Source: Thecamonas trahens ATCC 50062 (Eukaryota; Protista; Apusomonadida). Taken from it: 64,000 bases of DNA. Shown here piece after piece: positions 1 through 64,000 of the stretch (positions within the stretch are counted from its first letter, which is position 1; the number at the start of each line of letters is the position of its first letter). The stretch spans positions 404,709-468,708 of the forward strand of contig NW_013657674.1 of assembly GCF_000142905.1 (NCBI RefSeq). Direction: 5' to 3'. The notes beneath the pieces were generated by a model. The model had not been told where the DNA came from and ran no database searches. It saw only the letters and a list, made by a program, of their open reading frames with translations. Position numbers and translations under genes: made by a program.

Positions 1-843
1 CTCTTTGTCATCTTTGTCGAGGTCCACCGTTTTTGTTGGCTGAGTCACAGAGAGGCTTTATGGCCGGTGTCTGGGGGTGGTGTGTGGCTTGTGGGATGGG
101 TGTGGCGTACGTGCCTTTTTTGACATACCTTTTATTGCCACTGCATCTCCACTCACCCAGTCTGGGCATGGCAAACGCTCGTAGGTACAATATAAAGAGA
201 TGTGTAGAGTGAGAGAGGCATGATCTGGTAGCACATATTGTGGATCAGAACATCGGTGACATTGATTGCACATCGGTCTTTGATATCCGCCCGTAGGCCC
301 AAGAGTGGTTGTGTTGCGGTCGCGTGGGTCACGCGGTTTGAGCAGAGTTTTCTCCCACGAACCGTCGAATAGAAGGCACTCACTGCCCAACACGGTCGGC
401 TGCGATGTACGAACGTGTGGACCACGTGTCCTCATCGTGAACAAAGTCATCACTCGTTGTTTCGATTGTAGAGACCGGATGGCTGCAGCATGGGCGTAAG
501 CGCTTGTCGTGGCATTGGCTCCGCGCAGGCTCGTCCGCTCCAGTCCCCTCCCTGCCGAGTCCCACCACATCCATATCATGACAATGTCACTCCAGAGCAT
601 GATCGGGACGACTTTCAACTCCCTCCCCCCCTCCTTCCCCCCTCCCCCCCTCCCTCCCCCCCCCCCCCCCCCCCCACCGCCTTCCCATCATGCCCGGATC
701 AGCCTCCCGATCAAGAGCCCCAACCGCTGAGGCTGGCCGCCGCCGACGTCCACTTCCCACCCCTTTCGCCACCTGCCAATGTCCCCCCCCTCCCCCCTCC
801 CCTCCCCTTCCTCACCACCCACCTCACCCCCACACAGTCCTTC

Positions 844-1278
844 ATGTCTGCACGTGTCCGCTGGGTCCCTGACGAGGAGCGCACTCATTGTGCTGACTGC
901 GGGAAGAAGTTCTCCCTCCTTGTCCGCCGGGTACGCCCTCCCCCCCCCCCCCTCCCTCCCCCCCTCCCTCCCGTCCCCCCGCCTCCTCTCACCCTCCCTC
1001 CCTCCTCCTCACAGCACCACTGCCGACGGTGCGGAGACATCTTCTGCAAACAATGCGCCAATGTGTTCCGCAAGATCCCTGAACTCGAGGTGACAGAGAT
1101 GGTTCGGGTGTGCAACCGTGGCTGCGACATTGCCTACGATGACGGCGTGTACTCGTCGGTCGGATCTGCCGTGCCTGCTCGGACTGCATCGCCGGTATCC
1201 TCGGTGGGCAAGTCGAAGAAAAAGAGCAAGAGCAAGGCTGTTACATCATCGTCCGATCTCGACTTTGGTGGCCTTTAG
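844..1278 (+). CDS. Small FYVE zinc-finger (PI3P-binding) protein; join(844..930,1015..1278)
   Basis: WVPDE, CADC, RR|HHCRRCG, CKQC and RVC FYVE motifs. Removing the 84-nt C-rich GTACGC..ACAG intron (931-1014) restores RRHHCR. An additional upstream exon is possible (CAG at 835-837). Confidence 0.85.
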   Translation: MSARVRWVPDEERTHCADCGKKFSLLVRRVRPPPPPLPPPLPPVPPPPLTLPPSSSQHHCRRCGDIFCKQCANVFRKIPELEVTEMVRVCNRGCDIAYDDGVYSSVGSAVPARTASPVSSVGKSKKKSKSKAVTSSSDLDFGGL

Positions 1279-1381
1279 CTCGTCTGGCGTTGCCCGGCTC
1301 GCGCGCTCGAGTGCACCTGCTTGCCTCGCCGCACACGTCGCTGCTTAAAACAACATGACCTCGACGCCTGTGGTCGTTCTT

Positions 1382-4300
1382 TTACGAGTCGGCGCCGCAG
1401 ACACCGCAGACGCCACCGTTGACATCGACGACAGCGCATCCACCGCAGACGCCGCATCGCCAGGCGATGGCGGCGGCGTCGACGACCGTAGCGCCGGTGG
1501 CGATGCAGACCTCAAACGAGCGGTCGCACGAGTTGCAGGACGAGGCCCACGGCGCTGTGCTCGCCCCGCACCCTCCACAGCTTGTCGGCTTGGCCCGCCG
1601 GTCGCGCGGCGCGTTACGCTTGAAGACCTCCACCGCCAGCCGCTCGTATGCCTCGTCATTGGCGCCGAGGCTCTCGAGCTTGATAAACGCCAGCGAAGCT
1701 TGCTTGAAGAACCGGTTGAGGTACGCGGTGAGGGCAGCAAGCGAGGCCACTGCCCGAGAGTCGAGGAAAGCCTCAAAGTCGTCGGCAACCCGCAGTGCGG
1801 TCCGCATTGCCGCGTCGACGTCGCCGGCGTGCAGCTGCCGCTGCGCCAAGAGGTAGAGATGCAGCGCCTGTGCACCGCGCCACGCGGTGGCCAGCCCGTC
1901 GACGCCCGCGCCGTCGGCGCTGCTCTTGCCTGGCGAGCTCATGAGGCCAGCAAGCTTGGCGTCCGGCGACCACGACGACCGTCCACTGCTGCCGCTCCCT
2001 GCTTCGCCTCCACCAGCCCGCCTTGCCATCTTGGCTTTGGCCTGTCCACACAGCCCGGCGAGAACATACAGCTGCTTGCCGCGCACAAGCTTGCCGGCGG
2101 CGACAGCCTCACGCGCAAGCTCGACAAGGAGCTGACCGGCCTCGCTGTACTTGTGGGCCTGATAGTAGAGCTCAATGGCCTTGAGCCGACCGCCGGGCAA
2201 GGCCAGGAGCTTGTCGGCGTACTCGGCGAGGAGGGCGTGGATGCCTGGAAAGGCGTGCCGTTCCGCGAGCCGCAGCGCTGTGTCCCACCGTTGGAGGCTG
2301 ACACACGCGTCGACGGCGGCCTTGACGTCGCCGGCCTTGACGTACGCCGCCACGGCCTCGTCGGCCATGCCCACGCTCACCAGCTTGGCGCCGAGCTTGG
2401 GCAGCAGCGCGTCGCTAGAGCCGAGCTCTGAGACGAGCGAAGCGAGCCGGTCAAAGTCGCCAACCCGGTAGGCGGCGTCGGCGAGCGGACCAGTAGCGTG
2501 GGCCAGCTCATAATAGTGGATGGCCTTGGCGTCCTGCCCGCGCTCGGCGTAGTAGTCGCCGAGCTCAGTGTGTGCCCGCGCCCGGAGTTTGTCGTCACCC
2601 TGTCCGGTCTCGTGGATGAGCTTGACCACCCGGAACCAGTCGCCGACCTTGACTCGCAGACCGATGGCCAGGTCTGACCGGTTCATCTCCATGTACAGCT
2701 TCTCGGCCTGGTCAAACCGGCCAAAGTACGCTGCAACTTCGGCAGCCTGCTTGAGCGGGTCCTTGACCTCGCGCAACGACTTGAGGAAGACCAAGCCCTC
2801 GTAGTTACCGTACTTGATGAACGCAGCCCGGGCGAGGCCAAGATCCAGCGCCTCCAGCGCGGCCTCGGCCAGGATCCGCCACAGCCGCGGGTGCGGGTTG
2901 TCCGCCACAAAGCCCATCGCCTCCTTGAGGTTGACCGACTCAACAATGGCCCGGGTATCTCGCAGCGAGCGCGTCTCATACTCAACCAGCAACGCCTTGG
3001 ACGGCACCTGCGGATCAATGAGCAGCGCGTCGAGGTCGACGGCCTGGACCACTAGGTCCGAAAACTCGCAAAGGTACGAGGTGCATGGCACGGCCTCTTC
3101 CGGCGCCGGGCCGCGGTACACATACAGCTTGTCCTTCTCCACCGCGGCAAGCAGCGACGGCTCGTCGCCCCACTTGATGGCCCACACGTTGTTCTTGCGC
3201 TCAAAGTCCGGCAGCGGCATGCCCAGCGGCGCGCTTGCAGACTCGCGCATTTCCAGTGCGTACAGCGAGAGTGCAGATGCAAAGTCGATGATCGCCACCA
3301 CGCTTCCGTCACAGTTGATCTCGAGCACCTTGGCCCGCACTCCAATGTTGTACTGCGTCTCCAGCCGGAGCCGCGGCAGGCTGTACCGCAGCAGCGTTCC
3401 CGACGCCCGTGCCACCAGCAGCATGCTGCCTGACGCTGCCACTGCCGTGATCACGTCGCCAGTCTCCTCCGAGTCGGCAAGCTCCATAAACTCAGAGGCA
3501 GTCGACGCCGGATCCGAGTCGATGTGGAAGAGCGCAACCGGTGGTCCATCGCCGCCGCTACGTCCGCCGAGCATCTTGTGCGACTTGGCCTGCGGCGTCT
3601 CGCTCTCCAGCGCTGCAATGTAGTCCCACACAAAGACAGCGCGCGGCGAGGCAACAACCACATGCCGCGGTGTCATGGCCAAGTGTGTCGGCTCGAGCGC
3701 AAGATACTTGGAGACGAGTGGGTTGCCAATGGCGTCAAACACAATGGCCACGTCCTCCGATTGCGCGCCGCCCGTCGAGGTCAGCAGCGCGGCGTGCTGG
3801 CCGGCAGCGCAGATGCCGGCCACCCGCTTGATGTACTTGACCGCTACCTCGGTCGTCTTGGTGTTCCAAAACGTGATGCAGTGCTCGTCGTTCGAGATGA
3901 GATACGAGTACACGAGTGTGTTGGCAAAGTACGTCCACTTGCGCGGCGGACGGACTGTGGCAAAGAAGATGGAAGACCCAACCGTGAGCGCAATCCGCAG
4001 CCCGTTGCCCGACCACGAGAGACCGGTCACCAGCGAGCCGCCGGGCACCTTGAGTGTGAACACGTTGGCGCCGTTCGGCTCGTAGAACTGGACCACTGAG
4101 ACAACTCGCTCACGGAGCGTCAGCTGGCCCGCCACCGCCAGCAAGCTCCCGAGCTTGTCCCACGACAAGGTAGAGATTTGCAACTTGGTGTCAAGCACAA
4201 GCGGAGCGTCATCAATCTCAGACCGCATCAGCTGGACGCATCCGTTGTCAAAGGCGACCGCCAGGGACGGCAGTCCGGCCTCGACGCCACGGATGGCGTC

Positions 4301-5060
4301 GTTGAACCACGCAAGGTCGACAACGCCCGGAAGCTGGTCGGCAGGCGTTGTCGGCGGCAGAGGGAGCTGACATGGGCCGTCAACCGCCACGAACAGTTGC
4401 ATCCGGGTCAAATACGCGCCACTCGCGGCGTCGTGCAGATGAACCTGCCCGTCGGCGGTTGCCAGCAGCAGCAGCCGTCCATTGGGCGACCACGCCACGC
4501 GGGTCAACGGCTTGTCAAAATTGATGCACCACACCCGCTCCTTTGACAAGTGGCCCAAAATGACCATGCCGTCCGTGTAGGCAATGGCGATGAGCAGGCC
4601 TGACGGTGACCAGGCAAAGTCGGCCACGTTTCCGCCGTCGGCCCGCTCGTTGACCATCTGTTCGAACCATGCGCCATCATGCAGCGCCCACACAATAATG
4701 ACACCATCAGCCGCAGTCGTCAGCCGCTGTGCCGGCTCGTTCCACCGGCACCGCGACAGTGTCGCCGAGTGGCCCGTCAGCGCCTGGTTCATGCTGAATG
4801 ACGACGCCGTGCCCGGACCTGCCTGCTCCAGCTGTAGCACCCGGCAGGCCCCGCCCTCGCCGCCCACAGCCACATATCCGTGCGCTCCGCTCCATGCCAC
4901 CGTCGTCAGCGGCGTAGCATTCGGCATCCCAATCTGTGTCGACATGGTGTGAGTGTGGCGGGCAAGGCGGGAAACAGGAGAAGGGGGGGGAGGGGCAAGT
5001 GGGGGGGGGGTAGGGGGCGTGGGATGGAGGACGTACTTTCTTGGAGAGGTAGACGTGCAT
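1382..5060 (-). CDS. WDR35: WD repeat protein 35 / IFT-A subunit IFT121; complement(join(1382..4933,5037..5060))
   Basis: Spliced N-terminus MHVYLSKK|IGMPN matches the WDR35 start (intron 4934-5036, GTACGT..ACAG). WD40 propellers, NPHPRLW motif, TPR region and C-terminal Cys clusters. Confidence 0.93.
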
Positions 5061-5352
5061 GATGGTGGAGAGTGGGGGAAGGTATGTGGGTGGTGGTGGG
5101 TGGGTTGAGAGTGCGGTGGGAAGCCCTGGAGGCGTGCGTGAGAGGGGGAGGAGGGGAGCGGGTGGGGCGAGGCGGGGGGGGGGGAGGGGGACCGAATGGC
5201 GCCGCGCGCGTGTCGGCAGACCGGAACTTGCGGCTGGGCAATGTAGGCGGGTGAAGGGCGTAGTCATGGCTATGAATGTAGTGAGAAGGAGAAAGGAGTA
5301 GAGAACATGATTGCTTTGGTCATCTGCTGGTTACTTGGCAGATACTTGCTGG

Positions 5353-7365
5353 TTACCGGGCGATGGCGGTGGTTCGGGATCTAGCTGATGTCTGAGCCTG
5401 CATGAACTTGAGCGCTTTGGGATCGGCGTACATGGAAGAGACATCAAAGTCGACCACATACAGGCCTTCCAGCGATCGTGCGCGAGAGAGGGCGACGTAG
5501 GCCTGGCCAGCTTCAAAGACTGAGCCAAGCGAGACAACAAGCGAGTCGAGCGACATGCCCTGCGACTTGTGGATGGAGACGGCAAAGGCCAGCTTGAGCG
5601 GCAGTTGTGTCCGTTTGGCTGGCCGGCGTCCAACAAGCCCCATCCGCCACACGTACGGCTTGATGAGCATTGTCCGCCCACTCGCCATTCGCACCCACGG
5701 TAGCTGGGTGGCGTCATCAAAGGCGACAACAACGCCGCGCGAGCCGTTGGCGAGCCCGCCCACAACGTCCAGATTGCACACCAGCATGACCTGGGCGCCG
5801 ATCTTGAGCGAGACCCGCTTGCTCGCCGGGCACGAGCTGTCAAGCGCCGCCACGCCGCCAGTCGGTCCATCATCAAACGCCTTGTACGTCACCGTTGTAC
5901 CCGGCAGCTGCGCCAGCTGCTCGGCGTTGGTTGCGTCGACCGCTGCTCGATGTGGGAGCAAACGGGTGGGAAGAACGCCATCGTTGGCAACTACCTTGGC
6001 CTGCGATCGAGCCTCAAGGACACGCACAAGACCAGGCTCAACAACGCCACGCCGGAGTGCGCCGAGCAGCCGGGCAAACTCGACGTCGCGCTGGCGGTAG
6101 ACGTGGGTGAGCTCGAAAATGGCAAACTTGGCCGCCTTCCACGCCTCAGCCTCAAAGGCAAACTGTGGCGCGGTCGAGACAACGCCATACCGATGTTTGA
6201 CCACCGGCGGGAGCTGCAGAAAGTCGCCGCAGACCACGAGCTGAAGGCCGCCAAACGGGGCATCGGGTCGCGAGCGCAGCGCCCGGCCAACGCCGTCAAG
6301 CACGTCCAGCATCTGCGGCCGAAGCATGGAGATTTCGTCGATGATGAGCGTGTCTGTAGTCTGCCAGCGAGTCACCACACTTGGGCGCTCGCGGATTGAC
6401 GCCAGCAACGACGCCAGTGGCGCCTCGCCACGCCCAATGCCCGCAAACGCATTGAGGGTTGTGCCGCCGAGCTGGCACGCGGCAATTCCAGTCGATGCCG
6501 TGACCTGAACCCGCTTTGTCGCGCCCAGCTGCGCCAGAATATGCGCAATGAGCGTCGACTTGCCTGTTCCGGCCGAGCCAGTGAAGAAGACATTGCGTCC
6601 GTCGGCGATAGCGGCGAGGACCTCGGCTTGGCGAGGATCGACCTGCGACAGCGCTGGGTTTTGGCCATCAGCAGGCCCAGCAGCCACCGCACGGCCATCG
6701 AGGCCACACCGTCGCTTGGATGCGCGCATCAGGCTCGGCAACGCACCTGTTGCGAGGTGGCGGGCATGGCCGCCGAGATCGATGACGACAGCGTCTGCGG
6801 GCGGCGGCGCCGACGAAAAATTTGAATATTTTGCGCCTCGCGCCGCTCCCTCCGGCAAGCCCGCGACGCCGGCAGGCAGTGCCGAGAGTGTACGCTTGCG
6901 CTTCCGCGGCGGTGACCGGCCTGCACTTGCGGCTTCGGCCTCACTCTCGCTGCACTGCGCCTCAAGCTGCACTCTGTCGGTGATGGCGAGCTTGGCCGCC
7001 CTCGCCGGGTGGAGGGTCGAGCCGAGGAGCATGAGCCAGGCCTCGAGCGCTGCGGGCGTAGCCGCCGAGAGGAGGACCCGGACCCGAGCGGATGCGGTCG
7101 AGATGGTGAGCGTGGCACGGCCCTGGCTTGTGTACTTGGTCTGGACCTGCATCTCGCGTGCTCGGATGCAGTCTAGGCTCAGCGCAGGCGCAGCTGATCG
7201 CGGCGCACGGACGTGGGCGACAGCCATGACGATGGTCCCCTGCGCATGGCCGGCATCAAACGAGACATACGCGTTCTTGATTGTCTTGGACCGCAACACG
7301 GTGTGATCTTTCTTGTTACGGACGTTGAGAAACTCGATCCGCACTGTAGCCGCTACAATCGGCAT
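5353..7365 (-). CDS. PIF1: PIF1-family 5'-3' DNA helicase
   Basis: Motifs FFTGSAGTGKS, IIDEISM, FGGLQLVVCGDFLQLPPV, YRQ, NGSRGVV, HKSQGMSLD and GQAYVALSRARS. Start placed at MPIVAATVRIEF (7365) is approximate. Confidence 0.93.
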   Translation of the reverse strand: MPIVAATVRIEFLNVRNKKDHTVLRSKTIKNAYVSFDAGHAQGTIVMAVAHVRAPRSAAPALSLDCIRAREMQVQTKYTSQGRATLTISTASARVRVLLSAATPAALEAWLMLLGSTLHPARAAKLAITDRVQLEAQCSESEAEAASAGRSPPRKRKRTLSALPAGVAGLPEGAARGAKYSNFSSAPPPADAVVIDLGGHARHLATGALPSLMRASKRRCGLDGRAVAAGPADGQNPALSQVDPRQAEVLAAIADGRNVFFTGSAGTGKSTLIAHILAQLGATKRVQVTASTGIAACQLGGTTLNAFAGIGRGEAPLASLLASIRERPSVVTRWQTTDTLIIDEISMLRPQMLDVLDGVGRALRSRPDAPFGGLQLVVCGDFLQLPPVVKHRYGVVSTAPQFAFEAEAWKAAKFAIFELTHVYRQRDVEFARLLGALRRGVVEPGLVRVLEARSQAKVVANDGVLPTRLLPHRAAVDATNAEQLAQLPGTTVTYKAFDDGPTGGVAALDSSCPASKRVSLKIGAQVMLVCNLDVVGGLANGSRGVVVAFDDATQLPWVRMASGRTMLIKPYVWRMGLVGRRPAKRTQLPLKLAFAVSIHKSQGMSLDSLVVSLGSVFEAGQAYVALSRARSLEGLYVVDFDVSSMYADPKALKFMQAQTSARSRTTAIAR

Positions 7366-7781
7366 CGTTGGCCAGCGACGAGTATGCGGTCTTGGTCTTG
7401 GCTCACCAGGGCTTGCTTGGCAGCCAGCCATATTCCTCCGCCTGCCAGCCTCACCTGCCATCCACATCGAATCGAGCTCCAATCCTCTCTGTATCGACCA
7501 CATAGACTGCACCAGCCATCGATGGGTAGTCGTTAATTGTTCGGCAGAGATCGCCAAGCAGTGTGTGTGTGTGCCTGTGGCTGATGGGAGCGGAGAGAGA
7601 GTGTGTGTGTGGGGAGAGGGTGTGTGAGGTGATGCATGCAAGACGTGATCGATCGCCTTTGATGGCTGCCAACCAACAGCAGACAGGCCACGCGGTGGGG
7701 GCCTCACCCGCTCCCGCTGTCTCTGCTATGAGTTGCCACACCTAGCTGCACTCTTTCAGCGAGGAGGAGGAGGAGGAGGGT

Positions 7782-9245
7782 ATGAGCTCGTACTCGGCAG
7801 GTGTAGCAGTGCCAAGTCTCCGGCAGGCCCGCGGGTCGACCCGGTACTACACCATGCTGACGACGGCGGCTGGAACGTCGGGCGAGGACGAGTCATCGTC
7901 GGGGCAAGGCGATGGCGGCACAGGCATCGAGCCGTGGCTTCTCGAGTCTGAAAAGCCGGAAGGACGCGAGCTGGTGGCACTGCGGGCAAAGGTGCAGGAG
8001 CTCGAAGCCAAGCTGCGCAAGAGCCGACGGCGGCAGTCGTCGGCACGCGATGCGGTCCGTGAGGCGTCGGACGCTGTGGAGATGGCAGCGCAGTCGGCGC
8101 GGCGGAGCGCGGTAGCGACGGCACGAGCGCTGGAGGCGTGTGTCTTTGCGCTTGCGCACGACTACGTTTTTATCTCACGCATCCACTCGGGCATCCGGGC
8201 TGCCGTCTATCTCGCCACCGCGCGGGCGACCGAGGGGCCAGCGCCGAGCGGCAAGACGGCGCTCAAGATTGTGACAGGCTACGGGGCAGTCTCGGTTGAT
8301 CGCCCACCACGCGAAGTCTCCATGCTTCTCCGCCTCCGGGCACACCCGTGCATTGTCTCGATCGATGCATGGTATCCGCTGTTGGACCAGAACGCGTTTG
8401 CCATTGCCATGCCGCACATTGTGCACGAGGACTTTGATCCGGCGAGTGAGCCGCGCAAGCTTGTCAAGTACATGTGGGACACGCTACAGGCGTTGGCGTT
8501 CTGCCACGCCGCGTCGGTGGTGGTCCGCGATGTTAAGCCGTCGAACATCCTGTTCGACATGGCGCGCCAGCGGGCAGTTCTCATTGACTTTGACTGTGCC
8601 ACCCATTACGACCCGTCGGCGCCGCCGCGCGATCTGGTCGGAACCCGCGGCTTTCTCGCGCCCGAGATCATCGACGACCGGCTGCGCCTCGACGGCTATG
8701 GCTACCCTGTCGACATGTACTCGGCCGGGCTCACCTTTTTCGCCCTCGTCTTTCGCGTCCCGCCGCGCCGCTACTCGGCCATGACGCACCCCGATGTGTT
8801 CGACACACTGGAGGCGGCGGCGTCGACTGCCAAGTCGCGCTCGTCGCGCGCCCAGCTCCTTGAGCTCATCTCCGGCCTCGTTGCTGCCAGCCCTGCCCAC
8901 CGCTGGACCGCCGATGCTGCCATCGCCCACAGGTACTTTGACGAGCTGCGCAAGCGCAAGACCGGCACGCCTGCAGCACTTCGCTCGCCGGCGCCGCGCT
9001 CGCCAGCCTCTCGATTATCGTCCGGCCGCAAGGGTACGAGGATCCGCAAGCGCCGCCGTCGCCGCCGGTCGTCGGTCTCGGCCCGTCGACGGTCCAGCAC
9101 AGCCCTCGGCATCACCTCGTCATCGTCCCTTCCTTACTCGCCCTCGCTCTCCACAGACAGCTCACCGCAGTCCGACAGCTGTTCTGATTCAGCATCGGTA
9201 TGCTCGAGCAGCATAAGTACCACCGCAAACACACAAAGCTCATAA
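7782..9245 (+). CDS. Ser/Thr protein kinase with N-terminal coiled coil and a basic/Ser-rich tail
   Basis: Motifs ALK, VRDVKPSN, LIDFD, GTRGFLAPE, DMYSAG and R-W-TA..A..H.YF. Confidence 0.85.
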   Translation: MSSYSAGVAVPSLRQARGSTRYYTMLTTAAGTSGEDESSSGQGDGGTGIEPWLLESEKPEGRELVALRAKVQELEAKLRKSRRRQSSARDAVREASDAVEMAAQSARRSAVATARALEACVFALAHDYVFISRIHSGIRAAVYLATARATEGPAPSGKTALKIVTGYGAVSVDRPPREVSMLLRLRAHPCIVSIDAWYPLLDQNAFAIAMPHIVHEDFDPASEPRKLVKYMWDTLQALAFCHAASVVVRDVKPSNILFDMARQRAVLIDFDCATHYDPSAPPRDLVGTRGFLAPEIIDDRLRLDGYGYPVDMYSAGLTFFALVFRVPPRRYSAMTHPDVFDTLEAAASTAKSRSSRAQLLELISGLVAASPAHRWTADAAIAHRYFDELRKRKTGTPAALRSPAPRSPASRLSSGRKGTRIRKRRRRRRSSVSARRRSSTALGITSSSSLPYSPSLSTDSSPQSDSCSDSASVCSSSISTTANTQSS

Positions 9246-9456
9246 CTGGGCTAACTCTTGCGTAGGCGACTCAAGTCCGGCAAGTCGCTTGCCACTTTGC
9301 CCAAATCGGCAATGTGGCGAAGTTCCACGGTTGCTGTCGTCACCGAGCAACCTCCTCCGCCACTCAACTCTGTTGCTCTTCCCTTCCTTCGTCACCACCA
9401 CCGTCTCGCCTACTACCAGACCTGTGACTTGCACTCTCCCCTCATCCCTCCCCACC

Positions 9457-10216
9457 ATGTCGTCGTCTAACAACGACGCCTCAACTCCGCAAGCTTGCAT
9501 CGACGGATGCGGCTTCTTTGCGTACGTACCCCCCCCCACCCCCCCTACCCCGCCCATGAGCACGACCCAACTCGCCGTTGTTCGTCACACTTTCTTCCGT
9601 TTCGAACATTGATTGATTCGTTTGCTCATTCGTTCTTCATTCGTTCGTTTGGGCGTGCGGTTGTTCGCCGGTCGCAAATTGGTCACCGTCACTCACCCCA
9701 GTCACATGCGCGGATGGTTGGGCATGCAGATCGGCTGCGACCGACCGATGCTCGGCTTGCCACCGCAAACACATGAGCGAAAGCATGCAAGACCTGGCCA
9801 GTGGAGGCCAGGATGCCCCATCGTCGCCTGCGGCTTGGGCAGCGGCGGCGGCTGACGCAGCCTTTGCCGCGTCGAACGTTCTGCCGGCAGAAGGCGGTGA
9901 TGACGTCGCGTCGATGCCGGCGCCCATGGATGTGGCGCCTGCCGAGACCGAGGCTGTGAAGGCCCCGGCTATGGCAGCCGCAGCAGCAGACGAGACACCC
10001 AAGAAGAAGAAGAAGAAGAAGGCCCGCTGTGCACACGCCGAGTGCCGGACCAAGATCGGGACGCGCGGCTTTGAGTGCGCGTGTGGCGCCTCGTTCTGTG
10101 GCTCGCACCGCTATGCTTGGGCCCACGACTGCACCCACGACTTTGCCGCCGAGGCCCGTGACAGGCTCCGCGCGGCGAACCCAGTAGTCTCGCCGGAAAA
10201 GGTGGCTCGGATCTGA
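9457..10216 (+). CDS. A20/AN1 zinc-finger protein (ZFAND5/6, SAP type); join(9457..9521,9730..10216)
   Basis: Splicing the GTACGT..GCAG intron (9522-9729) gives the A20 finger CIDGCGFFASAATDRCSACHRK, in frame with the AN1 finger CAHAEC..CACGASFCGSHRYAWAHDC and the NPVV..EKV.RI end. Confidence 0.9.
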
Positions 10217-10297
10217 GCCGCCCAGCTCTCACGTCCCCTCTGCTCGCTGCGATCTCGCTGCACTTCCTTTAACACACACGCACATCCACCGCTTGGC

Positions 10298-12173
10298 TCA
10301 CACTCTGCACACGTACGAGTTCGAGTGTGAGATGTAGCGGACCCAGCGGGCGGGCTTGTAGTTGGGGTTGGCGTCGATGATGCGCAGCGAGCGGATGGCG
10401 AGGCCCGAGAGCGAGTGCATGGGGATCTCAAAAGCGAGCGAGGCCGGGCCGACGCTCTGCGACCAGACGGCGTACTCCTCGGGGCCGTCGAGATGGACGC
10501 GGACCCGGGCATGGTGCTCGGCACCACCGCGGAAATTTTCGATGAGCCAAGTCATGGTCTTGCTCTCCTTGGCATACGCGTACGACTGGCCGCCGACGCC
10601 GGCAGGCAGATCAAGGGTGGCGTTGTAAGTAGAGCCTGGCAGCGGGAGCGAGACGCGGACACCCTTGCCAAAGGTGGTGTTGGGAAAGTCGGCCCGGATG
10701 CGGAGGACGACGTCAAATGCCGAGGCCGAAACCTCCTCCAGAAAGACAAAGACTCGGAACGGGGTGCGGAACTCGGACTTGAGGCGGTACGACATGAGCG
10801 TCGACTCGCCTGACTCGAGCGGAAAGGCGACGAGGCGGCGGGCGTCAAAGTCGTCGAGATTGACGCCCTCGTGGAAGGAGATGTCGTCGACAACGATGCC
10901 GTAGCCGTCGCCGGCGCCACCGACGCTTAGATCCTCGTTGAGCGCGAGGACCAGATGTGGGTTGCCGTTGACAAAGGCCTTGACCTGGATGGAGCCGTCG
11001 ATCTGAGACCGCACAATGGAGCCGTCCTTGCCAAACACCACAATGAGTCGCTCGAGCAGGTCAACAAAGACCTCGTCGCCGCCGGTCCGCCGGTGCTCGA
11101 GGGTGATCGGCTTTTGCGCCGCTGCCGACGATGCCGTCCGCGCCACTCCCGCGGTGCTGGTCGGCTCAGCCACCCCGTGCTTGATCGCGGCCGCAGCCGC
11201 CCGGTCACGAAACTTGGCGAGTGCAGCTTTGATCCCGCCCTTGCCCTTGCCGCTCGTGCTCGCACTCGTGCCACCGCTGCTGCCCTCGCCAGCGCCAAAT
11301 GCTGCCTCGGGCACGTTGACGATGTGCGCGCGCAGATGGTCTGACGACGTCGACTGGACCCAGCCGTAGTCCAAAATCTCATCGAGGATCTCGTAAACAA
11401 GCACAAAGTTCTTCCGCAGCTTGTCTTCCGAGAGCTCACCGGTGTAGTCCTTGAACACGGCGGCAAACCGATCGAGCAGCTCGACAGCGAAGACTGGCGA
11501 GACGTTGAACTTGGTGGTGAAGACCAGATACAGACCTTTGCGCGCCACATGGATAAAGTTGAGTCCATTGATATGAAACGCCGGTGGAAGGGCTGCAAGT
11601 CCCACTCCCGACGACGGCCCAGCGCCTCCACCTCTGCTCGCCCTGCTTGCCTGCACCTTCCGCCAGAAGATGTCCGGCGTGCCCTTGACGACATCTCCTC
11701 GGTCTGTACCCCCCTCCCTCGACATGCACATGAGTGGGCGGCGCATCATACGTACGTCGTCTATCCCTTCCCCAATCCCCTTCCCTTGTCGTGTGGCGTG
11801 GCGACTATGCCTTTGCCCACGCCCCCTNNNNNNNNNNNNNNNNNNNNNNNNNNNNNNNNNNNNNNNNNNNNNNNNNNNNNNNNNNNNNNNNNNNNNNNNN
11901 NNNNNNNNNNNNNNNNNNNNNNNNNNNNNNNNNNNNNNNNNNNNNNNNNNNNNNNNNNNNNNNNNNNNNNNNNNNNNNNNNNNNNNNNNNNNNNNNNNNN
12001 NNNNNNNNNNNNNNNNNNNNNNNNNNNNNNNNNNNNNNNNNNNNNNNNNNNNNNNNNNNNNNNNNNNNNNNNNNNNNNNNNNNNNNNNNNNNNNNNNNNN
12101 NNNNNNTACAGTCCTTGGAGACGATGGTATCCCCTCGACCCGAGAGAACAAAGAACTGTGAGAAGGCCGCCAT
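10298..12173 (-). CDS. AP4M1: Adaptor complex AP-4 mu subunit; complement(join(10298..11703,12110..12173))
   Basis: Spliced start FSQFFVLSGRGDTIVSKD|YRGDV, NFVLVYEILDEILDYG, EVFVDLLERL, and C-terminal SGL.IRSLRI..RWVRY..SNSYVCRV. The intron contains an N-gap. Confidence 0.88.
11828..12106. other. Assembly gap (N run) inside the AP4M1 intron
   Basis: Run of N bases. Confidence 1.
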
Positions 12174-12300
12174 ATTGCCCCCCCTTCTTTCTCTTGGCCC
12201 TCTTCCCCAGGAACAAGAACTCGCTGGAGACAATAGGTGACGTCCTTTCCCCCCCTTGCCCTTGCTGTCTACCCTCGCAGTGCAGGCAGACCATTGGGCG

Positions 12301-12371
12301 AAGCCACCAAAGCCACCAAAGCCACCAAAGCCACCAAAGCCACCAAAGCCACCAAAGCCACCAAAGCCACC
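12301..12371 (+). repeat. 9-bp tandem repeat (AAGCCACCA) x~8
   Basis: Directly visible, between the divergent AP4M1 and calpain starts. Confidence 0.95.
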
Positions 12372-12526
12372 TGCCGCTGACCCAAAACTCCCACCTCCAA
12401 CACTGGTAGCCCACAAGCATGACCCCAACCCACGACGCCCACTAGCTGACACACACACACACACACACCTCTCCTCCGCTTTCTCCATCCCCCCCCCCCC
12501 CCCACCCTTCTCCCCTCCTCCCCCAC

Positions 12527-15500
12527 ATGCCTACCCTCGCGCCCTCGACCTCGCTCTCCGAGTATGTAGAGACCCACGCCGAGGCGGACAACTTGCTTGC
12601 TGCCTTTGTTCTTGCGGGCATTCCGCTAGCTCTTCTTATCGTTCCCTCCATTGCATGCTCTGTTTGGGGCTTACGTCTACGATGTGGCCTCGCTCGCTCA
12701 CGTGCCTGTCTTGCTACTCGCATCGGCTGCTGTATCGGTGCCTCGGACGCTGCCTTTGACAAGTGGGCATCGCCTGTGGCTATTGCTCTTTGGCTGCTCC
12801 TCGGCCTGGTCCCGCTCGCCTCGTTCCTCGCCTTTGCAGTCGTCGTGGCCCTTGATGTGGATCCGCCGCTGCTGGGTGTGGCTGGTGCCCTGGCTGCCGC
12901 TGCGGTGGCTCTGATGGCCTACGGCGTCGCCCGATGGAAGACCGAGGGTTGGCGACTAACGCCTGCGGCCAAGTTTGCGCTCGCTGCCGCTGTCTCGGCC
13001 TTTGCCGCTCTGGAGGTCACCATAGCGGTGTGGATCCGGCCGTACGCCTTTCAGGCGCTTGCGGCAACGCTGCTCCCGCTCTCTGCGGCACCCATGGTGT
13101 ATGTGTGGTACCTCAACGCGCCGACCGGGCCCATCGCCTTTGCCGACTTTGCCCGCGCCAAGGGCGTCGTGGCTCCCGGCCTTGCCGACGACTCGGGTTC
13201 GAGCTCCGACTCCGATTCAAGCTACGACTCGGACGCCTCCCGCGTCGATGGTCTCGGTGCGTACACCAAGCTCTACCGGGCCCAGCTCAGCGCGTTGTTC
13301 ATTGTTGCTGCTCAGGGCTTCCTCGCTGCACTCGGCGTGCTGACCTACCTTGCGGTCGACGAGGAAGCGCAGGCTCGTCAGGTCCTCGGCTTTGCTCGCT
13401 GGGGCGCTATCTCGCTTGTCGACGCCCTGCTCGGCATCCTGTACTGGGCCGAACTGGTCGACTCACCACTTGTCGCCTCAGGCCTCTCAATCTGGGTCCG
13501 TGTTGTCTACACCGTGACTGGGACTCGGGTTTGGATCCTCGGCGACGCTTTTGTCGCCGCTTCGCTCGCGCTCTTTCTACTTGTCTCGTTCATTGCCGAG
13601 CGGTGGCCAAAGTCTGCTGCCGGCGACGGCACCTCGCCGCGCGACGTTGCTGCCGCCATCCTCACTCAGATGCCCAAGGATCGCCGTCTCGACTTTGCGC
13701 TGCCTGGCGTTGTCGACTCGTCGGACATCGACTCGGAGTGGGACGAGATCTACAATGCACCGCCCACTCCCGAGCCGTCCGAGGACGATCTGTTCGGCTC
13801 GCTCCGCGACTCGTTCCGCTCCACCTTTGGTCGGTCGTCGAGCTCGGCTTCGTCGTCGAGCTCGGGATCGTACGAGTATGCCTACGAGTACGCCTCAACG
13901 CTGTCATCAGAGGACGAAGAGCAGGAGGCGGTGGTTGAGAGGACTGCTGCCGTAACGACCGAGTACGAGTACGCGTACGAGTACGTGACGCCGTCTGCGT
14001 CGTCGGCGTCGTCATCATCGTCATCGCCGTCGACTTCGTCGCCATCTGCTGCCCTCGATGTGGACCTTGACGACCTATCGTGCTGCCGCAAGTACGTGGT
14101 GACCCGACCGGCGCTCGCCTTTGTGCTTCTTGCGGGCTTTGCTGGTGTGCTTTTCTACCTCTCCGGCCGCGACTCTGCGGATCTTGCACTCCCACGGGTG
14201 TGGGACCGCTCGCAGCTAACGCTTTCTGTCTCGGCAGTTCTTGTTGTGCCTGTCCTCACGCTCGTCTTTGCCGCCTTTCGGGCTTTCCAGCGCGCTAACT
14301 ACACGCTCACGCCGGCGACGGCGTGTCTTGCGCTTGTGGCGCTTGGAGGCATCGCGTGTAACGGTGTCCTGTTCAACGCCGTTCACTCCTCGGTTGTGGT
14401 GCTTGTGGCGCACACGGTCGTTCCGTTTGTGCTCGCGCTAGAGTATGTTCTGCTTCTTGTCTGGGCCTCTGCCGACTACTACTGGATTGTTCCGAACGAA
14501 GCGTGGTGCTCTCGGCGCAACGGCGGCATGCTGTTTGGGCTCGCTCTGCTTGTCTCGTCTGCGGTAGGCCTTGGCGTTCTCCTCGCCGAGTACTCGGACT
14601 CGCTTGTTGCCGCGTTTTCAGTCCCGCTTGGCCTCCTCCTTCTCCCGACGTCGTACGTCATGATCAAGACGTACTTTACCACGCTCAAGCTCTCGGGTGC
14701 AGTCTGGCTGGCTGCGTTGCTCCAGATTCTCCTTCTGGGCGGCTACACCGGCGCGGTTTGGGGCATTGCGCTGGATCGCCCGTCATCGTTCCCTATCTGG
14801 CTCCTGATTGGCGTTGCAGGCTACCCAGTTGCTGTCCTCCTCCTGGCAACAGTGTGGAAGTGGCGTGATGTGTCGTATGTGGTCAAGCCGTCAACCAGTG
14901 ACGGCAAGTTTATCCTAACAGCCTTTATGCTCTCGTTCCTTGTGGCTGCTGGCGTTCCTGTAGTGCTCATTGTTGTACTCGACGAGCTCGCAGCCGGCAT
15001 TGCTGTTGCGATCGCCGTGGTTGTCGTCTTTGTCTCGCTATGGATTGCGGCCATCTGGGTCCGCTCGTCATTCTACCTCCCGCGCAAGTACCGGCTCGTC
15101 CTCGGACTCGGTGTGGTGTGCGCCATTGGCGGCGCGGTGTACTACGGTGTGACCGAGTCTGCGCGGCTGGACGCAGCGTTGGTTGTTGTTGGCATTCTAG
15201 TTGCCGTCTGCTTTGGCCTCGCGTTGGAGCAGTATCTGGTTCAGCGAGAGACGCCACTGCTCTTCTCGCAATTTGTCTTCCCTGTCTTTGCTCGCGACGC
15301 TATAGCCGGCACACTGCGGCCGGCCAACGGCGGGACGCTTGCGGCATACACCGGGCTGCTTCTCGCTGCTGGCGCCGGTATCGGCCTCGCTTTCGTCCTC
15401 GACCGGTCTTGGGTCGGCCTGCTGGTGGGCGGCTATGCGCTGCTGCTTGTCCTCCTCCTCACTATTCACCTTATGCACATCCCCAGCCTCGAGTTCGGCC

Positions 15501-17841
15501 GGTACGCCAAGTACGTGACCCGCGACATGTTGGCGAGCGCCAAGGCAAAGGCGTCCGAGATGGAGCTCCCCGCAGTTTCACTTGATGCCGCCGGCAAGCC
15601 GGTCTTGGCGGACGTCTCGGTGTCGGACGAGTACTACGGCTCGGGCGAGTACGAGTACGAGTACGAGTACGAAGAGCAGGAGCTTGCATCGGGCTACGAG
15701 TACGGCTACGAGTATGCGTACGAAGACTCTGGCCTGGAGGCCAGCACGGGCGCGTCATTGTCGGCGTCGTCGTCGTCGTGGTCACTCTCGCTGCGGTCGG
15801 TCTCGTCGGAGGATCGCGGCGGGCAGGCGAGCCTTGCCCGAAGCCTGGCACGGATTCGTGCGCTCCGTAAGCGGGCGCGGAGCCGGCGCGAGCATCTGGC
15901 GCTGCTGCGCGAAGACGCGCGCGCGGTCCGTCTATACGGCGACGAGCAGCGGTTTGTAGTCCACATGCAGGCACTTGTGGTGGCGCTCGCCAAGGGTGCT
16001 ATGGCGGTTGAGCTGGATTTGGTGGTGCAGCTTGTCAGCGACCGGGTCTTCCGGCACGCGTTTGATGAGCCGCTTGACGTGTGGGAGGTCGAGGCGTGGG
16101 ACGAGGACGAGTGGGACGAGCTCGATGGACTTGTGGCCGAGTTCAATATCCGTCGCAAGCTCCGCGCTGACGATCAGGCGGCCAAGGCAGCCGAGGATGA
16201 GGAAGCGCAGCGGAAGCGTGACGAAGCCCGGCTTGTCCACCAGCGCGAGCTTATTCGGCAGCAAAAGAAGGCCGGCGCCAAGCCAGCCGATCCCGAGGCG
16301 GCCAAGGCGGCCCCGAGCGTGTCGGCCAATCAAGCCGGCAAGGCCAAGGCCAAGGCCAAGGCCAAGGCTAAGGCAAAGGGCAAGTGCGAGGCCAGGGCGA
16401 GGCCAGCTGCACAGCCGAAGGAAGCGGCAGCGTGCCAGAGCTGGTATTTAAGCCCTCCGAGGCCGGGACCCGGACCGGTCATTGCCACGGTGGCGCGCGG
16501 GAAGAAGTGGGAAGACAACGAGTTCCCGGCGACGGATGCAAGCCTGTTTGTGGGCAAGACCGGGGTGTCCGGCAAGGCCAAGGGCTGGGCGCGGCCCGAG
16601 ACGATGTTTGCGAGCGCCAATGGGCGCGCGCCTAGCAAGGCCGACATTGCATTGTTTGGGACGGACGGCATTGTGCCTGGCGACATCAAGCAAGGAGCGC
16701 TGGGTAACTGCTGGCTCCTCTCGGCGTTTGCAGTTGTGGCGGCGGTGCCGAGCCTAGTGGAGCATCTGTTTGTGACGACCGAGCCGGACGAGGCCGGGGT
16801 CTACTGTGTCCGGTTCTGGAACGATGGCCAGTGGGTGCGTGTCCTTGTGGACGACCAGTTCCCGGTGGCGGACAAGCATAAGCCGCTCTATGCGCGGACC
16901 GGGCGCGGCGACGGGTCCGAGCTCTGGGTCATGCTCCTGGAAAAGGCGTACGCCAAGCTGTTCGGCTCGTACGCGGCGCTCAACGGCGGCATGGTTCACA
17001 TTGGGCTGATGGATCTGACGGGCGGGTCCGGCGAGCGTATCGCGCTCGACTCGGAGCAGGCCAAGCAGGACATTGCGTCGGGTGCGCTGTGGGCGCTCAT
17101 GCTCAAGTTCCGCAAGGCCGGGTATCTGATGGGTGCCGGATCCAACTCCGGGTCAGACACGACACAGTCGGACCAGAAGATTGTGCGCGGGCACGCCTAC
17201 GCGCTGCTCGATGTGGTCGAGGCCGACGGGCACAAGCTGGTCAAGCTTCGCAACCCATGGGGCAAGGTCGAGTGGACCGGCGACTGGAGTGACAAGTCGC
17301 CACTGTGGACCCGACGGCTCAAGGCCAAACTCGGGTGGGTCGACGCCGACGACGGCGAGTTCTGGATGGGCTTTGCCGACTTTGTGCGCGAGTTCCGCAA
17401 TCTGTACGTGTGCAAGCTCTTCCCCGAGTCGTGGAGCGCGGTCGGTGGGACGTCGGCGTGGGCCGGCGCGTCTGCAGGCGGCTCGCCCAACAACGAGACT
17501 TGCAAGGACAACCCACAGTTCCTGCTCTCGGTCACGTCGCCGACTCAGGTCCACATCACGCTCTCCCGCGACAAGTTTGTGTCGGGCGTGGCAGCGAGGC
17601 CAACTCCTCGCCTGGAGTGTAGCCGTGCGGCGGACGCATCGATCCGCGCCGCCTCCGCGCCGGCGACCGGCTGGCCACCTCGGGACAGTACTCGAACCTC
17701 CGGACCGTCAACTTGGAGACCCATCTCGCACCGGGCAAGTACGTCGTCGTGCCGACAACGTTCAAGCCGGGTCAGGAGGGCGCGTTCTCGGTTGTGGTGC
17801 ACTCGGAGAAGAGTGTTGGATTTAACGAGCTGCAGCCGTAG
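12527..17841 (+). CDS. Multi-transmembrane (DEK1-like, TML) calpain: large TM region + CysPc + C2-like domain III; frame break at ~17589-17627
   Basis: Roughly 20 hydrophobic segments in the first ~1000 aa. Catalytic QGALGNCW, GHAY and LRNPWG. Domain III begins W.G.SAGG..N..NPQF and is completed in another frame (LAPGKYVVVPTTFKPGQEGAFSVVVHS, TAG at 17839-17841). Confidence 0.88.
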
Positions 17842-17869
17842 CCGGTGGCAGCGATCATGGAAGACGCCC

Positions 17870-18430
17870 TCACGCCTTGACAAAATCAACAAAGCCGGCG
17901 AGGTGCTCAGCGAGGCGCTTCTGAGTGGCCTCATCCACGATGTTGCCCTCGTCGTCAAAGATCTTCTCGGCAAAGTAGTTGACGCCAAACTCGCCGTTGA
18001 AGGCCTTAAAGTTGAGGAAGACACCGACCTGGCGCAGATGGTTCTGCGCGCGCATAGTCCGCATCCCGCCGCCAGAGCCGACGATGGCCACTGGCTTGCC
18101 CGAGAACGGCTGGACGCCATCATCGTTGCGGGCGCGCGAGATCCAGTCGATGGCGTTCTTCAGCGGTGCCGCGATCGAGTAGTTGTACTCGGGAGTGGCA
18201 AAGATGACGCCGTCGGCGCCACGGATGGACTCAGCAAGGGCGGTCACGTCGGCCGGCAAGCCGTCGGCCTCGATGTCCTGCGAGAAGACAGGAAAGCCCG
18301 AAATGTCGGCGATTTCAACCTGCGCACCGTGCTCAGCACCAATGCTGGTGAGGTGGCGGAGGAGCGCCGTGTTGGTGGAGGCAGCGCGGAGGGAGCCGGA
18401 GATGGCAACAAAGCGGAGCGGGGCAGCCAT
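17870..18430 (-). CDS. NADPH-dependent FMN reductase / quinone-chromate reductase (flavodoxin-like)
   Basis: Motifs ISGSLRAASTN, ADGVIFATPEYNYSIAAPLKNAIDWISR and FSGKPVAIV. Confidence 0.92.
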   Translation of the reverse strand: MAAPLRFVAISGSLRAASTNTALLRHLTSIGAEHGAQVEIADISGFPVFSQDIEADGLPADVTALAESIRGADGVIFATPEYNYSIAAPLKNAIDWISRARNDDGVQPFSGKPVAIVGSGGGMRTMRAQNHLRQVGVFLNFKAFNGEFGVNYFAEKIFDDEGNIVDEATQKRLAEHLAGFVDFVKA

Positions 18431-18491
18431 TGTAGTGTTAGGTGCGTGGTCAAGTCTTTGGTCTGGTCGGTGGAATGTTTGCGTAGCCGTG

Positions 18492-18548
18492 TTACGTGGC
18501 AAAATTGACGGCGATTTTGCCAACTCCAAGCCAAAGATTACGTCAGCT
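18492..18548. promoter_or_regulatory. Putative promoter elements upstream of the FMN reductase: 9-bp inverted repeat plus bZIP-like TTACGT sites
   Basis: TGGCAAAAT (18497-18505) pairs with ATTTTGCCA (18514-18522). TTACGT at 18492 and TTACGTCAGCT at 18538. Confidence 0.3.
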
Positions 18549-18694
18549 GGCGGAGAAAGCGCAAGCTGACAGTTGGGCGGATAAAGACCGCCACGCCGCG
18601 GTGCCGGCGAGGATGAGCGTTCTCCCCAGGGAAGGGGACAAATAGGAGTAAGGATAAGCGGGAGATGGAGTGGTGGTATGGTTGGTGGTGTTAA

Positions 18695-19590
18695 TCATCG
18701 TTTTCCGCCCTTGCCGCGCTTGCGGCTGCCTCCACTGCGGCCACCACGGCCGCCTGACCGCTTGCGCTTGCGGCCTGCTGCCGGATCATACTTGCGGCGC
18801 TTGTGCTGGATGTAGCGGAGCTGGAGAGTGCCTGGCAGCGAGGCCAACTCCTCGCCTGGAGTGTAGCCGTGAGAGTTGGAGGCGTCGGCATGGCCATCGT
18901 CGACAGCGCCCGAGGCGGAAGCCGAGTCCGAGTCGGAATCATCGGCCCAGACCGGCTTGGCGTCATGGGCGAGATCGAGCGGCATGACCTTAGCAGTGGT
19001 CACAGTCGAGCTCGATGTCACGGTCAGCGTTGCGCCCTGGCGCACTACACTCAAACTGGCGTTGCCGTCGCTTTCGCTCTCGCCCGCGCCAAAGTCGTCG
19101 TCGTCAGTCGACGACGAGAGCCCAAACGACAGCGCGTCAGCTGAGACCTCGCTCACGCCGACAATCTCAGCCTCGCTCTCTTCATCGCTGCTGGAGTAGC
19201 AGCTGTCGTCATCGCTGCTTCCCTGCTCGCGCTTGGCGACGACAGGCGTCTTGGTCGACTTTGAGCTTGCCACGGTCGTGCCCTTGGCCAGCTGCTTGCG
19301 GACAAACTCGCGCTGGAGCTCATGCTTGCGAGCCAGCGTTGCAGCCTCGTCCGAAACCCGTGACGCGCGGATCTGTGTCATTTCCAACCTACACGTGAGT
19401 ACCACCACACGATGGCTATCGAGGATGATGCTCCCGATTCGCTGACCAGATGCCAAGCACAGGTATCAGCAGAGAGAGCACAAAGTGGGGTTCGACGGCT
19501 CTCCCCCCTCCCCTATCCACCTGCCGCTCGCCCCCCCCCCCCCCCCCGTTCCCCCCAACCCCCCCTGATCCGTTCCCCAACCCCCGGGTT

Positions 19591-19625
<35 letters not shown>

Positions 19626-20003
19626 ACGCTTTCTGCCTCTCGCCGAGGATGGCAGATGGCGACAAGCAGGGCAGCCAGAGGGGTAAGGGGGGCAGCGGGG
19701 TAAGGGCATGGGCATGGCGAGTTGGCAACAAGGATGGGAATGACGTACCTCTTTGCGTGCGGCATTCCTTGCCACTCGCTCTGCAGCCTTAAAGTCCTCT
19801 GCAGCCTTGCGGCGGCGGTCGTCCTTGCGCTTCTGGAAGCCCGTGATGAACTCGCGGTGGTTGTCGGGGTCAAAGACAACGTGGGTCTTGACAAGCGACT
19901 TGCGCCCGCCGCCACCGCCACTCTTACGTCCTCCTCCACGTCCACGTCCACGTCCACCACGTCCACCTCGCTTGCCGCCACGTCCACCTCGATTCTTGCC
20001 CAT
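18695..20003 (-). CDS. NOL12: Nucleolar protein 12 / Rrp17 (Nop25 family); complement(join(18695..19372,19749..20003))
   Basis: VVFDPDNHREFITGFQKRKDDRRRKA family motif and RGG-rich N-terminus. Phase-0 intron 19373-19748 (GTACGT..ACAG). Confidence 0.82.
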
Positions 20004-20341
20004 ATCTCACTGTGGACAGTACTGCGTTGAGTGCCAGCATCTCGAGTCGTCTCGTCGGCTCGATGCTGTCCGTCCACGACGAGAGCAGCTTGGGCGGCCG
20101 TGGTGACAGATTCGATCGTATGATCGCAGGTTGCCTTGGACTTGGGAGAGGATTGACTATATTGTGGAAGGTGTATTGTGGCTTGGGCCGCATGAGAAGA
20201 GCTCACCATCGACCGTAAGGCCGTGGCGTAGCATGACCTGCCTCTACGCGCGCGGTTGTCCACTCGTCGCCGCCATGCCAGCTTGCTTACCACCACAAGA
20301 CAGAGCAAGACACGTCTCCCCACTGATCGAGAGCAGCCATC

Positions 20342-23300
20342 ATGCTTACACTGGACGACCTGCTGCAGTTTTGCAGTGAGATGTCTGGAGAGCAAGTGGG
20401 ATCTGTGGCTGAGCTGGCCAACGGAGTAGCCGTGGTAGCCATGGCCAGGAAGGTCTGGCCATTGGCGCCCAAGGTGGTGGCCTGGCAGACCAACCCAAAG
20501 CCGGCCCACTCGTGGGAGGCAGACAGGAACTGGTCCACTCTAACTCGGACCCTTGCCGCCATGGGCGTTCCTCCCCGCACCATCTCTTCGGTATGCCAAC
20601 TTCCTTGCCTTCTCTTCTTCTTCCCCCCCCCCCCCCCCTCCACCTGTGCCTGGCGTTCCCACTCACCGTCGTGCGCGCCAAAACCGATCGCTCGGCCCCT
20701 CGATCATGGCATGCCCCGAACATCGGCCTGCCCCGATGACTGGTCCTGCACCGGCTCCTGCTCTCGCTCTCGCTCTCGCTCTACATCAATCAACAGTCGG
20801 CGGTCCGCAAGGGACATCGTGGCGCGGCTCATGCCCTGCTGGTGCTGTTCTACTTTCTGCATTCGATTGCTAATGCTACTGATGTGGCTGCTGACTTTGA
20901 GCTGCCGGTCCCGGATGCACTTGCCGCCTTTCTCCAGTCGCCGGCAGCTGTTGAGAGCCTTGTTCGCGGCGGTGCGATCGCTGCGAGCTCGGGCAAGGGC
21001 AATCCGCAAGACAAGCCGCAGGCCAAGGCCAAGGCCAAGGTCAAGGCCAAGGTCAAGGCCAAGGCCGCAACCATCGCCCCGCGCGCGCGTCGCTCTGCGC
21101 CGGCGCCGTCGCCAATCAAGCGCGTCGCTTCGCCGGTTGTGGCTGCGCGCCCACCGACAAGCCAGCGGCAGAGCTCGCGCCGGCAAGCTGAGGCGCCTGC
21201 TTCAGCTGGCACATCTATGCCAACGCCGGCTCCTGCTAGTGTGCCGGCGCCGGCACCCGCTGCAAGTCCGGCGCCACCTGCCGCGCAAGACGTTGTGTGG
21301 CGTAATACCGAGCACAAGGTCAAGGGAGAGCTGGTGGTCAAGAAGATGCGGTTTGCAATCGATTCACTTCAGCGTCAGCTTGCGGCGGTTGTGGCCGAGA
21401 AGGATGCTCTTGCGGCTCGGTTTACTGACCAGGTCTCGGAGCTCAAGCGCCGGTACGAGAACGAGCTGCTTCTGCAGCGCGCTGCGCTCAACAACGAGGT
21501 GGCAGTGTGCAAGCTCGCCGATGTCTCGCGCGACATGGCTTCTAGCGCCTCGCACGAGGCCCTGCTCCATGCGCTCGCCTCCAAGCTCGCCGACGAGTCC
21601 ACTCGCTACGGAGGCACTTGCGATGCGGTTGCCCTTGCCTCCGAGGTTGTTGTCCTTCGCCAGGCACTCGCTGCCTCTGAGGAAGCCCGGAATCAGGCCG
21701 CCGTCAACAACCGCGAGCTGCAGGCTGCACTCGAGACGGCGCACGCGCTCGTCGCCCAAGAGTCTGAAAACGCGCTGGCAATTCACCTCGACTACGCTCG
21801 CCAGGACGCGAGCATTGTCGTCGAGGTCGACGCGCTCGTTGCCGATACCGATGCTGCCGGCGATGCTCCGGCCCGCGGCCTGACTGCCCGCGAGCGCGCG
21901 CTTGTTGCCCGCATCCGCGAGCTCGAGTTTTCCGCTGCGCAGTCGGCGGCGCAGGCCGCGCGCTCGACCGAGGAGCTCAAGGCGCAGCTACTCGAGGCCA
22001 AGGCTGCAGGCGTAGCCGAGGAAGCGTTTGGCAAGAATCTGACCGAGCTCGAGGCTGAACTTGTTGCCGAGCATGAGACCGTCGCGCTTCGCGAGCAAGT
22101 TGCTGCACTCCGCAAGGCCAACGCGTTTCTGCGCGGAGCAGCCGACGCCGCGTGTCCCAGCGACACGCTTGACGACCCTGAGCAGAGCGAGCGTCGTAAC
22201 GGCGCGCTCCTCTCGGCGCTTCAGGACCTGACCCGCGTCTTCCCGGCTGACGATCCGGTGGCACAGGAGGTCTCTTCAGTTCTCTTCTCCCACTTTTGGG
22301 CCCTGGTGTGCGAGGCACGGCTCGCGTCGCGGCGTGCAGCGCGGACGGCAACGAATTGCGCGACTGCGCGTGCCCGGGTCGGCGAGCTCGAATCTCAGCT
22401 GGGCGAGGTACAGTCGTCGTTTGCTCGCGAGCTTGCCACCGCCCTCGAGGCCGCGCGAGCCGAGGCCAATGCTGACCACGCTGCAGCAGCTGCCGAGCGT
22501 TCGCAGCTGGCTGCCCAGCTTCAAGTCGCGCTGGCGTCGCTCGAGCAGGCCAAGGCCGAGGCCGAGGCGCTGCAGTCCGAGGCCGCCTCCGCCCGCGCAT
22601 CAGCCCTTGCCGACGACGCCGCCCGCTTCTCCGCCCTCCACGCCAAGTTTACCAAGCTCCGCGCCGAGGCCAAGCGACTGCAGCTCCGCGAGCAGGTGTG
22701 GAAGGAGCTTTGCGACCAATTGCAGTCAATGACCCAGGAACTGAGCGGCTCGTCGTCGCTGGACGCGACCAAGGCCCGCGAGCTGGCGTCACTCGAGGCC
22801 GGCGTGGTTGCCGCCATCGAGCAGCTCAACAAGCTCGCCCGTCCGGCAGACGCCGCCGGCGCCACGGACCATCTCGAGACCGACGTGGCAATCGACTCGG
22901 CCCTTGCGCTCGCTCGCGCCCAGATCGAGCAGCTTACCGAGACGCTGGCCGCCGTCCGGAGCCAGGTCCACGAGCTTCAGGCCGCACAGGCCAGCAGCGA
23001 GGCCAATGAGGCTGCGGCCGTCGCTGCAGCCGGCGACGCTGCCACCAAGATCGCGCTGCTCAATGCCCAGCTCGCTGACCTCACCGCAGCCAACGAGGCA
23101 CTCGCGACCCGCGCCGCTGAGGCCGACGAGTCGGCCCGCGCCACCACCGCCCACCTCCAGGCACAGGTTGCCGACCTCACCTCTGCGCTCGCTGACGAGC
23201 GTTCGCTCTGGACGTCGACAACCGATCGTCCGCCGCTGCCGGAGGAGGGTGCTCCTGCCACCGATGCGGAGCCCGGCGCTAGCGCCGTGGATGCCATCGT

Positions 23301-23391
23301 TGCCCGCCTCCGCGCGCTCTTGCCGGCGCCGCCGGCCGCCAGCCGTCCTGATCCGCAACCCGCGAGCGCCTTCCCGCCCATTCTCGAGTAG
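20342..23391 (+). CDS. Protein with N-terminal calponin-homology-like domain and long coiled coil; join(20342..20590,20797..23391)
   Basis: A phase-0 intron (GTATGC..ACAG) joins the two frames. ELANGV....KVWP..NWSTL...L..MGVP resembles microtubule-binding CH domains. Heptad-rich A/E/L C-terminal half. Confidence 0.7.
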
Positions 23392-23394
23392 CAT

Positions 23395-23982
23395 CTAGAA
23401 GCAGCAGTTGCAGTCAAAGGGACAGTCATCGGTATTGCCACCCTTGCCGATGTTGAGCTCGTCGAGGGTGTAGATGCGGAGGCCGTCGACATACCGCGCC
23501 TTCCCGGTCTTGCTCCCACGGACATCGGCAAAATCAACATCACCCGATGCGCCGGCCTTGCTCTTGCCCTTGCCCTTTCCTCTACCCTTTCCTTTGCCCT
23601 TCTCACCACTTCCACTGGCCTTAGGCGCCTTAGCCATGGCAAAGATGTCGTCCAGCGACGGAGGCGCAGGCGCCGACTTGCCCGCCTCGCCATCCTCACC
23701 ATCCTCGCTGGCGTCGGCGTCGGTGTCGTCCTTGGTGCTCTTTCCCTTGCTCTTCTCCTTGCCCTTGCTCTTGCTCTTGCTCTTGCTCTTGCTCTTGCTC
23801 TTCTCCTTGCCCTTACCACTGCCACTGCCGGTGCTCTTGCCCCTGGCCTTGCCCTTGGCCTTGCCCTTGCCAAGTCCTCGTCCACTCGCCACCTTCTCCG
23901 CTCGGTGCTTCTTGCCCTCACTCACCGTATCCACCTTCTTCCGCTTCACCTGCTGCTCCTCCTTGACTCCCTTTCGGCCCAT
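23395..23982 (-). CDS. DUF1764-family protein
   Basis: IDDIF-like SLDDIF and C-terminal DGLRIYTLDELNIGKGGNTDDCPFDCNCCF. Lys/Gly-rich N-terminus. Confidence 0.88.
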   Translation of the reverse strand: MGRKGVKEEQQVKRKKVDTVSEGKKHRAEKVASGRGLGKGKAKGKARGKSTGSGSGKGKEKSKSKSKSKSKSKGKEKSKGKSTKDDTDADASEDGEDGEAGKSAPAPPSLDDIFAMAKAPKASGSGEKGKGKGRGKGKGKSKAGASGDVDFADVRGSKTGKARYVDGLRIYTLDELNIGKGGNTDDCPFDCNCCF

Positions 23983-24089
23983 ATTGATTGCAACTACTTC
24001 TTCTCTGATCAACTCAAAAAGTTAGGTCTGCATCGCTATCCTCATCAGCAATCCTCCCCTCGCGCCGCCTTCTGTCTCTGTCTCTGCTC

Positions 24090-24127
24090 TTGATCGATCG
24101 CCAGCGATCGTAATCGCGATCGATCAA
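24090..24127. promoter_or_regulatory. Perfect 12-bp inverted repeat of GATCGATC motifs in the divergent DUF1764/EPG5 interval
   Basis: TTGATCGATCGC (24090-24101) and GCGATCGATCAA (24116-24127), 14-nt loop. Confidence 0.45.
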
Positions 24128-24214
24128 ACCTTCCCTGTCTGGTACCCCCCCCTCCTCCCCCCCCCCCCCTTTCCTTCTCCTGCTCACTTTACCACCTCTC
24201 CCAACCTACTACCC

Positions 24215-27200
24215 ATGGACTCTGTGGATACAGGTACAGGACAGGGGGGAGTGGTTGGAGCGGCTGCGGCGTTTGTGGCGGCAGCACGGAGTTACGAGGA
24301 GGCGCTGGCGGGCAAGGTCAAGGCCGAACATGCGGCAGCCAAGGCACTGGACTCGGCATGGCGGGTGGTGGAAGAGCCGCGAGAGTACTCGGGCGTGTGT
24401 GCGGATGGTACAGCGGTGACGCTCACGGCTCCGTTGCGAAGGGCTCGGTCGGATACTCGGGCGCTGACAAAGCTTCAGTCGGCGCTGGAGACTCGTGCCG
24501 CCTTGCTCCTGGGTCCGGTCTTCGCCGCCCTTGGCGAGCTGGCTGCGGCGGGGGTGCGCCTGGATTCAGTCGCGGCTGCTCCGCCGCAAGCAGAGGATCC
24601 TGCTGCGCTGCTTGCGCACATTGCCGACATCGACGCACCTATCGCGGGGACAAGGCTGGCGTCGACGCCTGCCGCCGCCATCGCGCGGACATCGGAGCTT
24701 GACGACGCGCTCGCTCACTGCTCCAGCCGCCTCCGGGCCGCAGGTCTTGCCGCCGCCGCCGCCATCGGCGACACATACTCTGTCTCGCCGCTGGACATGC
24801 TCACTGCTGTACTTGGCCTCGGCTCGCGCGCCGGCTGGGCTGCGGCGCTGCTGGACGTACCTGTGGACGCGGCGCTGGCCTCACCAGCCTGGCTTGATGC
24901 GCTCTTTGCGCATGCGCTCGAGCTCGGCCCGGCGCTCCCGGTCCTGCTTGCCCAGTATCCGATGGCAGCGGTGGCGGCGACGTCGCGAGATGCCATTGCG
25001 TTGGAAGCCGCTGTCGTCACCCCGCTAGCTGCCGGCCTCGACACAGTCGCGACCTCGGCGGGCATTTCCGCCCCGGTCCGCACCCTCACCGTCGCGCTCA
25101 TTCACCGGATGTTGGCACTGGCGCCGTGCGCGGCGCCCGAGCTAGGGCTTGCTGTCCTCGGCATTCTCACCCGGTCGCCATGGCCGTCGCGCCCGCTCGC
25201 TTCGTGGGCCCTCACCCTCTTTCCGTGGCAGGCGCTCGGGGCCGATGCCGCGGCTGTCGCCTTCGCCGAGCTTTACGGCGTGACTGGCTTGCCGATGAGG
25301 GCGTGGCTGGGAAGCTCTGCCTCGGAGCGCGCCGAGCATCGCACTGCGTTTGCTGTGACTTGCCTCGCTGCAGCCGCCGACGCTGCGCCGCTGGCGGTCG
25401 CCTACGCCGACGCGCTCGCCCGCAACCACCCCGAGTCGGTGGCGTTTGTGCCGGCCCACTCGGATGGAACTCTGGCACACTTTCCGCTTGTGGCCGCTCT
25501 CGCTCGTCTGGCGGGCTCTCGGCTCCGGGCACGGACGCCGTCGCCGCCAGCCGAGCTCGATCTTGCGGCCACCATTGTCGACGAGCTCATCGGCGTTGCG
25601 TTCTGTATCGAAGATGAGCTCGTGGCAGTCTCTGCTCTCTCGCAGGGAATCTCGCCGCCGCCAACGCCTGCAGCGGCTGCATCGCTGCGCGGCGAGGCGG
25701 GCGCGGCGTTGGCTGAACTCGCCACCGGCTCCCCATCAGGCGCGGCAGTGGTGGCGGAGCGACTGGTCGAGACGCTGCTGTTTCTGGATGGCGAGCCGGG
25801 CGCGCGGGTTGCCACCTGGCTCAATCAGCTCCCGAAGAAGGCGTGGTCGGGTGCGGCCGCTGGCACCTCACGGGCGCTCCTCGCGCTTCTTTCCGGCACG
25901 CTCCACAGCGTCGATGGCGACTTTGAAGACTGGCTGCCGCACTTGATTGGAGGTTCGGCTCGCCCTGGTCCGGTCCCGGCGGCGGCCGGCCCGCTGCTTG
26001 GCGGCCTGCTGGACGTTGTCGATCTGACATCAGTGGGCGCTCGTGACAAGGTGCTGCTGCTGCTAGGGTTTGTGCGCGCCGCCGAGGTCCTTGACGCGCG
26101 GTGGGTGTGGCAGACCGTGACCAGTCCGTCTGTCGTTGGCGCGCTGGCGTCCGGTCCACTTGATCCGACCTATGTGCAGATTGTGGTCTCTCTTCCTTCC
26201 CACGACGCTGGGCCGCTGCTGAGGTGGGTCCAGCTGCACCTGGCAATTGGACTAGCAGCGTCGGCCCCGGACCTTGCGCCGTGGTCGTGGCTCAAATCGG
26301 AGGTGCGTGCGATTCACGCCGCTGCCAGCTTTGCCACCACCGACCTGGAGCACGTCTCGGGCGTGTCGCTCGCAATTGGTCTGTGGCACGCCCTCGCCTC
26401 TGCAGCTACGTCGGCATGGCTCGAGATTGGGCGCGATTTGGCCTGGGCCATGGCTGCCATCCTCACTGCCCACCCCGAAGCGCTTGACACCTTTTCGCAG
26501 CTTGTTGCCGCGAGCTGCGGCTACCAGCAGAAGCACGCAGACTGGCTTGCGCTGTGGACGGCGGTGCTCTCGCTACAGCTGGCATCGCCGAGTGTGGCCA
26601 AGCTTTTTGACCTGCTCATCTACTCGGCTTTTGCCAATCAGGAGGAGCTCATGCCGCTGGTGACCGTCCTCCACCACCGCAAGCTCGACGCTGCCGCCAT
26701 CGACACGCTCCTGGCGTCGTCGCTTTACTGGGTCGTGTACGTGGTGCTGCTGGGCGAGAGCCCGCGGCTTCCGGCTGGCGCGCAGGCTCCGGTCGGCACG
26801 TCGGCCATGTACCGGTTTGCAGTTGTTGCCAAGCGCATTCCCGACGAGGTGCTTGCGCTGCCGTTCTGGGAGCAGTTCTGGACAATGTACTTTGAGTGGA
26901 CCGCGGCGCTTCCGCCCGGCATTGCGATTGCTGACAAGAAGAAGCTGGATAAGCTGCAAGCTCACTTTGTCGAGCGGGCGCACGCCTTTGATGTCGAAGA
27001 CTTGCAGGCGCTCCGCTCCGGAGCGACGACGCTCAGCAAGGCGCTGTCAAAGACCTACTTTGCGTTTACGACGTGGTCGGACGAGGTCGTGCCGGGGCGC
27101 GGCTTGCTGTTTTCCGACCCGAGCCTTGGTCTGCTTGACGCGCTGCGCGAGCGGTCGCCGCCGCGGCTGTACGTCTTTCCGCTGGCAGTGGCCAACCCGT

Positions 27201-30200
27201 TTGCGCCCGAGTTTGCCGCGAGTCGTGACGCCAACGCTGGACTTGACACTGCCTCGCATGGCGCGCCGAATGCGTGCCGCGATCTGGCAGTTCCGTCTCC
27301 GGTCCAGCTTGTAGTGGCAACGGAGTTGTCGTCATTGCAAGCGTCGCAGTCGATTGTTGATCTTACGGCGGCGCTGGGCTCCCTCTTTGACACGTACGCC
27401 CGGCTCGCCGCCGAAGTCGACGATCTCTCTGTGGAGCTCCTCGATCTTGCTTCGGGCATGTATGTGGAGCGGTCGCACCGCAAGACTGGCGAGGTCGGAT
27501 GCGGCCCGAGCTGCACCGGCGCTGCCCGGATTGGATACGCGGTGATCGACGTCGAGTATGCACCAGCCAATGTCCGTGAGCTCATTTCAGTCAACGCGTC
27601 CCATTTTCGGTCGGCGGTGAAGCGACTCGGCCAGCTGCCGCAGGCACTCGCCGAGACCCTCGTCGCTCTGGAGCGATCGCTTGCAACGCGAGAGACTGCC
27701 GCGCCCGGCACCGAGGTTGCCGATGCTTTCCTCTCACTAGCGAGTGTGTTTGTGGCACTTCCGCTACGGGCCGGCCTCCTGGGTATGGCGCCGCAGCTGG
27801 CTGCTGTTCTCCGCGACCTTGCTCGCCTTGCGCACGCATCTGTGACGGCTGCTGAGCTGTTGCCGCGGCTGGCGACCATTCTGGCGTCATCGCCTGCGGT
27901 GAAGGACCCGACGGTCCGGTCTGTGCTCTACGCGTACTTTTCGCCGTGGCAGGCTGCTGCTCCGAGCGGAAGTCTGACCGACGCCGGTCTGGAGCTGTAC
28001 TGGAGCGTGTTGGCACATTTGGAGAAGGGCCTCTCATCAGCAACAGCCCTGGAGAGTTCCGAACAAGCACTGCTTGCCGACGCGCTACAGCTGGACGCGT
28101 TTGCAAGGCAGGTCCTTGCGGGCTTGCAAGGTGCTTCACCGACCGAGCGTGTGGCAGGGGCGGGTCGACTTGCGCGGGCGCTGGCGCCGCTGGTCGTGGT
28201 TCCGCGGCTTGCTGCCTCTGTCAACGGCGTGCTTGGTCTCCTGATGGGTGATCAGCTGCTGGAGGTTGCGCTCGAGGCGGCGTCTGCAGCGCTGCAGGCC
28301 GCCGCGAGCAGTCCCGAGTGGCAGCCGCCGCGGGAGATGCTGCGTTCTCTACCGGTGGAGCGATTGGATCAGGGACCACTCATCACGCTTCTCGAGTCAA
28401 TGGCGGCAGCGTTGCCGGTGGCGGACGAGCCGCTGATGGCGTTTGTGCTGCCACTGCTGCGACGGTGTGTGCTTGACAATCCGCACGCGCTCGTCCTCCT
28501 TCACGAGGCAACCATCGCCGAAGTGGCTGAGAGCGCGTCGGCGGGTGGCGGATTCGTGGACGGACTGCTGGGCATGGGCGGAGACGACGGCGATGGGTCG
28601 GATGATGGGTCTGACGAGTCGGACGGCAGCGGAGTCGCGGTGCCGGCGGCGCACACCCTGTGGGATGCGCTTTGTAAGGTCTGCTGGGCGGCGCTCAAAC
28701 CGCGGGTCGAGTTTGGGACCGGCCGGCGGACGCGGGTCGAGTACCTCTCCACAGTCGGCTTTGATGGCGTCCTCCGGCTTGTGGCCGACGTGGCAGCGCT
28801 CTGCCCGGCGGTCATCGACAAGATGGTTGGGCTTGTGGCATGCGTGTTTGGGCCGTATGTGTCGGCGTCGCGCGAGCGCGCGGCGGCGGCCGAGGTTCTG
28901 GAGAGCGGCGTGGCGGCTCTGCCGTGGGCAGCGGCCACGTTCCATCTTTGCGACTCGCGGGCGCTTCGGCTGTTGTACTCTTTGACCGAGTCGCAGCCGT
29001 GGCTGGTGGTGACGCTCTTCAGCACTCTGGATTGGTCGGCTTATGCGGCCGGCGATGATCGGTGCGGTGCAAGCGCCAAAGTGCACTTTCTGCGACTCCT
29101 TCTTGAGCTGCGGGTTTGCGGACACGCTCCTGACGCAGTGGACCGCGTGTGGGAGGAGCTTGGCGGTGGCGAGGCAGCTGACGCGCAAGATGCTGCGGAG
29201 CGGAGCTGGGCCGGGCTGGAGACCAAAACGTTTGCGACGTGCTTTACCGGAACGACGCTGGTGCGAGGCCTGGTGGTGCCTAGCCTCGCTGCGCTACATC
29301 GTGATGAGCCGAGCTCGCGACTGCTAGACGCGGCGCGGCTGCTCTCGCGAGCTGGGCTCGCCAATGCGGGTGCCGGTGAAGTTCTGCTTGGAGTGGTTCG
29401 CGAGCTGCGGGCGCTTGTGGGCTTCTCGGTCACATTTGTCCGCGACGAGTACGAGTACGAGGACGAAAGCGTGCTTGGCGGCGGTGCACTGGGCGGAGCC
29501 ATCGACGCTTGGCACCTCTCTGCCAAGGCACATGCTTCGCTGGTGAGCCATGTGATGGTTCCGGTGGTGTTTGCGTCCGAGGCGGTACCGGGCCACGCAG
29601 CCCAGTGTCTGATGCAGCTTGTCGAATGCGCTGCTGGACGGCCTGCGGATGCGGTGGTTGTCGACGTGGCTGCGCCTGGCTTTGGCAACACCCGCGACGG
29701 ACTGGATGCCAGGAGCCAAGTGGCGCGTCACAAGCGTGAGGCTATCTTTGCGGCGCTGGTACGGTCAGTGACGATGGCGTGCAGCGCGCTTCCGCCGGTG
29801 CTTGCGCTCGAGGCGCTCAACACTATTCCGCTGGTTGGACTCAAGCAGCTGGAGGCTGCTCGGCTTTTGGAAGAGGCGCTGCGGGCACTGTTTAGTGCGA
29901 CCGAGGGCAAGCTTGCTTCGGCGGCAGCATCGCTGATGGTTGACTCTGACGCGCTGAACGTGCTGGCGCTAGCATGCGCGCGTGAGGCGCTACCGCTCCT
30001 GCTAGTGGTGGTGATGGCCAAGGTTGAGGGCGCGGCGCGCGAGTCGCGGTCATGGGCCGAGACAGCAGTCTCGCTGGTGGCACTGGCAAGCAGGTACACC
30101 GTCAACCCGTCGTCGCCGCGGGCGTTTGAAGTCATCATTGTGTGGCTCTATGCGCTCCGAGTCATCGGCTCTGCCAACTGGGATGCGACGTCGGGCGAGT

Positions 30201-30919
30201 CGCAGGCGGCGGTCGCGGCGCTGCGGGCCGAGCTGGTGCGGTGCGAGGAGAGGCTGACTGAATCCAGGGCGTCGGGCCTGTTTTCGATGCTCCGCGGCAA
30301 GGCGGGCAGCAGCAGCGAGAGCGGAAGTGGAAGTGCAATGTCGCCGGTGGTGCGACTGGCCGCGGCACTGGCCCGGATCTGGCTGGACCTGCGGGCAGAC
30401 CGGGCGGCCGGGGCCAAGGTCCGGAGGGCGGCGGAGGCCCGGATGGGCGCTCTAGAGGTGTTGGCCTCCACCCCACAGTGGGCTTCATACGCGTCGGTCC
30501 TAATGGACGTGGCCATGATGAGCTCGCCGCTGACCGGGTTTTGTGACATGTACCGCTGGCTGGTCGAAGCTCTTGTCCCATACGCTCGCTACCTGCTGGG
30601 TATCTTTGTCACCAACGAGGCCGGCGGGCTGCACGAGGACACAGACGACGCCGAGTACTTTGACACCGCCCCACCAGAGATCCAGCTCGCGCCACTTGTG
30701 AGTCTTGACGACGCAGACGGTGCAGATGAAGAGGTTGGTGCGGAGCAAGACCGCGGTGGACGTGAGGAGACCGCGGTCGTGCCGCTCATTCCAGGCATTG
30801 CGCCGCCACCGGCGCGTCGGGCCACACCCGGTGCGAGGTCAACCTCTGCCACTTCCTCCCCTGCTCCTACTAGCCTGGCCTCACCTGTCTCGACGAAGCC
30901 GCTGATTATCCTCGATTGA
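24215..30919 (+). CDS. EPG5: Large alpha-solenoid protein, probable EPG5 autophagy tethering factor
   Basis: 2234-aa intronless helical ORF. LPFWEQFWTMY, C...CTGAARI, LPW..F and LDW motifs occur in the order I recall for EPG5, and the size is comparable. Confidence 0.55.
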   Translation: MDSVDTGTGQGGVVGAAAAFVAAARSYEEALAGKVKAEHAAAKALDSAWRVVEEPREYSGVCADGTAVTLTAPLRRARSDTRALTKLQSALETRAALLLGPVFAALGELAAAGVRLDSVAAAPPQAEDPAALLAHIADIDAPIAGTRLASTPAAAIARTSELDDALAHCSSRLRAAGLAAAAAIGDTYSVSPLDMLTAVLGLGSRAGWAAALLDVPVDAALASPAWLDALFAHALELGPALPVLLAQYPMAAVAATSRDAIALEAAVVTPLAAGLDTVATSAGISAPVRTLTVALIHRMLALAPCAAPELGLAVLGILTRSPWPSRPLASWALTLFPWQALGADAAAVAFAELYGVTGLPMRAWLGSSASERAEHRTAFAVTCLAAAADAAPLAVAYADALARNHPESVAFVPAHSDGTLAHFPLVAALARLAGSRLRARTPSPPAELDLAATIVDELIGVAFCIEDELVAVSALSQGISPPPTPAAAASLRGEAGAALAELATGSPSGAAVVAERLVETLLFLDGEPGARVATWLNQLPKKAWSGAAAGTSRALLALLSGTLHSVDGDFEDWLPHLIGGSARPGPVPAAAGPLLGGLLDVVDLTSVGARDKVLLLLGFVRAAEVLDARWVWQTVTSPSVVGALASGPLDPTYVQIVVSLPSHDAGPLLRWVQLHLAIGLAASAPDLAPWSWLKSEVRAIHAAASFATTDLEHVSGVSLAIGLWHALASAATSAWLEIGRDLAWAMAAILTAHPEALDTFSQLVAASCGYQQKHADWLALWTAVLSLQLASPSVAKLFDLLIYSAFANQEELMPLVTVLHHRKLDAAAIDTLLASSLYWVVYVVLLGESPRLPAGAQAPVGTSAMYRFAVVAKRIPDEVLALPFWEQFWTMYFEWTAALPPGIAIADKKKLDKLQAHFVERAHAFDVEDLQALRSGATTLSKALSKTYFAFTTWSDEVVPGRGLLFSDPSLGLLDALRERSPPRLYVFPLAVANPFAPEFAASRDANAGLDTASHGAPNACRDLAVPSPVQLVVATELSSLQASQSIVDLTAALGSLFDTYARLAAEVDDLSVELLDLASGMYVERSHRKTGEVGCGPSCTGAARIGYAVIDVEYAPANVRELISVNASHFRSAVKRLGQLPQALAETLVALERSLATRETAAPGTEVADAFLSLASVFVALPLRAGLLGMAPQLAAVLRDLARLAHASVTAAELLPRLATILASSPAVKDPTVRSVLYAYFSPWQAAAPSGSLTDAGLELYWSVLAHLEKGLSSATALESSEQALLADALQLDAFARQVLAGLQGASPTERVAGAGRLARALAPLVVVPRLAASVNGVLGLLMGDQLLEVALEAASAALQAAASSPEWQPPREMLRSLPVERLDQGPLITLLESMAAALPVADEPLMAFVLPLLRRCVLDNPHALVLLHEATIAEVAESASAGGGFVDGLLGMGGDDGDGSDDGSDESDGSGVAVPAAHTLWDALCKVCWAALKPRVEFGTGRRTRVEYLSTVGFDGVLRLVADVAALCPAVIDKMVGLVACVFGPYVSASRERAAAAEVLESGVAALPWAAATFHLCDSRALRLLYSLTESQPWLVVTLFSTLDWSAYAAGDDRCGASAKVHFLRLLLELRVCGHAPDAVDRVWEELGGGEAADAQDAAERSWAGLETKTFATCFTGTTLVRGLVVPSLAALHRDEPSSRLLDAARLLSRAGLANAGAGEVLLGVVRELRALVGFSVTFVRDEYEYEDESVLGGGALGGAIDAWHLSAKAHASLVSHVMVPVVFASEAVPGHAAQCLMQLVECAAGRPADAVVVDVAAPGFGNTRDGLDARSQVARHKREAIFAALVRSVTMACSALPPVLALEALNTIPLVGLKQLEAARLLEEALRALFSATEGKLASAAASLMVDSDALNVLALACAREALPLLLVVVMAKVEGAARESRSWAETAVSLVALASRYTVNPSSPRAFEVIIVWLYALRVIGSANWDATSGESQAAVAALRAELVRCEERLTESRASGLFSMLRGKAGSSSESGSGSAMSPVVRLAAALARIWLDLRADRAAGAKVRRAAEARMGALEVLASTPQWASYASVLMDVAMMSSPLTGFCDMYRWLVEALVPYARYLLGIFVTNEAGGLHEDTDDAEYFDTAPPEIQLAPLVSLDDADGADEEVGAEQDRGGREETAVVPLIPGIAPPPARRATPGARSTSATSSPAPTSLASPVSTKPLIILD

Positions 30920-31088
30920 ACGATGGCGGATGAGTTGCGGCCGGCCCACGTCTGACACTTGGTGACGTGCGGTCGTGCGGTGGTGGAAGGAATACCGGTG
31001 GGAGGGAAAGGCACCCCACTCCTTGCCTCAGCAGCAGCCTATTCCCCCTCCCCCCTCTCTTCCCCTACCTCTTCCCTCCCAAACAAAG

Positions 31089-32069
31089 ATGGCGTCTTCC
31101 CCGACTTCTGCTTCGGTCATGCCTGAGATGATTGTGATTCCGGATGACTATGAGGCTATTCCGGTCTCCCTCCTCTCCATTCCCACCCGCTACCAGGGCG
31201 ATGTGGACAGCTGCTTGATCCCCTTTGGCCTCATCACCGACCGGGTCCAGAAGCTGGCCGAAATGGTCTACGAGCAGTACAAGGGCAAGGAGCTGCACAT
31301 GGTACGCCACTTTACCCCTCCTCCCTCCCTCCTTCCTCTCTCTCTCTCTCTCCCCCCTCCCCCTGGCACATGCCCTCTCTCTGCCTTTGCCCCAATTTGC
31401 GTCGCTCGTCGGAAATTCGTGTGGCCAAAATTGGGGTGCTGCTGCTGCCTGGCCTCTCGCTTGGCTGAACAGGTTGGGGGGGGGGGGGGGGGGTTCGAGG
31501 GCTGGTTGATGTCGATGATTGAGTGTAGCGCACAAAGTACGAGCTGTGGTGGTACTTATGGTACTTATGGTTGATGTTGTGTGGTGTGTGGTTGGGTACA
31601 GCTCTGCCTGCTCAAGGGGGCGTATCGGTTCTTCTCGGATCTGCTCAAGGAGATCTCTGCGCTGTCTGCGGCGGCGGACGCACCTGACGTGGTCAAGCTC
31701 TCGCTGCACTTTGTGCGGGTCAAGTCGTACCACAACACCGAGTCGACGGGTGACGTCAAGATCTCGGGCATTGATCTTGACGATCTGGCCGGTAAGAACG
31801 TGCTGATTGTGGAGGACATCATCGACACTGGCACCACCATGGTCGCCTTTACCGCCGAGCTGCAGAAGGTGACGCCGGCGTCGGTTGAGGTCATCTCGCT
31901 CCTCGTCAAGCGCACGCCGCGGTCGAACGGCTTCCTCCCGCACTACGCCGGCTTTTCCATCCCGGACAAGTTCCTCGTCGGCTACGCGCTCGATCTCAAC
32001 GAGGTCTTCCGCGACCTCAACCACATCTGCATCATCTCTGAGGCAGGTATCGAGAAGTACCGCGAGTAG
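31089..32069 (+). CDS. HPRT1: Hypoxanthine-guanine phosphoribosyltransferase; join(31089..31301,31602..32069)
   Basis: Motifs LCLLKGAYRFFSDL, VKSY.N, VLIVEDIIDTGTTM and GFSIPDKFLVGYALDLNEVFRDLNHIC. Intron 31302-31601 (GTACGC..ACAG). Confidence 0.95.
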
Positions 32070-32482
32070 GCATCGCCACTGCCCTTGCCGGAGTGAGGTT
32101 TGCTTTCTCTCGCTCTCCTCTCTCTCTCTCCCCTCCCTCTCTCTCTCTCCTCCCACCTGACCGTTTATCTTGATCTGATGTGGCAGCCGTGTGGCCGATA
32201 CACACTCTATCGTCCAATATCTTAGCATCTGTGTGTGTATGTGTGTGCATGTGCGTGTGTGTGTGTGTGGGGGGGGTGTTGATTGTGGTTGCAGTCTGGT
32301 GCTCAGCTGCTGTTGGCTGCAACTGGGCTGCTGACTCGCAGCCAACTGTTGGTGGCAGGCAGAGGCAGGCAGTGGACAGGAAGTGCAGGGGGGGGGGCGG
32401 ACAGAGCACATCACTCGAGACCAGGCCGTCTGGCACAAAAGCAAAGGTAGCAGCGAGCAAGGCAGCAGTGCGGCGGAGTAAG

Positions 32483-33655
32483 ATGGCCAAGGGCAAGCGC
32501 GGGCGCAAGGACGAGGGCAGTGGGCGTGCAAGCAAGCGGGTCAAGAGCATTAGCGGCAAGGCAGTGGAGGCAGCAAAGGTGGCGGCGGTGATGGAGAAGA
32601 GAGCGGCTGAGGTGGCGGCTCGAGTGGCTGCAGCGGAAGAAGTGGGTATGGTTGGCTCGTATGCAGGCGAGGCGTTGCCACTGGCCACAGAGTCTGTCGT
32701 CGACGGCGTCATGGCGCTCGACGGCTGCGATGTGGCGTACAAGGCCGGCGGGCGGACATCCAGATTCATCTTTGCCCTCCCGCTGCATCTGATGCGGCTG
32801 GAGGGGACGTCGTCGGCACTGCGTGGGACGCTGACCCAGCTCGACACCATGCATCCGCGGCTCTCCATCCCCATGGCCGATGCCACCCGCGGCAAGGGTG
32901 TGCTCGAGCTGCGCGGCTCGATCGTCCGCTCGTCGGACGCCCGCTTCCTCATGCTCTCAGCTGGTCCAGCAGGCACGGTTGCCACCTCCAAGGTCTATGA
33001 TTCGGTCGTGCTCTTTTCTACAGCGCAGTGGCGGCCTCTGGCGGCTGTCGCATCTGCGCCAGGAGGCGATGATGACGCTGGCGAGGCCGGCGATGACGAG
33101 ACCCAGCCCGGTCCGTCGCCCGAGGACGCGTTGCAGCCGGTCAATCTGGACTCGCTGCCAAAGGAGAAGAACCCGGTGTGGCCGCATGTATCTGGGCGCT
33201 GGCAGCCGCCTGGAAGCAGCGAGGCCGGAGAGGCCAAGCCGGGCGACGAGAGCGGGCCGGCTGGCGGCGAGGGCAATGGATTGCCGTCGGCAGCAGCCGT
33301 GGCATCACAGAGCTCACAGGCGTTTCCTGTGGTTGACCTCACTGGGCTCATCCCAGCATCACCGGGCAAGTCGCCTGCACGCAGCGGTGCGAGTGCGGGC
33401 AAGGCCAGCAGTGGCGGCTCGCGACGGGCCATCAAGCTCGACTCCGACTCGGACTCGGACGTGCTGTTCTCGTCGAGTGGCGGGTGCGAGTCGCCGACAC
33501 GCACACGGTCACCCGTCCGCTCGCAACCAAGCCGATCGTCGGCGCGGAAGAAACCCGTCTCGTACGCCGAGTATGAGTGGGACGAGTCTGGCGACGACGA
33601 GTCGTCTGTTGTCGGCGCGAGCGGAGCCGGTTCCGAGTCGGACTTTGCCCCGTAG
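32483..33655 (+). CDS. RHL1: RHL1-like DNA-binding protein (topoisomerase VI accessory factor homologue)
   Basis: Core DVAYK..RTSRFIFALP..G.L.QLDT.HP.L....G.LELRGSIV....RFLML..YDSVVLFS.A.W parallels plant RHL1 as I recall it. Basic N-terminus; acidic/Ser C-terminus with RKKPVSYAE. Confidence 0.6.
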   Translation: MAKGKRGRKDEGSGRASKRVKSISGKAVEAAKVAAVMEKRAAEVAARVAAAEEVGMVGSYAGEALPLATESVVDGVMALDGCDVAYKAGGRTSRFIFALPLHLMRLEGTSSALRGTLTQLDTMHPRLSIPMADATRGKGVLELRGSIVRSSDARFLMLSAGPAGTVATSKVYDSVVLFSTAQWRPLAAVASAPGGDDDAGEAGDDETQPGPSPEDALQPVNLDSLPKEKNPVWPHVSGRWQPPGSSEAGEAKPGDESGPAGGEGNGLPSAAAVASQSSQAFPVVDLTGLIPASPGKSPARSGASAGKASSGGSRRAIKLDSDSDSDVLFSSSGGCESPTRTRSPVRSQPSRSSARKKPVSYAEYEWDESGDDESSVVGASGAGSESDFAP

Positions 33656-33732
33656 CCATCGGCTGTGTGGCGGTAACTGTAGAATAACCCTTAACGGTAC
33701 GGTCGTTCGGACGCGTAGTCGCGCGTCTCAAA

Positions 33733-34261
33733 ATGAACAACTCAATGATGCTTGACTTCCAGGTCACCGGCCCATGCTGCGCGAAGCCTGCTTGGCCTGC
33801 GGCTTGAGGTCGGAGGCGCGCCCGATGCGTGGCTCGCACGTGGGGCCTGCCTGCCGCCTGACGCTCGTCCCGGCGACACTCTTGTGTTCAACGTGGGCGA
33901 CGACCTCGCTGTTCTCGCGTGGAAGGACTCGATCGAGTGCCGTTTCCTGGCAACCTGGTCTCGTCTTCCAGACTCAACGACGTCGCGCAAGCGAAAGCGC
34001 ACCTCTGCAGCAGCTGCTCGTCATCACCACCTTCCCCAGCGAGCCGCTCTGCGACGCAACTGCCTCGCCTGCCGGAAGCTTCATGGTAAGCGATCGCGGC
34101 CGCGGACCTTTGCGCCGCGCGCGGCGTCCATCTCTGCATCGCCGACTGTTTTCTGCTGTATCCCACCAGTGGCCACAGCAGCCATTCCCTGGCTGATGAT
34201 CAGACCGGTAGCTGTATGCAGTGGGTTGACTGACCACGATCAAGTCATAGCCGGGAAGTAG
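33733..34261 (+). CDS. Possible small hypothetical gene (needs a +1 frame correction near 33770)
   Basis: GC3-rich coding-like frame 33752-34261 lacks an early ATG; ATG 33733 is in the adjacent frame. Contains RKRKR and CLACRK. Confidence 0.25.
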
Positions 34262-34414
34262 AGATGGCATCTCAGCCGCAGGTACAGCTGACTCCACCTG
34301 TCATCACCGTAGCCGTGCCACCACCACCACCACCACCATCACCAGCACCACCATCACCAGCACCACCAGTGCAACCGGCCAGCCTTTCTTTCACCTCTCT
34401 CTGACCCTTTTGAC

Positions 34415-34530
34415 ATGTCCTCCACCGACGTAAAGGGTTCGGGCGCATGCGTGTTTGTACCGTACGAGGAGGACACACCCGAGTTCCGGGAGCGAGTCAA
34501 GGCTGCAGAGACGGTATGTTTGTTTGTTTG

Positions 34531-34566
<36 letters not shown>

Positions 34567-34778
34567 GGGGAAGGAAGGGGGGGAGGAGGGGAGTGGAGGG
34601 GACAGGCGACTGTCGGTCGGTTTCGTTGGTCAGTCTCTGCTTTCACTTGAAACATGTGTGGCAAGGGGGGGAGGAGGGGGGGGGGGGGGGAGGGGAGGGG
34701 GAGGGGAATGATGGGGATGAGAGAGGGGGGGGGTACTCATGTGCTGTGTGTTGTGTGTTGTGTGGTGTATGATGTACG

Positions 34779-34811
<33 letters not shown>

Positions 34812-37241
34812 TGTTGCGCGTGGTCTTGTCGGGGTGACCGGCCCATCGGTCTGCTATCATCGCTGGCTCGGGTGATTGTGTGGGCGGGCTATGGTCTTTG
34901 CGGGCTATGTACTGGTGGTGACCGAGTGCAGAATGTGGATGACTACAAGAAGCGGGTCAAGAAGATCGCGGATAGGGCCAAGAACGTGCAAAAGGCGTCG
35001 GCGTCGCTGGTCGACTCGATGGGCTCGCTGGTTGACGAGCTGATGCAGCTGTCGATGCTGGATGCAGTGTACAAGCCTGGAAACGACCCGTTCTCCAAGG
35101 GTGTGGCTGACCTGGTGGCGGTACTCAACACGGTCAACACGCTCCAGCAGAACTGGCAGAACACCATCGGGGCGACGCTGGTACAGCCGCTGGAGGATCT
35201 GGGCAAGACCGGGTTCAAAAAGTACGAAGACTCGAAGAAGGCGTACCGCAAGGCCATTTCCAAGCACGAATCAGCCTTTTCCAAGCTGCTCTCGGTCAAG
35301 GAGGCGACGACGGCCGAAGACAAGCTGGAGATGCAAAAGACTGCCGACTCTGCCGTGGTGGCGCTGCAGAGCGGGACGCTGGACCATCTGGAGGCAATCA
35401 ACGAGCTCGACTCGAAGAAACTGATGGTTGTGCTTGACCGGCTCCGCGCGTTCACCGACGTCACCGCGCAGCTGTTTGTGGCGGGCTCCGAAGCGCTAGT
35501 GACGGTCAAGCCGACGCTCCGCGACATCCAGACCAAGGTCATCGAGCGGCGGCGAGTGCTCAACTCGGAGGACCGCGACCTGTTTGTGGCGGCACGGGCT
35601 CAGGTCAACACGGCCAAGCGTGAGCAGGCCATGGCCACGCACGAGCTGGAAATGGAGCTGCGAGCCGCGCAGCCGATGACCGAGCTCGAGCGTGAAGAGC
35701 TCAACATTGTGCCGGGCCCGCTCTCACCGTTTGCCCGCGAAAAGGTTGGCTGGATCTACAAGAAAGCCGGCAAGCGCATGATCACAAAGTGGGACAAGCG
35801 GTTTGCCATCCTCCGCAACGGTATCTTCCGCCTCTACCGCACGCTGCAGAGCGACGTCAGCGAGCCGTCGACCGAGCTCAACGTCATGGTGGCCAACGTC
35901 AAGCCGCTGCCGGAGCAGTCGTCGTCGCGGCCCAACGTGTTCCAGATGGTGGGCGTCGAGCGGACGTACTATCTGCAGGCCGAGGACGAGGAGCAGATGA
36001 ACGAGTGGCTTAACGTCATCCAAAACGCTACGGCTTACGCGCTGGCAACCGCCGAGTCGGCGGCGTCGAGCTCAGCCAAGGCCAACTCGGTCCATCCGCT
36101 CAAGGAGGACTTGCTTGGCGTTGATGAGCTCGAGAAGGCGCTCTTTGCCCTCTGGGACACGCCGGGCAACGAGACATGTTGTGACTGCTTTGCACCCCGT
36201 CCGCAGTGGGTCTCGATCAATCTCGGCTGCCTCATTTGCATCGAGTGCTCGGGCCACCACCGCAACCTCGGCGTCCACATCTCCAAGGTCCGCTCGTTCC
36301 GACTCGACGATTGGGACGCCACCGTCATGGCATACTTGCAGAACATGGGCAACGTCCGCGTCAACTCGGTCTATGAGGCCGACCAGGCCCGCGTGGTCCG
36401 CTACCGGCCCAAGGACGAGACCAACGCGCTCATGCGAGAAGCGTACATCAAGAAAAAGTACGAGCAGCGGTTCCTCGTTGCCCGCGCCGACGATCCCGAC
36501 GCCGAAGCGCCAAACTCCGATCGGGCGGGCCTCTTGCTCTTCAACGCCGCTGTCCGCGGCGATCCGGTCGCCATCCTCCTCGAACTCGCCCGCGGCGCAG
36601 ACATCAACTGGGTCTCGCTCGAGTCGTCATCGTACACCCCACTCCACGCTTCCGTGTCGCACGGCCACATCCATGCCTCGACCTGCCTCGTCCTCAACAC
36701 GGCCGACACCAACAAGGCCGATCTCTACGGCAAGACCCCGCTGCACATTGCCGCCGCCGCCAACCGCGGTGAACTCCTCCGCTTACTGCTCAAGAACGAC
36801 GCAGACCCTAAGGTGACCGATGTGCAGGGTATGACGCCTCTCGACCATGCCAACCTTGCCGGGGCTGAGGAGACGGCTGCCTTCCTCACCCGCCTCGAGG
36901 CACCGTACCAGTACGAGTTCATTCCTGGCGGCTCTGGCCAGGGCTACGACCAGCCGTTCCGTCCGCAGCCTCTGGCCCGGGTCGACGACCCGCTGCCGCC
37001 GCCGCCGGTCGCCGCCAGCACCTCACGAACCGACCGCACAATGTCGGACAACTCGATTGCAAGCCTCCAGATCAAGAACCAGGCTGCCGGCAAGCGCCAG
37101 CGCCCGCGCTCCATCGCACTCCAGTCCAACGTCGATGTTATTCCGGCCGACGATGGCACCGCCGGGACCGTCAAGCTGCGCCGCAACTTGCCCTCGCTTC
37201 CGCCGCCGTCGCTCAAGCCCAAGCCCAAGGCTTCGCCGTAA
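34415..37241 (+). CDS. ACAP/centaurin-beta-type ArfGAP (BAR-PH-ArfGAP-ankyrin); join(34415..34513,34932..37241)
   Basis: EDTPEFR BAR start, PH domain (GWIYKK..WDKRF), CCDC..WVSINLGCLICIECSGHHRNLGVHISKVRS and TPLH ankyrin repeats. Intron GTATGT..GCAG. Confidence 0.92.
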
Positions 37242-37254
37242 ATCCAGGAAAATG

Positions 37255-40029
37255 CTAGCCCAGCTGGCCCGACATGCACTTGGCTGCAATCGCAGAGGCG
37301 ACCGCATGCGCGAGCTGCGGCGTCGGCATCCGCTTGACGTGCGGGAGGAGAAAAACCAGTGTGGCCACTGGAAGCGCGTGGAGAAGAGTGGCCAGCGGTG
37401 AAGGCGGGAGGCCGGCCAAGAACGCCAGTACGTGATCTGACGCTCTTTCTGGGTCTGGGTTCCCGCCAGGCTCGCGCTCTGGATCGAGGTCGGCAGGCAG
37501 TGGCGGGAGCGAGACATGCGACTTTTGGGTTGCAGCGAGGTGCTCGGTAAACGCGCCCAGCGTCTGGGTGTACGCCTGGGTGAGCTTGAGCGAGGCAGAC
37601 AATTCGGCTACTTGCTGGGCAAGGACCTGGATCGACATGTTAGTCGTGGCCTCGCCCGGTCCGCTGGAGACGGGCGGAGGAGTGGACAGCGCGGCGTGAG
37701 CGGGGCGGGGCCGCTGAAAGGCGTGATCTAGACCAAAGGCATCGTCGTCGTCATAATCGACCAACCGCGGTGGCGGCGGAGTGATTAGACGGTGCCGCGG
37801 CGAGTCGTCAGGTAGGACAAACGAGACCGACCGCGGTCGGTCGAGCGACGCGTAGGGCTTGGACAAGGACGGCGAGGACGAGGACGACGAGGCCGAGGAA
37901 CTCGCATCCGAGGCTGACGGTGACGGAGGCGCAATCGACTGACGTCGGTGCGAGAGATCCATGAGCTCGGGCAGTTGAGCTTGCTTGAGCTCGACCGACA
38001 AGCCCGACGAGCGGAGATGGGCGGCTGGGTGGCGGTGAGCAGTGTTGGCCTCATTGGGGTCAGGGTCTGCCACTACGCGCTTGGCGTGCGGCTGGCCCTC
38101 GCCGACGGCCGCCAACATGACCTGGGTCTGGAGGCCGGACGGAATGCCTGTGGCGAGGCGAGGATCGATGTAGCCACCGGCAATCTGATTGGGCGTGATG
38201 GGCGAGGTTGGCGAGTGCGAAACCGCGTGGCGAGCGCCTGACGACCGCAGCTCGTCGTATGACGCTTGCATCATCGGAATCAAGCCGTCGCTCATGCTCT
38301 CGTCCGAGTCCGAGTCGGACGACAAGCGTGAAGGAGGCGAAGCGTGTCGTGACGGAGACGCCGTAAGCTGCGGCTCGCTTTCGTGCAGCGTGCTAGAGCG
38401 GTACTGAGCCGCAGCCTTCTGGTACAGCATGCGCTTCTCAAGCGGCAGGTACGACGAATCGTCCGAGCCATCGCTCTCGGACGCATGCGGGGCCGAGAGC
38501 GCCGCCACGGCTCGGGTAGCTTCGGCGAGGAACGACGGGATACCACTCGAAGACGACGACGACGCCGATGACGAGAGGGCGTGCTTGGGTGGCGACGGTG
38601 CAGCTGGTGCATGCGAGATGGGCTTTGCCGAGTCAGCCGGAGGTGCGGGAGCCTGCCCTGGCGAGTGGTCCAGCGGATGGGTGTAGGCTGGACCTGGGTA
38701 GTACGGATTGTGGTTGCAAGGGGGATGCGGCGGCGGATAAGGCGGGTAGCCGCTATACGGATGGGAGTAGCTCGGACTCGCGTAGACATGCGGTGGGTGG
38801 TGAGGACTGTGGGGCGAGTACGACGCCTGCGTCAACAGAGCAGGATGGTCAGAATGCGAAGGATGGAAAGGTGGAGCGTGGACCGGCGGTGGCGAGGAAT
38901 GAGCGGGCGCTAGCGGCGCCATAGAGTGCAGTGGAGTGACATCGCGGGAGCGCGAGCGGAGCGGTGACTCTCGTTTGGGAGGAGACGAATGATCGTCGTG
39001 GCTGCGGCGCGGCTCGGGGGAGAGTGAGGCAACCGAGGCGAGTGACGCAAGCGAGAGCGAGTGGCGAGAGCGCGAGAGCTGGCGCGTGCCGGCGATCGAC
39101 TTGGATGCCGGCAGAGACGAGGTTGAGGCCTGGCGAAGACTGCGGCCAAAGCGAGAGCGCGATGCCGCGATAGTGGCCGAGGGCGGCGATACGGGCGAGG
39201 GCGGCGAGGACGTGCGTTCGGATGCGTGGCGGGTGGGCGGCGAAGCCCAGACCGAGCGGATGGAGCGCTGTGACAGGCGATCCTGGTCAGATGCCTGCGA
39301 GCGTGGTGACGAAAGACCAACTGAGGATGCAGGCGATGGCGGCGAAAAGTCTCTGCTTGAAGCCAGCGATGCAGCAAGCGGAAGAGCGAGGAACGAAAGG
39401 CCTGCCGCCGGCGGATCTGCCGATTCGAGGGTGGCGGTCATGACCGTGGTAGCGACCGAGGCGGAACCGTCATCGTCGGAGGCTGTAACAACAGCCGAGG
39501 CTGAGCTGGAAGCCCGCCCCGGGATCTTGCTGTGGGGTGAGAGGTCGTCGCGTGTCTTGACGTAGACCAGCTCGCCGCGGCGGATGCGCTCGAGCGCCCC
39601 CAGGTAGGCATCCTTGAGCGCCGACGGCCCCGCGAGGTTCGCATCGGCATGCGCACGGGCATGTGCATCGGCAAGCTCAGCATGCGCGCCATCTGGGGTA
39701 CCCGAGCCGGCCGCAACCGCCGCCGAGACAGCGGAGAGCTGACGCCAGCGCGCGGCGCCCGAAAGCGATCGCTCCTCTGCGCGACGGGCGACGTCATCCA
39801 GGCGCGCTCCAAAAGCCGATTCCTTGGCATGTGCGCGTTCTCGAGCAGCAACTGTGTTCGATCGGAGGTCTGTGGTGTGCTTGGCGTGGAGATCGGAGAG
39901 AGCGTCTGCGGTAGAGGCGAGCGAGGCTGACCTAGCCATTGTGCGGGCGTGCGAGTCTGCCTGGGCCTTCTCGGCGTTGCGGGCCGCCTCTTTGGCCAGT
40001 TTGCGCTCGAGAGCCTGAAACGTGGCCAT
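37255..40029 (-). CDS. Hypothetical protein: N-terminal coiled coil, long Ser/Pro-rich disordered region, small helical C-terminus
   Basis: 924-aa open frame; ATG follows a C-rich tract. No family recognised. Confidence 0.65.
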   Translation of the reverse strand: MATFQALERKLAKEAARNAEKAQADSHARTMARSASLASTADALSDLHAKHTTDLRSNTVAARERAHAKESAFGARLDDVARRAEERSLSGAARWRQLSAVSAAVAAGSGTPDGAHAELADAHARAHADANLAGPSALKDAYLGALERIRRGELVYVKTRDDLSPHSKIPGRASSSASAVVTASDDDGSASVATTVMTATLESADPPAAGLSFLALPLAASLASSRDFSPPSPASSVGLSSPRSQASDQDRLSQRSIRSVWASPPTRHASERTSSPPSPVSPPSATIAASRSRFGRSLRQASTSSLPASKSIAGTRQLSRSRHSLSLASLASVASLSPEPRRSHDDHSSPPKRESPLRSRSRDVTPLHSMAPLAPAHSSPPPVHAPPFHPSHSDHPALLTQASYSPHSPHHPPHVYASPSYSHPYSGYPPYPPPHPPCNHNPYYPGPAYTHPLDHSPGQAPAPPADSAKPISHAPAAPSPPKHALSSSASSSSSSGIPSFLAEATRAVAALSAPHASESDGSDDSSYLPLEKRMLYQKAAAQYRSSTLHESEPQLTASPSRHASPPSRLSSDSDSDESMSDGLIPMMQASYDELRSSGARHAVSHSPTSPITPNQIAGGYIDPRLATGIPSGLQTQVMLAAVGEGQPHAKRVVADPDPNEANTAHRHPAAHLRSSGLSVELKQAQLPELMDLSHRRQSIAPPSPSASDASSSASSSSSSPSLSKPYASLDRPRSVSFVLPDDSPRHRLITPPPPRLVDYDDDDAFGLDHAFQRPRPAHAALSTPPPVSSGPGEATTNMSIQVLAQQVAELSASLKLTQAYTQTLGAFTEHLAATQKSHVSLPPLPADLDPEREPGGNPDPERASDHVLAFLAGLPPSPLATLLHALPVATLVFLLPHVKRMPTPQLAHAVASAIAAKCMSGQLG

Positions 40030-40206
40030 AGTGGTGCTGCTGGTGGTACCCGCCCTTGGAGGAGGGGTGTGGGGTGGGGTAGGGAGGTGGGGTGAGTGAG
40101 CGGGGGAGAGCGGCGGGAAGGGGACCAATCAGCCCTGGGGAGGGGGGGGGGGGGGAGTAGGACGGGAGGGAGGGGGGAGGGAATGGCGGGAAACGATCGA
40201 TTGTCG

Positions 40207-40212
<6 letters not shown>

Positions 40213-40276
<64 letters not shown>
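40213..40276 (+). repeat. (AG)32 microsatellite
   Basis: Directly visible. Confidence 0.97.
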
Positions 40277-40281
<5 letters not shown>

Positions 40282-40734
40282 GTGTGTGTTTGTGGGGGGA
40301 TGCATGGATCATGATGGGTGGTGGGTGGCGGTCGGCAGCTCGGAGACTGGCGGTTGTTGTTGTTGTTGCAGGTGCGCACGCTCTTGTCAGTCGCTCGACG
40401 AGATCGGGCCCACTGCGTGGCGCCGGTGCGAGGTGTAGGCATGACTCGGACCAAATCTCACCACAGCACACTACTCTAGCTGTCTTTGGTGAAGGTATGG
40501 TGGCTGTAGGCAACAGCAAGGATGATTATGCGGCGAGTACGAGCTCGGAGAGTACAGGGTGGGTGACAGAGTCGACGGAGGAGATGGGCATGATGGCCGG
40601 CTCGCGGTCGAGGTCGTCGAGGTGTGAGACGGGCACAGGAGCAGCGTCTGGGGCTGAATCGAGTTCGGGATCGGGGTCGGGAGTCGGATCGGACAAAGGC
40701 GGGCGGGCTGGTGGAGTTGGTGAGTGGACGGGAG

Positions 40735-41520
40735 ATGCTGCGGAGGGAGTGCAGCTGGCGGCGGCTGGGAGTGGAGGTCGGGGTGGCTTTGGGCGTAATG
40801 ATGATTCTGGTGGGCCTCATCCCGCCTCGCAAAGTGGCGTGGTCGGTGACGGACAGCAGCATAAGCAAGAGCCATGAGGAGTCGTCGGTCCCGACGTGGA
40901 GCGTGCCGATCATCGGGCTCGCACTGCTTGGCTGTGTCTTTGCAACGGTGCAGTTGCGTGCTCAGGCACCGCTCTCGCGATCGACGCTCAGCGCGCAACT
41001 GGCGTACGGCGTGGTCACACTTGGGCTGGTGCTTGGCGCGACCGGCATTGTTACGGCGCTGATGAAGGCAGGAGTGGGGCGGCTGCGGCCGCACTTTCTG
41101 GCGGTGTGCAGGCCGGAGCAGGCGTCCAACGCCACGGACGCCCCGTGGATCTGCACTGGCGATTCCGCCAAGATCGCCGAAGCGCGCCGGTCGTTTCCGT
41201 CGGGCCACACCTCGGTCATGTTTGCAGGCTCAGTGACAGCGTCGGCATTTGTGATCGCGGCGCTCGGGCCGGACCTTGCTGTCGCCGCCGCGCTCCTTCC
41301 AATTCCTGTCGCCGTTGTGGTCGGCATGTCACGGATCTGGGACCATGCTCATTATCCGACCGATGTTGTCGGTGGTGCAATCCTTGGGAGTGTTGTGGCG
41401 GTTGTCGGGGTGGCGCTGCGGTTCCGGTTTGCGACGGCGCGCGAGCACGCCTTGCTATTCCCGCGTCGGCATAGGACTGGCACCCCCCGTAAAAAGGGCT
41501 ACTGTCGAGAGGCCACTTAG
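40735..41520 (+). CDS. PAP2-family lipid phosphate phosphatase (start uncertain)
   Basis: C1 KAGVGRLRP, C2 SFPSGH and C3 SRIWDHAHYPTDV motifs, plus several TM segments. A Ser-rich N-terminus from ATG 40497 may join through a frameshift. Confidence 0.88.
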   Translation: MLRRECSWRRLGVEVGVALGVMMILVGLIPPRKVAWSVTDSSISKSHEESSVPTWSVPIIGLALLGCVFATVQLRAQAPLSRSTLSAQLAYGVVTLGLVLGATGIVTALMKAGVGRLRPHFLAVCRPEQASNATDAPWICTGDSAKIAEARRSFPSGHTSVMFAGSVTASAFVIAALGPDLAVAAALLPIPVAVVVGMSRIWDHAHYPTDVVGGAILGSVVAVVGVALRFRFATAREHALLFPRRHRTGTPRKKGYCREAT

Positions 41521-41687
41521 AGAGAGACGGAGCACGGAAGTTCCTGGGTTGAAGCTGCCGGTGCCGTGCGCTACTCTGCGAGCCTATCGAAGTAGTCTAC
41601 CGCCAGCGTGTGCTATGCCATCGTTGCTTCGGTCGCGTCGTGTAAAGCCTCGTACCGAAAAGAGCCACACCTTTCGCCGTCCTCACC

Positions 41688-42215
41688 ATGGCTGCCCCTC
41701 ACGACGAGTGCGTATGCGAGGCACTAGATGCGTTAATCAAGGTTGGAATAGGCGGTCACGAGCAAGGCGCGCCTGTGCCGTGGGCGGTGGCATGGGAGGC
41801 ATTGTGCGCGAGCAAGAGTGGGGAAGGTGGTGACGACGGGGCGGCGAGTGCCGCGTGTCTAAAAAAGGTCGTAGAACACGACGAGGGCGGCGTGCACGGG
41901 CCTGGGAGCGGGGCAAGAGTCCGCCAGCTTGGCGGCATGTCGTTTGTGTGTGCGCACTACACAGGCGTGGCGGCGGCGGCGCTGGAAAATGAGTTGGCCA
42001 AAGTGCTGCAGACGCTGGACGAGGTGCGACCAGGCGTTGCCCGCGGGCGGACCGCAGCCGAGCTCGACGCCGAGTACGATGCGTACATCGAGGCGCTGCA
42101 CCAGTACAACGAGATGCGCGACGTGGCGGTGGAGCTTTTGGGCAAGCTCGCGGTGATGGAGGGTGTTCGGGTGACCGAGTTGTACGAGCGGTACGAGCTC
42201 GACGTGACTGACTGA
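41688..42215 (+). CDS. SWI5: Swi5/Sae3 recombination mediator
   Basis: C-terminal YIEALHQYNEMRDVAVELLGKLAVMEGV..TELYERYEL Swi5 signature. Confidence 0.88.
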   Translation: MAAPHDECVCEALDALIKVGIGGHEQGAPVPWAVAWEALCASKSGEGGDDGAASAACLKKVVEHDEGGVHGPGSGARVRQLGGMSFVCAHYTGVAAAALENELAKVLQTLDEVRPGVARGRTAAELDAEYDAYIEALHQYNEMRDVAVELLGKLAVMEGVRVTELYERYELDVTD

Positions 42216-42227
42216 GACGAGGGCGAG

Positions 42228-43094
42228 TCACAGCGCCTCGGGCAAGAAGATCGGATGGGTCTGCCGCAACGTGAGCGACTTGCGGCACATCGGACACCGG
42301 CGGGTCCGCGAGATTGCCTTGCGAATACAGAGCTTGCAGAAGACGTGTCCACAGGTAGTCGAGGTGGGCGTCGTTATCGCGTCAAGGCAGACGGCGCACT
42401 GGAGCGCGACGCGAATGAGCGGCGCGGAAGTGGCCGTGACCGGCGGCGGCGCAGGGACCGCGACCACGTCGTCGACCGGGCGTACAGAGGAACGTGCCCG
42501 ATGGCTGCGTGCGTGCGGCCTGGCCGGCGGCGGGCGGCGCGGGCGGACGCGCTCGCCGATAAACACGACCTCGCCGTCGTCAGCTGCGTCGCTCGGGGCG
42601 AAGCTCCTTGTGGGAAGCAGCGGGCTGACACCCGAGTAGCTGGCCGACTCGTAGCTGCCAGGCGAGCTCGAGCCAATGCTGTCATCGACGCCGACTGCGA
42701 CATCGTCGCCATCGCCCTCGCCCGAGTCCGAGTCCGAGAGGATCTCGATGACGTTATCAACACCACTGTGGGCCGAGACCGGCAAGCGTGGGCGAGTCTG
42801 AGCAGCCAGAGCAGCGTTAGCGGTGCTGCTGTTGGCGTGACTCGAGCGAGGCGCATGCAAAGCTCCAAGCGGTTGTCTTCGTTGCCGCGGGCGGGCGTGT
42901 GGGTCTTCTTCGGCCTCGGTGTCAGCCTCGGCGCGCAATGGCGGGCACCGGCTCGATGGTGTGCCGGACTCGTTCTCGGGAGGCCGGATGGGTGCAGACG
43001 GGGGCAGCTGCCGCTTTCGCTTCCGTGACGCCACCAGCCGTGCCTGCGGCGGGCGGGCAAAGCCGAGGGCCAACTCTCTAGATGTCGACGTCAT
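42228..43094 (-). CDS. RNF4/Slx8-like SUMO-targeted ubiquitin ligase
   Basis: SIM-like VIEILSDSD and EVVFIGE. C-terminal C3HC4 RING CAVC..STTCGHVFCKLC..CPMC..HPIF. Confidence 0.8.
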   Translation of the reverse strand: MTSTSRELALGFARPPQARLVASRKRKRQLPPSAPIRPPENESGTPSSRCPPLRAEADTEAEEDPHARPRQRRQPLGALHAPRSSHANSSTANAALAAQTRPRLPVSAHSGVDNVIEILSDSDSGEGDGDDVAVGVDDSIGSSSPGSYESASYSGVSPLLPTRSFAPSDAADDGEVVFIGERVRPRRPPPARPHARSHRARSSVRPVDDVVAVPAPPPVTATSAPLIRVALQCAVCLDAITTPTSTTCGHVFCKLCIRKAISRTRRCPMCRKSLTLRQTHPIFLPEAL

Positions 43095-43567
43095 GGGTGG
43101 GTGTGGGTGGGAGGGCGGGGGGGGGACGGGCGAAGCCGGGACAGGGAAGCCGCCAGGAAGAGAGAGTGCAAGGAGGAGTGTGGGTGATGCTAGAGACGAG
43201 AAGGTCGGCAAGGCGTTCAACGACTCGTGTTGAAGATGAGTGTGTGATGGCTTGAGAAGAGGGAGGAGAAGGCGAGGTGCTCACGAGGAAGGTCGTGGTG
43301 CCACGGTGGAGACGCGCAAGGGCACACAAACACACAAGACAATACCGCAATGACAAGGCGGGAAGTTGGAGGCATCTTGCCAAAATTATTTTTGGTGTCA
43401 TCCACCCCCCACCCCCACCCCTCCCATGGCCCTCAACCAACCCGATCGATTCCCAACAATCGCGAGTCACCTCCTGCTCTCCCCCCCCCTCCCCCTCTTG
43501 GCCTCCGACTCTCAGCACAGACAAGCTTGTGGCAGTGACAGTGACACCTCTCGCAGCGCCAGAGAAC

Positions 43568-45037
43568 ATGGCGGAGACCGAGACCGAGGGGGTGGCGGAC
43601 ATGGTGGTGGAGAACGGAGCCGCGACGGCAGAGACTGTGGCGGCGGCGAGTGGCGAGGGAAGCAGACCGGCAGCCATGGCGGTGGCGGGCAGCGGAGAAG
43701 GCGGCGGTGGCAATGACGGCGGCGGCAGCGGTGGCGAAGGAAGTGGGGCCACGGAGGGGGGGTCAGGCAGCGGTGGCAGCGTGGAGCGGGTGGAGGACGT
43801 GGTGGTTGGTGCTGTTGTGCGTTGCAAGTTCCGCAATGGCAAGTATGTGGCCGGCAAGGTGGTGGCCAAGCGGACGCACGCCGAGAGCGGCCAGCCGCAG
43901 GTGTATCTGCACTATATCGGACATAATAAGCGGCTCGATGAATGGGTCCCGCTGGACAACATCGAGGCCGAGCTTGCGGTGACGTCCGAGGAGATTCTGG
44001 AGAACACTAGCGAGAGCACGCAGCGCGGCAAGATGACGCGAAACATGAAGCGCAAGTACGACGCCATCAACCATGTGGAGAAGAAGGCGGACGACTACGG
44101 TGACTCTGCGCTAGCGGCGCTCGAGCGTGAGCACGAAGAGCGGACCAAGGTCAAGAATATTGCGTCGATCCGGCTGGGCAAGTACTTTCTGGAGGCGTGG
44201 TACTTTTCGCCGTACCCGGAGGAGTTTGCTGGGCTCGACAAGCTGTATGTCTGCGAGTGGTGCCTCAAGTACATGAAGAAGAAGAAGACGCTGCTGAAGC
44301 ACCGCAAGGAATGCGTGCGGCATCACCCGCCGGGTGACGAGATCTACTCATCGGGTGGGCTGTCGATGTACGAGATCGACGGAGCGGCGTGCAAGGTGTA
44401 CTGCCAGAACCTCTGCCTCCTCGCCAAGCTCTTCCTCGACCACAAGACGCTGTACTACGATGTGGAGCCGTTCATGTTCTACGTCCTGACTCGGGAAGAT
44501 GAGAGCGGAAAGCACATTGTGGGCTACTTTTCCAAGGAGAAGGTCTCTGTCGACGGCTACAATCTGGCGTGCATCCTCTGTCTGCCGCAGCACCAGCGGC
44601 AGGGCTACGGCCGCTTCCTCATCACGTTTTCGTACGAGATTTCCAAGCGTGAGAACAAGGTCGGCTCGCCCGAGAAGCCGCTGTCGGACCTGGGCAAGCT
44701 CTCGTACATGTCGTACTGGACATACGTCATTCTCGACGTTCTGCAGAACTACCGCGGCAACGTCTCGGTCCGCGACATCTCGACCATGACTTCGATCACC
44801 GAGGACGACATCATCACCGCTCTCACTTCGCTCAACCTCATCAAGTACTTTAAGGGCAAGCACGTCATCTACGTCACCCCGCGCGTTGTCCGCGAGCACT
44901 TGCAGCACTTTAAGAAGCCCAAGATCGCGTTCGACACGGAGGGCTTCCACTGGCACCCGCGCCCGGTCTTGCCCATCTCGGCCCCGCCGCACATGCTCCC
45001 ACCGCCCGAGTCCGGTGCCAGCGCTGGGCGGCAATGA
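43568..45037 (+). CDS. MYST histone acetyltransferase with chromo-barrel domain (MOF/KAT8-Esa1 type)
   Basis: Motifs YLHYIGHNKRLDEWV, WYFSPYPEE, CEWCLKY, YCQNLCLLAKLFLDHKTLYYDVEPF, NLACIL, QRQGYG and GSPEKPLSDLG. Confidence 0.95.
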   Translation: MAETETEGVADMVVENGAATAETVAAASGEGSRPAAMAVAGSGEGGGGNDGGGSGGEGSGATEGGSGSGGSVERVEDVVVGAVVRCKFRNGKYVAGKVVAKRTHAESGQPQVYLHYIGHNKRLDEWVPLDNIEAELAVTSEEILENTSESTQRGKMTRNMKRKYDAINHVEKKADDYGDSALAALEREHEERTKVKNIASIRLGKYFLEAWYFSPYPEEFAGLDKLYVCEWCLKYMKKKKTLLKHRKECVRHHPPGDEIYSSGGLSMYEIDGAACKVYCQNLCLLAKLFLDHKTLYYDVEPFMFYVLTREDESGKHIVGYFSKEKVSVDGYNLACILCLPQHQRQGYGRFLITFSYEISKRENKVGSPEKPLSDLGKLSYMSYWTYVILDVLQNYRGNVSVRDISTMTSITEDDIITALTSLNLIKYFKGKHVIYVTPRVVREHLQHFKKPKIAFDTEGFHWHPRPVLPISAPPHMLPPPESGASAGRQ

Positions 45038-45147
45038 AAGAGATAATGTGTAGAAAAAGGAGAGTGTACGATGTAGTGTGCAAGAGAGGGGGAGGAGGGG
45101 GGGGGAGGGTATGTGCAGCCTCACTCGAGCAGCGGGCAAAGCGCCGG

Positions 45148-47071
45148 CTACGGCATCGGCTCCATGACCACCGAGTCGACAAAGGTCTGCATGGGCAGGC
45201 CCGAAGGCGAGGGAAGGACGGTGGGCGCGGGCGAGGGCAGGACCGGGACGGCCAGGTCATCAAAGCCGACCGACGCGAGATCGTTGCAGGAGAGCGACGA
45301 CGGCAGCTGGCCAAAGAAGGTGCCTTCCGAGGCAGTTGCGAGCAGTGGGTAGAGCGAGGAGGCGATGCGGGTGGCGGCGGCGTGGCGCGAGCGCGAGGGG
45401 GCCGAGGCTTCAGACGATGCAGCCGAGTTGCGGAAGTTGGGCACGCGTAGCATGGGCGGGCGCTTGGAGGCCGAGGGGAGGTCCTTGCGCGACGGCGGCG
45501 GGAGCGGCGACGACGGCGCCTTGAGCGTCTTGCGGCGCTTGACCGGGCGCGGGGTCATCGACGGCATAGGCGACGAGCCGCGCGAGTTGGCGAGCTTGTC
45601 CTTGGTGTAGAAGCGGTCGAGGAGGTCGAGCTGCTTGACGTTGCGCCGAGTCACGATTTCGTTGACCACCTGCGCAGCGTACTCTTCCGGGTACCGGGAG
45701 CGGACCTTGACGGTGAGATCATCGATTTCGGCGCTGGAGAGCTTGCGGACGTTGAGGGCGGCCTTGGCCGACCGCGACTGCAGCGAGAGCTGCGACGGGG
45801 TGAGCTCGCGCGAATGTGGCGCGTCGCGCGAGCGGGCAGCACTCGAGCGGGTCGGCACGGCCCTTGCCTCGCGCATCGGCACCGGCAGCGGGTTGACCGA
45901 GATGGTAGACGGCGACGGCGGCTTGCCGACCGGGCGCGGGACTGGGCCGGTTGACGACGGCATGGTGACCGGACCAAAGGCAGCCGACTGGCGGCGCCGG
46001 CGCTTGAGGCCACGCGGCGACGGCGGGACGCCGATGGGGACCGACATGGCCGGGTTGGGCGCGGCCGGGACCGGGAAGGCCTGCATGCTGGGCCTAGCGA
46101 CAGCCATCGGAGCGAGCTGCGGCTGCGACGGGCCAGCTGCGGCTGCGGGGGCCGGCAGAGGCTCCGGCACGGCTGCCGACTCGGAGCGGCGCGAGCGCGA
46201 GGCCGAACGGCGGCGCTTGCGCTCTGCGGCTGCGGCTGCGCGCTTCTCGGGCGACGGCACGTACTTGCGGGTCGACTTGCGCTTGATCGAGGTCAGGAGC
46301 TCGGGATGGCCACGGACAAAGTAGTTGTGGAAGAACTCCCAGCGGTGGCGCGACTTGACCTTGTGGAAGTTGTACATGTTGAGCTGGCGGACGTACGACT
46401 GGAAGTTCGAGTGCTTAAAGTACTTGCCAAGCACGTTGCGAGCAAACTTGTCCGGCGAGTGAACGACAAAGGTGTCGCCTGCGTCGGACCAAGCAAGTGC
46501 GTCATCACACTCGGGGTCGGACACCATCTCATAGGTTGCGGTGAGGAATGAGGTGATCTCCTGCAAGGGCCGGCACGGGGAAGGGGAGGCGGGTGAGTGT
46601 GGGTCGGGCTATGACGCTTTGCAAGCTGACGTAAGCGGTGAAGCGTCTTTGGTGAGGTCGGTTGCTGATGGCAGCAGGCCAAGTGGCAGGTTGCCGTTGC
46701 CCGCTTGCGCCAACCACAGAACAAAACGACCAATTAGGTAACAACGGGCCAATGGGCGTGATGAGGTTACGGCGGGCCAGGGGGCCCACAAGGGGTTTGC
46801 GAACCGCACCAAGGGGAAGTGTTGTACGTGCTACATAGTTGCACACCATGGGGGGAGTGGGGGCGTGCGGGGCGTGCAGGGGAAGGCGGTAGGGGATGGC
46901 GGGTGTGCGTGGCACGAGCGGGAGTTGCGCTCCTTTGAGCGACTCGGCGAAGCGGCACGTGCTCAATGGGCGTACCTTCTCAAAGGCCTTGGCCGAGCGC
47001 TCATAGGAACGGCCGGCCGGGGTAGGCATTGCCGCAGGGTGCGGCGTGTATACTTTGTTGCGATGGCCCAT
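45148..47071 (-). CDS. HSF-type DNA-binding transcription factor; complement(join(45148..46560,46976..47071))
   Basis: FL...YEMVSDP..WS..GDTFVV..F...VLGKYFKHSNFQSYVRQLNMYNFHKV..WEF.H.YFVRG...LL..IKRK. Phase-0 intron 46561-46975 (GTACGC..GCAG). Confidence 0.88.
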
Positions 47072-47717
47072 GGTGGCCTTGGAACGGTTGGTAGAGGTGT
47101 TCAGAGCAGGGGCTGTTGCAAGTGTGACGGCGTGTGGAAGTGGGTGACGTCGAGTGCAGAGTGAAGTGACACAAGATTCGTCAGTTTTGCTGTTGATGCG
47201 TCAACCACCGAGAGTAACGTCAGCAGTGCCACGCAATCGTGTCGCCACCAGTTTGGCATGTTGGCTCACACCAGGACCGCACAAGCTCACGAAATGGCTA
47301 CAGCTGAGGCAGATAGGCCACAGTTGTGGCAGCAGAGGCCAACTCGGCGATTGCCTGCGGTGTGGATGGAGTTGGTCCGCTTAGCTGGCGGGAGGAAGGC
47401 AGGAGCGGGAGATTGCGGCGGGACGCGGGCCGATGTGCGGCGGCATGTCATGTGCGCGAAAGGCAGGATTCTTCCGTCACCGGCTTGCGCCAGCCGTGGC
47501 GCGAAAAGGCCAAGAGGTGGGAGTCGAAAATGATGAACGGGAAATTCGCATCGACTGAACTCACTCGCTCGCCCCGACTAACAAGTGTTCGAGCAATTGA
47601 TCGATAATTAATTGATTGCGTCGTCTGGGTTTTGTGTGATTGAGGGGGAACACTCCATTCATTTCTTCACCGATTGTGACGGGAGCTTTCGAGAGCAAGA
47701 CACACTTGACTTTGACG

Positions 47718-49882
47718 ATGGAGGAAGTCACCTTTGTGCCGGCGAACGGGCACGCGCCCGCCCCGCTCTCTGCGGATACCTACGCATACTACCTCTCTGA
47801 TGCAGTCAACTACGGACCCGCGTCGCGGACCTTCCATACGGTCACGACATGGCCCGAGACCTTTGAGCCGCTTGCCGGGCGGCTGGTGGTCATTCGTGAC
47901 GAGACGACACGCAAGCGGACGCGGCCCAACCCAGACCGCGTTCCATGGAAGTCGCCGCGCGGGTGGAAGCCGCTCAAGTCTGTGCGCAACCTTCCTGTTA
48001 TGGTACGTATTTCTAGGTGCTCCTTTTAGTGTTCCCCCGTTGCCTGCGCTGTGGCCATGCCCATCCCCCGCACCCGGTGGTGGAGACCCGGACTGTTCTT
48101 TTCTTCGCTCGCTGACGTCGCCCCCCCCCCCCCGCCGACTCCTTCGCGAAGGATCGAGCCACCCTCGCCGAGCCGGGCTTCCTCAGCTGGTCTTGTGGGC
48201 TTGTTTTTACCTCGCCAGCACCTTTGCAAAGCACGGAGAGGGGGTGTGGGGTGTGGCTCATGCACTTGCTTCGTTTTCCTTCCCCTTCCCCCCCTGAGCA
48301 CCAAGTTCCCCCCGCCCTGGCACAAAGGCTGCGGGTGGCGGAAGCCTCGTGCGGGAGTCACTCGCTTGAGTGACTTTGTTTATGTTTTCGCGCCTCGGGG
48401 CGGGCTTTCATTGGCAGACGCGTCAACTCACGAGTGAGAGGGTTGGACATGGGCATGAACGGGGACAACTGTAGGTCCAGTACCGCAACCGGTCTGACGG
48501 CGAGTACAAGTACCGGATGTACTGCTTCCACCGCAGCGGGAAGCGCGACGAGACGGTGGTCCTCCTCCACGTGACCCACACCGAGACGTCGGACCGTTAC
48601 GAGATTGAGCAGCGCGCGCGCGAGATGGGCGGCGAGACGGCCGGGAGCAGGGTGCATCCTGAGGTGGCGGCGCGGCAGGCGCGCGCGTACCACGCGCATC
48701 AAGAGGCACAAAGNNNNNNNNNNNNNNNNNNNNNNNNNNNNNNNNNNNNNNNNNNNNNNNNNNNNNNNNNNNNNNNNNNNNNNNNNNNNNNNNNNNNNNN
48801 NNNNNNNNNNNNNNNNNNNNNNNNNNNNNNNNNNNNNNNNNNNNNNNNNNNNNNNNNNNNNNNNNNNNNNNNNNNNNNNNNNNNNNNNNNNNNNNNNNNN
48901 NNNNNNNNNNNNNNNNNNNNNNNNNNNNNNNNNNNNNNNNNNNNNNNNNNNNNNNNNNNNNNNNNNNNNCGCGCATCAAGAGGCACAGGCGGCGGCGGCG
49001 GCGGCGGCGGCGGCAGCCGCTGAGGCCGAGCAGAGGGACGCTGCTGCTGCGGCGGCGGCGCAGCAAATGCAGCCGCAGGGGACCGAGACGATGGACGCCA
49101 CTGCCAAGGGCGAGCCTTCGTTGGTCCCGGACGCAGTGCAGGGGATGGACGCCGAGTCAGACGACGAGCTGCCGGACTACGAGGAGTCGATGTACGCCTT
49201 CCCGCTAGGCCCTGCCGAGTGTGTCGACCGGGCTGAGGAGCTCGACCGCAACCTGGCGTCGATTTCTGCGGCGCTCAACGGGACGTTTGTGCCGTCGCTG
49301 TCGCGGCGGGCAGTGCCCGCTCCGCCGGTTGGCCCGCTCAACCTTGCAATGGCGCCGCTCGACAACGCATCTGCTGACGGCTCGGGCATGGCGCTCGAAT
49401 CGCCGGTGCACGCCACCAATGCGCTTAAGGATCTCGCGCTCTCGCTTTTCAAGGCGCGGCAAGCCAAGTCCGAGGCCAAGGCTTCAGGCCCCGTGCACGG
49501 GTCGGAGGCCATGCCGATGGACATGGAGATGGAAATGGCGCCGCCGCTGACGCCGCCGTCAGCCTACGTGGCTTCGGCCTTTTCCTCGGCCGTCTTGCCC
49601 TCGTCAGATGCGGTGTTCAAGGAGAGCTTCTCGCTTCCCTCGCCGCACGCGCCGCCGTCGTCCTCGCAGCTCCACTCGTTCTCACTCCGTCACGGCGTCA
49701 ACCCCTCGCTCGCCATCCCAGACCCGGCTTGGTCGCCATACGGCGTGCCAGACTCGTACGGCTCGTCGTACTCGATGAGCCAGCCGTACAAGCCGGTCGC
49801 CGCCGACCGCCTCCGCTGCTCGTTTGAGGTCTCGGCCGTTGACGATGACATGGAGGCCATGGACGTGGTCATGTCTCGCTAG
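47718..49882 (+). CDS. Putative transcription factor with a remote CG-1-like N-terminal domain; join(47718..48002,48475..49882), spans an N-gap
   Basis: A phase-0 GTACGT..GTAG intron joins two coding-like frames. Poly-Ala and S/P/M-rich C-terminus. The domain call is tentative. Confidence 0.6.
48714..48969. other. Assembly gap (N run), probably a false gap with overlapping flanks
   Basis: CGCGCATCAAGAGGCACA occurs at both 48693-48710 and 48970-48987. Confidence 0.9.
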
Positions 49883-49989
49883 AGATGCCGGCTGCCGGCT
49901 AGACGTACTATTGTAACACCCACTGTGATCTGGATGTAGGGAGGGGGGGGGGGGGGGAGGTGGCACTTGGCTCCCGAGTTCAGCGAGCC

Positions 49990-51056
49990 ATGTCGGCAGC
50001 GGGCAAGCGGCAGCGGCGACTCGACGGCAGCGGAGGGGGCAGCGAGGGTGGAGAGGGCAAAGAAATAGGAGAGTGGCAGCTAGCTGCGGTGCTGCGGCCG
50101 ACCGAGGACGGGCGGGGCGTTCCGCTAGCGCTGCGGGCGGTGAAGCTCTCGTCTGCGCGCCAGTGCGGGCCGACGCTGGCGCTCGTCCGCGAGCATCTGA
50201 CCATGCCGATCTCGCTGCGGCATCACTTGCTGGTGAAGAAGAGCAAGGTCGCAGGCGCAGTCGAGATGCTGGTGCTGCTTGGGACGCCCGAAGCGCTGGC
50301 GCGTCTGGATGCGGGCGTGGGAGCGGCGATAGCGGCAGCGGCGACCGGCGAGGCTGGAGCCGAGTTGGAGGAGCTCGTTGTCGCCGTCACTGGCTCGCTC
50401 CATCCGCCGCTTGTCCGCGAGTCTGGATGCAGCGATTGGTGGCCGATGATGGCACTGCAGCGCTCAACTTGGTCGAGTCCACCACCCGCCAGCCTCGATG
50501 GGGCTGAGGTGGCGTACCTGACGCAGACCGGGGCGCGGCTGGTGGGTGCGGCAGGTGGTCCGGGTGCGGCGCGAGTCGTCGTTGTCGATCCGGCAAGCCG
50601 AGCCGAGCTCGGGCGGGCACCGACAGACGCTGCTCTCACGCTGAGTGGGCCATCCCTACCGTCAATGCTCCGCGGAGACGGCCATCTGGTGATGGACGCG
50701 CTGGCAAGTGTGGCTGCGCCCGAAGCGCTGGCGCGTCTGGATGCGGGCGTGGTAGCGGCAGCGGCAGCGGCAAGCGCAAGTCGCCTGGCGGGGCGACCGG
50801 CTATCTCTGTACAGGAGCAGATGCGTTTGTTGTGGGCGAGCCGTGCTCAATGTGCGCGATGGCGCTGCTCCACGCGCGAATTGCGCGGGTGGTGGTTGTC
50901 GGCGACGGCGAGGCGTGTCAATGCAGCCCGGTGACGGCCGGCGGCTACACGCGCCACTTTGTGCACGCGCAGCGGGCGCTCAACCACAGCTACGCGGTGT
51001 ACCGGCTCGTCTCTGGGAGCGAGCCTGGGAGCGGCGTGGGTGGGGCTGGTGGATGA
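49990..51056 (+). CDS. ADAT3: tRNA adenosine-34 deaminase non-catalytic subunit ADAT3/Tad3; frame break at ~50717-50755
   Basis: The first frame has WWPM, VVVDP and H(LV)M. GYLCTGADAFVVGEPCSMCAMALLHARIARVV..LNHSYAVY lies in a second frame. Confidence 0.85.
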
Positions 51057-51057
51057 G

Positions 51058-51807
51058 CTATGCGGCTGGGCCGGTCGATGCGGCCGATGACGTCGGAGGC
51101 GGAGGCGCGGAAGCCTGGACCGCGAGCTGCGATGCCGAGGTCGAGGCCGAGGCGGAGGCCTGGCTCGAGCGGAGCGCCACAGTGGACTCGCGCGGGACCA
51201 TGGCCGGCTCGGGGCCAAAGGTCTTGAGGCGAGATGACTTGCCGGCGAGCTCGTAGGCCGTGGAGGAGATAAAGATGGAGGGATGGATGAAGGCGGAGAT
51301 GAGAAGGACCGAGGACTTGAGCCACGACTCGACAGCGTAGACCAAGGAGTGGATGGGCGCAGTGGAGGTGGCGATCCAGATGGCAGCACCAGCAAAGACA
51401 ACAGCAATGGCAGAGAAGCGCGAGGACTCGGCATAGACCGGGACGCCGTAGAAGGCGTGCAGCCGCGGAGTAGTGACAAAGTACTCCTCGCCGCGCCATG
51501 AGAAGGGAGCGTCTGCGCCGAGAGCACGAGCGGCGACTGCGCAAGCGGCCTCATCAAGCTCGTCCCAATCTGCGCCATGAGCCGCAGGCTCTGCCGGATC
51601 GGCTTGCGGAGCCGTGTCTGTCCAGCAGTGGACAAACTTGTAGTACGGAGCCACGGCGGCCGGCGACTTGAGCAGCTTGGGTCGCATCTTGGTGGCGATG
51701 GCCACGTCGAGGGTGGCCACCACGGGTGAGGCGCTTACCGGTCCGGCTTTAGCCCACAGAGTCTTCGCCGTCGAGAGCGCCGTCGACCGCACCGTGGACA
51801 TGGGCAT
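51058..51807 (-). CDS. Hypothetical protein, possibly profilin-like fold
   Basis: 249-aa ORF with coding-like codon usage. FSWRGEEYFV...FYG....AIAVV...AIWIA...P pattern. Confidence 0.5.
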   Translation of the reverse strand: MPMSTVRSTALSTAKTLWAKAGPVSASPVVATLDVAIATKMRPKLLKSPAAVAPYYKFVHCWTDTAPQADPAEPAAHGADWDELDEAACAVAARALGADAPFSWRGEEYFVTTPRLHAFYGVPVYAESSRFSAIAVVFAGAAIWIATSTAPIHSLVYAVESWLKSSVLLISAFIHPSIFISSTAYELAGKSSRLKTFGPEPAMVPRESTVALRSSQASASASTSASQLAVQASAPPPPTSSAASTGPAA

Positions 51808-52160
51808 GGTGGGGGATGGAAGTGGAGTGTGGTGGTGGGTGTTGGCTCCCGTGGTTGGCTGCGGTTGGGTGGGGCTACTGATTAGAAGGGGGTGGGGGGG
51901 AGGAGGGGGGGCGATGGGAATGTAGATGCGAGGAATGAGTGCGATGGGCGGTGGTTGCTGTTGTGTGGATAGCGATGTGCTGTCGTGGGTTGTGCGTTGC
52001 GCGAACTGGGTGGTGGGATATGTGTGATGTAGATGAGGTTTTGTGAGCTGAGCTGATCAACGAGCATAGTGATTTGGTTGAGACTGACTGGCCAACAGGT
52101 TTGGTTGGCCTGTCGCTGCATCACCCTCCCCCCCACCTCCCCCCCCCAAACTCAACCGCG

Positions 52161-52708
52161 CCCACCAGCGTGATCGACAGCCGTGCCCAACAGCCATGAT
52201 CGACAGCCATGCCCACCAGCGTGATCGACAGCCGTGCCCACCAGCGTGATCGACAGCCGTGCCCACCAGCGTGATCGACAGCCGTGCCCACCAGCGTGAT
52301 CGACAGCCATGCCCACCAGCGTGATCGACAGCCGTGCCCACCAGCGTGATCGACAGCCGTGCTTCACCAGCGTGATCGACAGCCGTGCCCAACAGCCATG
52401 ATCGACAGCCATGCCCACCAGCGTGATCGACAGCCGTGCCCACCAGCGTGATCGACAGCCGTGCCCAACAGCCATGATCGACAGCCATGCCCACCAGCGT
52501 GATCGACAGCCGTGCCCACCAGCGTGATCGACAGCCATGCCCACCAGCGTGATCGACAGCCATGCCCACCAGCGTGATCGACAGCCGTGCTTCACCAGCG
52601 TGATCGACAGCCGTGCTTCACCAGCGTGATCGACAGCCGTGCTTCACCAGCGTGATCGACAGCCGTGCTTCACCAGCGTGATCGACAGCCGTGCTTCACC
52701 AACGTGAT
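52161..52708 (+). repeat. 25-26-bp minisatellite (CCCACCAGCGTGATCGACAGCCRTG) x~21 with variant units
   Basis: 25-nt period (CGACAGCC at 52201, 52226, 52251), with CCCAACAGCCA- and CTTCACC- variants and no spacers. Confidence 0.97.
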
Positions 52709-52790
52709 CTCCCCGTTTGTTCGCCCACCACGCCCACCTCCCCACACTCAACCGCACTCGACGTGTGCGGAAGGACGGGCTAGTGTCACA

Positions 52791-54405
52791 ATGGCTACGT
52801 CACTGGAGGCCATGAATGCCGAGAAAGACCGCCTCAAGGCTGAAATCAAGCGCATGAAGGAGGGTATGTGACCCATGGTGTGTGTGAGCAAGGATAATGA
52901 GACAGGGAGCGGGGGGAGGAAGGGAGGGAGGAGGAAGGGGGGGGGGGAGAGGGGACGTACTTTGGTCGTTCCGTTTTTTGCTTCGTCCGCCCAACACACA
53001 GCACAGGACCGGGGGAGGAGGGGGGGTGGGGAGGAGGGGGGGGGGGGGGGTGGATGAGAGGGGAGAGAGGGGGAAGGGGGGGCAAGCAGTGGGTGGGTGT
53101 AGGTGGGAAAGGGGTCGACTCATGGCTGTGGGTGGGTGGGTGGCTGAGTGGGCAGACGCCAGTGTGTCGCCTGATCAGATCCAGCCAGTCTTTGACAAGT
53201 ACAAGGCGTTGTCGGCAAAGGTCAAGGCTGCCGAGGCTGCTGCTGCTGCCAACGGTGGCGGTTCCGCTAGTGCAGCAGCACCAGCTGGTGGTGCTGGAGC
53301 TGGAGCTGGTGGCGGATCGTTGGAGAACCTCAAGATCAAGTTTGAGGCGGAGAAGAACGCGCTCAAGCAGCACATCAAGGAGTGCAAGGCTGCAAACAAG
53401 TCTGCAGCCGACATTGCGCCGTTCTATGATCGGTACACAACGCTGCGGGCGTGGTTGGAGGCGCCGGACATGGCGTCTGTGCCCAAGCTGCGCGATTCTG
53501 CCGCTGCGCTCGGCGGCGAGGCCGCAGCAGCCCCGGCCAAGCCCGCGGTCGACTCGCTGACCATGGACCAGCTGGTGGCCGAGAAGAACGAGCTGAAGAA
53601 CACCATCAAGGAATACAAGGCCGCTGGAAAGGATGCGGCCGAGATTGCGCCGGTCTACGACCGGTACCAGGCCGTTCGCGAACGAATCACCGCTCTCGAC
53701 GCCGGCGCCGTCGCCTCGCCGGAAGTCACGCCGGCCAAGGCCGCAGGAGCAGCGGCGGCGGCACTGTCACCGTCTCCAGCGCCTGCGCCTGCGCCTGCGC
53801 CTGTAGCAGCTGCGCCTGCGCCTGCGCCTGCGCCTGCGCCTGAACCTGCGCCTGCGCCGGCACCCGTGCCGGCACCCGTGCCTGCGGCTGCTGCGACCTC
53901 GACGCCTGCGCCCTCTGCTGGGCCTGCTGGCGGAGAGAGCGTCGACACTGTCTTTGCCGATCTGCTGGAGACCTTTGACACGACTTCACAGTTCATCTAC
54001 GACCAGTACAAGGTGCTCAAGCATGGTAACGACGCCAAGCTCTCGCAGCACCTCGGGCCAAAGTTCCGCGACGTGGCCAAGACCGTGTTCAAGACCAAGA
54101 AGATCAAGTCGATGGTCGGCCCCGAGTTCTCGGACCAGATGTCCAAGCTCGAGGCAACCCTGCCGCCGCTGATGGAGACGCTCTCGCAGCTGGGCCATGA
54201 CCCGAAGTGGGCGGTGTTTGGGCCCAAGGCCAACGAGATCACCACCCTCCGCGGATCGGTCTTCAAGGTCATGGGCGCCCACCTCCCGCTCAAGGACGGC
54301 GACGTCGCCGGCGCTCGTGCTGTCGCCGACGTCTTCAAGGCCGTCGTCGAGCTTGTCCAGTCGTGCTCGGCTGCCTGCTCGCAGGCCATTGTGGCTGCAT
54401 CGTGA
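52791..54405 (+). CDS. Protein with three helical-hairpin repeats, a PA-rich linker and a helical C-terminal domain; join(52791..52863,53156..54405)
   Basis: Phase-1 intron GTATGT..GCAG restores repeat 1. Repeats follow AEK..LK..IK..K......I.P.(Y/F)D(R/K)Y. Confidence 0.78.
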
Positions 54406-54485
54406 GGGAACCCGTCAGGTAAACAAGCTGTGCGGCTCGGCTCGGTCCCTCGCCACACCTCTCGCTGCAGCCGCGCATCACTGGC

Positions 54486-55004
54486 ATGGCCTCCCGAGTC
54501 TTCGCCGACCTGGCTTTTGGCCCCAAGATCGTCATCCCTGCCGCACACGTCTTCTACGTCTCGCCTTCGGGCCTCTCGGCCGCCTTTGTCAACCTCAAGC
54601 CGCTGGTCAAGCACCACGTGCTGGTGGTACCGACCGCACCCGGCGCCCGGTTGACCGACCTCGCGCCGGAAGCCATGTCCGATCTCGCCCTCGCCGCCCA
54701 GCACGTCATCAGCGTCTTTGGCACCCGCCTCGCAGAGCCAGGCGCTCTCGAGCCGCCGCCGTTTACCTGCGCTGTGCAGGACGGTGCCGGCGCCGGACAG
54801 ACCGTCGCCCACGTCCACTTCCACCTCCTCCCGCGGACGCCGGGCGACTTTGACCGCAACGACGACGTCTACACTGCCCTGGATGCTCCAGACAGCGAGC
54901 GCATGCCTCGGTCCTTTGACGACATGGCTGCCGAGGCTGCCGAGCTCCGGTCCTGGTTTGAGGCCGTAGAGCCCTCGCCAGCCGCCGCTGCACACACCCA
55001 GTAA
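54486..55004 (+). CDS. FHIT: Bis(5'-adenosyl)-triphosphatase (FHIT/Hnt2)
   Basis: FVNLKP...[32 protein letters not shown] and RS..DMAAEA..LR. Confidence 0.93.
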
Positions 55005-55240
55005 GATACCCAATGCAGGAAGGGGCGGCATGGGCTGATGGGGGGCAGGGGCGGGGTGTGTGTGTGGGGGGGGAGGGGGGGAAGATCGTGAATGAGTGCA
55101 TAGCGATGGTGGATGCGTGTGGGCGCGTATGTGTGTGTGTGTGTAGGGGGAAGCTGGGCGCCAGACGACCAGCGGATGCTACCACAGAGATAAACTGCGG
55201 GCAGCTGTGGCTTGTTGACAACTTGGTTCTCTTTGTGTGT

Positions 55241-55833
55241 TTAGTTGGCGGCCTTGGCAGCGGCGGCCTCCTCCTGAGCGCGGGCACGGTTGGCCTGCTG
55301 CATGGCGCGGAGCGCAGCGCCCATCTCGTCACGCTTGCGGAGGGCACGGGTGTGGGTGCCGAGCTATGGGGAAGACAAGGAGCAACAGCGTGAGTCATGA
55401 GCAGAGGAAGGGAGGGTTGGAGGGGGAGAGGGTTGGAGGGGGAGGGAGGGAGGGAGGGAGGGGGGACGAGGAGGGGTACATGGTCGGGGTCCGACTCCCG
55501 TCGTGGTCGGGCGAGCCGGCGGGAGAGCCGCCACAGCAGGGGACAACGAGGGGGGGGCCAGAGACGGAAGAGGCGGGAAGAGAGGGGGGGGAGGGGCAGG
55601 GTATGACGTACGCGCTTCTTGGCGAACTTGAGGGCACGCTTGTCGTGGCCGACACGCAGGAGCTCCATGATGCGGCGCTCGTAGGCGGCAAAGCCGGAGA
55701 CCTCACGGATGACCTCGCGAACAAACTTGGTGCGCTTGCCGAGGACGCCCTTGCGGTCCTTGGAGGTCTTCATGGGCTTGATCTTCTGGACGGGGTACCC
55801 GCGCTTGAGGCCGACGGCGATGTTCTTCACCAT
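55241..55833 (-). CDS. RPL36: 60S ribosomal protein L36 (eL36); complement(join(55241..55363,55612..55833))
   Basis: [42 protein letters not shown]|LGTHTRA.RKR.EM. Intron 55364-55611 (GTACGT..ATAG). Confidence 0.96.
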
Positions 55834-56360
55834 GGTTCTGTGCGAGGTGTGGTGTGTGTGGTGAGTATGGTAGCCGTGGGTGTGGCTGTCGGGGGGTGGC
55901 TCCACCTCTCCGAGTCATACAAAAACTACAGAAAATGGCCTGCGCCACACAGAGGCCACAGCAAGCACAGCCAAGCCCAACTTTGAACCAAGGCCATAGC
56001 CATCCCCACCATACCTCTGTACACCCCTAGCTCCATCCTGGAGCTCTCTATCTCCATTTCCTCTTGTCCTAGCCCCTCTGCCAGTGCCCACTCCCTCCCC
56101 CCCAAAACTGATGCTCACTGATGTCGCGAACGTACGTCTGTGTGGAGTGTTGCCTCTTGACGAGAGTTTATCGATAATCGCCGTATTTCGCCAATGCTTG
56201 CTCTCGCCCGACGAACGAGTGCCACCCGGTCTCAGCCCCCACCCCCTTCCCTACCTCCCTCCGGCCGCTTCCTCTCTCTCCTCTCCTTGCCATGCACACG
56301 ATCGCACATGGCTTACTTGATCGCATTGAGGGCACCACGATGACCAACTTCCCCGCAACC

Positions 56361-56620
56361 TGCCCACCACCATTAATCGTTGCCCACCACCATTAATCGT
56401 TGCCCACCACCATTAATCATTGCCCACCACCATTAATCGTTGCCCACCACCATTAATCATTGCCCACCACCATCAATCATTGCCCACCACCATCAATCGT
56501 TGCCCACCACCATCAATCATTGCCCACCACCATCAATCATTGCCCGCCACCATTAATCGTTGCCCACCACCATTAATCATTGCCCACCACCATCAATCGT
56601 TGCCCACCACCATTAATCGT
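56361..56620 (+). repeat. 20-bp minisatellite (TGCCCACCACCATYAATCRT) x13
   Basis: Directly visible, exact 20-nt period. Confidence 0.97.
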
Positions 56621-56743
56621 TGCTCACCTCCAATCGTTGCGATTCGATTCCCCTCGCACACGCACCCCTCTCCCCCACCCCCCCCCCTCTCGCCCCCCCC
56701 CCCCCCCGCTCCCTCCACGCGCCCAACCCCGCCTCCTTTCACA

Positions 56744-57493
56744 ATGTCGCAGGGCTACGTGCGCGACGCGGACAAGCTTGTCAATGGTTGTGTGATGGTG
56801 GCTGCTGCGGCTGCTGCTGCTCTGGCGCCGCATCCTGGGACACCGACGGCGGGTGGCGTGGCCGACCTGTCGACGACGTATGTGGAAGCCCGGGCTGCAG
56901 CCCGCAAGGCGCTGGGCTCGGCAGCAGAGGTGCGGAGCCTCTCGAATGTAGTCTTCAATGTCTGTGTCCGTGAGCACGGTGCGCAGCTAGTGTGCGTCCT
57001 CGTCGACGTTGTCACCGCTATGCTCACCCGGTTCGTGGGAAACTCGCCAGGCGCACCTGCGCTGATGGCCTCTGACGCCGAGGCGGCGCTGGGCGTGTAT
57101 GCGGCGCTTGCCGGTGCTGTCGATGCCATCGATGAAAACATCCTCATGCATCTTCACGATTATATCGCGTCCGAGGCCGGCTCGGCCGTCTCGGTCAACT
57201 CACCGCTCGAGCTCGACTCGTTCCTCAACGACGATGGGACCCGCAAGCCGCATCCCTCCATCTCGCCCGATGCCGACGGTTCGGAGGACGACGTCTTTGC
57301 CGCCGTCGGCTCTGTCCCGCGCCTGGTCAACATCATGCCGCTCCCTAATTGGGTTGCTCAGCTCTTTGTCTCGGTCGCCCTCCCGGGCATCGACCCGACC
57401 GGCCTGCGCGCCGCCGTCGACCGCGCCTCGGCTGACGCCGCTCTGCCGGCCGCCGCCAAGCTCGCTCTCGATCTCCTCATCTCGTTTGTCTAG
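56744..57493 (+). CDS. Hypothetical protein (249 aa)
   Basis: ATG in acaATG context after a C-tract; GC3-rich codons. No family recognised. Confidence 0.65.
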   Translation: MSQGYVRDADKLVNGCVMVAAAAAAALAPHPGTPTAGGVADLSTTYVEARAAARKALGSAAEVRSLSNVVFNVCVREHGAQLVCVLVDVVTAMLTRFVGNSPGAPALMASDAEAALGVYAALAGAVDAIDENILMHLHDYIASEAGSAVSVNSPLELDSFLNDDGTRKPHPSISPDADGSEDDVFAAVGSVPRLVNIMPLPNWVAQLFVSVALPGIDPTGLRAAVDRASADAALPAAAKLALDLLISFV

Positions 57494-57576
57494 CGCTCCC
57501 TCTCGCATGTTAAAGCCATCTCTGCCGACGGACGCATGAGGGGAGGGAGGGGGGGAGGGGAGGGGCTAAGATCGCT

Positions 57577-58770
57577 TTACTGGCGTGCCAGCCACTTGTT
57601 GTGCTTCTTGACGTGGGTCTTGAGCTGCTTGGTCAGGTTCTTGAGCTTGGACTTTTTGAGCGGCTCGCCGTCAGCGTCGGCGGTGGGCATGCCGCCATCG
57701 TCAAAGGCCGAGAACTGGCCGTCAAACTCGGGGAGGCGGAAAAAGTCGGCCGGCGGGGTGCTGTCGCGGGCATCGCGGGCAGCCTGCTCGGCGGCCCTTG
57801 CGGCGGCCTTTGCGGCGGCGTTGGCCTCACGGGCAGCGCGGGCAGCGCGGCGCTCGTCGCGCTCGGCGAGGAGAGTCTCGCGGTCGTCGAGCTTGACGAT
57901 GGCCACCCCGGTGTCGCGGTCCTCGAGGCGGACGCCGAGTTCGGGCAGGATTTCGTCGCGGAGCTCGTCGCAGAGTGCGAGGAGCTCGCCGGGTGAAGCC
58001 TTGGCGCGGGCGCCGGCCCGAACAGCGTCGCGGAACTTGGAGAGCGTGGTGAGGATTTCGACGACCACCGACGACGAGCCAGCGTCGCCGGTGCCGGCGA
58101 GCGCGCCGCTGCCAAATCCGAACCCGGTCTCCACCGTGGCGTAGAGCGGGTCGATGACGCCAAAGACGCCGAGAATGCGGGCGACAAAGCGGGCGGCCTG
58201 CATGAGGAGGTACGACTTGACGCCGGCATCGCCCACGGCAGACCGGTACACGTTGACGGCCGAAATGAGGTCGGCGAGAACGTGCATGGTTTTGGGCGTG
58301 TCGAACGAGTCCTTGAGCGCGGCGTCGACGTCGGCGGTGGCCGCCGCGATGGCGCTCTCGAGGGCAACCTCGGCGTCGCCCCACTTTTGCGAGCGCGCCG
58401 GCGTCTCCTCGCGGACAAGCGTCGACACGTTGAGGAAGAACTCACGGAGCTTCTTCTCCATGTCCTTGGCGTGCTGCATCGAGTTGTTCGAGTAGTCGAG
58501 CCCGCCCTCCCACGAGTGGAGGAGGAAGAGGAGGCGGATCTGCCGGGCCGAGTAGCTCTCGAGCGCCTCGCGGATGGTTTGGAAGTTCTTCAGCGACTTG
58601 GACATCTTGGAGCCGTGGATGTGCAGGTGGCCGGCGTGCAGAAAGTAGGAGGTCCACTGGTGGCAGCCAAAGTAGGCCTCAGACTGCGCCAGCTCGTTGT
58701 CGTGGTGCGGGAACTTGAGGTCGACGCCGCCGCCGTGAATGTCGAGGTGGTCGCCGAGAATGGCGCCGGC

Positions 58771-58803
<33 letters not shown>

Positions 58804-59802
58804 GCCGCGGCCCCACGGCGAGTCCCACGCCGGCTCGCCGGCCTTGGACGCCTTCCACAGCGCAAAGTCGGCGAGCGACCGCTTCTCCGAGCTTGAGTCT
58901 GCCGCCAGCGCGCCCTCGCCCTCCGCGAGCGCCTTTGCGTTGTCGCGCATCTCCGGCGCGAGCTTGGCATACACGTGCCCAGCGTCCATGAACGAGCCAG
59001 TCGCAAAGTAGACCGAGCCATTCGAGACGTACCCGAGCCCGCGCTCCACAATCTTGGCCGTCATCTCGATGATCTCGTCGACGTACTCGGAGACGCGCGT
59101 GAGCGCGTGCGGCGGCCGGACACCGAGCGCCTCCATGTCCTCCAGGTACTCGGTCTCGTACTTACGAGTATGCGCCGCAAAGATGTCGAGGTCGGTCACG
59201 CTGGCCCCCTTGGCGGCGTCGAGCCAGACCGCAAGCACGTCGCGGGCAGCGTCAATGGCCTCACCCGCTCCACCGTCCGCAGCAAGGCTAGCCAGCCCAG
59301 CCTCGGCCGAGCTCTTGGTAGCCGCGAGCAGCTTTGCCTTGGCCACAGACTCGGGTGTCTCCTGCTCCGCCAGCTCGGCGGCCTTGGCCTCGAACCCGTA
59401 GCCCTCGATGGCGGCGGCAATGTCGGCAGCGACGTCGGGAACAGAGCCTACCAGCGCGGCGGCCTTGTACTCGTCGAAGAGGTAGTTCTGCCGGGCGCGG
59501 AGAATGATCTTGTCGTCAACGTCGGTGATGTTCATGACCGCGTGCACGTCGTAGCCAAAGTAGTCCTCCAGAATACGGCGGATGATGTCAAACGAGAGGT
59601 ACGCGCGGGCGTGGCCAAGATGTGCCGAGTCGTACACTGTTGGCCCGCAGATGTACCAGTTGACTCGGTTGCCGTTCTTGGGCACAAACGCATCCTTGTT
59701 CTTGGTCAGCGTGTTGAGGACGTGCAGGCCCTTGTAGCCCGATCCGACCGCATCCTTATCACCCGGCGGTGCCCAATGATTCTCGTTGCTGTTATCGGCC
59801 AT
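57577..59802 (-). CDS. CARS1: Cysteinyl-tRNA synthetase (eukaryotic cytosolic type)
   Basis: Motifs WYICGPTVYDSAHLGHAR, MNITDVDDKII, DFALWK, GRPGWHIECSAM, DLKFPHHDNELAQ and KMSKSLKNF. Confidence 0.96.
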
Positions 59803-60944
59803 AAAACTGCTGCTCTCGGCCACAACGACCCCATGAGTGCATTCCACGTTCACATCCATCCGTCGGCCGACCGCATCCGTCCGCCCAACAACGCCCAGCG
59901 AGGTTGGCAACCAAGCCGTGGCCGACGATGCCCAAGCCGTTCCCCACGGTGAGTACCCACTACTCCCCGAAGTAGCTCCATTGCGCCAAGAGCCATGCCA
60001 GTACGGCAACGAGTACCATGCCTGTGCAGGAGTGAGCCACAGCAGTGGGTTGGTGGTGGTGGTGGTGGTGGTGGTGGTGGTGGCTGGCCCTGGCAAGCCT
60101 CCATTCGAACCATCCACCGAAGCCACTCGCCTGCCGAAGTGACTCACCTGCCAGGGCATGCGCATAGCAGCAGAGGAAGGGAACGGGAAGGGCAAGGGGC
60201 AAGGAAGAGGGGAGATAAAAAGGAGAAGAACCACTTGGCCCATAGCCCCAGTTAAAACCCCAGCTGCCCTGCATTGGCCATGGCTCTCCCATCGGCTGTT
60301 TGTACATACGTTGTGGTGCGAGAAGTGGGACAAGAACTGGGGAGGGTGGGGAGGGGGACAGGGGGGGGGAGGGGGAGGGGGAGGGAGGGGGAGGGGGAGT
60401 GACTCGGTCGACCACATGGCTGACCTTCATCCGATCGGGGCGAGAGGTGAGGGTGTGAGGGTGGGCTAAGAGGTGGATTGGGCATACGTGTGCGTGTGCG
60501 TGTGCGTGTGTCTGTGCGTGTGCATGTGTGATACAGATGGGGGTTAATAGAGGTGATGATGGCGATGATGGCGATGACGAGGGGGGGGGGGAGGGCATAG
60601 CCATCAGCCTCCTCGCTGGCATGGCCAGTAGCAGCGATAGCGGCGATGCCATCGATCAACAGCTGTTGATGGTGAGAGGTTGATGATGGTGATGGATGGT
60701 AATGAGGAGTCATGGGTGGTGATGGGTGATCTTGGGGTGATCCCAGGTGTCTCTTGCGGTGGGCAGTGGCTTTGGCTTGGCCCTGGATTGACTCTGGCTT
60801 GGCTCTGCCTTGCTGGCGCTGCCTTGCTTGACTCTGGTTTGCAACCACTTAACTCGTTGAGCAACTAGGTGCTCACTCCCTCTCCCTCCCCTCCTCCGGC
60901 ATCACTTGACGCACCACCACCACCACCACCACCACCAGCAGCAC

Positions 60945-63189
60945 ATGCTCCCGTCACAGAAGAGTGGACGGGTGTTCCAGGCACAGCGTGGGAGACCTCT
61001 TCTCAGCCAGCGGAACATGGTCCTGGGCATGGTCGTCCTCCTCGGCCTCTACCTGGTGAGCAACCTGTACAGCTCGGGCGGTCTCGCTGGCACGGGTCGT
61101 GGGCAGAGCGGAAGCCACCTGGACAAGGATGCCCGCATTGTCATTCTCGGTGCTGGTGTGACTGGTCTCGGTGCTGCCTACCGTCTCAATGAGCTCGGTC
61201 ACCGTGACTGGGCCGTCTATGAGATGGCCGACAAGCCCGTTGGCCTCGCTCAGTCGGTTGTCGATGACCAGGGCTTCACCTGGGACATCGGTGTCCATGT
61301 CCTCTTCTCGCACTTTGGCTACTTTGACACGCTCCTCGGTAGGTGCCCTTCTCCCCCTCCCCTGGCGTCGCATCTCCTCCTCTGATTCCTCACTCACACC
61401 GATCCACAGACGCCCATCTGCCGGTCGACGAGTGGCAATACCAATACGGGCGTCGCCGATCTACATGCGCGATCGGTTTGTGGGCTACCCGCTGCAGAAC
61501 AACGTGTGGCGGCTGCCGCCGGCCGATGCGGAAAAGTGCCTCGTCGGCTTGCTCGAGGTCCACGACGATGCCGTGGCTGGTGTGACCAAGCCCAAGCCGC
61601 ACACCTTTGCCGAGTGGGTCGATCAGTCGTTTGGCTCGGGCATCGCCGAGGTCTTCATGACTCCGTACAACTTCAAGGTATGGGCCCATCCCACCACCGA
61701 GCTCAACCCGACGTGGGTGGGCGAGCGGGTGGCAACCATCGACTTTAAGCGCATTCTCTCCAACATGGTCAACGAGTTTGAGGACGTCCACTGGGGGCCC
61801 AACGCCCGGTTCCGCTACCCATCGCGTGGAGCAGGCAAGATCTGGGAGAATGTCTACCGCGGCCTCCCGCGGTCGCGGTTTAACTTTGAGATGGAGGCTC
61901 TCGAGATCAACGTCGACGACCCGAACAACAAGTACGTGGCCTTTGCCGATGGGACCCGCGTCCCGTTCGACGCACTCATCTCGACCATTCCCATGGACAA
62001 GCTGCTCACTCGCATTGCCAACCGGCCGGACCTCGCCGCGTGGGGCTCAGAAAAAGGCGCGTTCAAGCGGCAGACCGTCAACCTGGTCGGGGTCGGGGTC
62101 GAAGGCATCACGCCCGCAGCGTGGAACTCCTCGCACTGGATCTACTTTCCCGAGGAGATCTACCCGTTCTACCGCATCACGCTCCTCACCAACTTTTCGC
62201 CGTACATGGTGCCCAAGCCTGGCGAGCAGTACTCGGTCCTGGTAGAGGTCTCCGAGTCCAAGTACCGCAAGGTCGATCAGGCGACGCTCGTCGACGACGT
62301 CATCGCCGGCCTCAAGCACGCCGGCGTCATTCCGGACGGCGCGCCGATTGTCTCGCGCTGGCAGGAGCGGTTTGACTATGGCTACCCGGTGCCGTACGTC
62401 GAGCTCACCGAGCACGTTCTCCGTGCCAACGACGAGCTGCTCCAGCTCGGCATCTGGTCGCGCGGTCGCTTCGGCAACTGGCGGTATGTGACGGGCAACC
62501 AGGACCACGTGTGCATGCAGGGTGTGCAGGCCGTGGACAACATCCTGTTTGGCGACTACGAGGAGATTGTGTACGAGCCCAACGTGGTCAACGGCAAGAA
62601 AGGCCAGCGCAAGATTCTCCCGCCTGAGATCAAGGACCATTGGGATGTAGTCATCCCCGGCTGCATCCCCGACCTCGCCGCTTGGCTCGCGCCGCTCCTC
62701 GACGACCTCGCCGCCGCTGACATCGTCCCGCGGGTCTTTGTCTACTCGTCCTGCAAGTCGGATGGTGGCCTGCCGGACACGCTCACCTCCAAGTACGACA
62801 TCCGGGTGGCGTCTGCGCCCACGTCGTCGGCAAACACCGCCAACCTCGTCACCTACGCCTCGCATGTCCTCGCTAACTACGATGATCTCAACCCGATCAC
62901 CTTTTTCCTGCCCGGCGCTGCAACTATGGGCGCCTCACTCACCCATCCCTCGCCGCACGACTTTGACATCACCTCGTCGTACGAGAACCGCGGCCACTTT
63001 ATGTACCAGAAGGCTTCTGGCGTCACCGATCCGCTCTTCTGCACCTTCTTTGAGGCCCTCTACGCCTTTGATGGCCTCGACTGCCCTACCGCCTTTGAGT
63101 CGGCAGCCGCCTTCCACATCTCGCGCGGCACCCTCCTCCACCTCTTGCCTCAGGACTACCAGGCTTTGCTCATGCTCAAGCATGCGTAG
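60945..63189 (+). CDS. Eukaryotic-type UDP-galactopyranose mutase with N-terminal signal anchor and C-terminal DUF3431-like domain; join(60945..61338,61410..63189) with an apparent 1-nt deletion near 61443
   Basis: Motifs GAGVTGLGAA, WD.G.HV.FSH, YPLQNN, PYNFKVWA, GERVA, WGPNA.FR.P, W.YFPE..PFYR, GYP and SRGRFG.W.Y..GNQDH..MQG. Hydrophobic segment MVLGMVVLLGLYLV follows a basic N-terminus. Confidence 0.82.
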
Positions 63190-63405
63190 CAGGCTTCCTA
63201 TCGCCGAGCCCAGCTCGTCGCCCATCACCAAGTCTGCCCGTCGCCCAACCCATCGCCAATCGCCGAGCCCTTTGCGAGCAAACACCAGACTCTGTCCCTC
63301 CACCCCCCCACCCCCCCCCCCCCCCCCGATCCAACCCAACTCAGCCGGCCTTCCCTCGCACCCCCCCCCCCCCACCTCCACCCTCACTTCACTCCACACC
63401 ACTCC

Positions 63406-64000
63406 ATGTTCCGCTCAGCCCAGCTTGCGCTTCGTAGCGGCACATCCATGTGCGCCCACGTGCCGTCGCCACGGGTAGGGTGCGTGCTGGCCAAGAGAGC
63501 AGCAAGCGGTGCGGCAGTGACGCGAGGTGGCGTGAGCGTGAGCGACGACGGGGTCATCGCGGTAGCGGGCTTGGGGGAGATCCCGGGTGTGGCTGCTCGT
63601 GACTGTTGCCCATGCACAGAGTGTCGTCATCCAGAGACGCATCAACGGATGGTGGCAACCCACACGCTGGCGCGCGAGGCGGTGAGCCCGGCTGATGCAG
63701 AGATGGGCGACGACGGCGGAGTGGTCGTCACCTGGGGAGACGGCCATGTCTCGCTCTATTCAGCTGGCGAGCTGCCGGCGGTGTTTGGAAGCAATCGAGT
63801 GGCGGCTCGTCAGCCAATGCCGGAAGGAGTGGGGATCTCGCGCAGCGGTGGAAGCCCCGCGGCCGGTGACATTCCGCTGGAGCAGCTGGTGGCATCTGGT
63901 GCGCTGGAGATCGATGCCGGGTTGGGCCAGGAGCAGTACACCGAGCAGGTGCTCGACAATCTGGCGGCGTACGGTCTGGCGTTTGTCACCGGGGTTGAGC
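63406..64000 (+). CDS. Trimethyllysine / gamma-butyrobetaine dioxygenase family (TMLHE/BBOX-like), 3'-truncated by the window
   Basis: My translation from ATG 63406: Arg/Ser/Ala presequence-like start, Zn site RDCCPCTECRHPETHQR, VTWGDGHVSLY, then YGLAFVTGV. The frame is open to the window end. Confidence 0.8.
   Translation, partial: MFRSAQLALRSGTSMCAHVPSPRVGCVLAKRAASGAAVTRGGVSVSDDGVIAVAGLGEIPGVAARDCCPCTECRHPETHQRMVATHTLAREAVSPADAEMGDDGGVVVTWGDGHVSLYSAGELPAVFGSNRVAARQPMPEGVGISRSGGSPAAGDIPLEQLVASGALEIDAGLGQEQYTEQVLDNLAAYGLAFVTGVE

Follow-up and report, generated by a model that had tools for sequence, protein, structure and literature searches.

A Thecamonas trahens UDP-galactopyranose mutase gene with a predicted membrane anchor and a C-terminal GT-A-like domain remotely related to DUF3431

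The characterised eukaryotic UDP-galactopyranose mutases (UGMs) have been described as cytosolic enzymes that require a UDP-galactofuranose (UDP-Galf) transporter, and a cytosolic mutase together with a dedicated UDP-Galf transporter constitutes the textbook eukaryotic route to galactofuranose (PMC7278926, PMC4630932). At equilibrium the mutase reaction favours the pyranose over the furanose by 11:1 (PMC7278926), a disadvantage that provides a rationale for coupling. The window analysed here, a stretch of 64,000 nucleotides from Thecamonas trahens ATCC 50062, contains at 60945-63189 a gene named by NCBI as UDP-galactopyranose mutase, which differs from this scheme in encoding, besides the catalytic region, a hydrophobic N-terminal segment and a C-terminal domain with a predicted GT-A fold. 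The UGM family itself is known, but the anchored, GT-A-fused form is a variant for which we found no description in the literature, either as an anchored or as a fused UGM. From the features presented below we infer, with a probability of roughly 0.55, the topology, activities and coupling of a secretory-pathway UGM, in which a lumenal mutase would be attached to a GT-A-fold domain that uses UDP-Galf. An enzyme of this type would represent a second solution beside the cytosolic mutase and its transporter.

All features of the gene lie on the forward (+) strand. Exon 1 (60945-61338) encodes a basic tail followed by a single hydrophobic segment and a stem, then the FAD motif and a His loop of the form GVH. 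No in-frame ATG lies between the stop codon at 60858-60860 and the ATG at 60945, and the start codon and basic tail (residues 1-24; 60945-61016), with five Lys/Arg, no Asp/Glu and a predicted cytosolic location, cover approximately the interval in which homology to a paralog on contig C33 (hereafter C33) begins. This tail is followed by the hydrophobic segment (residues 25-43; 61017-61073), predicted to act as a signal anchor or as the h-region of a signal peptide, whose Kyte-Doolittle mean amounts to 1.84 over 19 residues and 2.45 over 15 residues, and by a Gly/Ser-rich stem (61074-61133) that joins the anchor to the catalytic domain, the alignment to solved cytosolic UGMs beginning only at residue 57-64. 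The succession of basic N-terminus, one hydrophobic segment and stem described in the first-pass annotation is thus present at these positions. A translation start after the hydrophobic segment was considered and rejected, since the sole in-frame Met downstream of the anchor is residue 94, which lies past the FAD motif; that motif would be lost, and the hydrophobic segment is therefore not skippable.

Searches with exons 1 and 2 were performed separately, the only joined model used being that of NCBI (P0001). Exon 1, which matched solved UGMs with an E of 3.3e-23, contains the FAD-binding beta-alpha-beta motif (61134-61187; GxGxxG, read as GAGVTG, at 61149-61166; Pfam NAD_binding_8, E 1.4e-09), aligned to residues 11-77 of the T. 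cruzi UGM, as well as the histidine loop (61290-61298), aligned to the GGH of the T. cruzi and A. fumigatus enzymes, in which the His is kept and the second Gly is replaced by Val. The UGM body, comprising the substrate-binding and FAD-contacting domains, occupies 61447-62613 (matching the UGMs of T. cruzi, 4dsg, with an E of 4.5e-90 and of A. fumigatus with one of ~3e-87); from 61447 onwards exon 2 is collinear with residues 91-472 of the T. cruzi protein and keeps the motifs FRYP, PYNFKVWA, FYR, RGRFGxWRY and NQDH. The near-complete set of eukaryotic UGM motifs with a GVH loop noticed at first reading was accordingly recovered by homology, and the gene product is, as judged from its sequence, a eukaryotic-type UGM with predicted mutase activity. 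No unfused UGM was found in the T. trahens genome. Among the 123 proteins retrieved, the loop reads GVH in 22 and GGH in 97, and 20 of the 22 GVH proteins carry a long C-terminal tail; the variant is fixed throughout the fused clade, which makes it compatible with a conserved function.

A search for the same architecture yielded relatives in euglenids, haptophytes and a marine metatranscriptome, the last with an architecture identical to that of the Thecamonas gene. The anchor, the GVH loop and the C-terminal domain co-occur in a single clade (SH-aLRT 100) that spans Obazoa, Haptista and Discoba and includes Emiliania, Chrysotila, Euglena, Entosiphon and Mataza, the Mataza member being devoid of the C-terminal domain. 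The N-terminal hydrophobic segment appeared in all complete members of this clade as against none of 94 unfused UGMs. In most members a GalE-like epimerase is fused as well, and epimerase, UGM and terminal domain are found in two different orders, an arrangement that argues for a functional link between them along a route from UDP-Glc through UDP-Galp to UDP-Galf. The best viral structural match was a 769-aa pithovirus 'flavin amine oxidoreductase' (A0A481Z5S5). In the databases the haptophyte and euglenid triple fusions are unannotated or carry the name 'NAD(P)-binding domain-containing protein'.

The integrity of the window gene depends on how its two exons are joined. A phase 1 intron (GTAGGT...CACAG; 61339-61409) lies at a site shared with the marine relative: the environmental sequence P0127 retains the intron at the same place, and P0126 and P0002 are spliced to read LL/D (the slash marking the junction). 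Alternative splice sites comprise a tandem donor GT at 61343-61344 and the acceptor AG at 61431-61432 chosen by NCBI, whose model P0001 reads LL/VAIPIRASP. We rejected this acceptor as the true junction, as it deletes a stretch that every relative conserves and contradicts P0126 and P0127. The paralog C33 and the orthologs read EW.YHTRSSPIYM in one frame, and pairwise DNA alignment with C33 places a 1-nt deletion in the window gene (on contig C6, hereafter the C6 copy) at 61443-61444, within the conserved segment W-x-Y-H-x-R. If the exons are joined at the conserved junction, the C6 frame meets a stop at 61585; it stays open only by way of the donor at 61343 or of NCBI's acceptor, a non-homologous site. 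The paralog, 96% identical to the C6 copy, has an intact junction and an uninterrupted frame. Hence, the C6 copy may either depend on the tandem splice donor or be defective.

The strongest competing explanation takes the second course: the C6 copy would be a pseudogene or defective duplicate, C33 the working gene and NCBI's open model an annotation workaround. The deletion within a segment conserved in all relatives, the stop that follows the LL/D junction confirmed by both spliced and unspliced environmental sequences, and the loss of the conserved segment in the NCBI model speak for it. However, the UGM bodies of the two copies differ by nine synonymous and two non-synonymous changes only, a dN/dS of 0.066 that indicates purifying selection, though gene conversion could also explain it; the tandem donor GT, 4 nt downstream, would provide an exact repair of the frame (+4 -1); and C33 bears a lesion of its own, a run of six C at which its aligned ATG falls out of frame. 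With two constrained copies each carrying a different lesion, an assembly error looks likelier, and we regard the pseudogene explanation as doubtful, albeit one to be taken seriously.

Beyond the UGM body the same ORF continues for 183 residues, from 62638 to the TAG stop codon at 63187-63189 that ends it, in agreement with the ~180 extra amino acids from ~62638 reported in the first-pass annotation. A linker (62614-62640), for which the exon-2 model (pTM 0.64) has a pLDDT below 50 at residues 384-394, precedes the C-terminal domain proper (62641-63186), which was characterised by an AF2 model, GT-A structural matches, hhalign and Atlas. That this domain belongs to the same protein is further indicated by the environmental spliced transcripts P0002 and P0126 of a 61%-identical relative, in which anchor, UGM and domain are encoded in a single ORF; a separate gene, or a separate transcript, for the C-terminal domain was rejected on these grounds. 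The two-domain model of UGM plus C-terminal domain, with its pTM of 0.64 and disordered linker, predicts no fixed interface between mutase and transferase and is neutral with regard to channelling.

The AF2 model of the C-terminal domain alone (pLDDT 79.7, pTM 0.80) matched ArnC (Z 10.5), GtrB (10.1), DPMS (10.0) and the galactofuranosyltransferase AfGfsA (8.4); the top 50 structural matches were all of the GT-A/nucleotidyltransferase fold, and Foldseek agreed, with BoGT6a among its matches. The modelled domain thus has a predicted GT-A fold. Its kinship to DUF3431 (PF11913) emerged by less direct ways. With hhalign the domain matched the terminal domain of the epimerase-UGM fusions (~18 protist proteins) at 94.7% and E 6e-8, and 12 of the 21 relatives' terminal domains matched PF11913, always at profile positions 143-212, in collinear alignments of 16-25 bits (E 2e-5 to 8e-3), the best of which, at 24.9 bits, like all the others falls under the Pfam gathering cut-off of 25 bits. 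In addition, 30 of 30 named matches obtained from the Atlas language-model features were DUF3431 clusters (score 0.94). A Pfam scan of the domain itself returned no family at E <= 1, DUF3431 included; PF11913 found no match across the whole T. trahens genome, but control genomes were equally silent, so that this result carries no information, and a PHROGs search gave no family. The word-index searches retrieved nothing with the domain alone among partners of 100-320 aa and, with the domain as part of the long protein, only that protein, and a profile search run exhaustively against 1.84 billion representatives matched the domain only in the close relatives P0121 and P0003. Two further matches from that search, P0122 and P0123, were discarded as repeat or low-complexity false matches. 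On the basis of the profile comparisons and the Atlas features the domain is identified as a remote DUF3431 relative. The first-pass annotation had proposed both a DUF3431 likeness and a glycosyltransferase-like character for that family: the likeness holds as remote homology and not as a direct Pfam match, while the second part was the reader's own gloss, for which the GT-A fold is the only support, DUF3431 being a family of no known function on whose role we found no literature.

Whether a GT-A fold here implies a transferase is the question on which the next alternative turns. The C-terminal domain could be a non-catalytic GT-A-like module with a role in UDP or nucleotide-sugar binding, in oligomerisation, in retention or in regulating the mutase. 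The DxD expected after beta-4 is absent, the sequence there being ITFFLPG; a DFD lies 15 residues further on and is not conserved across the family, and the Glu of YExC, the one acidic residue conserved in other members, is Ser in Thecamonas. What the family keeps are four Cys (codons 62662, 62752, 63040 and 63082 in Thecamonas), one His (62863), a CP pair and aromatic residues, with few conserved acidic positions. The Thecamonas version, at only ~180 aa, is also smaller than GT-A catalytic domains usually are, no function has been assigned to DUF3431, and nucleotidyltransferases figure among the fold matches. On the contrary, the fusion of the domain to UGM persists in Obazoa, Haptista and Discoba alike and takes two domain orders, a giant virus perhaps having it as well; the dN/dS of the domain, 0.20 relative to C33, points to purifying selection. 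Moreover, metal-independent GT-A enzymes without a DxD exist, and BoGT6a appears among the matches. We therefore consider a non-catalytic module unlikely, and a transferase that uses UDP-Galf remains our preferred reading of the domain.

With regard to topology, no membrane segment was found beyond residues 25-43, and the short positive tail followed by a single helix conforms to a type II pattern, with which the charge distribution is compatible. An enzyme tethered to the membrane but facing the cytosol, or targeted elsewhere, such as to mitochondria, would still make UDP-Galf outside the lumen. Charge bias is the sole basis of the topology prediction, and the Arg/Ser-rich, acid-free tail of the C6 copy is reminiscent of a mitochondrial presequence with a stop-transfer segment behind it. 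Besides, UGM needs reduced flavin, which, for a lumenal enzyme, raises the question of how the secretory lumen keeps the flavin reduced; this counts against the lumenal placement, and on the cytosolic face the problem would vanish. Nevertheless, the orthologs retain the hydrophobic segment without a presequence-like tail; in the Chrysotila protein P0017 the tail is acidic, and in P0090, P0087 and P0114 the segment sits at the extreme N-terminus. Five positive charges precede the helix, and the four invariant Cys of the terminal domain fit a lumenal, disulfide-bonded domain. A cytosolic or mitochondrial location thus appears quite improbable to us.

According to the lumenal reading, the short basic cytosolic tail and the one signal-anchor helix would position the FAD-dependent mutase on the lumenal side of the ER/Golgi, where it would convert imported UDP-galactopyranose to UDP-Galf. 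The attached GT-A-fold domain might bind this product, which is scarce and disfavoured thermodynamically, and would most likely transfer galactofuranose to a lumenal acceptor, so pulling the equilibrium, and the GalE-like 4-epimerase fused in most relatives could extend the line back to UDP-glucose. The architecture of the fused euglenid and haptophyte relatives suggests that in these organisms the Galf donor may be made and used within the secretory pathway and not in the cytosol. A different mutase substrate, such as UDP-arabinopyranose or UDP-GalNAc, with the relatives' epimerase being of the UDP-xylose 4-epimerase type, is very improbable, since the substrate-contacting motifs of the solved UDP-Galp mutases are conserved and nothing positive supports it, even though the GVH change is clade-specific, plants have Golgi type II UDP-xylose 4-epimerases and certain bacterial homologs of UGM take other substrates.

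We speculate, much more tentatively than for the Thecamonas enzyme, that an entire protist clade, perhaps together with certain giant viruses, could produce lumenal UDP-Galf on an anchored epimerase-mutase-transferase line without a UDP-Galf transporter, and that the DUF3431 superfamily could represent new DxD-less galactofuranosyltransferases. These data would provide a first functional lead for DUF3431, and they point to galactofuranose glycans in Emiliania and Chrysotila, which are ecologically important algae, as well as in euglenids and apusomonads.

When compared with A. fumigatus UgmA/Glf and the T. cruzi and Leishmania GLF (PDB 3ute, 4dsg), the catalytic region of the Thecamonas protein is wholly collinear. 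It differs from the characterised eukaryotic UGMs in an N-terminal extension of ~60 residues that contains a predicted signal anchor, in GVH instead of GGH, in the 183-aa GT-A-like C-terminal domain and in a predicted lumenal instead of cytosolic location. The terminal domain shares with DUF3431 (PF11913) the collinear motifs H/Y-x4-Y-x2-L...F, C...CP and F-x-[VI]-S-R, although DUF3431 proteins stand alone at 200-250 aa, whereas in Thecamonas the domain is fused at the terminus. With the GT2 enzymes ArnC, GtrB and DPMS and with the GT31-type AfGfsA it has in common a Rossmann-like GT-A core of ~150-158 aligned residues, nearly the whole domain, at 5-13% identity; unlike them it lacks a DxD after beta-4, carries four conserved Cys and is shorter.

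The fusions of Emiliania huxleyi, Chrysotila carterae, Euglena gracilis, Euglena longa and Entosiphon sulcatum belong to the same UGM clade, share the GVH loop and the N-terminal hydrophobic segment and end in a homologous domain, but the haptophyte and euglenid triple fusions add a GalE-like domain, and their terminal domain, in which the Glu of YExC is retained, exceeds that of Thecamonas by ~70 aa. A UGM-GT2 fusion, P0008 (810 aa, on a 239-kb contig), likewise combines UGM with a glycosyltransferase domain, yet its loop is GGH, its GT2 domains are recognised by Pfam and its place is outside the clade. In plants the UDP-arabinose mutase (RGP) is cytosolic, and we know of no pyranose-furanose mutase among the Golgi type II enzymes UXS, GAE and MUR4/UXE1. 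These plant enzymes belong to families unrelated to the Thecamonas UGM; in each of them one N-terminal anchor holds a nucleotide-sugar-converting domain in the lumen, beside the transferases.

The gene at 60945–63189 on the plus strand encodes a known enzyme in a new architecture, one common to a broad protist clade. A word-index search of the window (contig C6, 404709–468708, of a 28.7-Mb genome) returned its product under the NCBI name 'UDP-galactopyranose mutase [Thecamonas trahens ATCC 50062]' (P0001, 692 aa), so the identity as a UDP-galactopyranose mutase (UGM) had already been annotated, while our literature search found no paper describing the architecture. The combination of anchor, UGM and additional C-terminal domain reported in the first-pass annotation is present in the sequence and is strengthened by the comparative data. 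The interpretation built on it is partly supported; it too gains from these data, but is qualified by a frame defect in the window copy and by a missing DxD motif.

Translation begins at ATG 60945, the earliest in-frame ATG past the stop at 60858–60860. As previously noticed, a basic tail (24 residues, five Lys/Arg and no acidic residues) precedes a hydrophobic segment of 19 residues (mean Kyte-Doolittle hydropathy 1.84, or 2.45 when averaged over 15 residues) and a Gly/Ser stem. The FAD motif and the His loop follow within exon 1, whose residues 64–130 align with residues 11–77 of the T. cruzi UGM (E 3.3e-23); this alignment confirms the GVH earlier read in place of GGH, the T. cruzi form. 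The first ∼60 residues have no counterpart in the solved cytosolic UGMs. In-frame Met codons of exon 1 occur at residues 1, 25, 29 and 94. A start downstream of the hydrophobic segment, the objection foreseen in the first-pass annotation, was rejected, since the next Met, residue 94, lies beyond GxGxxG, and any product with the flavin site therefore includes the segment. A CAC/CAG repeat (60906–60944) directly upstream of the start codon would read in frame as a His8 run; with no ATG ahead of it, the repeat probably belongs to the 5′ UTR. On the minus strand, one long ORF (57577–60417), oriented divergently to the UGM gene, encodes a cysteinyl-tRNA synthetase with a low-complexity N-terminal extension containing Pro and Thr runs.

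Exons 1 and 2 were searched separately. Exon 2, from 61447, is collinear with residues 91–472 of the T. cruzi UGM (E 4.5e-90) and matches the A. fumigatus UGM at about 3e-87, retaining the substrate and flavin motifs in agreement with the near-complete motif set recognized at first pass. Its frame extends 183 residues past the UGM body to TAG 63187–63189, in line with the ∼180 extra residues noted there. The intervening phase 1 intron (61339–61409, plus strand, GTAGGT...CACAG) leaves a junction common to a marine relative (61% identical), in which P0126 and P0002 read ...FDSLL followed across the junction by DSVMPKDEWSYHTRSSPIYM. A third sequence from this relative, P0127 (2.9-kb contig; L015 from ENA, 2864 bp), keeps the intron unspliced at exactly the Thecamonas position, which is therefore conserved between both lineages. 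The paralog on contig C33 also reads in a single frame across the junction (DAHLPVDEWQYHTRSSPIYM). Compared with it, the window copy is one base short at 61443/61444, amid a small substitution cluster, and given the conserved junction its frame therefore stops at 61585. Two splicing alternatives restore the frame: use of a tandem GT donor at 61343 lengthens exon 1 by 4 nt (+4 −1 = +3), turning ∼13 conserved residues into unrelated ones, and the NCBI acceptor at 61431-2 loses the conserved segment.

The genome contains two full UGM copies (C6 and C33, 96% nucleotide identity), a 683-bp 3′ fragment on C25, and no unfused UGM. The full paralog (C33:181288–183520; piece L004, 5288–7503, and piece L003) has its exon junction intact; the ATG that aligns with the C6 start is not in frame, adjoining a six-C run where one extra C restores the frame, and no alternative in-frame ATG lies upstream of the hydrophobic segment. 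That two otherwise constrained-looking copies bear two different single lesions suggests that assembly error is at least as likely as decay. Between the two copies (window 61447–63186 against L003), dS is 0.034 in the UGM body (dN/dS 0.066) and 0.34 in the C-terminal domain (dN/dS 0.20), a tenfold difference in dS indicative of gene conversion confined to the mutase; judged from sequence comparison, the C-terminal domain is under purifying selection. The fragment (C25:25978–26664, minus strand; piece L002, 1486–2163) comprises the last ∼50 UGM residues and the entire C-terminal domain in an open frame of 235 aa, with neither anchor nor mutase. With dN/dS of 0.22–0.27 against each full copy, the fragment is a gene for the domain alone or else a relic of recent origin. 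Convergent with it lies a 427-aa ORF (L002, 84–1367, plus strand), whose sole Pfam signal is a weak, under-cut-off match to DUF3405 (E 8e-4).

A search with the full-length protein recovered P0002 (713 aa, Tara metatranscriptome), identical in layout, and ∼18 longer proteins in which an N-terminal hydrophobic segment is followed by a GalE-like epimerase, the UGM and the C-terminal domain. From cluster members and source names, these were assigned to Chrysotila carterae, Emiliania huxleyi, Euglena gracilis, E. longa and Entosiphon sulcatum. The cercozoan Mataza protein P0004 has anchor and UGM without the C-terminal domain, and the metagenomic P0114 (JGI, 1131 aa) is arranged as anchor-UGM-domain-epimerase instead of the usual anchor-epimerase-UGM-domain. 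In a maximum-likelihood tree of the UGM core, 21 fused proteins, P0004 and one fragment formed a clade (SH-aLRT 100), every complete member of which has the N-terminal hydrophobic segment, versus 0 of 94 unfused UGMs. Among 123 retrieved proteins the His loop is GVH in 22 and GGH in 97, and 20 of the 22 GVH proteins have the long tail. That the three modules recur together in differing orders is classic fusion evidence that epimerase, UGM and C-terminal domain would act in a shared pathway.

The C-terminal domain (62641–63186), initially described as DUF3431-like, is a remote relative of DUF3431 (PF11913) outside Pfam membership. The direct match failed: a Pfam scan of the domain gave no family at E ≤ 1, PF11913 had no match across the entire T. 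trahens genome, the domain retrieved nothing in the word-index search and no PHROG family, and a profile search run exhaustively over 1.84 billion proteins found just two close relatives. The remote relationship stands on three observations. Profile-profile comparison joined the apusomonad-type and haptophyte/euglenid-type domains (94.7% probability, E 6e-8, 165 columns); 12 of the 21 fused proteins matched DUF3431 at E ≤ 1, with profile positions ∼143–212 falling on the final ∼65 residues at 16–25 bits in the ∼9 inspected (Pfam cut-off, 25 bits); and an Atlas language-model search with P0001 residues 505–692 returned DUF3431 clusters in all 30 named matches (score 0.94, 192–196 of 256 features). 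Some DUF3431 clusters in the Atlas carry a viral label.

An AlphaFold2 model of the domain from a 24-sequence alignment (pLDDT 79.7, pTM 0.80) alternates beta and alpha elements, and Foldseek related it to GT-A glycosyltransferases and sugar nucleotidyltransferases. Exhaustive structural comparison bore out a GT-A-type fold, with Z-scores of 10.5 for ArnC, 10.1 for GtrB, 10.0 for dolichyl-phosphate mannose synthase, 9.8 for mannosylglycerate synthase, 8.4 for the A. fumigatus galactofuranosyltransferase GfsA and 7.3 for GlfT2; all 50 matches listed had the GT-A/nucleotidyltransferase fold, in alignments spanning almost the entire domain. Four Cys, one His, a CP pair and aromatic residues are conserved. 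The DxD expected after beta-4 is absent, the site reading ITFFLPG, and the YExC Glu of other members is Ser in Thecamonas, so that a transferase role, plausible from the modelled fold, would need a metal-independent or atypical mechanism. The top viral-model match in BFVD (A0A481Z5S5, Pithovirus LCPAC202, 769 aa, E 2e-6), named 'flavin containing amine oxidoreductase', may be a giant-virus UGM-domain fusion. For the function of DUF3431, the architecture offers a lead that can be put to the test.

Three features favour a lumenal position for the catalytic domains: the charge bias is positive-inside, the anchor is conserved, and four Cys are invariant. An ordinary UDP-Gal transporter would then bring in UDP-Galp as substrate for the mutase, in other lineages a fused epimerase could make it in situ, and the attached GT-A domain would use up UDP-Galf immediately. 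T. trahens has two GalE-like genes (C19 and C21), the C19 ORF having a Met immediately before the Rossmann motif. A fixed interface finds no support in the two-domain model, where pTM is 0.64 and the pLDDT of the linker falls below 50. UGM is described in the literature as a cytosolic enzyme with an 11:1 equilibrium favouring the pyranose, and Golgi transferases are supplied with UDP-Galf by a dedicated transporter (PMC7278926, PMC4630932). In contrast to those cytosolic enzymes, the protein encoded in the window would carry its catalytic domains in the lumen.
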